From: Rickettsiales bacterium
GTDB lineage: Bacteria; Pseudomonadota; Alphaproteobacteria; Rickettsiales; UBA1997
Length of the DNA stretch: 64,000 nt
Direction: 5' to 3'
NCBI GenBank assembly: GCA_965661355.1
Contig: CBFIDI010000001.1
Coordinates: 11,956 to 75,955, forward strand
Part shown: positions 1-64,000 of the stretch, one piece after another
Numbering within the stretch: position 1 is the stretch's first letter
How the letters are laid out: each line of letters opens with the position of its first letter
Made by a program: the position numbers and the translations under genes
Notes under the pieces: generated by a model
What the model was told of the DNA's origin: nothing
The model's input: only the letters and a program-made list of their open reading frames with translations
Databases searched by the model: none

Positions 1-1464
1 GTCAGAGGCCAAAAACGAGCCTTGCGCCATGTTTTCTGATTGACCGTTGGCCTTAGCGAAATTTTGTGCTTTTTGACAAGCCGCTTGACAGGCGTCTATT
101 CTGCTGGTTTGGCCCATTCCTATTCCGACTGTTTGAAAATTTTTCACTAGGGTAATTGCGTTTGATTTTACATGTTTGCAAATATTCATTGCAAAAATTA
201 ATTGCTGCTTCTCGCTTTCTGAAATTTCTATTTCGCCGACTTGCTTTAAATCGGTTGACGAAATTGTTTTTTGGTCTTGCTGTTGAACTAAAAAGCCACC
301 AGAAATTGTTTTTAGTTGATTATTGTCATTTTTTTTGAAATCTGTAATTAAAACTCTTAGGTTTTTCTTTTGCGCTAAAATTTCTTTGGCTTCAGGAGTT
401 ATAGAGGCCGCAATTATAACTTCGAAGAATATTTTTGTAATTTCTTGAGCCAGTTCTGCGTTGATTTGAGAATTTAGAGCGACAATTCCGCCAAAAGCAC
501 TTTTTGCATCTGATTCTAGGGCTTTTTTATAGGCACCAGAAATATTTTTGTCGGTTGCAACGCCGCAAGGGTTGGCGTGTTTGATGATGGCGCAAGTGGG
601 TTGGCTAAACTCGCTAACTAAATTATAAGCGGCGTCAGCGTCGTTTAGGTTGTTGTAACTTAGCTCTTTGCCCTGAATTTGCTGGGCGCCAACAATGCCA
701 GAATTATTGAGTTGGTAAAGGGCTGCTTTTTGATGCGAATTTTCGCCATATCGAAGATTTTGCTTTAATTTGGCCGAGATTTTGAGATTTTCTGCAAAAT
801 TTTGATCGGTTTCGCTATTTTTATTTTCATTTTCTGATTCTTGAAAAGAATTTTCTTGGCTTTTGGTGAAAAAATCGGCAATTGCAATATCGTAATCGGC
901 AATTGATTTAAAAGCTTGGCTAGCTAGTTTTTTGCGAAATTGTAAATTAGTTTGAAAATTATTGCTTTTTAATTGATTTATTAGTTCTTGATATTGACTT
1001 GCGCATGTTATGACCGTTTTAAACTCAAAATTTTTGGCCGCCGATCTTACCATAGCGGGGCCGCCAATGTCGATATTTTCGATGATTTTATTTTCATCAT
1101 CGGTTTTTGCTACAGTTTCGACAAATGGATATAAATTTACAATTAAAAGATCAATTGGCAAAATATTGTTTTGCGCGGCCTGTTTTTGGTGATCTTGGTT
1201 ATTTAAAACACCCAAAAGCCCGCCATGAACATTGGGATGCAGAGTTTTAACGCGGCCATTCATAATTTCTGGAAAATTGGTAAATTGACTTATGTCTTTA
1301 GCGTTAATTGCGTTTTCTTGCAATAATTTTTTTGTACCACCAGTTGAAATAATTTCAACATTGTTTTCTTGTAAAAATTTTGCTAGCTGGGTTATGTCTT
1401 GCTTGTCGGACACGGAAATTAAACAGCGTTTAATGGGCTGTAAGTTTTGCAATTTATTTGACAT
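1..1464 (-). CDS. purH: Bifunctional AICAR transformylase / IMP cyclohydrolase PurH (3' end cut by window edge)
   Basis: Reverse-strand translation from the ATG at 1464 gives MSNKLQNLQPIKRCLISVSDKQDITQLAKFLQENNVEIISTGGTKKLL...GRVKTLHPNVHGGLLG. It stays open to position 1 (..VGIGMGQTSRIDA..GSFLASD). It is absent from the ORF track only because it has no in-window stop. Confidence 0.85.
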   Translation of the reverse strand, partial: MSNKLQNLQPIKRCLISVSDKQDITQLAKFLQENNVEIISTGGTKKLLQENAINAKDISQFTNFPEIMNGRVKTLHPNVHGGLLGVLNNQDHQKQAAQNNILPIDLLIVNLYPFVETVAKTDDENKIIENIDIGGPAMVRSAAKNFEFKTVITCASQYQELINQLKSNNFQTNLQFRKKLASQAFKSIADYDIAIADFFTKSQENSFQESENENKNSETDQNFAENLKISAKLKQNLRYGENSHQKAALYQLNNSGIVGAQQIQGKELSYNNLNDADAAYNLVSEFSQPTCAIIKHANPCGVATDKNISGAYKKALESDAKSAFGGIVALNSQINAELAQEITKIFFEVIIAASITPEAKEILAQKKNLRVLITDFKKNDNNQLKTISGGFLVQQQDQKTISSTDLKQVGEIEISESEKQQLIFAMNICKHVKSNAITLVKNFQTVGIGMGQTSRIDACQAACQKAQNFAKANGQSENMAQGSFLASD

Positions 1465-2583
1465 TTGTATATTTTATTGAGATTTTGCGATTATGGGCGC
1501 AATTAATTTTTTGTGAATTATATTTAATTAGACCTAGATTTAATTAAATATTGTAAAGGTTTGTTTTTAAAACAGAATTTAAATTGTGTAATTTATTGTA
1601 AAACTAATTTAACCTTAATATTGCCCTAAAAATTAAATTTTTTATAGCAGCTTTGCCTTGCCTTTAACGGTCGCTTAGAAGTTTAATTATTTTTTTAATT
1701 GAAGTCAACAGATTTATTTGCCGACAATGTTGTTTTTAGCCAATAGAATTACCATTAAAACTACGAACTTCTTTAATTGAATTGCAAGATTAACAATCTT
1801 TTAACCAGCAAAAAATGAAGTAAAATTGAGTATTATTTTTCAATTCTGATTTATATTATTTGTAAAAATAATTTAGCAATAGCGCCATGGCAAGTTTTTG
1901 ATTATGAATCTGATAATTGAATTACGGCGAATAGAATTTATAGATTTTTCAAATTATTAGTAGTTATTTACAAATCGAATATTACTAGAAATATTGTTGC
2001 TGATTATTTTATATCATTTTCTATATTTGAAGTAAACTTAAGTAATTTATTCGTTTTAGCGGAGTTAGCATAAAAATATAGAAATATATTTTAGATAGTA
2101 TTTTGGCTATTTATTATTTTAATATTGAAAATAGTTTTGTGTATAACCAAAATTTAGTGAAAAAAGCGTAAAATAGCATAATTATTTTTTTAACTTTCTT
2201 TTAGCGCTCATTTTCTAACCCCTTGGGTTTTGAGAATGGCTTTAATGGTAAAGTTAATCTTTAAAGAGCGCGTAAATTAGCAAAAAATTATCATTAAGAC
2301 TCTGATTTAAGATCAACTTACTTCAGAATTGATAATTAAAGGCTGGACAGCTTTGTTGATGAAATATTAATTTATAAGAAGCATTAGATATGAATCTAGA
2401 TTTTTATTATAAGCTTCTGACTAAAAAGATGAAATATTTATGCGGGATTTAAAGATAATAAACCACTTAAAATACTTAAAATTTCCAATTTATTGTCAAA
2501 ACTTCGTAACATCGCGCAATTTTAATCTTTTTTTAGCTTTAATTAATTTTATAAATTGAAAATGGTATAATTAAAAATATTGA

Positions 2584-3384
2584 TTATTTTCTTTTTTTTG
2601 CAAGTTCTATGTCTAGAATTTCTTTTGCTAGCTTCATATAAGCCTTTGCACCGCGACATTTGGGGTCGTAAATTACACCCGGAATTCCGTGTGAAGGAGC
2701 CTCTGAAAGCCTGACATTTCTGGGTACTGAGTTTTTAAAAACCTTGTCGCCCAAATAATTTCTGACATCGATTTCGACTTGCTCGGTTAGTTTATTGCGC
2801 TTGTCATGCATGGTTAGAATTATTCCACTCATTTTTAGATTTTTATTCAAATTGTTTTTGACCAAGTCTAAAGTTGTGAGTAAATGGCTTAAGCCCTCAA
2901 GGGCAAAAAATTCGCATTGCATCGGAATTAATATTGAGTCAGAGGCCGTTAAAGCGTTGATTGTTAAAAGACCAAGTGACGGTGGGCAGTCTATTAAAAC
3001 GCAATCATAGTCATAAATTACTTCTTGTAATATTTTTTTTAAGCAAAATTCACGATTTTGAAAAGATGCAATTTCAATCTCGCAAGCCGAAAGATCTACG
3101 GTTGAGGTTACTAAGTGTAAATTAGGTAGTTTATGAGGAATTATTACTTCTGTTATTGCCAATTCGCCAATAATTGCATCGTAAATAGTTTTTTGCCTTT
3201 GTGACTGAAAAACACCAAAAGCGGTGCTTGCATTGCCTTGCGGGTCGAAGTCTATTACTAGGGTTTTTTTCTTGGCTGCGGCAAAAGAAGTTGCTAAATT
3301 TACTACTGTGGTTGTTTTGCCAACCCCTCCTTTCTGATTAACAACTGAAAATATTTTTGCCTTTTCTTTATTTCTTGCTCTCAT
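2584..3384 (-). CDS. parA: Chromosome partitioning ATPase ParA/Soj
   Basis: Deviant Walker A motif NQKGGVGKTTT, followed by LVIDFDPQGNAS. Length is 266 aa. Confidence 0.9.
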   Translation of the reverse strand: MRARNKEKAKIFSVVNQKGGVGKTTTVVNLATSFAAAKKKTLVIDFDPQGNASTAFGVFQSQRQKTIYDAIIGELAITEVIIPHKLPNLHLVTSTVDLSACEIEIASFQNREFCLKKILQEVIYDYDCVLIDCPPSLGLLTINALTASDSILIPMQCEFFALEGLSHLLTTLDLVKNNLNKNLKMSGIILTMHDKRNKLTEQVEIDVRNYLGDKVFKNSVPRNVRLSEAPSHGIPGVIYDPKCRGAKAYMKLAKEILDIELAKKRK

Positions 3385-3399
3385 ATTTTTATCGGTTTT

Positions 3400-3415
3400 T
3401 GTTCCATGTGAAACA
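3400..3415. promoter_or_regulatory. parS-like 16-bp site TGTTCCATGTGAAACA, 16 bp upstream of the parA start
   Basis: Matches the canonical parS palindrome TGTTTCACGTGAAACA at 14 of 16 positions. An identical copy in the opposite orientation lies at 4488..4503. Confidence 0.6.
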
Positions 3416-3517
3416 TTATATTCTTGATTTTTACTATTTATTATCGCTTTATTTCTTTATTTTTTATCGAGTTGAAGAAAGCAATCTAAGCTCTTGGCTC
3501 TAACTAAGTTTTTGGCT

Positions 3518-4447
3518 CTAATTTTCAATTTTTTCTACTAAATTATGGACTAAGTCAAAGTCAGAGAAGTTAATAATTATTTTACCGCTATTTTTAAACT
3601 GGTTGTACGATATTTTTACTTTTGAATTTAGGACTTGCGAAAGTTTATTTTCAATATCGGTTAATTCGCCTGAATTTATGAATTTTATGTTTAACTCTTT
3701 TCTTTCAAGCACTGGGCTTGATCTAAGATTTTCTATTTTTTCATTTCTAATTAAATCTTCGGCGTCTCGGACAGAAAGCGAGTCGTCTATTATTTTTTCG
3801 GCCAATAGCTCAGGATTGCTTGATTTAATAATCGCCCTTGCATGACCCATTGAAATTTTTTTATCGCTAATCATGTTTTTAACTGAAATTGGCAATTCAA
3901 GAAGTCTTAATAAATTTGCAACATGGGGGCGACTTTTACCCGTTTTTTTAGCAACTTGATCTTGAGTGTAAGAAAATTCATTTATAAGCTGTTTGTAGCC
4001 CTTAGCTTCTTCAATTAATGATAAATCGGCGCGCTGAACATTTTCGACCAAGGCCATTTCTAGGGCTTCATGATTATTAATTTTTTTGACAATAGCTGGA
4101 ATTTTATCTAGTTTTAATAATTTTATCGCTCTGAACCTTCTTTCGCCAGCTATAATTTCGTAATGCCCGTCATCTTCGCTTTTTCTTAATATTATTGGCT
4201 GGATTAAATCGTTTGACTTGATTGAAAGCGCCAATTCTTTAATTGACTCATTGTCAAAATGTCTTCTGGGCTGATAAATTCCGGCAGTAATTTTGTTGAC
4301 CGAAATCATTTGAACTTCTTGGTTATTGGCCTTACGATTTTGCGGATAGGCTTCTGAATTTTGGTCTTTTGGTTGATAAATTTTGCTGTCTCCGATTAAA
4401 GCTGATAGGCCTCTACCTAATTTTCTGTTTTGAGTTGCTGTTGTCAT
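3518..4447 (-). CDS. parB: Chromosome partitioning protein ParB/Spo0J
   Basis: Contains LGRGLSALIG, QPRRHFD and IIAGERRFRA (ParB boxes), followed by an HTH region. Length is 309 aa. Confidence 0.9.
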   Translation of the reverse strand: MTTATQNRKLGRGLSALIGDSKIYQPKDQNSEAYPQNRKANNQEVQMISVNKITAGIYQPRRHFDNESIKELALSIKSNDLIQPIILRKSEDDGHYEIIAGERRFRAIKLLKLDKIPAIVKKINNHEALEMALVENVQRADLSLIEEAKGYKQLINEFSYTQDQVAKKTGKSRPHVANLLRLLELPISVKNMISDKKISMGHARAIIKSSNPELLAEKIIDDSLSVRDAEDLIRNEKIENLRSSPVLERKELNIKFINSGELTDIENKLSQVLNSKVKISYNQFKNSGKIIINFSDFDLVHNLVEKIEN

Positions 4448-4487
4448 TTTTTATGTTCGTTGATTATTTTAATAATATATAACAAAT

Positions 4488-4503
4488 TGTTTCACATGGA
4501 ACA
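4488..4503. promoter_or_regulatory. parS-like 16-bp site TGTTTCACATGGAACA, 41 bp upstream of the parB start
   Basis: Exact reverse complement of the site at 3400..3415. Confidence 0.6.
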
Positions 4504-5174
4504 ATTATTATGTATAATAATGATTTATGCAACTATTATTTTCAAATAAATAAGGTAACAACAAAATTACAGCCAAGATATGTTACTTTTAAATTATAAA
4601 TAAGCAGATTATCTTGATTTGTTGTGACTTTTTAGCGTTTAAAAAGCTTAAAATAGCCAAGAATTATTAAAAGAAATCAAAATTGCGCAAGATATATTGT
4701 TAGATTTTTGATAATTTTTGCTAAAGATATGAAGTAATTACATGTACTTTACATATTACAATGGCTACAGTTTAATAATATTTTGAATGCTGCTTTAGGT
4801 CTAAAGTAATAATTTTAATTAAATTCGCTATTACAAGTTCGATTATGACAAATTTATTTAAGTTTTTGACTATTGATTTAACATTAAAGCGATTTGGTGT
4901 AATTATAAATTGACATAGAAATTTTAGAAAAAAACATTGTAAAAATTAGGCTTGATATGTTTTGATGTCGGTCTGAAAAGTTGGTTTAGCGTAATGCGTC
5001 AGAAAAATACAAAATATTGTAAGATAAAATAATAAAATTTAAGCTTAACTTTAATATAAAATCCCTGTAGCAGGTGCGGTTAGATCTTTAGAATTGTTGA
5101 CAAAAAAGTAAAGTCGCGACAAAAAGCTTGTCAGTTAAGTTGATTAAAACAAAAAAGAATGTTAGTTAAAAAAG

Positions 5175-5525
5175 TTAAATTGCAAGCTTGTTACCTTCTT
5201 GAGGGAAAATTACTGTTGGTTTAAAATTTTTTGCTTCTGTGAAGTCTAGTTGGCAATATGAAATTATGATTATTTTATCATCAAGCTGGGCCTTTCTGGC
5301 GCATGGGCCATTTAAGCAAATTAGGCCAGAATTTCTAGGACCTTTAATAACATAAGTATCGAATCTTTCGCCGTTATTTATGTTTAATATTTGAACTTTT
5401 TCATTTTCTATTAAGTTAGCAGCCTCAATTAAATTTTCGTCGATGGTAATGCTGCCAATATAATTTAAATTTGCTTGCGTGACTTTTACTGAATGAATTT
5501 TTGATTTGAGTAATTCAATTTTCAT
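5175..5525 (-). CDS. panD: Aspartate 1-decarboxylase proenzyme
   Basis: [24 protein letters not shown] carries the Gly-Ser self-cleavage site. Length is 116 aa. Confidence 0.9.
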
Positions 5526-6211
5526 GGTTTTAAATTAATTTTAAACTTTTTTGTCTGTTAACTTTATATTATATCACTTTAATTGTCTATGGCAAAATTT
5601 GTTGGTAATTTTCTTATTAAAATAAACCCCAGAGTTGAGTAATAATGGCAATCTTTGATATTAACTTTAGCATTTGTAACAAATTCTATTTTTAAACAGC
5701 GATCTATGGGTTATTTAGAAATTGAGATTGGCATGAAAATTGACATTTAAATATGTAATTTATAGTTGACCAATTCAGGTCTAAAAAACCTCATCAAGAT
5801 TAATTATTGTAGAGAATAAGTAATATAAGATGATGAATTTGATTTTATTGATTAATTTTAACTTCATAAATATTTGTAATTATAAAATTAAGAATATTAT
5901 TGGCTTGGATTCTAGCCTGTTTAGATGCTAGAATTTAGGTTAAATATTTTATTGTTAAAAAATAAAACGCGGCAAAGATATGGCCAATATTATTATAATA
6001 ATTAACATTGCAACAGGCAAATTGGGGCTTAATGTTAATTTTCAGCTTTAATTTGGTAAATATGAATAATTTGTCTATTTTGAAAAAACTTTGTCTTTAT
6101 TTAATTTTAAAGATGGAATTTGCCATTAGCCGAAAATTGTTAGCTTGTTAAAAATTAGCAACCAAGCTTTTTGAGTTTAACTTACGATAAATTTTATTGA
6201 GTTTGAGCAAA

Positions 6212-7009
6212 TTAAAGACCCAAAACATCTTGCATGCTGTAAAAGCCATTTTCTTGGTTTGCACCCCAAATTGCTGCGCGCACAGCGCCCGATGCAAAAA
6301 CTGAACGATTGCTCGCTTTGTGGCTAAGCTCTAGCCTTTCGCCTTCGCCAGCGAACATAACGCTGTGGTCGCCAATTACATCGCCGCCACGCAAGGTTGC
6401 AAAGCCAATCTCGCCTTTTGCTCTGGGGCTGTTGGCGTGATTTCTGACCATGTTGGCAACTTTTTTTAGATTTTCGTTTCTGCCTTTTGCCGCAGACTCG
6501 CCCAAAGAAAGAGCGGTGCCCGAAGGCGAATCAATTTTATTTTTGTGATGCATTTCTAAAATTTCAATATCGTAATCATCATGTAAAATTGACGATACTT
6601 TTTCGACCAAGCCCATCAATAAATTAACACCAACTGACATATTTGAAGACCATATAATAACTGTTTGCTGTGAGTATGAAATAAGATTTTCTTTTTGCTG
6701 GTCTGAAAAGCCAGTTGTGCCACATACTAAAATTTTTTTATGTTGGGCTGCTTTTTTTGCGCATTCTAAACTTAAATTTGGCGAAGAAAAATCGATTATT
6801 GCGTCGCATTGTTCAAAAAAATTGTCTATGTCGGCGGTTATTTTGCGGTTATTTTCATTTTGCGCCAAAAAGCTACCGATGTCTTTGCCGTTAAAATCGC
6901 TGTTTTGGCGCACAAGCCCAGAAGAAAGTTGGGCAATGGGGCTTTGGTGAACAATTTGAGCAATTTGCCTGCCCATTCTTCCTGAAATTCCTGTAACTCC
7001 TATTTTCAT
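6212..7009 (-). CDS. dapB: 4-hydroxy-tetrahydrodipicolinate reductase
   Basis: N-terminal GxxGRMG nucleotide-binding motif (GISGRMGRQI), EILEMHHKNKIDSPSGTA, and the C-terminal GFYSMQDVLGL. Confidence 0.88.
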   Translation of the reverse strand: MKIGVTGISGRMGRQIAQIVHQSPIAQLSSGLVRQNSDFNGKDIGSFLAQNENNRKITADIDNFFEQCDAIIDFSSPNLSLECAKKAAQHKKILVCGTTGFSDQQKENLISYSQQTVIIWSSNMSVGVNLLMGLVEKVSSILHDDYDIEILEMHHKNKIDSPSGTALSLGESAAKGRNENLKKVANMVRNHANSPRAKGEIGFATLRGGDVIGDHSVMFAGEGERLELSHKASNRSVFASGAVRAAIWGANQENGFYSMQDVLGL

Positions 7010-7392
7010 AATTTGTGAAATATGATGGTTGTAATTTAAATAAATTAACTTGCAATTTGTAACTGCATTGATTTTTACGCGCGCTTTGATTGCGCTTTGA
7101 GCTGTAATTTTGAATTATTTTAATTCTATTATTTGCATATTGATGATATTATGTTTTTACAAAATTATCAAGTTAATATTTATGATTTTATTTATTGTAA
7201 AATTAAGCTTTAATGAGTATTTTTATTGATTTTTATTTTGCTTGTTATTTTAGATGAAGTGTTTTAAAATTGCGGATAGTTTATGATGTGCGAACTGGGC
7301 TTGTTTAGCGCCTAGATTAATTGCATTGCCTAATGTAAATTAAAGTTTTAAAGCGCATATTTTTGTTTTAATAAATAATTGATTGAAGATTT

Positions 7393-10206
7393 ATGTCAGA
7401 TAAAGAAATTACATTAGCAACCGGAAAAGATATTGTTTCGGTTTCTATTTCAAGCGAGATGAAAAAATCATATTTAGACTATGCAATGTCAGTGATTGTT
7501 TCGCGCGCCATACCAGATGTTTGCGATGGATTAAAGCCGGTTCATAGAAGAATTCTTTTTGCGATGCATGAAGGAAAATATGATTATAACAAACCATTCA
7601 AGAAATCGGCAAGAATTGTTGGTGAAGTAATGGGTAAATATCACCCACATGGCGATTCGGCAATTTATGAATCATTGGTTAGAATGGCGCAAGATTTTTC
7701 GATGAGGTTGCCTTTAATTGATGGGCAAGGTAATTTTGGATCGATTGATGATGACCCGGCGGCGGCAATGCGTTACACAGAATCTAGGCTTGAAAAAGTT
7801 TCGCACACAATGCTTGAAGATTTAGACAAAGACACAGTTGATTTTGTTGCAAACTACGATGGGAGCGAGCTTGAGCCAAAAGTTATGCCAGCGGCTTTTC
7901 CAAATTTGTTGGTTAATGGCTCTGGTGGAATTGCGGTTGGAATGGCGACAAATATTCCGCCACATAATTTAGGCGAAGTTATTGACGGCGTTTTGGCTTA
8001 CATTGCAAACAGCGAATTAACGGTTGAAGAATTAATTCAGATTATTCCAGCGCCAGATTTTCCAACCGGCGGAATTATTTTAGGGCGCAGCGGATTTAAT
8101 TCTGCGGCGAACACTGGGCGTGGATCTGTGGTGATGAGAGGAAGAACGAATATTGAAATAAATGGCAAAAAAGAGGCGATTATTATTACTGAAATTCCTT
8201 ATCAAGTTAATAAAGCAAAATTGGTCGAAAAAATTGCCGAATTAGTTAAAGATAAAAAAGTCGAAGGAATTTCTGATTTGCGCGACGAGTCAAGCCGCGA
8301 TGGAATTAGAATTGTAATTGAGCTTAAGCGCGACGCAATGAGCGAAGTTATTATTAACCAGCTTTACAGCTTTACGCCGCTTCAATGCAACTTTAGCGTT
8401 AATATGTTGGCGCTTAACCATGGCAAGCCAGAACTTTTAAACTTGCTGCAAGTTATTCGTGCATTTACGCATTTTAGAGAAAATATTGTCGCAAGAAGAA
8501 CTAATTTCTTACTTAACAAAGCGCGTGACAAAACCCATATTTTAATTGGCTTGGCCGTTGCAGTAGGAAATATTGACGAAGTTGTTGAGTTAATTCGTGC
8601 TTCGAAAGATGCGGCTGAGGCGAAAGAAAGATTATTAGCCAGAAGCTGGCCAGCAGACACAGTTGCGACAATTATTAAGCTTGTTCAGGATAAGGGCAAT
8701 AAAATTGAAGATGGAAAATTCTATTTTTCTGAAACTCAGGCAAAAGCAATTCTGGACATGAGACTTGCCAGATTGACAGGCTTAGAAATGGACAAAATTA
8801 ACGAAGAGCTAAAGGCTTTGGCTGCGCAAATTGCACAGTATCTTGAGCTTTTAGGAAATCGTGAAAAATTAATGGAATTAGTTAAAAGCGAACTTATTTC
8901 AATTAAAGAAAATTTTGCGACGCCGCGCCGTTCGACCATTGAAGACAGCGAGTTTGAGATGGATATTGAAGACTTAATTCCGAAAGAAGACATGGTTGTT
9001 GTTGCAACTTTGAATGGCTACATTAAACGAGTTGCGCTAAATGCCTATCGGGCGCAGAAACGCGGCGGTAGGGGTAAAAGCGCAATGGATGTTCGTGAAG
9101 AAGATATTGCGACTGATATTTTTGTTGCAAACACGCACACCCCAATTTTGTTCTTTTCTGACAAAGGAAAATGTTACAAAATGAAGGCCTACAAATTGCC
9201 ACTTGGCTCGCCGCAGGCTAGGGGTAGGGCGCTTGTTAATTTATTGCCAATTGACCAAGACGAGAAAATTTCGACAATTTTGGCTTTGCCAGAAGATGAA
9301 TCTAGCTGGAACGATTTAAGTATTGTTTTTGCGACTTCTGAAGGTGGAGTTAGAAGAAATTCGATGGATCAATTTACGGATATTCGCTCAAGCGGAAAAA
9401 TTGCAATGAAGCTTGACGAAGGTCAAAAATTAATTGGCGTAAATATTTGCACCGAAAAAGACGACATCATGCTTTCAACCAAAAGCGGCAAATGTATTCG
9501 TTTTCCGGTTGAAAAGCTTCGCGTTTTTCAAAGCAGAAATTCAACCGGTGTTCGCGGAATTAAGCTTGAAGAAGGCAATGAAGTAATGAGCTTGTCTATT
9601 TTAAAACATGCTAAAGAAGAAGCGGAAGTTAAGGAAAAATATTTGAAAATTAATATTGACAAAAGACTTGCACTTCGTGAGGCAATTCACTTTAACAGGG
9701 CTTTAAAAGAAAATCCGAGCGAAGATTTACTTGAGCAAACTCCAAAAGAATTGCCAAAAGTTAAGGCTGAAGGTTTAGCGCAAGAAGTGATTGAAAAATT
9801 AGCCGACAATGAAGAATTTATTTTTACGCTAACTGAAAATGGGTTCGGAAAAAGAACTTCGGCTTACCAATACAGAATTACGAACCGTGGCGGAAGCGGA
9901 ATTACGAATATTGTTACTTCAAAAAGAAATGGCACCGTCGTTGGAAGCTTCCCGATTGAGTGTAATGATCATGTAATGATTATTACGGATAAAGGAACTT
10001 TAATTAGAACAGAAATTGGCTCGGTTAGAATTGCCGGAAGAAATACGCAAGGCGTCACGCTGATTAAGGCCAAGAACGAAAAAGTTTCGTCGGTTGCACG
10101 AATTGCGCATTCTGGAAACAAAGATGTTGACGAGGCCGAAATTGGCGATGAAGTTGGCGAAGGGTCTGAAATTTCGGTTTCTTCTGAAGGAGCTTTCGAG
10201 AACTAG
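7393..10206 (+). CDS. gyrA: DNA gyrase subunit A
   Basis: [21 protein letters not shown], the catalytic-Tyr region AAAMRYTE, and C-terminal beta-pinwheel repeats with an acidic tail. Length is 937 aa. Confidence 0.95.
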
Positions 10207-10231
10207 AGAAATTTGAAATTACTATTTTTTT

Positions 10232-10268
10232 AGAGGCGTTCTTTTTTTAAAGGGCGCCTCTTTTTTTT
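10232..10268 (+). terminator. Rho-independent terminator after gyrA
   Basis: AGAGGCG (10232-10238) pairs with CGCCTCT (10255-10261). The stem is followed by a T8 run. Confidence 0.7.
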
Positions 10269-10796
10269 GCGCATTTTTTTGCACATTTTTTACCAAGCTA
10301 ATATTTAATAAATTTTTGCTGGTGGCAATTCTTTTAAAAAGACGCAAAATGACATCAAAAAAAATTGACCCTGAAATTAAAATAAATGTTTTTTTAAAGG
10401 TTAAAATCTTCAATTCTTTTAACTGCTACGAGTAGCAACTTTTTAAAGATGCTTTAAAATAAAGGCTTTAAAAAATAAAAATATTAAATTTTAAGAAAAT
10501 AAGCATTTTTAGCCTTAAAATCTACTGCTTTATTTTCATGAAAAAATCTAATTAATATTCTTGCTTTGTCAAAATTAAAACCGGGCTAGAATAATTTAAA
10601 AGTTTTAAAAAATAAGTTTTTTCTTGAATATTGCCAGCTTGAACATTGTTAAATATTTACCGCACATCAAACCAAGTTCTTGACTTTAAATACTAATATT
10701 TAGCTCTGAGTTAGCGCTAAAAAATGGAGACTCGTGTAATTGTTTGTGTCATTTTTATTTTTGCGTTAATTTTTCTAAAGAAGCTTGCTGTATTTT

Positions 10797-10847
10797 TAAA
10801 AGCTTTTTACGCAAAATTCTTCGTGACTTTTGCGTAAAAAGCTTTTA
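10797..10847. repeat. Perfect 20-bp inverted repeat (51-nt hairpin) upstream of gatB
   Basis: TAAAAGCTTTTTACGCAAAA (10797-10816), an 11-nt loop, then TTTTGCGTAAAAAGCTTTTA (10828-10847). Confidence 0.8.
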
Positions 10848-10924
10848 AAATAATTCTTTTCAAGACTAAGAAGCGGTTAATTAATCGCCCTTTTTAAGGT
10901 CAAAAACTTTAAATAATTAACAAA

Positions 10925-22889: not shown

Positions 22890-23049
22890 GGTTTTTTGGT
22901 TTTTTGTTAATCTTTTTATATTTTTTGATCTCGGTTTTTAATTCTAATTTTTTATTTTATTTCTAATTTTCATATATTTCAAGCAAGCAATAAATATCCA
23001 ACTTGAACTTTATGATATATTTCTTCAGAGCATAAAACTTTAAAGAAAA

Positions 23050-25923
23050 CTAGCCCAAAACTTCTTCAATTAAAGCCTTTTGCTCTTTTGCATGATAACT
23101 TGCATAACCCGTTGCTGGCGATGCACTAGCGGCGCGACCAATATATCTTGGCCTAGGGCTTTTATGCTTTATGTTATTTGCTGATTCTTCAATTAATTCT
23201 TCGACAAATTTCCAGGCGCCCATATTTTTTGGCTCTTCTTGGCACCAGATAATTTCAGCATTTTTATATTTTTTAAACTGCGCCGATACTTCTTGACTTG
23301 AAAATGGATAAATCTGCTCTAATCTAATAATTGCAATATCGTCAATTTCTTTTGCACTTCTAGCTTCATGAAGGTCGTAATATATTTTTCCGCTACATAA
23401 AACAAGTTTTTTAATTTTTTCATCAGCTTTCAAATCTTCTGTTTCCTCAATAATTGGCTTGAAGTGAAAATCAGTAAATTCTTCAACTTTAGAGACGGCC
23501 AATTTATGACGCAAAAGAGATTTTGGCGACATGATAACCAAAGGCTTTCTGTCTTTTGAGTGAAGCTGGCGGCGCAGCGCATGGAAGAAATTAGCCGGAT
23601 TTGTTATGTTGCAAACCCTTAAATTATCATCAGCACAAGCCTGTAAATAGCGCTCGAGGCGCGCAGAAGAATGCTCTGGGCCTTGACCCTCATAGCCATG
23701 TGGCAAAAGCATTACAAGGCCCGACTTTCTAAGCCACTTAGCCTCGGCTGAAGCAATAAATTGATCGAACATAATTTGGGCGCCATTAGAAAAATCACCA
23801 AACTGAGCCTCCCAAATTGTTAGTCCATTGGGCATTGAAAGCGAATAACCATATTCAAAGCCCAAAACGCCATATTCTGACAAAATTGAATCAAAAACTT
23901 CATAATCGGCTTTTTCATTTTCAAGTTCAGAAAAAACACTATATTTTGCACCATTTTCCAAGTCATGCAAAATTGAATGGCGATGCGAAAATGTACCTCG
24001 ACCAGAATCTTGGCCAGTAATTCTGACCGGAAATCCTTCTTTTATAAGCGAAGCAAAAGCTAGGTTTTCTGCCAAGCCCCAATCGATATTTTTACCGCTT
24101 TTAAATGTTTTTTCACGGGTCTCAAACTGTTTTCTAATTTTTGAATTAACATTAAAACCTTCAGGGATTTTTGTTGTTTTTGCAATTAAACCTTCTAACT
24201 CTTCTTTTGCAATAGCAGTTTTAGCTTGAGTTTTTTCGCCATTTTCAATATGCGACCAATCTTTCTTAAGCCAATTTGCTTCTTTTGCTTCAAAATCTTC
24301 TGACTTCTCAAATTCTGAATCTAACAAAGAATCAATGTTTTTGGCTAGTTCTTTATATTTAGCGTCGTCAATTACGCCCTCGGCTATAAGTTGTCGCGAG
24401 TAAATCTCTTCAAGTCGCGGATGCGTTTTTATTTTACGATACATTACGGGCTGAGTAAACATTGGCTCGTCGCCCTCGTTGTGTCCATAGCGGCGGTAAC
24501 ATATTAAATCAATAACAATATCGCGCTTAAACTTCTGGCGATACAAGCAAGCAATTTGCGTCACCTTAACCACAGCCTCGACATCATCACCATTAACATG
24601 CAAAATTGGTGCATCAATCGATTTAGCTAAATCAGAGGCATAAAGCGTACCCCGAGAATCGGTTGGGTTAGCGGTAAAGCCAATTTGATTATTGACAATT
24701 ATATGCATAATTCCGCCAGTATCATAACCTTCAACCGAACTCATCATTAAAGTTTCGGCAACTATACCCTGACCAGCAAAAGCGGCGTCACCATGAATAA
24801 TAACGCCCATAGCCTGTGAACGATTTCGGTCTTTATAAATTTTTTGCTTGGCACGAATTCTTCCAGCAACCACCGGATTAACAGCTTCGAGGTGAGAAGG
24901 GTTAAATGCAAGGGACAAGTCAATTTTATTGCCATCAATTTCACGGCTAGAGCTATAGCCCATATGATATTTAACATCACCCAAACGAGTAACTTCTTGC
25001 GGCAAACCAGGCTTGCCTTTAAACTCAGCTATCATCTCACTGTATGGCTTGCCCATAACTCCGGTTAAAGTGTTAAGGCGACCACGATGAGCCATGCCAA
25101 ATACGATTTTCTTCACGCCATTTTTAGCGCCATAATCAATAATTTTTTCTAATGCGTTAATAGAAGAATCTCCGCCTTCGACCGAGAAACGCTTTGCGCC
25201 CGGAAATCTTTTATGTAAAAGCTGTTCAAAATGATTGGTTCTAATAATTTCTTCAAGTATTTTTTGCTTTTCTTCATTTGATATTTCAGAAAGCAAAACT
25301 TCATGGTAAATATCAGAAAGCCAAGATTTTTCAGTAGAATTTTGGATATATTCAAACTCGGCGCCAATGCTTGATGTATAAAGACGATTTAGGCGGTCAA
25401 TAATTTGCGAGATTGTTGCTTTTTTCAGGCCCAGAATACCTTTTAGGTCAATAATTTTATCGTAATCTTCAGGGGAAATGCCGTGATTCTTGGGATCAAT
25501 TTCAGGCGCAAATTTTTCAGGCGCAAGATCCAAAGGGTCAAGATCGGCGACTTTATGGGCGTATTTTTGATAAGCCAAAATTAAATTAGCAATACGCAAA
25601 TTGAGGTCGGTTTTTGATCTGGTGATGTTAATTTCGTTGGCTTTTGCAGTATTTTTATCAGTTTCAGGCTTTGAAAATGAAGAAATATCATAATTTTGCG
25701 AACCCAAAACTTTTAGATCTCGTCGCGCCCAAGAAGGGCCACTGTAATCGAGCAAAATATTTTCGATTTCATATTTATTTTCGTCAAAAAAATCTGCCCA
25801 AGACTCATCGACAGAGGCTGGATCTTTTGAATATTTTTGATATAACTCTTCAATAAAAGTAATATTTGAACTGAAAAGCTCTTGGCTTGAAGCTAAATTT
25901 ATATAATTTTGATCTTTTGACAT
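23050..25923 (-). CDS. sucA: 2-oxoglutarate dehydrogenase E1 component
   Basis: 957 aa, with the thiamine-diphosphate region HGDAAFAGQG and EGQGPEHSSARLERYLQ. Confidence 0.95.
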   Translation of the reverse strand: MSKDQNYINLASSQELFSSNITFIEELYQKYSKDPASVDESWADFFDENKYEIENILLDYSGPSWARRDLKVLGSQNYDISSFSKPETDKNTAKANEINITRSKTDLNLRIANLILAYQKYAHKVADLDPLDLAPEKFAPEIDPKNHGISPEDYDKIIDLKGILGLKKATISQIIDRLNRLYTSSIGAEFEYIQNSTEKSWLSDIYHEVLLSEISNEEKQKILEEIIRTNHFEQLLHKRFPGAKRFSVEGGDSSINALEKIIDYGAKNGVKKIVFGMAHRGRLNTLTGVMGKPYSEMIAEFKGKPGLPQEVTRLGDVKYHMGYSSSREIDGNKIDLSLAFNPSHLEAVNPVVAGRIRAKQKIYKDRNRSQAMGVIIHGDAAFAGQGIVAETLMMSSVEGYDTGGIMHIIVNNQIGFTANPTDSRGTLYASDLAKSIDAPILHVNGDDVEAVVKVTQIACLYRQKFKRDIVIDLICYRRYGHNEGDEPMFTQPVMYRKIKTHPRLEEIYSRQLIAEGVIDDAKYKELAKNIDSLLDSEFEKSEDFEAKEANWLKKDWSHIENGEKTQAKTAIAKEELEGLIAKTTKIPEGFNVNSKIRKQFETREKTFKSGKNIDWGLAENLAFASLIKEGFPVRITGQDSGRGTFSHRHSILHDLENGAKYSVFSELENEKADYEVFDSILSEYGVLGFEYGYSLSMPNGLTIWEAQFGDFSNGAQIMFDQFIASAEAKWLRKSGLVMLLPHGYEGQGPEHSSARLERYLQACADDNLRVCNITNPANFFHALRRQLHSKDRKPLVIMSPKSLLRHKLAVSKVEEFTDFHFKPIIEETEDLKADEKIKKLVLCSGKIYYDLHEARSAKEIDDIAIIRLEQIYPFSSQEVSAQFKKYKNAEIIWCQEEPKNMGAWKFVEELIEESANNIKHKSPRPRYIGRAASASPATGYASYHAKEQKALIEEVLG

Positions 25924-26139
25924 ATGTTTTATTTTTTAAAAAACTCAAATGACAATATTTTACCATTAAGTAATGCAAAAAGCAAGCAGAAAAGTTTTTA
26001 TGACCAAGTGATAAAAGCCATTAATAATCGGTGAGTTTCAAAATTATTTCAACAAACTAAATAACCAGAAAAATTCACTTTGGCGCAAAATAATCACTTA
26101 ATAAGGATATTTTATATAACAAAATTATACAAATTAGAC

Positions 26140-26215
26140 TGGTAGCACAGGAGGGATTCGAACCCCCGACCAACGGATTATGATCCCGCTGCTCTACCGA
26201 CTGAGCTACTGTGCC
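26140..26215 (-). tRNA. tRNA with CAU anticodon (Met or lysidine-modified Ile2), CCA encoded
   Basis: The reverse complement folds as a cloverleaf: GGCACAG TA GCTC AGTCGGTA GAGC A GCGGG ATCATAA TCCGT TGGTC GGGGG TTCGAAT CCCTC CTGTGCT A CCA. The body and variable loop resemble the Ile2 type. Pair 1:72 is G-U. Confidence 0.85.
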
Positions 26216-26365
26216 ATGCTTACAAGAAGTAATTTTACAAGACCTAATCTTGCATTATGCGCGTTTTTATATTTTAAAAAATACGCGTAACTTTTTTAAA
26301 ACTTTAGCTAATTATTGATAAAAAGTCAAGAAAAACCAATTTTATTTTCTAAGAAATAATGACCG

Positions 26366-26529
26366 ATACCAAGTCCCATCTTTAAATATTAATTTAGGGC
26401 TAAATAATTTAATTAATAAATTTATTAACAAAAACTTATCCGTCGCAACGCTAAGTTAGGTTTTTGGTGATGGATTTAGTGATTAAATTACGGGCGGATA
26501 AATTGGTGCTTGAAGATGGGATTTGGTAT
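26366..26529. repeat. Palindromic MITE/RPE-like element, copy 1
   Basis: Terminal inverted repeats ATACCAAGTCCCATCTT (26366-26382) and AAGATGGGATTTGGTAT (26513-26529) match at 16 of 17 positions. An inner inverted repeat TTATCCG/CGGATAA is present. The element is homologous along its length to 48172..48343. Confidence 0.7.
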
Positions 26530-27186
26530 AATATAAATAATTAAGTTTTTAAGATAAATCTAGCACTCTTTTTGTTTAATGATAAATATTGATCTATAGC
26601 ACTAAATTTCACTTTTAAAAATATATATTTTGTATTTTTGACGAAAATTCGTTACAAAATATAGTATTTTTACCCAGCGCCGTCGCTTTTTTCATAATTT
26701 CAAGATCAAGGTTCATCGCTATAAATCACCAGAGATCTTTATAAAATTGAATAAGAAGATTAACAATCTATATTTTTACTATTTGTTATATTATTTACAT
26801 CATTTTAACTTTATGAATGATTATTAAAGATTTTAAATTTTATCAAGATAAATTAGTAAAAGTGACATAAAAGAGCAAGCTTGTGTTTTATATATCAAAT
26901 TTGTCGCAAAATTATGTATTAAATCTTATATCATTCTTCATCTAATAAAGCCCAAATAAACATTTTATCTTTTTAATAAAGATCTAGACTTATATCGCGA
27001 TGTAATTTTGTTTTTTAATAATTTTTTGCTAAAAATATTCTGCGCTTATGTCATTTTGAAGAGAAAATAATATCGAGGTTATCATTTCAAGTTATGGCAC
27101 CAGTCCCGAGCACGAAAGGGCTAGAATTTTAAAAATTTTGAACTAGAGTAATATTAATATTAAAAATGTAATGAAAATTATTATTT

Positions 27187-28059
27187 ATGGTACCAAAATT
27201 TGATGAAATAACTCACCCTTTATTGATTCTTTTTTCTCAAGAGGAACAGGGTAGAAAAAGCGCTTCTGAAAAGCTATCGGATATTCTTAATTTAAGTCAA
27301 GAAGATAGAAAAGAGAAAACTAATTCTGGTAATTTTCTTTTTGAAAATAGAGTTGGTTGGGCTTTTACATATTTAACAAAAGCGGAATATATAGAATTAA
27401 CAGAGAAAAAGGCTGTTTATAGAATTACAAAATTGGGAAGAGAAGCGCTAGAAAATGCTTTGTCTAAGAATATTTTTATAGATAAAAAATATCTTGAGGA
27501 ACATTCGCCAAATTATTTTGAGAATTGGCAGGTAAAGAAGCAGCGAGAAGAATCTGATGCAAGCGATCAAGATGAAGAAAATGATGCGGTTTTTGATTTG
27601 GAAGACGAGCTTGATAAAGTTGATAGTGAGTTTAATTTTAAGCTGTTGCAAAAAATTAAGGAAATGAGTTGGCAGGATTTTGAGGATTTGTGCGCAAATC
27701 TTCTTGAAAAAATGGGTTATGGGGTTGCTTCAAAAAGACAAATTAGAACTGGGGACGGCGGAATTGATGGTGAAATTTTTGAAGATGAGTTGGGTTTAAA
27801 GGGAAAAATATATATTCAGGCGAAGAAATGGGATAATAATAACATTCAACCAAAAGATATGAAAGAATTTTTGTATAATGTTAGGGGAAATAAAGGAGTT
27901 TTTATTACTACTTCTGATTTTAGTCAAAGGGCAAAAGATGAGGCGCAAAATTATAAAGAAGGCAAAGTTGCGTTGATAAATTATGCTGATTTGATTAAAT
28001 TATGCAAAAAATATCAAGTTCTTTGTAAAAAGCAAACTATTGAGATTTTTAAATTATGA
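27187..28059 (+). CDS. mrr: Mrr-family restriction endonuclease (Mrr_N winged helix plus Mrr_cat)
   Basis: N-terminal NRVGWAFTYLTKAEYI..ITKLGREAL. PD-(D/E)xK catalytic core DGGIDGEI..IYIQAKKW..GVFITTSDFS. Length is 290 aa. Confidence 0.8.
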   Translation: MVPKFDEITHPLLILFSQEEQGRKSASEKLSDILNLSQEDRKEKTNSGNFLFENRVGWAFTYLTKAEYIELTEKKAVYRITKLGREALENALSKNIFIDKKYLEEHSPNYFENWQVKKQREESDASDQDEENDAVFDLEDELDKVDSEFNFKLLQKIKEMSWQDFEDLCANLLEKMGYGVASKRQIRTGDGGIDGEIFEDELGLKGKIYIQAKKWDNNNIQPKDMKEFLYNVRGNKGVFITTSDFSQRAKDEAQNYKEGKVALINYADLIKLCKKYQVLCKKQTIEIFKL

Positions 28060-28121
28060 AATCCATAATATTCGCCCGAGTCTCTACGGCAGAACAAGAA
28101 CAAGAAGGCCGCTCAAGCTAA
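28056..28121 (+). pseudogene. Serine recombinase (resolvase/invertase) N-terminal stub
   Basis: A 21-codon ORF, MKSIIFARVSTAEQEQEGRSS*, starts in ATGA overlap with the mrr stop. ARVST..Q is the catalytic-serine motif of serine recombinases. The rest of the gene is missing, because rph begins at 28171 on the other strand. Confidence 0.6.
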
Positions 28122-28170
28122 ATCTCAAAAGAAGGCGAATCAATGACGCACTCTTCAAGCAAAAAATTAA

Positions 28171-28884
28171 CTAAATAATCTCAACCGCATCATTTTGAAG
28201 CTTTATAAGTTCTTGGTTGGCGGCTTTAGCTAATTCGTACATTTCGCTCATTTGAGAAAAAGTAAAAGAATTTTCTTCGGCCGTTGCCTGAATTTCTATT
28301 ATGTTACTTTTCTCATTTAAAATAAAATTGGCGTCAATTTCGCAATTTGAGTCTTCTAGATAGTCAAGATCAGCAATAACTTCGCCACGGTAAATTCCGC
28401 AAGAGACCGCCGAAACCGATGATTTTATCGGATTAACTTTAATTATTCTCTGCTGCATAGCTTTCTTTATAGCTAGCTTTAGCGCTACAAAACCGCCAGT
28501 AATAGACGCACAACGAGTTCCGCCATCGGCCTGAAGAACATCGCAATCAATTATAATTTGACGCTCGCCAAGCAAAGAAAAATCAAGGCAAGACCTAAGG
28601 CTTCGACCAATAAGGCGTTGAATTTCTAGGGCGCGACCATTTGGCTTAATTCCGGGGCGCTGATTACGAGAATGTGTCGAGCGCGGAAGCATTGAATATT
28701 CAGCCGTAAGCCAACCAGAATTTTTGCCGCGTAAAAATGACGGAACTTTACTTTCTATTGTAGCTGTGCATAAAATATGAGTGTTGCCAACCTTGATTAT
28801 ACAACTTCCTTCGGCGTAAAGATTGACATCGGTCTGGATTTCGGTTTTTCTAATTTCGTTGCTTTTTCTTTTTGATGGGCGCAT
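28171..28884 (-). CDS. rph: Ribonuclease PH
   Basis: GSCIIKVGNTHILCTA, TAEYSMLPRST and CDVLQADGGTR. Length is 237 aa. Confidence 0.93.
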   Translation of the reverse strand: MRPSKRKSNEIRKTEIQTDVNLYAEGSCIIKVGNTHILCTATIESKVPSFLRGKNSGWLTAEYSMLPRSTHSRNQRPGIKPNGRALEIQRLIGRSLRSCLDFSLLGERQIIIDCDVLQADGGTRCASITGGFVALKLAIKKAMQQRIIKVNPIKSSVSAVSCGIYRGEVIADLDYLEDSNCEIDANFILNEKSNIIEIQATAEENSFTFSQMSEMYELAKAANQELIKLQNDAVEII

Positions 28885-29160
28885 TTTTCTTACTTTTTAT
28901 GTTATGTTAATAGAAACTTCCAGTAAATCTTGCATATTATTATATTTCGCAATTAAGTCCTTGAAGCGCAAAAATAAAAATTGACAAACTCCAAAGAATT
29001 GTAAAAGCATCTAAATTTTACAATAATTTTATTGATGAAATTGCGACAAAAGCGCTAATCTAAATATTAAATTTGCTAAAGTAATTTGCCTTTTGTTTTT
29101 TGCTATTCGTTATTGTAAATTTTTATTAATTTTGTTAAAAGCAAGTCAAAAATACGATTT

Positions 29161-30117
29161 TTAAGTTTTGTTAATGCCAATTAGCAATTCTATATCTTCT
29201 ATTTTTGAGGTGGCGCAAAATTCAGAGCCTAATTTTAAACTTTCTGGGCTTTTGCAAACTTCCACCGAACTGGCCAAAACTTGGTCTTTAATATAATTCG
29301 TAAAATCATCTAAACATTGCGTAATTTCGGTTTTGGCAAAAATTTTCAGGTTAATTTTGTCCGAAACTTCAAGCTTGGCGTCTTTTCTGGCCTGTTGAAC
29401 TGCGCGCACTATGTCGCGAGCAATTCCTTCATTTTTAAGCTCTGGTGTAATTTTGATATCAAGTGCAATTAAATTCGAATTGTCTGGCAAGGCAATAATT
29501 TCTTCATTTTCTGAAATTTTATTTTTTGGCGTTAAATTAAGCTCAAAATCATCATCAATTAGCGTTACGCCAGCAATTTCTATTTTATTTTCTGAAATTT
29601 TATTATAATCTCCCGATTTTGAAGCCGCCATAATTTCTTTAATTTTCGAACCAAATTTAGCGCCAATTTTCTTAAAATTTATTTTCAGATTTAAATCAGC
29701 CAATTCTTCAATATTTTCTTGAATTTCAACCGACTTAACATTAACTTCATCAGAAATAATATCTTTAAATTTAGCAATTTTTTCAAGATTTTTGCCAATT
29801 ATAGTCAATTTTTTTAGCGGCAAGCGCACTCGCAAATTTTTATTGTCGCGCATTGACAGGGCGCTGCTGCAAATAAGGCGAACTAAGTCCATATTTTTGA
29901 CTAATTCTTCATTATTTTCAATGAAATTGACATCAGGAAAATCTTGCAAATGTATTGAAATATTTTTATTTATCATATTATTTTGTAATTTTTCTTCTTT
30001 AAACTGCAACTTTATAGGCTTTTCGTTAAAAAATCTAGTAATTTTATTAATTTCAGAATGGCAATCTAAAACTTTACTTAATTTTAGAGAAAGTTTTCTG
30101 AAAGAGGTTTGCGACAC
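29161..30117 (-). pseudogene. ileS: Isolated C-terminal fragment of type-2 (eukaryote-like) isoleucyl-tRNA synthetase
   Basis: From about aa 50 the 318-aa ORF reads SIHLQDFP...LRVRLPL...ITPELKNEGIARDIVRAVQQARKDAKLEVSDKI, as in the C-terminal third of type-2 IleS. There is no catalytic core (HIGH/KMSKS) upstream: 30118..30625 has no ORF. Confidence 0.6.
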
Positions 30118-30625
30118 GAAATATAAATTAACCCAGCTTTTAAAGGGCCCGTTTTTAAATGTTGATTTAAACTAAGTAATTTGACTGATAAATTGATTAG
30201 CAGAAATAAATAGGTTAAAATTTATGCTAAAAAATTAGCAATTAAATCTAGTATTTTTATTTATATTAGCCAGTTCTTGCCCTTAAAATATCTTTGAACT
30301 TCACTTCTTAACCTTTACTTATAAAAAACCTTATTGCGCTTTTTATTCATGGCAGTATTTTTAAAGTTAATTTGCCTAAAAATTACTTTTACAAGCAAAA
30401 TTTGTTTAAATATATTTATTGCTAAAGATGCATAATTGAATAATAAAGAGTAGAAATTTTGCAAATTATAGATAAAAGATGGGTGCGATTATCAAATTGT
30501 TTTTTACAAAAAACGCAAAAATTTCTTAATAATTACAAAAATCAAGAAAGCGCCTAATATTTTAAGGATAAGTTTTTTTATAAGCGTAAAAAATAATCTT
30601 CAAATAACAAATAAAATTACAAAAA

Positions 30626-31933
30626 TTAAGATGATCTTTTGCCAACAAAGTCATATTCAAAGCCTTTGCTAGTAATTAGCTCTTCGTCAAACAAATTTCT
30701 TAAATCGATTATTTTTCTGGAATTCGTAATATTTTTTACTTTGTCAAAATCTAAATCTTTAAAATCTGACCATTCAGTTGCAATAACTATGGCGTCACAA
30801 TTCTTAATTGCATCATAAAAATCATCATAAAAAGAAATATTGGCATAATTTTTAAGGGCAATTCTAGAATTTTCTATGGCTTCAGGGTCACTTGCTTTTA
30901 TTATAGCGCCATCTTTGGAAAGATTTTTAGCAATTTCAAGAGCCGCCGAATATCGAATATCGTCGGTTTTTGCTTTAAATGCCAAACCCAAAAGAGCAAT
31001 TGTTTTATTTTTAACGCAGCCACCCGGAAAGTTATTGGCAATTTTGTCACTCATGCGATTTTTGCGGACTTGGTTTGAATTAATTACCGAAGAAATTACC
31101 GATAGATTTACATTGCTCTTTTTGGCAACATTTAAAATTGCCATAATGTCTTTAGGAAAACAAGATCCGCCAAAGCCCGGACCAGGATTCAAGAATTTTT
31201 CTCCAATTCTTGAATCAAGCCCAATAGCATTAGAAAGATGTTTTATGTTGCCGCCAATTTTTTCGCATAAATCGGCCATTTCATTAATAAATGATATTTT
31301 TGCGGCCAAAAATGAATTTGACGCATATTTTATAAGCTCTGATGTTGTGGCGTCGGTTTTGACTATTTTCTCTGGCGCAAAGCTTTGATATATTTGCAAT
31401 AAAATATCTTCGCTTTTTTGATCGCTGACGCCAATTACAATTCGGTCGGGATCCATAAAATCTTGAATTGCACTGCCTTCTCTTAGAAATTCTGGATTTG
31501 AAGCAACGCTTAATTTATTTTTATTGCCTGAATCTGCAATTATTTGCTCAATTTTTTTCGAAGTTCCAACCGGAACTGTTGATTTAGTAACAATTACTTT
31601 ATCTTGCGCGCTAAGTTTTGCAATTTGCTCGCTAGCCTCTAAAACATAAGATAAATCGGCGCTTCCATCTTCATCTTGCGGGGTTCCTACCGCTATAAAA
31701 ACCGCCTGCGATAATTCTAAAGATTCCTCAAGGTCGCTAGTAAATGAAATATTTTGCGCATTTTCTATTAATATTTCCTGAAGGCCGGGCTCATATATTG
31801 GAATTTGCCCAGATTTAAGTTTGGCAATTTTATCTTTATCGATATCCATGCAAGAAACTTCGTGACCAATTTTAGCAAAGCAAACCGCCGACACCAGGCC
31901 TACATATCCCGAACCTATAATTGTTAACTTCAT
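30626..31933 (-). CDS. ugd: UDP-glucose 6-dehydrogenase
   Basis: N-terminal Rossmann motif IIGSGYVGLV and the catalytic GFGGSCFPKD. Length is 435 aa. Confidence 0.9.
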   Translation of the reverse strand: MKLTIIGSGYVGLVSAVCFAKIGHEVSCMDIDKDKIAKLKSGQIPIYEPGLQEILIENAQNISFTSDLEESLELSQAVFIAVGTPQDEDGSADLSYVLEASEQIAKLSAQDKVIVTKSTVPVGTSKKIEQIIADSGNKNKLSVASNPEFLREGSAIQDFMDPDRIVIGVSDQKSEDILLQIYQSFAPEKIVKTDATTSELIKYASNSFLAAKISFINEMADLCEKIGGNIKHLSNAIGLDSRIGEKFLNPGPGFGGSCFPKDIMAILNVAKKSNVNLSVISSVINSNQVRKNRMSDKIANNFPGGCVKNKTIALLGLAFKAKTDDIRYSAALEIAKNLSKDGAIIKASDPEAIENSRIALKNYANISFYDDFYDAIKNCDAIVIATEWSDFKDLDFDKVKNITNSRKIIDLRNLFDEELITSKGFEYDFVGKRSS

Positions 31934-32015
31934 AAATCCAATTTTAAAATTATTTATTTTTTGATGAATATATCATCTTCAACAAAAGCTTATTATTAAT
32001 TAGATGCAAGAAAAA

Positions 32016-32774
32016 CTAGCCAAAACGCCCAGTAATATAGTCTTGTGTCTCTTTATTTTCGGGGTTAGTGAATATTTTATCGGTTTTACCATATTCTATC
32101 ACTTTGCCCATATTAAAAAATGCTGTTTTATCCGAAACCCTTGCGGCTTGCTGCATTGAGTGGGTTACAATTATAATGGTATAATTTTCTTTTAGCTCAT
32201 CAATTAATTCTTCAATTTTAGCCGTTGCAATAGGGTCAAGCGCCGAGCATGGTTCGTCCATTAAGATCACCTCGGGCTGTACAGCAATTGTTCTGGCAAT
32301 ACAAAGGCGCTGTTGCTGACCTCCCGAAAGACTTGTTGCTTCGTCGTTAAGCCGATCTTTTACCTCGGCAAAAAGTCCAGCCTTAATCAAGCTTGTTTCG
32401 ACAATTTCGTTAAGCTCTTGTTTGCCACGAAATGTGCCATGAATTCTGGGGCCATAGGCAACATTTTCATAAATTGACTTAGGAAATGGGTTAGGCTTTT
32501 GAAAAACCATTCCAACTTTAGCGCGCAATAAGACTAAATCTTGGCTTTTATCGTAAATATTTTTATTGTCGACGGTAATTTTGCCTTTAATTTGACAAGA
32601 GCTGATAGTGTCATTCATTCTATTTAAGCATCTTAAAAAACTTGATTTTCCACAGCCCGAAGGCCCAATTAACGCAGTAACACTATTTTCGTTAAAATCA
32701 AGATTAACATTAAATAAAGCTTGCTTTGAGCCGTAAAATAAATCTATATTTTTTGCTTTTATTTTATATTCCAT
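32016..32774 (-). CDS. pstB: Phosphate ABC transporter ATP-binding protein
   Basis: [32 protein letters not shown] and the C-terminal YITGRFG. Length is 252 aa. Confidence 0.92.
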
Positions 32775-32965
32775 TTATATTCTTATCTGATTACAGCGGC
32801 CAACTTATAACGGCCAACTTAAATTTCGAGCTTTTAAGCTCTTAGCCTTCGCGTAACATTGCTATTTTAGTTAAAAGTAATTATATTATCAACTAATAAA
32901 TTGTACTCTTTTGAATCAAGAAAAACTACTTGCGTAATTGAAAAAGGGCGATTAGGAATATGACG

Positions 32966-33120
32966 CTTGTGGGGCAAGACTTAGGGTTTACGGCGCACGA
33001 GCGCCGCCCCACTCTTGTGGGGCAAGACTTAGGGTTTACGGCGCACGAGCGCCGCCCCACTCTTGTGGGGCAAGACTTAGGGTTTACGGCGCACGAGCGC
33101 CGCCCCACTCTTGTGGGGCC
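32966..33120. repeat. Perfect 48-bp tandem repeat x3.2, GC-rich and hairpin-forming
   Basis: The unit CTTGTGGGGCAAGACTTAGGGTTTACGGCGCACGAGCGCCGCCCCACT occurs at 32966-33013, 33014-33061 and 33062-33109, plus 11 nt of a fourth unit. 31 of 48 bases are G/C. Nested stems are GTGGGGC/GCCCCAC and CGGCGC/GCGCCG. Confidence 0.95.
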
Positions 33121-33196
33121 CCAGCCCCCCTTCGCGCCCCCTTCGGACGAAATCCAAGGGGAGACTGCTTATAAAAATTTAAACTTTATTTATTAA

Positions 33197-34579
33197 ATGA
33201 AATTAAAGAAATTATTGCCCCGATCTTTATTTGGAAGGTTTTTGCTTATTATCACAATTCCGACATTAATTGTGCAAATTGTGGCAATTTATGTATTTTT
33301 TTATGTCTATGTCGATGTAATAAGCAAATATATGGCCAGAAGCGTCGTTTCAGAAATGTCTTTTGTGCAAGATGTTGTAAATCAGGAAAAAGATCTGGAG
33401 ATTATCAAAGATTTCTCACGAAATGTCGATTTAAACTTTTATTTTGAAGGCAGGAAAGGGCGCAAAAAGACAAAAATTGCCGATTCAAAATGGCGACGCA
33501 ATAAAATTTACGAATATGTAAACTTCATTCCGGTAATAGATCCACTAAACCGCTTTAAATCAGAACTTAAAGGCTATGGACTGAGCCCATACGAAATCTT
33601 TCAAGATATTGAAGATAGTGACATATTAATTGTAAAAACTCAAACCGATAATGGCGTTTTGTCTTTTGAAGTGCCCGCAAAAAGGATCGATAACAGCTCG
33701 GGTAAATATGTTTTTATTGCCTGGATGGTTGCAACCGCCTTCATTACATCAATAATATCAATTATATTTTTAAAAAACCAACTTAGGCCAATAAACTCTT
33801 TGAGCAAAGCCGCAGAAAAATTTGGTCGCGGCCAAGACGCCCCCAATTTCAGGCCCTCGGGCTCGAGCGAGGTTCGATCGGTGGCGATTTCTTTTGTAAA
33901 GATGAAAGAAAGAATAATCAGGCAAATTTCACAGCGCACCGACATGCTTTCAGCAGTTTCGCATGATTTAAGAACGCCCTTAACCAGAATGAAGTTACAA
34001 CTTGAAATGATGGCGCAAGGCGAAGAGGTAGAGGCTCTTAAAAACGATATTGATGATATGAGTAAGCTTGTTGAAGAATATTTAGATTTTGCCCGATTTG
34101 AAGAAAGAGAGAAAAAAAGCCCAATTAAAATAAGACAATTTTTAAAAGAAAAAGTTGCAAAATATTATCAAGATATGAATAAGAATATCGATTTTGAAAC
34201 TAATATTTCATCAAATTTTAAAATTATGCTAAAAAAACTCGCTTTTAAAAGAGCGCTGATAAACTTAGTTGACAATGCCTTTAATTATGGCAATAAAGCT
34301 TTGGTCAGGGCGAATTTAAGTGACAATAACCTTATAATTACTATCGAAGATGACGGCCTTGGCATTCCTGAATCAGAATATAAAAATGTATTTAAGCCAT
34401 TTTACAGAATTGATGGCGCACGCAACCAAGATAAAGACAATAAAAAACAACAATCTAATATGGGTTCTGGGCTTGGCCTAGCTATTGCCATGGACGCAAT
34501 TACTTCGCATGGCGGAAGAATTAAGCTTTCAGAATCGAGATTTAAAGGTCTTAAAGTGTCAATTTTTATTCCAATTTAA
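33197..34579 (+). CDS. Two-component sensor histidine kinase (EnvZ-like: 2 TM, HAMP, HisKA, HATPase_c)
   Basis: H-box SAVSHDLRTPLTRM, N-box LVDNAFNYG, and the G-boxes DDGLGIP and GSGLGLAIA. Length is 460 aa. Confidence 0.88.
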   Translation: MKLKKLLPRSLFGRFLLIITIPTLIVQIVAIYVFFYVYVDVISKYMARSVVSEMSFVQDVVNQEKDLEIIKDFSRNVDLNFYFEGRKGRKKTKIADSKWRRNKIYEYVNFIPVIDPLNRFKSELKGYGLSPYEIFQDIEDSDILIVKTQTDNGVLSFEVPAKRIDNSSGKYVFIAWMVATAFITSIISIIFLKNQLRPINSLSKAAEKFGRGQDAPNFRPSGSSEVRSVAISFVKMKERIIRQISQRTDMLSAVSHDLRTPLTRMKLQLEMMAQGEEVEALKNDIDDMSKLVEEYLDFARFEEREKKSPIKIRQFLKEKVAKYYQDMNKNIDFETNISSNFKIMLKKLAFKRALINLVDNAFNYGNKALVRANLSDNNLIITIEDDGLGIPESEYKNVFKPFYRIDGARNQDKDNKKQQSNMGSGLGLAIAMDAITSHGGRIKLSESRFKGLKVSIFIPI

Positions 34580-34749
34580 CAAATTATAATTAAAATTTAC
34601 AATTAATGATTTAGAGCTAAAAAATTTCACCAAGAAATTAATCAGGTGATGTCAGAAATTTTTAAAGATAGCTTTATTGATTGAGTTTTAACGAATAAAT
34701 AAATCAATCATAAAATTTAAATGGCGCAATATAAATATAATAAAAATAA

Positions 34750-35139
34750 ATGTTTGGAATATCTTTAGCAGAATTATTAATAGTTTTATTTTTGGCAATT
34801 TTCATAATAAATCCAAAAGATTTGCCAGAAATAGCTCGATATTGTGGCAAAATTTACGCTAGAATTAAAAATATTATTACTAAATTTAAAAAAGATTTTG
34901 AAAATAATAAAAAAGAAATTGGTTTTGATGAAATTAAACAAGAATTTCAAATTTCGGCGCTAGAAGAAGAAAATTTAGTCAAAAAAAGTAAGACGAAAGA
35001 AATTATAGATATTTATGGAAATATTCACAAAGTCCAAGATGTCGAAGAAATAAGATCAGATTTAAGTAAAGAAGAGCTTGAAGAGGAATTAAAAAAATAT
35101 AACGAATTTAACAAAAAAACTCAACTTAAAAAAGAATAA
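34750..35139 (+). CDS. tatB: Twin-arginine translocase subunit, TatB-like
   Basis: The N-terminus MFGISLAELLIVLFLAIFIINPKDLPEIAR matches the TatA/B TM-hinge-amphipathic pattern (..GPKDLP..). Length is 129 aa. Confidence 0.7.
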   Translation: MFGISLAELLIVLFLAIFIINPKDLPEIARYCGKIYARIKNIITKFKKDFENNKKEIGFDEIKQEFQISALEEENLVKKSKTKEIIDIYGNIHKVQDVEEIRSDLSKEELEEELKKYNEFNKKTQLKKE

Positions 35140-35333
35140 AAAAATCCGTCAAAAAGCTTTTATAACAATATTTTTTCGGCAAAAATAACAACAAAAAATT
35201 AGACTCGCATTAAAATTTCAAATTTTACTTGCAAAATTGATAAAACAGATCTATATTTAAAATGTTATTAAGTTGTATCTGTTCTTTTCTCTTGACTAAA
35301 TATAATCAAAAATCATAAATTAAAAGGTATAAA

Positions 35334-35603
35334 ATGAAAATTAACTTATTGAAAAAACTTTTAGGTCTAGTAATGTTATCCGGCTTTTTGTTTTCATGCT
35401 CTCACACAAGAACGCATGGCAAATTTATTACCGAGCATGACGACGCCTGGATGAACGGATATGTAGTTGACGATAAAGGCAATATTGACCAAGAAGACGA
35501 AGCTACGCAAGGTCTAGTATTTTGCAGAGCCAATAAAAAAGAAGACGGAACAGCAACTCCGTCATGTTATGGCGCAAAATTCGTGGCGCAAGAAAATGAT
35601 TAA
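35334..35603 (+). CDS. Hypothetical small lipoprotein
   Basis: A signal peptide ending in the lipobox-like LFSC (Cys22). Length is 89 aa. No recognisable domain. Confidence 0.45.
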   Translation: MKINLLKKLLGLVMLSGFLFSCSHTRTHGKFITEHDDAWMNGYVVDDKGNIDQEDEATQGLVFCRANKKEDGTATPSCYGAKFVAQEND

Positions 35604-35694
35604 AATATTAGATTAGCTTTTGGCTTGCGTTTTTGACTTGCGTTTAAAGTCGTAAGCCTTAACTAATAAAAGCTAAGCTAGTATTAAATTTTTT

Positions 35695-35770
35695 AGGGGT
35701 GTAGCTCAACTGGTAGAGCAGTGGTCTCCAAAACCGAAGGTTGGGGGTTCAAGTCCTCTCGCCCCTGCCA
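35695..35770 (+). tRNA. trnW: tRNA-Trp (CCA anticodon)
   Basis: Cloverleaf AGGGGTG TA GCTC AACTGGTA GAGC A GTGGT CTCCAAA ACCGA ... CGCCCCT G CCA. It sits in the conserved position ahead of secE-nusG. Confidence 0.92.
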
Positions 35771-35811
35771 TAACTTTATCTAAGAATAGGTAAATATTTA
35801 ACAACAGACAA

Positions 35812-35988
35812 ATGCTAAATTATTTTAAACAAACAGTTTCAGAAGCAAAAAAGCTAAGTGCGCCCTCAAAAAAAGAGGTTTATATCACAACCGCCATGAT
35901 AACAGCAGCAGTTGCAGTTTTTGCAATTTTTATTATGTTTTCAGATTTTATAATTTCAAAAATAATCGGTTTAATTTTTGGACTTTAA
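35812..35988 (+). CDS. secE: Preprotein translocase subunit SecE
   Basis: A 58-aa ORF below the track cutoff: MLNYFKQTVSEAKKLSAPSKKEVYITTAMITAAVAVFAIFIMFSDFIISKIIGLIFGL. It has a single C-terminal TM helix and lies between tRNA-Trp and nusG. Confidence 0.8.
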   Translation: MLNYFKQTVSEAKKLSAPSKKEVYITTAMITAAVAVFAIFIMFSDFIISKIIGLIFGL

Positions 35989-36045
35989 AGTAAATTGAAA
36001 TAGAGTTAAATAGCAACAAAGATTTAAAAAACAAATAACATCAAA

Positions 36046-36693
36046 ATGGAAAATAAAGACAATAATCAAGGCGCCTTACAAAATACAAAAAACGAAGTAC
36101 CTAAAGATCTTAACCCTGAACAAAGAACTCAAATTAATGACTCTGCCCAAGAGCAAGAATCTGATCACAAATTCAAATGGTATATTATCAATGTTATGGC
36201 TGGCCAAGAAAATAAAATTGCTAGCGAAATAAAGTCTATGGTTGCAACCGGCTCGCTTGGCAAAAATGTTTCTGATGCCGTCGTTCCATCAAAAGAAGTT
36301 ACTAAGGTTAAAAGAGGTAAAAAAGTACAAGAGTCGCAAAAGCTATTTCCTGGATATGTATTTATTAAAGCTAATATTGACTCCGAAGCTAGAAACGCAC
36401 TTATCGCAATTCCGAAAGTTCTCGGGTTTTTAGGAAGTAAAAACAAGCCAGAAGAAGTCTCTGAAACCAAAATGCAAGACATCTTATCTTCAACCAAAAT
36501 AGAAGAATCTGCAACTAAAAATATGACATTTGAAATTGGCGAGACATTAAATGTTATCGATGGACCATTTGAGTCATTTAGTGGCGGCGTTGAAGAATTT
36601 GACCAAGAAAAACAGAAAGTCAAGATTGCAATTTCAATTTTTGGACGCTCGACCTCGGTCGAACTTGAATTTAATCAAGTTGAAAAACCATAA
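36046..36693 (+). CDS. nusG: Transcription termination/antitermination factor NusG
   Basis: The NGN domain starts at KWYIINVMAGQENK. The KOW motif is GETLNVIDGPFESFSG. There is an N-terminal extension of about 43 aa. Total length is 215 aa. Confidence 0.9.
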   Translation: MENKDNNQGALQNTKNEVPKDLNPEQRTQINDSAQEQESDHKFKWYIINVMAGQENKIASEIKSMVATGSLGKNVSDAVVPSKEVTKVKRGKKVQESQKLFPGYVFIKANIDSEARNALIAIPKVLGFLGSKNKPEEVSETKMQDILSSTKIEESATKNMTFEIGETLNVIDGPFESFSGGVEEFDQEKQKVKIAISIFGRSTSVELEFNQVEKP

Positions 36694-37056
36694 TTACCAA
36701 TTTAGCTGCATTTCAAAAGCAGTTAAGAAGTTTAAAAGTCAACGCTAAAGGCGGTTATAGCTAAATTTAGAATTTAGCTCAATTTTTTACTTGCAATTTA
36801 TTTGTTAATAGATTAAAATACTTAGCCTTAACTTAAAATTTTAGTTATTTAATTATAAGATAAATTTAATTTTTTGAATTATTTAGAAAATTAATAAATA
36901 AAAAAGCTCAGAAACTCTAAAAATAAGTTTTTTATATGATGCCTAAAAACTTTATCAGAGTCGGCTTGAATAGAATAACACGCTTCTTGAAATTTTGATG
37001 CTTAAGCGTAAAATTAGTAAATATAGCTTTAAAATCAAATAAATTTTTATATTAAA

Positions 37057-37494
37057 ATGTCAAAGGGAAAAAAAGAAGTTGTTGGAGTAATTAAATTACA
37101 AGTTCCAGTCGGCAAAGCCAACCCGGCTCCGCCAATTGGTCCAGCACTTGGCCAAAAAGGCCTTAATATCATGGATTTTTGCAAGGAATTTAATGCCTTA
37201 AAGTTTGATTACAAACCAGGTACGCCAATTCCTACCACTATTTATGCACACAAAGATAGAAGTTTTTCAATTGAAACAAAAAATCCACCGGTCTCTTTCT
37301 TGATTAAAGAAGAAATTAACCTAAAAAAGGGATCTTCTAATCCAGGAAAAGACATTGCTGGTAAAATTAGCTTAGAACAAGTAAAATCAGTCGCTCAAAA
37401 GAAAATGGTCGATATGAATGCAACAGATCTAGAAGCTTGCATGGAGATGGTAAAAGGCTCGGCAATGTCAATGGGTCTTGAAGTTGTTGAATAA
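37057..37494 (+). CDS. rplK: 50S ribosomal protein L11
   Basis: IKLQVPVGKANPAPPIGPALGQKGLNIMDFCKEFN. Confidence 0.95.
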   Translation: MSKGKKEVVGVIKLQVPVGKANPAPPIGPALGQKGLNIMDFCKEFNALKFDYKPGTPIPTTIYAHKDRSFSIETKNPPVSFLIKEEINLKKGSSNPGKDIAGKISLEQVKSVAQKKMVDMNATDLEACMEMVKGSAMSMGLEVVE

Positions 37495-37523
37495 TTAATT
37501 AAATTACATATTTAGTAAATATA

Positions 37524-38207
37524 ATGGCTAAAAAAGAAAATAAAATAGAAAAATTTGTTGCTTCAGACATTCAGGAAGCTGTCAATAAAGTTCTTGAAAA
37601 TAGCAAGCGAGATGATCGTAAATTCTCCGAATCTATTGATATTGCTGTAAATTTAGGAATTGATCCAAAAAAATCAACACAAAATGTCAGGGGCTCAGTC
37701 TTGTTACCAAAAGGCTCAGGTAAAAAAGTTAGGGTTGCGGTATTAACGTCTGACGAGGCAAAAAAGGCCGAAGCAATCGAATCTGGTGCTTCGAAGGCTG
37801 GTTTTGACGAAATAGTCGCAGAAATTAACGCCGGCAACATAGACTTCGATTATTGTATTGCCACGCCAGATATCATGCCTAAAATTTCAAAAGTTGCTAA
37901 AGTTCTTGGCCCGCGTGGATTAATGCCAAGCCCGAAGAACGGTACGGTCACAATGGAAATTAAAAAAACGGTTGACGAAGCCTTGAAGGGTAAAATAAAC
38001 TTTAAGAATGATAAAGGCGGAATAATCCATTGCATCGTTGGCAAGGCTGATTTCAAATCTGAAGATTTAATTCAAAATATTGAAGCAGTTCTTAAAAAAG
38101 TCAAAGATTCTAAACCGGAAGAAGCAAAAGGCAAATATATTAAAAAGGTACATTTGGCCAGCACAATGGGCAAATCTGTTGAGATTTTGCAAGATGCTAA
38201 AAAATAA
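37524..38207 (+). CDS. rplA: 50S ribosomal protein L1
   Basis: FSESIDIAVNLGIDPKKSTQNVRGSVLLPKG and LGPRGLMPSPKNGTV. Confidence 0.95.
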   Translation: MAKKENKIEKFVASDIQEAVNKVLENSKRDDRKFSESIDIAVNLGIDPKKSTQNVRGSVLLPKGSGKKVRVAVLTSDEAKKAEAIESGASKAGFDEIVAEINAGNIDFDYCIATPDIMPKISKVAKVLGPRGLMPSPKNGTVTMEIKKTVDEALKGKINFKNDKGGIIHCIVGKADFKSEDLIQNIEAVLKKVKDSKPEEAKGKYIKKVHLASTMGKSVEILQDAKK

Positions 38208-38412
38208 TTTAACCTTTTGTTAAAAATTGGTTGTAAATAACTAAAAAAGATTCAACCTAAATTATTTTAGGTTAGACAAAATAATTTCACCATATTTTTG
38301 GTGCAATTATAATATTAAGCATAAATTTATGTGTCAATGAGAAAGGCTAAGACTTTCACTTTTTAACTAAAGATAACATTGTTCACATCTCTTTATAGAT
38401 TAAATAAATTTT

Positions 38413-38928
38413 ATGGCAATTAGTAAAGAAAAAAAGACAGGCCTCGTCCAAAAATTAAAGGACGATCTAGCTAAATCAAATATCGTTGTTATTGTTCATT
38501 ATCGTGGAATGAGCGGCTCGGAGCTTTATAAATTAAGGGTTGAGTTGAAATCTAAGGGGTGCAATATAAAAATTGCGAAGAATACCCTGTCTTCGATCGC
38601 GATAAAAGGAACGGAAGTAGAATCTTTGGGTGAGTATTTGCAAGGACCAACTGCGCTTCTTTATGCGCAAGACCCAGTCGCCTTAGCAAAAACAATCGCA
38701 GACACTGATAAAGAAATAGAATCTTTTGAAGTTCAGGCAGGCTTACTCGACGGAAAGATCATTAAACTTGCTGAAATTTCGAATCTTGCGAAACTTGGGT
38801 CTTTGGAAGAGGTCAGAGCCGCTTTCATTGGCAAGTTAAATGGAGTTCAATCGAATTTTGTTAGAGTGGTTAACGCTCCTCAAGCAGGATTGGTTGCCTT
38901 GTTTAATGCTAAGGCACAACAAGGATAA
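38413..38928 (+). CDS. rplJ: 50S ribosomal protein L10
   Basis: 171 aa, with VVIVHYRGMSGSELYKLRVELK, in the rplKAJL context. Confidence 0.92.
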   Translation: MAISKEKKTGLVQKLKDDLAKSNIVVIVHYRGMSGSELYKLRVELKSKGCNIKIAKNTLSSIAIKGTEVESLGEYLQGPTALLYAQDPVALAKTIADTDKEIESFEVQAGLLDGKIIKLAEISNLAKLGSLEEVRAAFIGKLNGVQSNFVRVVNAPQAGLVALFNAKAQQG

Positions 38929-38970
38929 TTAATTTTACACTAAATAATAACAACTAAAATCATAGATAAA

Positions 38971-39345
38971 ATGGCTAATATTGAAGAATTAACAGAAACA
39001 TTATCATCGCTTACAGTTCTTGAACTTGCAGATCTTAGCAAGGCTTTAGAAGAAAAATGGGGCGTTAGCGCCGCTGCTTTTGCTGCTCCGGCGGCTGGTG
39101 GAGCAGCTGCAGCGACTGGTGCCGAAGAAGCTAAAGACGAATTTGAAGTTGTCTTAACTGATATCGGAGCTAACAAAATTAATGTAATTAAAGAAGTCAG
39201 AGCCATCACTGGACTTGGCTTGAAGGAAGCTAAAGACTTAGTTGAAAGCGCTCCTAAGGCTGTAAAATCTGATGTTGCTAAAGAAGAAGCTGAAGAAATG
39301 AAGAAAAAACTTGAAGCAGCTGGCGCTAAAGTTGAGCTTAAATAA
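38971..39345 (+). CDS. rplL: 50S ribosomal protein L7/L12
   Basis: An Ala-rich hinge, and the C-terminal domain [35 protein letters not shown]. Confidence 0.95.
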
Positions 39346-39359
39346 AAAAGCTAAATTAA

Positions 39360-39402
39360 ACAAGTCAAAGACGACTTAATTAAAAGATCGTGTTTGACTT
39401 GT
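39360..39402 (+). terminator. rplL-rpoB intergenic hairpin (candidate attenuator)
   Basis: ACAAGTCAAA (39360-39369) pairs with TTTGACTTGT (39393-39402). No clean T-run follows. An attenuator at this junction is known in E. coli. Confidence 0.4.
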
Positions 39403-39647
39403 TCACATCTTGAAATTGACGAATTTTAAGATTATTACCAAACTTTCGTTTTTAAATCAATATATTATAGATAGTATAAAAAACTTATTGCTATCAAATT
39501 TTATGAATTATTACGAAAAAGAACTGGTCGAATTAAAGGCCATTTTAGCTATTTTGCTACAAATCTACATTCGTTAAAGCAAAATGCTTAAAGAAGCAGA
39601 TTATATCTGTAAATGCTTGATATCAACATAACATAAAGAGGTCCTAG

Positions 39648-42600
39648 GTGATTCAAAGTCGTAGCTTCGATAATGTCGTCATGAGAAAAAGTTTCAGTGA
39701 CAATGTCGATAAGGCAGAAGTTCCTTATCTTGCTTCATTGCAAAAAAATTCTTACGATAAATTCCTGCAAATAAGCACAAATCCTAAAGAAAGAAAAAAT
39801 CAAGGAATTCAATCAGTTTTTAACTCATTTTTTCCAATTTCTGATTCTGACGAAAATATCACGGTAGAATTTTTAGAATATAATTTAGGAAAACCAAAAT
39901 ATGAGGCGCAAGAATGTTTATCAGTAGGTAGAAGCTTTTCTTCACCGCTCTATGCTCAGTTGCGTCTAATTTTATGGAGCCAAGAAGAAGATTCCGAAGT
40001 TAAAGAAATTCGCTCAATTAAAGAGCAAGAAGTATATTTATGCGACATTCCTCTAATGACTGAAACCTCAAGTTTTATTGTCAATGGCGCAGAAAGAGTT
40101 ATAGTCTCGCAAATGCGTAGAGCACCTGGTGTGTTTTTTGATAGCGACATGAGTAAAACTTCTGAGTCTAAATCATATACTGCCAAAATTATTCCGCATT
40201 TAGGTTCGTGGCTTGATTTTGAGTTTGATTCAAAAGATGTAATCCACTTTAGAGTAGATAAAAAGCGTAAAATACCAGTCTCTTCGCTGCTGAGAGCGGT
40301 TGGCCTTACTAGCGAAGAAATTATCAGTCAATTTTATACCGCTACCACTGCAAAACTTACCGAAAAAGGCTGGGCCATAGATTTTGATGCACAGTTATAT
40401 ATGGGTAAAAAATTGCCTTTTGACCTTGTTTGTGCAAAAAGCGAGGAAGTTGTCGCGAAAGAGGGTTCAAAATTCAATCGCAAAACTAAAGAAAAGCTAG
40501 AAGAAAAAGGCTTTGATCAATATTTGTTGACCGAAGATGCTTTGCCTGGTTATATTATAGCCCAAGATTTGGCAGACCCTGAAACAGGCGAATTACTTCT
40601 TGAAGCTGGCGCCATTGTTACCTCGGAAAGCCTTAGTATTTTAAGAAAACTTGACTTTAAAGAAGTAAGGATAGTTAACCCAAGTAAATCTGATATTGGG
40701 CCTTATATATTTAATACTATGCTGCTTGACAAGAATCAAACCCAAAAAGACGCTTTATTCGATATTTATAAGGCCATCAGACTTGGTGAAGCTCCGTCTT
40801 CTGTTGAAGTTGCGCAAAATTATCTTGATAATTTATTCTTTTCAGACTCTAGATATCACCTTTCTGATGTTGGAAGAATGAAAATGAACCACCGTCTTGG
40901 GCTTGAAATTGATGTCGAAACTCAATCTTTAACTCATGATGACATCAAGAGAACTATTAAAATTTTAAGTGAAACTAAGCATAACGATCTTAAAACTGAT
41001 GATATAGACAATTTGGCCAATAGAAGAGTTCGTGCAGTTGGCGAATTGATTGAAAATCAGATGAGAATTGGCATGGCCAGAGTTGAAAAATCAATCATAG
41101 AAAAAATTAATTCAAGCGAGTCTGATTCTATGATGCCGCAAAATTTAATTAATTCTAAGCCTTTAATCACGGCAATTAAAGACTTCTTTGCGACTTCGCA
41201 ACTTTCGCAATTTATGGACCAAACAAATCCGCTTTCTGACATTACTCACAAAAGAAGACTGTCTGCGCTTGGGCCTGGTGGCCTTACCAGAGAGCGCGCC
41301 GGTTTTGAAGTTCGCGATGTTCACCCAACGCATTATGGACGAATTTGCCCAATTGAAACGCCAGAAGGACCAAATATTGGCCTTATAAACTCAATGGCTA
41401 CTTATGCAAAAGTTAACGAATATGGATTTATCGAAACTCCTTATAGAAAAGTTATTAACCGTAAAATTACTGATGAAGTAATTTATATCTCGGCAATTAA
41501 AGAAGTTGACCATGTTATTGCGCCTGCTAATGTAAATGTTGATAAAGATGGTAAAATTATTGACGAACTTGTAAGCTGTCGTAAAAATGGCGAATATGTC
41601 ATGATGACTTCAGACAAAATTGATTTTGCTGATATTTCAACTCGTCAAATTATCTCTATTGCAACAACGCTAATTCCATTTTTAGAAAATGATGATGCAA
41701 ATCGTGCTTTAATGGGGTCAAACATGCAACGCCAAGCGGTTCCGCTTTTGAAGCCGCAATCTCCTTTAGTTGGAACTGGAATGGAGGCTGTTATTGCCGC
41801 TGATTCTGGAGCCGTAGTTAGAAGCAAATTTGATGGCGAAGTTAAATATGTTGACGCCAATAAAATTGTAGTTGAATCAATTGGCGAAGATGAATTGTCG
41901 CATGTTGAAATTTGCAATTTGTCAAAATATATCAGAACGAACCAAGATACTTGCATTAACCAAAAGCCTATTGTATTTGAAGGACAAAAAGTAAAAGCTG
42001 GTCAAATTATGACCGACGGACATTCAATTAAAGATAGCGAATTGGCTCTTGGACAAAATGTTAGAGTTGCATTTATGCCTTGGAACGGTTACAACTTTGA
42101 GGATTCAATTATAATTTCAGAAAAAATTCTTCAAGAAGACACTTTCACTTCCGTTAGAATTGAAGAGCTTGAAATTGTCGCCAGAGACACGAGGCTTGGG
42201 CCCGAAGAAATTACGCGCGACATTCCTAATGTTAACGAAGACTTACTTGGAAAGCTTGATGAGGAAGGAATTGTTCATATTGGCGCGCAATTAAAGCCCG
42301 GTGATTTATTGGTCGGAAAAACTACGCCAAAAAGTGAAGCACCAGTTACGCCAGAAGAAAAACTTTTGCGTGTAATTTTTGGTGAAAAAGCTTCAGAAGT
42401 TAAAGATTCTTCGCTTTACGTGCCGACCGGAATTAACGGAACAGTTGTTGATGTTAAAGTACTTTCAAGAAAGGGTATTGAAAAAGACGAAAGGTCGGTT
42501 TATATCGAGATGCAGCAAATTGAGAATTTAGCAAAGCAAAAAGATATTAGGGTTAACTTTTTGGAAAAATCTTTAAAATCTGGCTTAGTTGCACTTTTCG

Positions 42601-43745
42601 AAGGCAAGAAAATTACTAATGATATCGATAAAATTAAATCTAGAGGCGAACTACGCAAAGAAGATTTGCATGATGTTTCTAAAAATATCTTAGCTAAAAT
42701 AGTCGTTGACGATGCTAAAACAATGGACAAAGCCGAAAAAATGGTAAAAGCCCATAATAGCGAAGTATCTGATATTGAAAAAGAGTTCAATGATAAAGTT
42801 GCTAAAATTAAAGCTGGAGACGAACTTGCGCAAGGTGTTTTGAAAATTGTGAAAGTTTATGTTGCTTCGAAATATCGTTTACAACCTGGCGATAAAATGG
42901 CTGGGCGCCATGGTAACAAAGGTGTTGTATCGAAAATTGCCCCTGTTGAAGATATGCCATTTGGCGAAGATGGCGAGCCGGTTGATATCGTATTAAACCC
43001 GCTTGGCGTTCCTTCGCGAATGAATGTTGGACAAATTCTTGAAACCCACCTTGGTTGGGCCTCTAAGAATATTGGCGTCCAAATTTGCAAAATATTTGAT
43101 GAAGCCGCTAATCAGAAAGCTGAACTTGCAAAAAACCTTCGAGAAAAATTAAAAAAGGTTTATTTCTTGGATAAAGAACAGGCAAAAATCAATGAAATGG
43201 ACGATGATAAATTGGTATATTTCGCTTCTAAGCTAAAGCGCGGCGTGCCATTTGCAACCGGTGCTTTTGAGGGAATAAAAGAAGAGCATATTGCTAATTT
43301 ACTTGAAGAGGCGAATGTTGATAAATCTGGTCAAATCACTCTTTTTGACGGCAGAACCGGAGAAAAATTTGACCGTCCAGTTACGGTTGGCTATATTTAC
43401 ATGCTAAAACTGCATCATTTAGTCAACGACAAGATTCATGCTCGCTCAATTGGACCTTACAGTCTTATTACTCAGCAACCACTTGGCGGTAAATCGCACT
43501 TTGGTGGTCAAAGGTTCGGAGAAATGGAATGTTGGGCACTTCAGGCTTATGGCGCAGCATATTCATTGCAAGAAATGTTGACGGTTAAATCTGATGATGT
43601 TGTTGGCAGAATAAAGATTTACGAATCTATAATTCAAGGCAACCAAAACTTTAATTGCTCGATTCCTGAATCGTTTAATGTTATGATTAAAGAGGTTAGA
43701 TCTCTGGGGCTTAATATTGAATTGATCGAAGATCAAGTAAAATAA
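39648..43745 (+). CDS. rpoB: DNA-directed RNA polymerase subunit beta
   Basis: 1365 aa. GTG start, with an AAGAGG ribosome-binding site 7 nt upstream. Motifs include [45 protein letters not shown] and [10 protein letters not shown]. Confidence 0.97.
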   Translation: [1365 protein letters not shown]

Positions 43746-43835
43746 ACTAAAAATTATATTGTCGGTCTATTAATTGACCGACAAAAGATAATGCAAGCAA
43801 TAAAGTTTGCATAGAAAAATTAAAAAAAGAAAATT

Positions 43836-46800
43836 ATGTCATTAGCAGGAACTTCTTCGCATGGTTTGTTAAGCGTTAATACAAACGCAGCTGTTGATCT
43901 TTTAGATTTTAACGCAATTAAAATATCGGTCGCAGACCCAGATAAAATGCGCTCTTGGTCTTTTGGTGAAGTTTTAAAACCAGAAACAATCAATTACAGA
44001 ACTTTTAAGCCCGAAAGAGAGGGTTTATTTTGCGCTAGAATTTTTGGCCCTATCAAAGATTACGAATGCTTATGCGGTAAGTATAAAAGAATTAAATATA
44101 AGGGTATTGTTTGTGAGAAATGTGGCGTTGAAGTAACCTCTTCAAAGGTTCGCCGCGAAAGAATGGGCCATATTGAATTAGCAGCTCCGGTTGTTCATAT
44201 TTGGTTCTTAAAATCTTTACCTTCAAGAATCAGTACCTTAGTGGGCACAAATCTCAAATCTATTGAGAAAGTTATTTATTTTGAAAGCTATGTAGTAACC
44301 GACCCTTTAATGTCACCAATGAGAGAGGGTGAAGTTTTAAGCGAAGACGAATATGAAAAAGCCTGTAACGAGCATGGACATGGCAGCTTCGTTGCCGAGA
44401 TGGGCGCAGAGGCGGTTCATAAAATATTAGCTGGACTTGATTTGGCAAAGTTACAAAAATCATTGCGTGAAGAGCTTTCGGTTCAGGTTTCTGATGTTAA
44501 AAAAGAGAAAATAATTAAAAGGCTTAAACTAGTTGAACAATTTTTAGAGTCGGATAATAGACCTGAATGGATGATAATGAAAGTTTTGCCAGTTATACCT
44601 CCGGATATCAGGCCATTGGTTATGCTTGACGGTGGCAGATTTGCAACTTCGGATCTTAACGAGCTTTATCGTCGAGTTATTAACAGAAATAATCGCCTAA
44701 GAAGATTAATAGAGCTTTCTGCGCCTGAAGTTATTATCAGAAATGAAAAAAGAATGCTGCAGGAATCGGTTGACGCCTTGCTTGACAACGGCAGAAGCGG
44801 ATCGGTAGTTAAAAACGCCAACAAAAAGCCTTTCAAATCGCTTAGCGACATGTTAAAAGGTAAGCAAGGTAGATTCAGACAAAACTTACTTGGTAAGCGT
44901 GTAGATTATTCTGGGCGTTCGGTTATTGTTGTGGGTCCAGAGTTAAAGCTTCACCAATGCGGCTTGCCAAAGAAAATGGCTTTGGAATTATTTAAACCGT
45001 TTATTTATTCTAAACTTGAATTATACGGAAAATCTCCCTCTATCAAGGTTTCAAAGAAAATGGTTGAATCTGAAATGCCAGAAGTTTGGGATATTTTAGA
45101 AGAGGTAATTAACGAACATCCGGTTCTACTTAACCGCGCACCTACGCTTCACAGACTTGGTATTCAGGCATTTGAGCCTGTTCTAACTGAAGGTAAAGCA
45201 ATTCAACTTCACCCACTTGTTTGCGCCGCATTTAACGCCGATTTTGATGGCGACCAAATGGCGGTTCATGTCCCTCTTTCTGTTGAGGCGCAAGTTGAGG
45301 CTCGTGTTTTAATGATGTCGACTAATAATATTTTAAGCCCAGCTAATGGTAAGCCAATTATCGTTCCTTCGCAAGATATTATTTTAGGGCTTTATTACTT
45401 GACAATGATTTCCAAAGATTTTGACAGCGAAAAAGCAAGACCAGTTGCAAGCCAGTCAGAGCTTGAGCATGCTTTGGCCTCAAAATCTCTTAGCTACCAT
45501 GACAAAATTCTTTATCGTTATGAAGTAAAAAATAAAGATGGCGAGAAAACCTTCCAAAAAGTTGAAACCACACCCGGAAGAGTAACTCTTTATAATGCCT
45601 TGCCGCATCTTTTGAAAAATAATTTTGACATTGCCAATAATGTAATGACTAAAAAAGCAGTTACAAAACTTATTGATGATGTTTATAGAAATTGCGGACA
45701 AAAAGAAACCGTCATGTTTTGCGATAGAGTTATGGCACTAGGGTTTAAAGAGGCCTGTTCGGCTGGTATTTCGATTGGTAAAGATGACATGGTAATCCCG
45801 CAAAGTAAACCTAGCTATGTCAATAATTCATTTGACAAGATCAAGAAGCTTGAAAAGCAATATCGCGAAGGCCTTATTACAGCCGGAGAACGCTATAACA
45901 AAGTTATTGATGAGTGGACACAATGTACTGAAGAAATTTCAAAAGAAATGATGAAGGAAATTGCCAATTACAACAAACCAATTGAGGCTAACTCAATTTA
46001 TATGATGGCAAATTCGGGTGCAAGGGGTTCTGAAACTCAGATTAAACAGGTTGCTGGTATGCGTGGCTTAATGGCCAAGCCATCTGGCGAAATTATTGAA
46101 ACGCCAATTATTTCTAATTTTAAAGAAGGGTTAGATGTAACTGAATATTTCATTTCAGCGCATGGCGCAAGAAAAGGCTTAGCCGACACGGCCCTTAAAA
46201 CTGCAAATTCGGGATATCTTACAAGGCGCTTGGTAGATGTTTCGCAAGATTGTATTGTTACCGAGCAAGATTGCGGCACCAAAGAAGGGCTTAAAATTGA
46301 GTCAATTATTGATGATGGCAGAGTTGTTGTGTCTTTGGCGGAACAGGTTTTAGGAAGGGTTCCTTCTGAAGATGTCGTAGATAGCAATGGCGAAATAATC
46401 GCTAAGGCTGGCCAAATGATTGATGAAGAAATATCAGATAAAATTGAAGAATCTGATGTTAAATATATCAGGGCAAGATCGGCACTTACTTGCGAAGCCA
46501 AAAAAGGCGTTTGCGTTAAATGTTATGGTCGCGACTTGTCGCATGGTGGTGAAGTTAGCGTTGGTGAGGCAATTGGCGTTATTGCAGCGCAATCAATCGG
46601 CGAACCTGGAACACAGCTTACCATGAGAACCTTCCATATTGGTGGAGCGGCGCAAAGAGGAGCGGAACAGTCTTCTATCTCGGCCATTGAGGACGGAATT
46701 GTTAAATTTGCAAGCAAGGGTACTATTGCTAATAGCCAAGGCAAGCTTGTAGTTGCGGCGCGTAATTTCGAAATTTCTTTGGTTGACGAAAAAGGCGTTG

Positions 46801-47963
46801 AAATTCATAGTTACAAACTTCCTTATGGCGCCTCTATTGTTCATAAAAACAAAGAGTCTGTTAAGAAAGGAATGCATTTAGCAGAGTGGGATCCGTATAA
46901 TATTCCGGTTATTGCTGAATTTGACGGTCAAATTAAATTTGCCGACTTGCTTGACAATATCTCGCTTCGTGAGAAAATTGACGAAGCCTCGGGAGTTTCA
47001 ACAAAAATCGTTATTGACTGGAAGCAGCACAGTAAGCAAGATTTAAAACCAAGAATTACAATTGGCGAAAAAGATTACGCTCTTTCTGTTAATTCAGTTA
47101 TTAACGCTTCAAATAATGATGAAGTAAAGGCTGGCGATGTTATTGCAAGAATTCCAAAAGAATCATCGAAAACAAGTGATATTACTGGTGGCCTGCCTAG
47201 AGTTGCTGAGCTATTTGAAGCCAGAAAACCTAAGAACGCTTCCGTCATGAGTGAAATTGACGGTGTTGTACAATTTGGAAAAGATTACAAAACCAAAAGA
47301 CGCGTTATTATTCAACCAGAAGATGCTTCTCAGGAAGTGGTTGAATATTCCATTGCCAAAAATAAACATTTATTTGTTGGCGAAGGTGACTCTGTCAAAA
47401 AAGGCGATATTATAGTTGACGGTAGCCCGGTTCCGCATGACATTCTTAAAATTCAAGGAATGCAGGCTTTTGCTAATTATATGGTTAACGAGGTTCAAAA
47501 AGTTTATCGTATGCAAGGCGTAAGAATTGACGATAAGCATATTGAGGTCATTTTGAATATGATGCTCAAGCGTGTTGAAGTTACAAATTCTGGTGAAACT
47601 ACGCTTTTAATTGGCGAAATTGTTGATCGCGATGTATTTGAAGAAGTCAACCAAAAAATGATTGCCAAAGACATGAAACCTGCACAATGTTCGCCAGTGT
47701 TGCTTGGTATAACCAAAGCTTCGCTTCAGACTAAATCGTTTATTTCTGCGGCGTCGTTCCAAGAAACTACCAGAGTTTTGGCTGATGCGGCGGTTCAGGG
47801 CAAAATTGATAATTTGGGCGGACTTAAAGAAAATGTTATTGTCGGCAGATTAATTCCGGCAGGAACAGGGCTTGTTACCGCTGATTATCGAGATATTGCT
47901 AGCAATAAAAATGAAAAAGTAACAATTGATAATTTAGAGACTGAAGAGTTAGTTGCTGAATAA
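43836..47963 (+). CDS. rpoC: DNA-directed RNA polymerase subunit beta'
   Basis: 1375 aa. Zinc finger [20 protein letters not shown] and the catalytic [12 protein letters not shown]. Confidence 0.97.
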
Positions 47964-47995
47964 TTTTTTGCGCAAATATTCTTAACTTTTAAAAA

Positions 47996-48027
47996 CCCGC
48001 CCAGAGTTATTTTGGGCGGGTTTTTTT
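47996..48027 (+). terminator. Rho-independent terminator after rpoC
   Basis: CCCGCCCA (47996-48003) pairs with TGGGCGGG (48013-48020). The stem is followed by a T7 run. Confidence 0.8.
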
Positions 48028-48171
48028 GTTATATGAAGATCCGCCTAGGATTTTTGTGGCGCCACTTTTAATTTATAATTTATAATTAAACTTTAGAGTT
48101 GTTGTAAAAAAATATCAAAAAGTGAAATCGGTTATTTTACTAATTAAATTTTAACGGATCAACGGCATATA

Positions 48172-48343
48172 ATGCCAAGCCTTGTCTTTAACAACTAATT
48201 TAGGGCTTAATAATTTAATTAATGAATTTATCATCATAAGCCGAGTTAAGGCCAAGACTCATGGTTAATTTCTTTGGCGATGAAGAGATTTAGCAATTAA
48301 GCCATAGCAGATAAGTTAGCGCTTAAAAGTAAAGCTTGATATA
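48172..48343. repeat. Palindromic MITE/RPE-like element, copy 2 (more degenerate)
   Basis: It shares with copy 1 the core AATTTAGGGCT[A/T]AATAATTTAATTAAT[A/G]AATTTAT (33 of 35 identical). The right half TTTGG[T/C]GATG..GATTTAG..ATTAA..GATAA.TT.G.GCTT.AA also aligns. The terminal inverted repeats are decayed. Confidence 0.6.
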
Positions 48344-48663
48344 GCATTTTTAAATAAATATTTTTGAATTATAGAGTTTTATTGAAAAATTGTCGTCGAT
48401 ATAAGCAATTCTTGACAATAATTTTTTGACAAAACTTTTGGCCCAAAAGATCATTTGATTGCCGAAAATGATGTAATGGCTGCTTGCATATATAAAAATC
48501 AATATAGAAATTTTATCTAGAAATTTCATCTTTTTAACAAAGCCTAGTCATATATTCTAATAACCGCGCCAGTCTTTCTAATAATTGTTTAAAAATATTT
48601 TGTTTTTATACATTTTTAAATATAGAATTTGGTTATAATATAATTTTGTTCAAATCTTTAGTA

Positions 48664-49668
48664 ATGGCAACAATAATTAATAAATTCAAAGAAAACCGAC
48701 GAGCTTATTATTCTTTTTTAGCTTTTTTTGCAATTTTTTTCATTTCGCTATTTTCAGAATTTTTAGCTAACGATAAGCCAATTTTAATGTATTTTGAAGG
48801 GCGAATTTATGCGCCGATATTTCAAAATGTTACAGAAAAGGAAATGGGCGGCATTTTTGCAACTAATGCCGACTTTCGCGATGAAGAGGTTATAAAATTA
48901 GTTGAAAAAAACCCTAAAAACTGGATATTGTTTGCACCAATTAGATTTTCGTACAATACAATAAACTATAAAATGACAAAGCCCGCGCCGTCAATGCCCA
49001 GCTCTGAAAATATTCTAGGAACTGACGATCAGGGACGAGATGTTTTAGCAAGGGTTTTATATGGAGTACGAGTTTCGTTACTATTTGGCTTTGCTTTGTC
49101 GTTTTTTAGCCTTGTTTTAGCGATTTTAATTGGTGCATTTCAAGGTTATTTTGGTGGTAAAATTGACATTTTAGGACAAAGATTTATTGAGATTTGGTCA
49201 GGAATTCCGGTTTTGTTTTTATTGATTATTTTATCTTCCATTATTACGCCCGGATTTTTCTCGTTGTTATTTTTGATGTTATTATTTAGCTGGCTTGGAC
49301 TTGCCGGACTTGTTAGAGTTGAGTTTTTGCGAGTTAAGAATTTTGATTTTGTGCTTTCGGCGCGCGCAATTGGAGCAAGTAATTTTAGAATTATGTCAAG
49401 ACATATTTTGCCAAATGCATCAGCGGTAATTTTTGCAAATTTGCCATTTTTAATAAGCGGATCGATCGTAACCTTGACTTCGCTCGATTTTCTGGGGCTT
49501 GGACTTCCAGCTGGATCGCCTTCGCTTGGAGAGCTTTTGGCGCAAGGCAAAAATAATATTCAGGCTTATCACCTAGGGATTGTTGGATTTGTAACAATTT
49601 CGACTATTTTAACTTTACTGGTTTTTATTGGCGAGGGCGCCAGAGACAGCTTTGACACCAGAAAGTAA
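48664..49668 (+). CDS. yejE: Peptide/microcin-type ABC transporter permease (YejE/OppC-like)
   Basis: The N-terminus MATIINKFKENRRAYYSFLAFFAIFFISLFSEFLANDKPIL parallels E. coli YejE. It also has GTDDQGRDVLARV and the EAA-like loop ARAIGASNFRIMSRHILPN. The track ORF starts earlier, at a TTG at 48646. Confidence 0.8.
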   Translation: MATIINKFKENRRAYYSFLAFFAIFFISLFSEFLANDKPILMYFEGRIYAPIFQNVTEKEMGGIFATNADFRDEEVIKLVEKNPKNWILFAPIRFSYNTINYKMTKPAPSMPSSENILGTDDQGRDVLARVLYGVRVSLLFGFALSFFSLVLAILIGAFQGYFGGKIDILGQRFIEIWSGIPVLFLLIILSSIITPGFFSLLFLMLLFSWLGLAGLVRVEFLRVKNFDFVLSARAIGASNFRIMSRHILPNASAVIFANLPFLISGSIVTLTSLDFLGLGLPAGSPSLGELLAQGKNNIQAYHLGIVGFVTISTILTLLVFIGEGARDSFDTRK

Positions 49669-50354
49669 ATCAAAAAATATGTATAATTCCTTTTATTTAA
49701 ATTTAAGATGGCGTAAATTAGCTTGCCTCTATTATTACCGGTAATGATGTTATCAAAATTCTGCCGAAAATCTTAGAAAATCAGGCGCCAAGGGTTAAGA
49801 AATATGTTGAGATGTATAATGTTTGAAGGCAGATAAATATTTTATATTTTTAACAAAATTATCGTAAAGACTTAGCTTCATATCACGGCAAAATATCGAT
49901 TTTTTTATCTGGCCTTAAAAGTTAAAATTAATATTACCCCAATTACCAAATTAAGATAGATTTTTAGTAAAAATTTATCAAGAATAAGATTTAATAAAAG
50001 CCGCACATATACAGATATAAATAAATCTTTTCATTAAAATTGCAGGACAAAAGCGTAAGAACCAGAGGTTAATTTTGATTTGGCAATTCACAATATAGCC
50101 ATTTATAAAATTAAAATTTAATTAGTAAAATAATTTCCAAAACTTTTGTAATATATCAGATAATTTGCTCGTTTTTTTACAATAGTAATTTCTTAGACTC
50201 CTTAATGATCAATTGTAAAGTTAAGCTGATATCGACTCTTAAGAAGAGAAAATAATAAGCAAGGTTCTAAAGTTCAATAAAGAAGAAAAAATCCTTCACA
50301 TTTGCAAAAATATGTTGTAAAATGAGCTAAATATTAAAAAATTAATTAAGAAAT

Positions 50355-51689
50355 ATGCCTATTGAAGTTTTAATGCCAGCCTTGTCACCAACCATGACAG
50401 AAGGCAATTTAGCAAGTTGGATCAAAAAAGAAGGAGACAAAGTCGAAGCCGGCGAAGTAATTGCTGAAATTGAAACAGACAAAGCCACAATGGAAGTTGA
50501 AGCCGTTGATGAAGGGGTTTTGGGTAAAATTTTAGTTAAAGAAGGAACTGAAAATGTTAAGGTAAATAGTGCCATTGCTCTGATTCTAGAAGATGGAGAA
50601 GACAAAAAAGAACTTGAAAATTATAAACCAGAAGAAGGTGGCGCTGAAAAATCTGAAAAAAAACCAGAAGACAGCCAGAGCGACAATAAGAATGAAGAAA
50701 AAGACGATAAGCAAAACGATAAAGAAGATAATAAAAAACAAGAAATCAATAAAATAGAAGAAAAAAAGCAACCAAAATCAACCGCCACAAGCGACAGTTT
50801 TTTGGTTGATGATTTACTTGGCGTTAAAGCAAGCCCGCTAGCAAAAAGAATTGCCAAGGAAAATAACCTAACTTTGGCGCAAATTGAAGGCAGCGGACCA
50901 AGAGGAAGAATTATTAAGGACGATGTTTTAGATTTTGCAAAAAGTGGTGGACCGAAAGGTGGCGCGGTTAGAAGAAATTCAAAGGAAGTTACCGAAGTTA
51001 AAAATAGTAATATTAGAAAAGTCATTGCTAAAAGATTGCTAGAATCTAAGCAGAAAGTTCCACATTTTTATTTATCGGCCGATTTAAATATCGATAAATT
51101 GCTAGATATGAGAAAATCTATTAATGAAGAGGCCAAAATATTAGAAAATGGTAAACCAGAATATAAAATTTCAGTTAACGATTTAGTAATTAAAGCCAGC
51201 GCCTTGGCACTGAAAAATGTTCCGCAGGCGAATAGCTCTTGGTCAGATGATGCGGTTCTGCTTTATAACAATGTTGACATTTCAGTTGCCGTAGCAATTG
51301 AAGATGGACTGATTACGCCAATTGTTAAGAACGCTGATCAAAAGGATATTATTGCAATTTCTGGCGAAGTAAAGTCTTTGGCTAAGAAGGCAAAAGAAGG
51401 AAAGCTTCAACCAGAAGAATTTCAGGGTGGAAGCTTTAGTATTTCTAACCTTGGAATGTATGCGGTAAATAATTTTCAGGCAATTGTTAACCCGCCTCAA
51501 AGCTGTATTTTAGCAGTTGGAGCTGGAATTAAAAAACCGATAGTTGATGAAGATAACAATATTAAATCGGCCACAATAATGAATGTTACATTGTCTTCAG
51601 ACCACAGATCTGTTGATGGGGCGGTTGGCGCAGAGTTTTTGGCGGCGCTTAAAAAATATATCGAAAAGCCAGTTTTGATGATTATTTAG
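50355..51689 (+). CDS. pdhC: Pyruvate dehydrogenase E2 (dihydrolipoamide acetyltransferase)
   Basis: Lipoyl domain [26 protein letters not shown], the E3-binding [11 protein letters not shown], and the catalytic [10 protein letters not shown]. Length is 444 aa. Confidence 0.92.
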
Positions 51690-51755
51690 CAACTAAATTC
51701 AAAGATTATAAAAGCCAGTTTTGATGATTATTTAGCAACTAAATTCAAAGATTAT
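51664..51755. repeat. Perfect 46-bp tandem duplication spanning the pdhC stop codon
   Basis: AAAAGCCAGTTTTGATGATTATTTAGCAACTAAATTCAAAGATTAT occurs at 51664-51709 and again at 51710-51755. Confidence 0.95.
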
Positions 51756-52710
51756 AATTTTGGATTTGACAATTTAAAACTAATATTGTTTAATTTTTAA
51801 ATATCAGCCGCTTAGATCGTTTTATTTAGCTAACGAGAAATTCAAATCTGAGTATATTTTTTTGCTCTGGATTCTATCTTTTGCTAACTAACAAAATGTA
51901 AACTAAGCCACATTCTTAGTCTAAGGCAACAAATGAAATTTGGAAAAATGTATAAAAAGTTCAAACTAATATTGGTTTTAATAATAACTTCTATATTAGT
52001 TTACAAAATATTCTTTAGTGCAAATAGCAAAGAAAACTTTAGCTGGATTTTTGAAGGGCAAGAAGAAAAACAGGTTTTGCCCGAATTATCAAATGAAGAA
52101 ATAGAAAAAAATAGCAAAATAGACTAAGTGTTTTTATGCTCAAAATTGTGTTTTAAGCCTGTTTTCTAGGCCACTTTCTTTGTTTTGGCGACAAAAACTT
52201 TACTAATGAATTCTAGTATATTTAAGTAAAACTATACATTTCACAACTTAGTTCATAAATTTTTGATGTAATTTATAAGGTGAAATTTCTTGAATTTATC
52301 TGAACTATGTCTAATTGCCAATTTTAAATGACAATTTATACCAAGCTCTATCTTTAAATGCTAAATATATCAAAAAAATATCCGCCTGTTATGCCTTGCT
52401 TTTGATAATAAATTTATTCATCAAATCTTGCCCCCCCTAGATTAGTACCTAAAAATATAATTTATTATATTTTATTTAATTAGCTTCATAATAAATGTTC
52501 ATTTTTCATGATAATTCTTTTGATAAAATTTCCTAACCCTTAAAAATTAATTATAAAATTAAAATGGAGCAACTTAATATTTCGTTGCTAGAAAATTGGC
52601 GTAATTTAGTGCAAAATTAATATTACCGCCCTGTTTTGTTGACTTTTTGACTTAAAAATACTAATATAAATCAATATATTTTTATATAAACACCAAAAAG
52701 CTAAACCCTA

Positions 52711-53631
52711 ATGCGTTCTTGTCGAATTAAAACAAAGTCAAATACTGACCTAATATTGTCCTGCCTTTTATTTGGCACTGTTCGGGTCGTGATTTTTATC
52801 TACTTTTTAATATTTTTTCTAACTGATAGCCTTTGGGCCGACGATGATAATTTAAACGATAGAAATCGACTTGCCAATAGAAGAAATGAAAGATTTTATA
52901 AGGGCGATATAGTAAGACATTTTATCTCTTTGAGTGGCGAATATGACTCGGACGAAAATAGCAAGCAGAAAATTATTAGCCTTGACCATTTTTATAAAAG
53001 CAGAGACTGGATTAGCGATGTTACGCTTAGAATGGAGACATTGGAAGAAAATGATTCATCGTCAATATTTAGCGAAAATAGACAGCATCTAGTGAAAGAG
53101 TCGGACGAATATAGGGCGATTATTGCTGAAAAAATTATCATTAACGACACAAAAAACTATTTAATATTTTTTAACGAGACAAGATATGATGATGAGGCCG
53201 ATAGCGCGTATTATGACATTGTAGTTTCGGGTGGCGTTGGCAGAATGTTTTTTAATGACAAGCTAGAGATTGACCTTGGATATGGCGTTTCTAGGGGTAA
53301 GCAAATTACCGATACAACTTTTGAAAGTGCGCGGCGCGATTATCATCGTCAAATTTTTGTGCCTGCTTTTCGTACGGAATTTAGGCTTTTTGATAAAACG
53401 CGCTTTATACAAAGGGGCTATGCCTATTATAGCGGCGATATAGATAGCTATTATTTATTGACCAGATTGCAATATCCGCTTTCAAAGAAAGTATATTTAC
53501 AATTTTCGCATTTATTTGACAAAAGAAGTTATGAACTTTATGACAATAGAACTTTTGACAGAATTGCAACTAGAAATGAAGTTAGAAGGCAAATTTTGCT
53601 TGGCTTCAGGTTTGATTTTGGCTCTAGATAG
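52711..53631 (+). CDS. Putative outer-membrane beta-barrel protein (DUF481/YdiY-like)
   Basis: A signal peptide ending in LWA-DDD, alternating beta-strand patterning, and GGVGRMFFNDKLEIDLGYGVSRG resembling the YdiY core. The C-terminus is LLGFRFDFGSR. Confidence 0.45.
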   Translation: MRSCRIKTKSNTDLILSCLLFGTVRVVIFIYFLIFFLTDSLWADDDNLNDRNRLANRRNERFYKGDIVRHFISLSGEYDSDENSKQKIISLDHFYKSRDWISDVTLRMETLEENDSSSIFSENRQHLVKESDEYRAIIAEKIIINDTKNYLIFFNETRYDDEADSAYYDIVVSGGVGRMFFNDKLEIDLGYGVSRGKQITDTTFESARRDYHRQIFVPAFRTEFRLFDKTRFIQRGYAYYSGDIDSYYLLTRLQYPLSKKVYLQFSHLFDKRSYELYDNRTFDRIATRNEVRRQILLGFRFDFGSR

Positions 53632-53807
53632 AGCGGCTAATTTTCTTTTTTGAAAAATGTGCAACAAAAATTAATTATTGCGATTTTTTGCTAAATTGAT
53701 AAGCTTTTTTGCTTTTGCGCCTCAAAATTAATATTTTTAAAAAAAAGCTTTGATTTTATTAAGTTTTTGTTACAATTGAGCTAGCGCAATGAACTGTTAA
53801 GCAAAAT

Positions 53808-64000: not shown

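Follow-up and report, generated by a model that had tools for sequence, protein, structure and literature searches.

The window analyzed here, a stretch of 64,000 nucleotides, most likely harbors an intact member (copy 1) of a MITE-like family of non-autonomous mobile palindromes that comprise about 160 bp, and we put the probability of this reading at roughly three in four. In sequence the family is new, but the kind of selfish DNA to which it belongs is well known and it does not represent a new kind of system; such family properties are shown by MITEs, Correia elements and RPEs (PMC10969869, PMC3184786, PMC1166351, PMC2575882). An earlier note on this DNA had already assigned the locus to a family of short palindromic non-coding MITE/RPE-like repeats, an assignment that is now supported by additional copies in the window and by the palindromes of related genomes.

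The host can be described fairly as a Rickettsiales-like alphaproteobacterium because VirB8 and VirB9 genes are encoded in the window and because of its relatives in rpoC, the nearest sequences being 76-77% identical and located in L003 (the MAG 'Rickettsiales bacterium HJD.7') and L002 (a MAG labelled Lentimonas). The L002 contig (JBLHVR010000017.1, 34% GC) carries the label 'Lentimonas sp.' (Verrucomicrobiota), but its rpoC is 76% identical to that of the window, and since an alphaproteobacterial rpoC matches at this level the label is doubtful, which suggests that the contig was mis-binned or mislabelled. Among the other genes of the window the leucyl-tRNA synthetase (56866-60069, 1067 aa) has an unusual architecture in that its editing domain is followed by an inserted GNAT acetyltransferase domain (PF13302, residues 388-543).

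Anatomy and folding of the intact element

Copy 1 is bounded by the inverted repeats ATACCAAGTCCCATCTT (26366-26382) and AAGATGGGATTTGGTAT (26513-26529) that are complementary at 16 of 17 positions, exactly as the earlier note had read them, and at 18 of 20 if 20 nt are considered. With up to three mismatches the left 20-mer is found at three sites in the window where 0.01 would be expected in shuffles, namely at both ends of copy 1 (the right one on the opposite strand) and at 52338-52357, where the degraded copy 4 keeps 17/20 of the terminal repeat. The palindrome of about 165 bp proposed from the letters turned out on folding to extend over the whole element. All 164 nt form a single hairpin with 68 pairs in the minimum free energy structure and 64 in the centroid, comprising 53 Watson-Crick and 11 G.U pairs. 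Folding both as RNA and as DNA had been recommended, and RNA of the + strand reaches -65.6 kcal/mol compared with -28.7 ± 3.3 in dinucleotide shuffles (z -11.3, with 0/200 as good) while the DNA fold amounts to -28.9 kcal/mol (z -6.1).

Positions of the family members and of related elements are compiled in Table 1.

Table 1. Location of the palindromic elements and of their parts in the window and, where a contig is named, in related genomes
Feature	Position	Strand	Basis
Copy 1, intact palindromic element, 164 bp, whole-length hairpin	26366..26529	+	fold
Copy 1, left terminal inverted repeat ATACCAAGTCCCATCTTTAA	26366..26385	+	20-mer search; termini common to elements A and B of L097
Copy 1, right terminal inverted repeat, reverse complement 18/20 identical to the left one	26510..26529	-	
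Copy 1, outward extended -10-like motif TGGTATAAT, from terminus TGGTAT and flanking AAT	26524..26532	+	consensus match
Copy 2, decayed, same orientation as copy 1	48172..48343	+	blastn E 1e-17, nhmmer
Copy 3, degraded, between leuC and sppA, boundaries approximate	15590..15751	+	24.9 bits, E 5e-7
Copy 4, degraded, internal deletion, opposite orientation	52338..52468	-	15.9 bits, E 3e-4
Copy 5, degraded with deletions, upstream of the long ORF from 62309	62061..62190	+	13.9 bits, E 1e-3
Copy 5, TGGTATAAT at right end	62185-62193		
Copy 6, most diverged candidate, weakest member	30138..30289	+	11.2 bits, E 8.5e-3; repeat family D1
Element A, palindrome	L097 (metagenome contig Ga0214921_10001677) 2609-2769		inverted-repeat scan
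Element B, palindrome	L097 (Ga0214921_10001677) 2771-2931		inverted-repeat scan
B-type relic, decayed, full-length, downstream of rpoC terminator	L002 (JBLHVR010000017.1) 14230-14400		nhmmer E 8e-5, local alignment z 22.6

In a sliding 170-nt fold scan copy 1 is the second strongest + strand outlier of the window. The strongest predicted fold, on both strands, belongs to a perfect 48-nt tandem repeat (32966-33119, 3.2 copies, GC-rich to about 33165) with 68% GC compared with 34% in the genome. This repeat occupies the intergenic space that separates two divergently oriented genes, one for an ABC ATPase and one for a histidine kinase. Between gyrA and gatB a 26-bp inverted repeat (10794-10850, 96% complementary, 5-nt loop) probably represents a bidirectional terminator-like hairpin.

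The absence of coding capacity claimed for the element is confirmed, as stop codons close 6/6 frames of copy 1 and no ORF of at least 30 aa lies inside. The heptamers TTATCCG (26437-26443) and CGGATAA (26495-26501), described as a nested inner pair, are indeed present but do not form such a pair: they lie off the main axis, are not paired with one another in the + strand fold and are not conserved in copy 2. A DnaA-box-like reading of the two heptamers was dropped for being off-axis and not kept in copy 2. With its 164 bp, terminal inverted repeats and lack of a transposase ORF copy 1 falls within the size class of MITEs (about 50-500 bp), and it forms the stable palindromic hairpin typical of RPE-type elements (~100-150 bp), being slightly longer than their published range.

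Family members within the window

The second, diverged copy in the same orientation that the earlier note had reported is well supported by a collinear alignment with copy 1 (blastn E 1e-17; global z 12.5 versus interior shuffles), and the shared core ascribed to both copies is recovered as 36 nt with 2 mismatches. Copy 2 is located ~150 nt downstream of the rpoC terminator (47991-48025), its hairpin being degraded (-37 kcal/mol, z -1.5). An HMM trained on copies 1 and 2 only, i.e. the profile search that had been proposed, was run on the window and detected four degraded copies (copies 3-6) that had not been listed before. They score 11-25 bits compared with a maximum of 11.3 bits over 60 block-wise dinucleotide-shuffled windows; the scores of copies 3 and 5 are reached by 0/60 of these windows and that of copy 6 by 1/60. 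A natural control of ~180 kb of relatives' DNA with 29-36% GC yields a best HMM score of 6.2 bits. Copy 6 has complementary termini of its own, TTTTAAAGGGC and GCCCTTAAAA.

All six copies are intergenic, and the recommended check for insertions into ORFs thus revealed none in the coding sequence of the window. Five copies share one orientation and one is inverted, a split that is not significant. With six copies in 64 kb, two of them clear and four degraded, the family shows the multiple dispersed copies expected of a MITE, one of them (copy 1) being directly seen as intact. A possible fragment of the left half of the element at 34583-34650 (family D1) matches copy 1 with 62% identity along 68 nt but is not significant in the unbiased two-copy HMM (E 0.54). 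A perfect 39-nt tandem duplication (63739-63816) is found within the long ORF that begins at 62309 and continues past the window end.

Could palindrome and similarity have arisen by chance in AT-rich low-complexity intergenic DNA? The window has 34% GC and weak blastn matches (E > 0.01) occur at many AT-rich spots, as this explanation would have it. Against it stand the fold of copy 1 that no shuffle equals, three terminal 20-mer matches where practically none are expected, the match between copies 1 and 2 and the weak copies that outscore all or nearly all 60 shuffled windows as well as the natural AT-rich controls. Because of these shuffle controls chance can be regarded as already refuted and retains a vanishingly small probability. 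The earlier note had named a lack of further copies genome-wide, together with similarity at the level of the AT-rich background, as the outcome that would speak against its reading; copies 1 and 2 are found far above this background, and further copies are present in the window.

Decay of the copies and strand asymmetry

For a test of pairing and covariation the structure of copy 1 was projected onto the six-copy alignment. In this alignment 72% of the cells pair in register, compared with 32-49% after a shift of the 3' partners by 1-3 columns, and since in-register pairing exceeds that of the slid registers the six copies descend from a palindromic sequence. Neither the covariation (117/500 shuffles reach the observed value) nor the count of compensatory changes (246/500) rises above shuffles in the six-copy alignment. 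Copies 2-4 fold little better than shuffled sequence (z -1.4 to -2.4), the values for copies 5 and 6 being raw energies only. A pairing register kept without covariation is more in line with a palindromic master whose copies decay than with a gene for a structured RNA.

These data bear directly on the proposal that the loci form a family of small structured RNA genes or cis-regulatory RNA hairpins selected for their fold and are not mobile DNA at all. The very stable and G.U-rich + strand hairpin of copy 1 would be in line with such a function, as would three double changes of compensatory appearance between the 17-bp termini of copies 1 and 2, but the latter are equally expected if both ends have to match one transposase. 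Covariation does not exceed that of shuffles, the copies other than copy 1 fold little better than shuffled sequence where compared, and the copies occur in unrelated contexts and in both orientations. Moreover, a consensus scan at copy 1 reveals neither a convincing upstream promoter nor a downstream terminator, and no Rfam match was obtained at E up to 10. We therefore consider an RNA family very unlikely. At gathering thresholds Rfam 15 detects only two tRNAs in the whole window, and a permissive search of the loci of copies 1 and 2 returns only spurious miRNA and snoRNA models far below threshold. An assignment as 6S RNA or another structured sRNA was rejected for lack of Rfam signal and covariation, and a genomic island at tRNA-Met was rejected as well, since the tRNA has the element on its 5' side and lacks a repeat of its end.

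The decay of a mobile palindrome, as preferred here, does not account for everything. The two arms of copy 1 differ at 11 positions in a manner that is G.U-compatible on the + strand and at 2 positions as A.C (G.U-compatible on the - strand), a bias with p 0.02. It is because of this 11:2 bias that the RNA of the - strand folds at only -37.5 kcal/mol (z -6.2) compared with -65.6 kcal/mol for the + strand. Simple decay at the DNA level does not predict this asymmetry, which therefore counts against the best explanation. In the other five copies 29 G.U differences stand beside 30 A.C differences, i.e. no asymmetry is seen, and that of copy 1 is probably due to chance or to its private history.

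Alternatively, the asymmetry could reflect propagation via a strand-specific single-stranded hairpin, either of ssDNA as in IS200/IS605 and REP/RAYT systems or of RNA, instead of a cut-and-paste transposase that acts on double-stranded repeats; the + hairpin of copy 1 would then be the relevant form. Besides the energy gap and the bias of the arms this proposal could draw on a palindrome that covers the whole element beyond its ends and on the common orientation of 5/6 copies. Yet the asymmetry is limited to copy 1, the orientation split is not significant, elements A and B of the related contig L097 fold equally well on both strands and the window contains neither a tnpA nor a RAYT gene. REPs comprise ~35 bp and the ends of IS200/IS605 are subterminal hairpins and not whole-length palindromes. 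Both the size of the former and the end type of the latter thus differ from the element described here, and propagation through a single strand appears unlikely.

Evidence for copies outside the window

Exact-protein look-ups with ten ORFs of the window yielded only short Logan contigs from one run (ERR15116646), four of the look-ups being empty. The ends of these contigs are informative since a de Bruijn graph with k=31 breaks contigs on entering an exact repeat. One contig (L083) stops at 51693, which is exactly 30 nt inside a perfect tandem duplication of 46 nt (51664-51757), and as this break falls in a known repeat it validates the k=31 rule. A second contig (L082) stops at 26395, again exactly 30 nt inside an element if counted from 26366, the first base of copy 1. 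No other 31-mer of the window matches 26366-26396, so none within the window accounts for the break, and near-identical copies outside the window are therefore probable. At least one further copy with an identical terminus is probably present elsewhere in the genome, and in the simplest reading 26366 is the true left boundary of copy 1. A third contig (L084) ends at 62153 inside copy 5. Other contig ends fall within coding sequence (41972, 58841), hence random breaks occur, and a strain SNP at 26396 could equally give the end point of L082.

The gene for pyruvate dehydrogenase E2 (50355-51689) has its stop codon within the tandem duplication at 51664-51757, whose 46-nt unit contains ATTTAGCAACTAAATT that resembles the right-half motif of the element. 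Downstream of copy 1 follow ~650 nt of AT-rich DNA (26530-27186) without an ORF of at least 40 aa, up to a gene for a Mrr-type restriction endonuclease. As 26396-27046 is missing from the flanking Logan contigs, this segment may hold other repeats or pseudogene remnants.

A 25-nt exact pattern of the core that matches copies 1 and 2 occurs in none of 185,579 GTDB species genomes and nowhere in the JGI metagenomes, two collections from which the host itself is absent. Likewise, a scan of viral contigs with the terminal 31-mer gave no matches, and blastn in distant mode found no match in plasmids (PLSDB, 72,556 records) or phages.

Related palindromes in related genomes

The family HMM finds no match in the fetched genome loci, including those of L002 and L003, nor in 11 metagenome loci of VirB9 relatives, and the nearest relatives are too distant for an alignment of intergenic DNA. 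An inverted-repeat scan, in turn, detected two palindromes (elements A and B, Table 1) in the metagenome contig L097, whose VirB9 is 77% identical to that of the window. Both comprise 161 nt, are near-perfect palindromes and intergenic, lie one base apart and start as a pair 3 nt past a stop codon. They fold at -81 to -88 kcal/mol, alike on both strands and with Watson-Crick symmetry, and share the apex CTGTAT..CCTGATACAG. As far as could be checked, A and B are unannotated and undescribed.

The termini ATACCA...TGGTAT are common to copy 1, A and B, as is a length of 161-164 nt. In a scan of the window and of ~1.7 Mb of fetched loci, ATACC/GGTAT ends combined with a terminal repeat identity of at least 18/20 were found in these three elements only. 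The interiors of A and B resemble that of copy 1 weakly, though above the level of shuffles, with z 4.4 for B and z 3.0 for A, values that are inflated by palindromy, and nhmmer does not connect the interiors of the A/B family with those of the copy 1 family. Judged from these comparisons the two probably represent one element type that has split into diverged families with common ends, the part an enzyme would recognize. A decayed relic of the B type follows the rpoC terminator in L002. Since copy 2 also follows rpoC, orthology of the two was considered but rejected because no similarity is detectable (z 0.3). The related elements sit at non-orthologous sites in related genomes.

Proposed origin, target site and mobilizing enzyme

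According to the preferred reading as a mobile palindrome, an enzyme encoded elsewhere in the genome would have spread the copies into intergenic DNA by acting in trans. It would probably be a transposase that recognizes the conserved termini. After insertion most copies would decay by point mutations and small deletions, so that copy 1 may be young or belong to a still homogeneous subfamily and copies 2-6 may be relics. Read-through transcription of an intact copy would give an RNA with a long hairpin, and the cognate ORF-bearing element would be expected to be bounded by ATACCAAG...CTTGGTAT. In the window no ORF shows a transposase domain, neither the window nor the fetched loci contain a transposase or IS with matching terminal repeats, and an IS-sized pair of ATACC/GGTAT ends was not found in ~1.7 Mb of fetched loci.

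Copy 1, A and B have flanks of the same form, ATA/CC...GG/TAT. A duplication of the target TA, possibly on insertion into ATAT, is therefore possible by analogy with IS630/Tc1-type and Correia elements, but because TA is itself palindromic such a duplication is inseparable from a longer inverted repeat. No longer direct repeat was found to flank any copy.

A more far-reaching version would see in these elements an undescribed superfamily of ~161-164-bp whole-length palindromes with invariant ATACCA...TGGTAT termini that is active across an uncultured Rickettsiales-like clade, is mobilized through a strand-specific hairpin and with its ends systematically seeds extended -10 promoters in a lineage otherwise poor in regulatory resources. 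The hint at a strand-specific hairpin intermediate comes from the G.U bias of the + strand hairpin of copy 1. As a whole we hold this version to be rather unlikely.

Outward -10-like motif

The motif TGGTATAAT was found precisely where the earlier note had placed it, at the right end of copy 1 (Table 1). It occurs 4 times in the window with 0.6 occurrences expected, and two of the four are at right ends of elements (copies 1 and 5). It is seen again at the junction of A and B in L097, and the terminus with the DNA after B gives TGGTATTAT. Because TGGTAT next to A/T-rich DNA recreates the box at copy 1, copy 5 and A/B, we infer that the element ends are inherently prone to form an extended -10-like box facing outward, a putative promoter of the type documented by experiment for Correia elements (PMC10969869); it would tend to arise where the TGGTAT terminus comes to lie against an A/T-rich target.

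From this motif a different origin of the family could be derived, namely that the right half is a conserved, domesticated TGnTATAAT promoter module for downstream genes and that the similarity among the copies reflects regulatory conservation. The enrichment of TGGTATAAT and its position at two right ends agree with this proposal, as do the better conservation of the right halves among degraded copies (GATTTAGCAATTAAAT...GCATTTAAAG), the 4/6 copies that face a co-directional downstream gene and the outward promoters borne by Correia elements and other MITEs (PMC10969869). However, the next gene is 650 nt away from copy 1, the genes faced by copies 4 and 6 are convergent, copies 2, 3 and 4 have a degenerate -10 box, and the functions of the downstream genes are unrelated. 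The TGGTATAAT motif was found without a -35 hexamer, and a two-hexamer promoter scan around copy 1 counts 14 sites, no more than in shuffles (9.9, sd 3.5). The DNA around copies 1 and 2 is AT-rich, and consensus scans for promoters and terminators yield little there. Furthermore, a promoter module would amount to a mobile element put to secondary use and not to another origin, and as a rival to mobility it is very improbable indeed.

Comparison with known systems

Considered as mobile DNA, the family is closely matched by bacterial MITEs such as mISOt1/2/4 and SROt2 of Orientia tsutsugamushi and the QMITEs of Coxiella (PMC2575882, PMC5896051, PMC10969869). It resembles them in a length of ~100-300 bp, in terminal inverted repeats, in the lack of an ORF, in multiple intergenic copies at various stages of decay and in an AT-rich bacterial host that may be intracellular or host-associated like theirs. 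It differs in being palindromic over the whole length and not at the ends only, in having no cognate IS in the searched DNA and no demonstrable target-site duplication, and in showing no sequence similarity in the searched GTDB, JGI, plasmid and phage collections. SROt2, a published MITE-like repeat without known IS (PMC2575882), likewise has no identified cognate IS. In all but two respects, namely a demonstrated target-site duplication and a cognate IS, the element thus corresponds to the descriptive definition of bacterial MITEs.

With RPEs it has in common the size (105-146 bp as published, PMC3184786), the palindromy, a Rickettsiales-type host and proliferation followed by deterioration. 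According to Ogata et al. 2000 (cited in PMC10969869; PMC1166351), RPE-1 to RPE-10 are sequence families of Rickettsia, ~105-150 bp palindromes that form a long hairpin and characteristically insert in frame into protein-coding genes where they encode a conserved peptide. In the window, by contrast, 6/6 copies are intergenic with stops in every frame, and the element peptides (the four longest, concatenated) have no match at E up to 10 among 5.8 billion proteins. In addition, the host is not a Rickettsia (best rpoC identity 77%) and the core has no exact match in the GTDB genomes. Since the hallmark of in-frame coding insertion fails and no sequence link to Rickettsia was found with the core pattern in the GTDB genomes or by blastn in PLSDB, the family should not be filed as an RPE.

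The Correia elements of Neisseria (PMC10969869) are alike in comprising ~100-200 bp, in inverted-repeat ends and an intergenic, often gene-upstream location, as well as in ends that abut TA and are able to form outward -10-like boxes. By analogy the predicted hairpin transcripts would be candidate RNase III substrates in both cases. Sequence and host are unrelated, and Correia elements possess 26-bp terminal repeats and a non-palindromic interior with an IHF site whereas the window family is a whole-length palindrome. Promoter activity, IHF binding and RNase III cleavage were shown experimentally for Correia elements (PMC10969869). Elements A and B of L097 have the same termini, length and whole-length palindrome as copy 1 and come from a related lineage (VirB9 77%, rpoC 76%), but they are symmetric on both strands whereas copy 1 is asymmetric.

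Significance

By itself this family opens no new biological question. Small palindromic repeats shape intergenic DNA and break short-read assemblies, and in reduced genomes they can donate promoters, RNase III sites and peptide inserts. For annotation it follows that six intergenic stretches of the window can be flagged as repeat-derived and not as candidate regulatory RNAs. As termini and length are shared by three diverged elements, ATACCA...TGGTAT offers a handle for finding the mobilizing enzyme, and the family provides a record of such elements from a lineage that only metagenomes have revealed.

Follow-up and report, generated by a model that had tools for sequence, protein, structure and literature searches.

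How a perfectly repeated, GC-rich stretch of DNA came to lie between two divergent genes of an AT-rich genome, and whether it has any role there, is the question raised by the pstB/sensor kinase spacer of a Rickettsiales bacterium. The spacer is located within the window, by which is meant the whole stretch of 64,000 nt that was analyzed, originating from a metagenome-assembled genome (MAG). On the evidence set out below, the array looks like an ordinary hairpin tandem repeat and not like a new regulatory or mobile system.

Sequence and Composition of the Repeat Array

Analysis with TRF identified a tandem array at positions 32966–33119 of the window, with a period of 48 bp, 3.2 copies, 100% matches and a score of 308. 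Read on the plus strand, it consists of three full units (32966–33013, 33014–33061, and 33062–33109), which are identical copies of CTTGTGGGGCAAGACTTAGGGTTTACGGCGCACGAGCGCCGCCCCACT with zero mismatches, followed by a partial fourth unit of 10 bp, CTTGTGGGGC (33110–33119). The 48-mer was found three times in the window compared with zero times across 100 shuffles, and no further copy with up to three mismatches was present within the 64 kb. These results bear out a first-pass annotation of this DNA, which had described three identical units with a partial fourth and had offered a VNTR as one reading. That reading holds for this perfect tandem array, as minisatellites/VNTRs are head-to-tail copies of a 10–100 bp unit and the array comprises 3.2 such copies of 48 bp. 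Perfect identity had also been taken as a sign of recent expansion, with which the array data are consistent.

The G+C content of the unit is 31/48, as previously noted, within DNA that is otherwise AT-rich (window mean 0.343, or 34.3%). Over the array it peaks at 0.72 when taken in 100-nt windows and at 0.80 in 60-nt windows, and the island at 32946–33179 is the G+C maximum of the window. The array is followed on the plus strand by a non-repeated GC-rich tail (33120–33170) containing GGGGCCCC, two copies of the direct repeat CCCCCTTCG (33126–33134 and 33137–33145) and a terminal hairpin, CCCCTTCGGACGAAATCCAAGGGG (CCCCTT..AAGGGG; 33138–33161), the last being evident from both sequence and fold. 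The two palindromic elements earlier attributed to a tail reaching approximately position 33170 are both present. A GACG tetranucleotide, which read on the opposite strand is the CGTC tag of alphaproteobacterial REPs, lies directly next to the first unit (32962–32965) and a second one occurs in the loop of the terminal hairpin (33146–33149), both being outside the repeated unit. The second most GC-rich spot near the array (33801–33899, 70% G+C) is within the kinase coding region.

Neighboring Genes and Open Reading Frames Across the Array

The left neighbor of the array is pstB, encoding the ATPase of a phosphate ABC transporter (32016–32774, minus strand), which scored 414 bits against the TIGR00972 equivalog model (cutoff 343). 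To the right, and divergent from it, is the gene for an EnvZ-like sensor histidine kinase with HAMP, HisKA and HATPase_c domains (33197–34579, plus strand); its ORF is intact and the N-terminus of the protein aligns with those of its relatives from the ATG. The spacer between the two genes is 422 bp, with 191 bp from the start of the array to the pstB start codon and 78 bp from its end to the kinase ATG. The divergent pstB and kinase context of the first-pass annotation was thereby confirmed. A further gene near the array is tatB.

Two ORFs extend over the array, one of 78 aa on the plus strand (32960–33196) and another on the minus strand (32926–33108), and both appear to have been opened by the 48-bp (16-codon) period. 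Three of the six reading frames are open across the array, simply as a consequence of the high G+C content of the unit and of its length of 16 codons. The GC3 values of the two ORFs are 0.63 and 0.67, respectively, compared with 0.14–0.32 in the neighboring genes, and a search of 5.8 billion proteins with the three open frames gave nothing at E ≤ 10. Both ORFs had been called spurious at first reading, a judgment with which the high GC3 and the lack of homologs agree. It could be argued that the plus-strand ORF is a real small gene, encoding the repeat peptide LVGQDLGFTAHERRPT three times over and translationally coupled to the kinase, as its stop codon abuts the kinase start (TAA-ATG). However, in addition to its GC3, its lack of homologs and the ease with which such a unit opens frames, the ORF is missing in relatives and the AGGA is only 2 nt 5' of the kinase ATG, making a genuine gene here highly improbable.

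Support for the Array in an Independent Assembly

The exact kinase and PstB proteins were found on two short Logan contigs, both from a single sequencing run (ERR15116646). The contig carrying pstB stops 30 nt into the first unit, and that carrying the kinase starts 30 nt before the base at which the last partial unit diverges into the tail. The corresponding Logan unitigs (L002 and L001) end and begin at precisely those 31-mers which branch only if at least two full units are present in tandem. This indicates that an independent assembler operating at k = 31 sees both junctions as well as at least two tandem units. It is this number of at least two full units that Logan supports, the figure of 3.2 copies being that of the contig. 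Collapse of the array to one unit had been named as an outcome that would count against it, and the unitigs of ERR15116646 instead fit two or more tandem units.

The gene order on either side of the array is the same as in relatives, which argues that the array is not a join between two genomes. An assembly artefact, in which foreign GC-rich reads were joined into the contig or a repeat was wrongly expanded, is suggested by the contig coming from a MAG, by a composition foreign to the genome and by a copy number taken from the contig. Against this, Logan carries both AT-rich flanks directly into unit sequence, its unitigs break exactly at the two 31-mers predicted from at least two tandem units, the flanks are syntenic with those of relatives, and no plasmid, vector-type, phage or Escherichia coli match was obtained. 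An artefact is very unlikely on this evidence.

Comparison with Relatives

Homologs of the kinase number in the thousands, with the nearest sharing 77, 75, and 72% identity, and some of these being named "Rickettsiales bacterium"; the closest relative in the collections searched is thus defined by a kinase identity of 77%. The divergent pstB/kinase pair is retained in six of six relatives (kinase identity 61–77%). Their spacers are of 121, 121, 130, 72, 60, and 78 bp and have no GC-rich DNA. In all three of the closest relatives, an alignment gap is found opposite positions ~32916–33175, the extra DNA of the window amounting to ~260 bp and comprising an AT-rich left part, the array and the GC-rich tail. 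Given spacers of 60–130 bp in the relatives compared with 422 bp here, these ~260 bp are, on parsimony, most probably an insertion in the lineage of the window. No convincing terminal inverted repeats or target duplication were identified around 32916–33175. Other large intergenic gaps in the window have a G+C content of 22–32%, compared with 65–80% for ~110 bp of the extra DNA, and a sensitive self-blastn of the single-copy insert against the rest of the window gave no donor for the GC-rich DNA at E < 1.

Several features of the window and of its relatives give an impression of the type of genome involved. A crude ORF tiling gave only ~73% coding sequence, and there are many AT-rich gaps (22–32% G+C) of 0.5–1.3 kb, such as those at 25924–27186 and 51690–52710; such large gaps are unlike those of a streamlined free-living genome. 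Apart from those of the array, the notable inverted repeats of the window are limited to two AT-rich near-perfect palindromes, at 10794–10850 (26-nt arms, 96% complementary, 5-nt loop) and 18150–18197. A dispersed AT-rich intergenic repeat of 47–68 nt occurs at 26366–26433 and 48172–48239 (81–89% identical), with weaker intergenic copies at 30138 and 34583. In the nearest relative (L019, 1–1896) there is a gene for a large ankyrin-repeat protein (>669 aa), and another relative (L020) is represented by contig JACCDV010746982.1 of GCA_013565675.1, an assembly of more than 740,000 contigs which is probably that of a eukaryotic host. The ankyrin-repeat protein and the likely host assembly suggest that the clade is host-associated.

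Position Within the Presumed Kinase Leader

Consensus scanning and sharing with relatives identified a promoter-like block at 32859–32892 with overlapping divergent sigma-70-like sites on the two strands. The plus-strand site, TTGCTA-17-TATATT (32859–32887), is directed at the kinase and the minus-strand site, TTGATA-17-TAAAAT (32892–32864), at pstB. The block, TTGCTATTTTA...TATATTATCAA (TAT(A/T)TTATCAA), is common to the window and two of the relatives (L003 and L005), and its sequence suggests that it acts as a promoter. Alignment and consensus scan both place it to the left of the array and of the insertion. With the shared block in this position, the array is assigned to the 5' leader of the kinase and not to the pstB side. 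The earlier suggestion that the array affects both divergent genes is not sustained, since only the kinase leader would contain it. An imperfect tandem of two 14-bp copies (TTACAGCGGCCAAC / TTATAACGGCCAAC; 32791–32818) is located in the presumed pstB leader and is absent from relatives.

On the plus strand, the 26 nt directly 5' of the kinase ATG (33171–33196) are AT-rich and resemble the same position in relatives (AATTTAATCAAATG and AATTTTAATAAATG). They appear to be a retained translation-initiation region, a role proposed from this resemblance. The array would then be flanked by the probable promoter of the kinase on one side and by its initiation region on the other. Were the shared promoter in use, the array would be transcribed within a leader of ~300 nt, compared with ~45 nt in relatives, and the transcript would form three pairs of adjacent stable hairpins. 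Any effect of these on the stability or translation of the kinase mRNA would be a by-product and not a conserved function.

Folding of the Array

A scan for perfect hairpins, together with folding, identified two types within the array. Hairpin A, CGGCGC-ACGA-GCGCCG, is found at 32991–33006, 33039–33054, and 33087–33102. Hairpin B, GCCCCAC-TCTT-GTGGGGC, was identified by the scan at 33006–33023, 33054–33071, and 33102–33119 and spans the unit junctions, the loop TCTT joining GCCCCAC of one unit to its partner GTGGGGC in the following unit. No perfect GC-rich hairpins other than these six occur anywhere in the window, the scan having required stems of 6 bp or longer with five or more G/C and loops of 3–7 nt. 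In the fold with adjacent hairpins, each period forms A as GGCGC-ACGA-GCGCC followed by B, and a 16-nt spacer, AAGACTTAGGGTTTAC, separates successive A and B pairs.

The first-pass annotation had proposed nested hairpins, with an outer stem GTGGGGC/GCCCCAC and CGGCGC-ACGA-GCGCCG within it, separated by a 14-nt bulge. Both stems exist, but the unpaired stretch is 15–16 nt; the two nested stems share one G, so that they pair as 7+5 or 6+6. Nesting itself is not favored, as the adjacent fold of the array is more stable (−75.3 compared with −65.4 kcal/mol, RNA parameters) and adjacent double hairpins, Hairpin B included, dominate the centroid structure. The folds of unit and array that it had proposed as a check showed both to be more stable than shuffles, with z = −3.4 to −3.7 for a single unit and z = −5.2 for the 241-nt region (about −5 on either strand). 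No terminator-like site was found on either strand between 32500 and 33500, no hairpin there being trailed by a U-run. An intrinsic terminator or insulator was ruled out, the stems being without a U-run on either strand.

Searches for Further Copies and Known Families

When the whole window was scanned with Rfam at gathering thresholds, two tRNAs only were detected. A permissive scan of 32780–33260 returned nothing above noise, with Flavi_TBFV_CRE scoring 22 bits and RAGATH-16 scoring 19.6 bits, the best Rfam 15 score of 22 bits being well below the gathering threshold of 60.5, and the array does not correspond to a known structured RNA. The GC-rich part had no blastn match in PLSDB plasmids, in INPHARED phages or in any complete E. 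coli genome. A REP/ERIC, vector or contaminant origin was rejected on this basis. The array had at first been described as belonging to no known repeat family, with a match to a REP/ERIC-type family, vector or contaminant named as the finding that would overturn it; the Rfam search proposed at that stage, now performed, placed it in no family at gathering threshold, and the E. coli (REP/ERIC-bearing), plasmid and phage searches agree.

Further copies of the unit were sought more widely. Self-blastn of the window and a covariance model of the double-hairpin unit, the latter run on the window with filters off, recovered no locus beyond the array, and no copy was present in ~115 kb of DNA from relatives, some of it overlapping. 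The single copies of the 48-mer for which a search of relatives had been recommended were therefore not found in these ~115 kb, nor elsewhere in the 64-kb window. The stem pattern with free spacer and loops gave five matches in 596 Gb of species-representative genomes, all in MAGs of 62–77% G+C; they share no spacer and are at about the level of chance. The exact 22-mer of the spacer had zero matches in JGI metagenomes and three scans of IMG/VR likewise gave none. A covariance model over 14 loci recovered only the array and the GC-rich loci that had been selected by pattern.

The double-hairpin stem pattern had one match in JGI metagenomes, on a contig of 65% G+C (L011; DSLFC04102__coassemble_506, region 1200–1443) which has no more in common with the unit than the stems and a few bases next to them. 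This region has a hairpin-rich stretch of ~140 bp (1251–1392) bracketed by ~50-bp direct repeats and containing a GGCGC/GCGCC and GCCCCAC/GTGGGGC double hairpin like that of the unit. The likeness was judged to be convergent or due to chance.

The unit has none of the motifs GTAG, CTAC, CGTC and GACG, and no transposase is encoded among the genes around the array, which are syntenic with those of relatives. The earlier proposal of a mobile or REP-like unit loses ground, as there is no second copy in the window, the ~115 kb from relatives or the public collections, and no GTAG/CGTC tag, terminal inverted repeat or target duplication.

Origin of the Array

The array is best explained as a recently expanded, hairpin-bearing minisatellite (VNTR) forming part of a lineage-specific insertion in the 5' leader of the kinase, a reading to which we assign a probability of roughly two in three. 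It is supported by the identity of the units, the partial unit, the gap in relatives, the intact kinase ORF, the single locus and the ends of the Logan contigs. As the array ends in a 10-bp partial unit, its precursor is expected to have been flanked by 10-bp direct repeats of CTTGTGGGGC. In the proposed sequence of events, ~110 bp of GC-rich and ~50 bp of AT-rich DNA would have been inserted between the promoter-like block and the initiation region. The ancestral single copy would have had the form CTTGTGGGGC-(38 bp)-CTTGTGGGGC, the 38-bp segment being GC-rich with two palindromes. Strong palindromes enclosed by a short direct repeat are a classic setting for slipped-strand mispairing. Such mispairing of the 10-bp repeats, or unequal recombination of one with the other, may then have been favored by the hairpins and have produced the 3.2 identical copies very recently, and the result is probably neutral.

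Two other perfect tandem duplications were found in the same 64 kb. The first (51664–51757) is a 46-bp sequence present twice, covering the last 26 nt and stop codon of an acyltransferase (E2-like) ORF (50355–51689) and 20 nt downstream. The second (63739–63816) is a 39-bp sequence present twice in frame, duplicating 13 residues (GKRIEKLKKDQL+1) in a long Lys/Glu-rich ORF on the plus strand which runs off the end of the window. No comparable perfect tandem duplications were found in 43 kb from two relatives. Two more duplications here and none in the 43 kb of the relatives suggest that tandem duplication is active in this genome, of which the 48-bp array would be the most conspicuous product.

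Some considerations count against the minisatellite. The DNA is GC-rich (65–80%), unlike the gaps of 22–32% G+C elsewhere in the window, and the window yielded no donor for it. In addition, a high G+C content of intergenic DNA in AT-rich genomes has been used as a criterion for structured non-coding RNAs (PMC6429828), by which this spacer would be flagged as an RNA candidate.

Alternative Explanations

The fold of the array and its place in the leader invite the view that it is a functional cis-regulatory leader or protein-binding array, acting either at the RNA level, within the kinase 5' UTR, or as a set of DNA sites. A factor would bind the tandem double hairpins, or they would adjust the stability and translation of the mRNA, with the number of units setting the kinase level. 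The array follows the shared promoter-like block and precedes the kinase ATG, beside which the AT-rich initiation region is preserved, and its fold is very stable both for the 241-nt region and for the single unit. In AT-rich genomes, structured RNAs are over-represented in long GC-rich intergenic regions, where simple, repetitive structures have been proposed to bind proteins (PMC6429828). However, it is missing in all six relatives despite the same gene pair, which argues against a conserved role. Covariation is impossible with identical units, there is neither an Rfam match nor a terminator-like site, and perfect identity suggests a very young array rather than a maintained one. A regulatory leader is accordingly considered unlikely. 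The hairpins, which we take to resemble the repeat stems of type I-E CRISPRs, also led to a CRISPR array being considered. It was rejected, as the whole 48-bp period is identical and leaves no unique spacers, no Rfam CRISPR-DR match was obtained at E ≤ 10, and the neighbors are pstB, the kinase and tatB with no cas genes.

Alternatively, the spacer could have received a small, non-autonomous mobile element which was then amplified locally and which belongs either to the REP/MITE type or to the mitochondrial GC-cluster/double-hairpin type. Each unit forms a GC-rich double hairpin, set in a genome that is AT-rich, and is optional among relatives; in the AT-rich genomes of mitochondria, GC-rich palindromic elements that are optional in this way are considered mobile (PMC7218506), and REPs can occur tandemly reiterated (PMC3733652). 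Such an element is nevertheless confined here to one locus in 64 kb, even by the unfiltered covariance model, and is absent from the DNA of relatives that was searched. The stem-pattern matches, at chance level in GC-rich genomes, do not extend its range, the unit has no tag, terminal inverted repeats and target-site duplications are lacking, and head-to-tail is a rare arrangement for REPs. We regard this origin as distinctly unlikely, and a MITE in particular was ruled out from the lack of terminal inverted repeats or target-site duplication around 32916–33175. That the unit should be the first bacterial GC-rich double-hairpin selfish element of the kind known from AT-rich mitochondrial genomes, seen shortly after its arrival in a Rickettsiales-like genome, or a copy-number-tunable leader setting the level of the EnvZ-like kinase, is a speculative idea of low probability. 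Dispersed copies in the rest of the genome would mean that GC-cluster-like selfish hairpins extend from mitochondria to their bacterial relatives, and the array would likewise matter more if unit number sets kinase expression.

The practical value of the array is at present small. As a recently expanded minisatellite (VNTR), it might serve for strain typing in an uncultured Rickettsiales-like lineage. For annotation, it is a caution against accepting the two ORFs that cross it, which are spurious, and assemblies from short reads will be interrupted at this point. Its position suggests that a very short bidirectional promoter spacer which is deeply conserved tolerates an insertion of 260 bp between promoter and translation-initiation region.

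Comparison with Known Repeat Systems

REP/BIME sequences are similar to the array in being short GC-rich extragenic palindromes which can be co-transcribed, form RNA hairpins and are sometimes tandem (PMC3733652). One end of the REP palindrome is marked by a GTAG or CGTC tetranucleotide, and REPs are associated with RAYT (IS200/IS605-type) transposases (PMC3733652), whereas no tag is found in the unit. REPs occur as tens to hundreds of dispersed copies, mostly as head-head or tail-tail dimers and for the most part 3' of genes; the array is a single locus in 64 kb, arranged head-to-tail and upstream of a gene. The mitochondrial GC clusters and double-hairpin elements (DHEs), such as those of yeast, the PstI palindromes of Neurospora and the DHEs of Allomyces (PMC7218506), share with the array a GC-rich unit of two hairpins which is situated in AT-rich intergenic DNA and is optional between relatives. 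However, they are multi-copy and dispersed, while the array is a single, tandem-only locus of a bacterium, with no dispersed copies in the window or the relatives.

Correia/ERIC/RUP-type intergenic repeats are co-transcribed into UTRs; where one is inserted between a promoter and a gene, the mRNA leader acquires a stable hairpin and the stability of the transcript can change. As MITEs, these repeats are present in many copies and possess terminal inverted repeats and target duplications, and the array shows none of these features.

The closest described objects are VNTR-105 and VNTR-141 of Wolbachia. These are intergenic, with one or two hairpins per period and periods that are 98–99% identical, and VNTR-105 has two hairpins and a 10-bp internal short repeat per period; their expansion was attributed to slipped-strand mispairing triggered by hairpins (PMC3287509). 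Another Rickettsiales genome, that of Ehrlichia ruminantium, is also rich in variable tandem repeats (PMC3287509). The array resembles the two Wolbachia VNTRs in being intergenic and head-to-tail in an AT-rich member of the Rickettsiales, with palindromic hairpins in each period and near-identical periods. It differs from them in its period (48 bp compared with 105 or 141 bp), in its stems (5–7 bp of almost pure G+C compared with 9 bp) and in its composition, the unit having 65% G+C in a genome of 34%, and there is no sequence similarity. It is also located inside a 5' leader, unlike the Wolbachia VNTRs, and, being known from one genome, it would be a candidate VNTR. With these differences, the array is probably best filed as an orphan example of the hairpin-bearing intergenic tandem repeats of Rickettsiales-type genomes.
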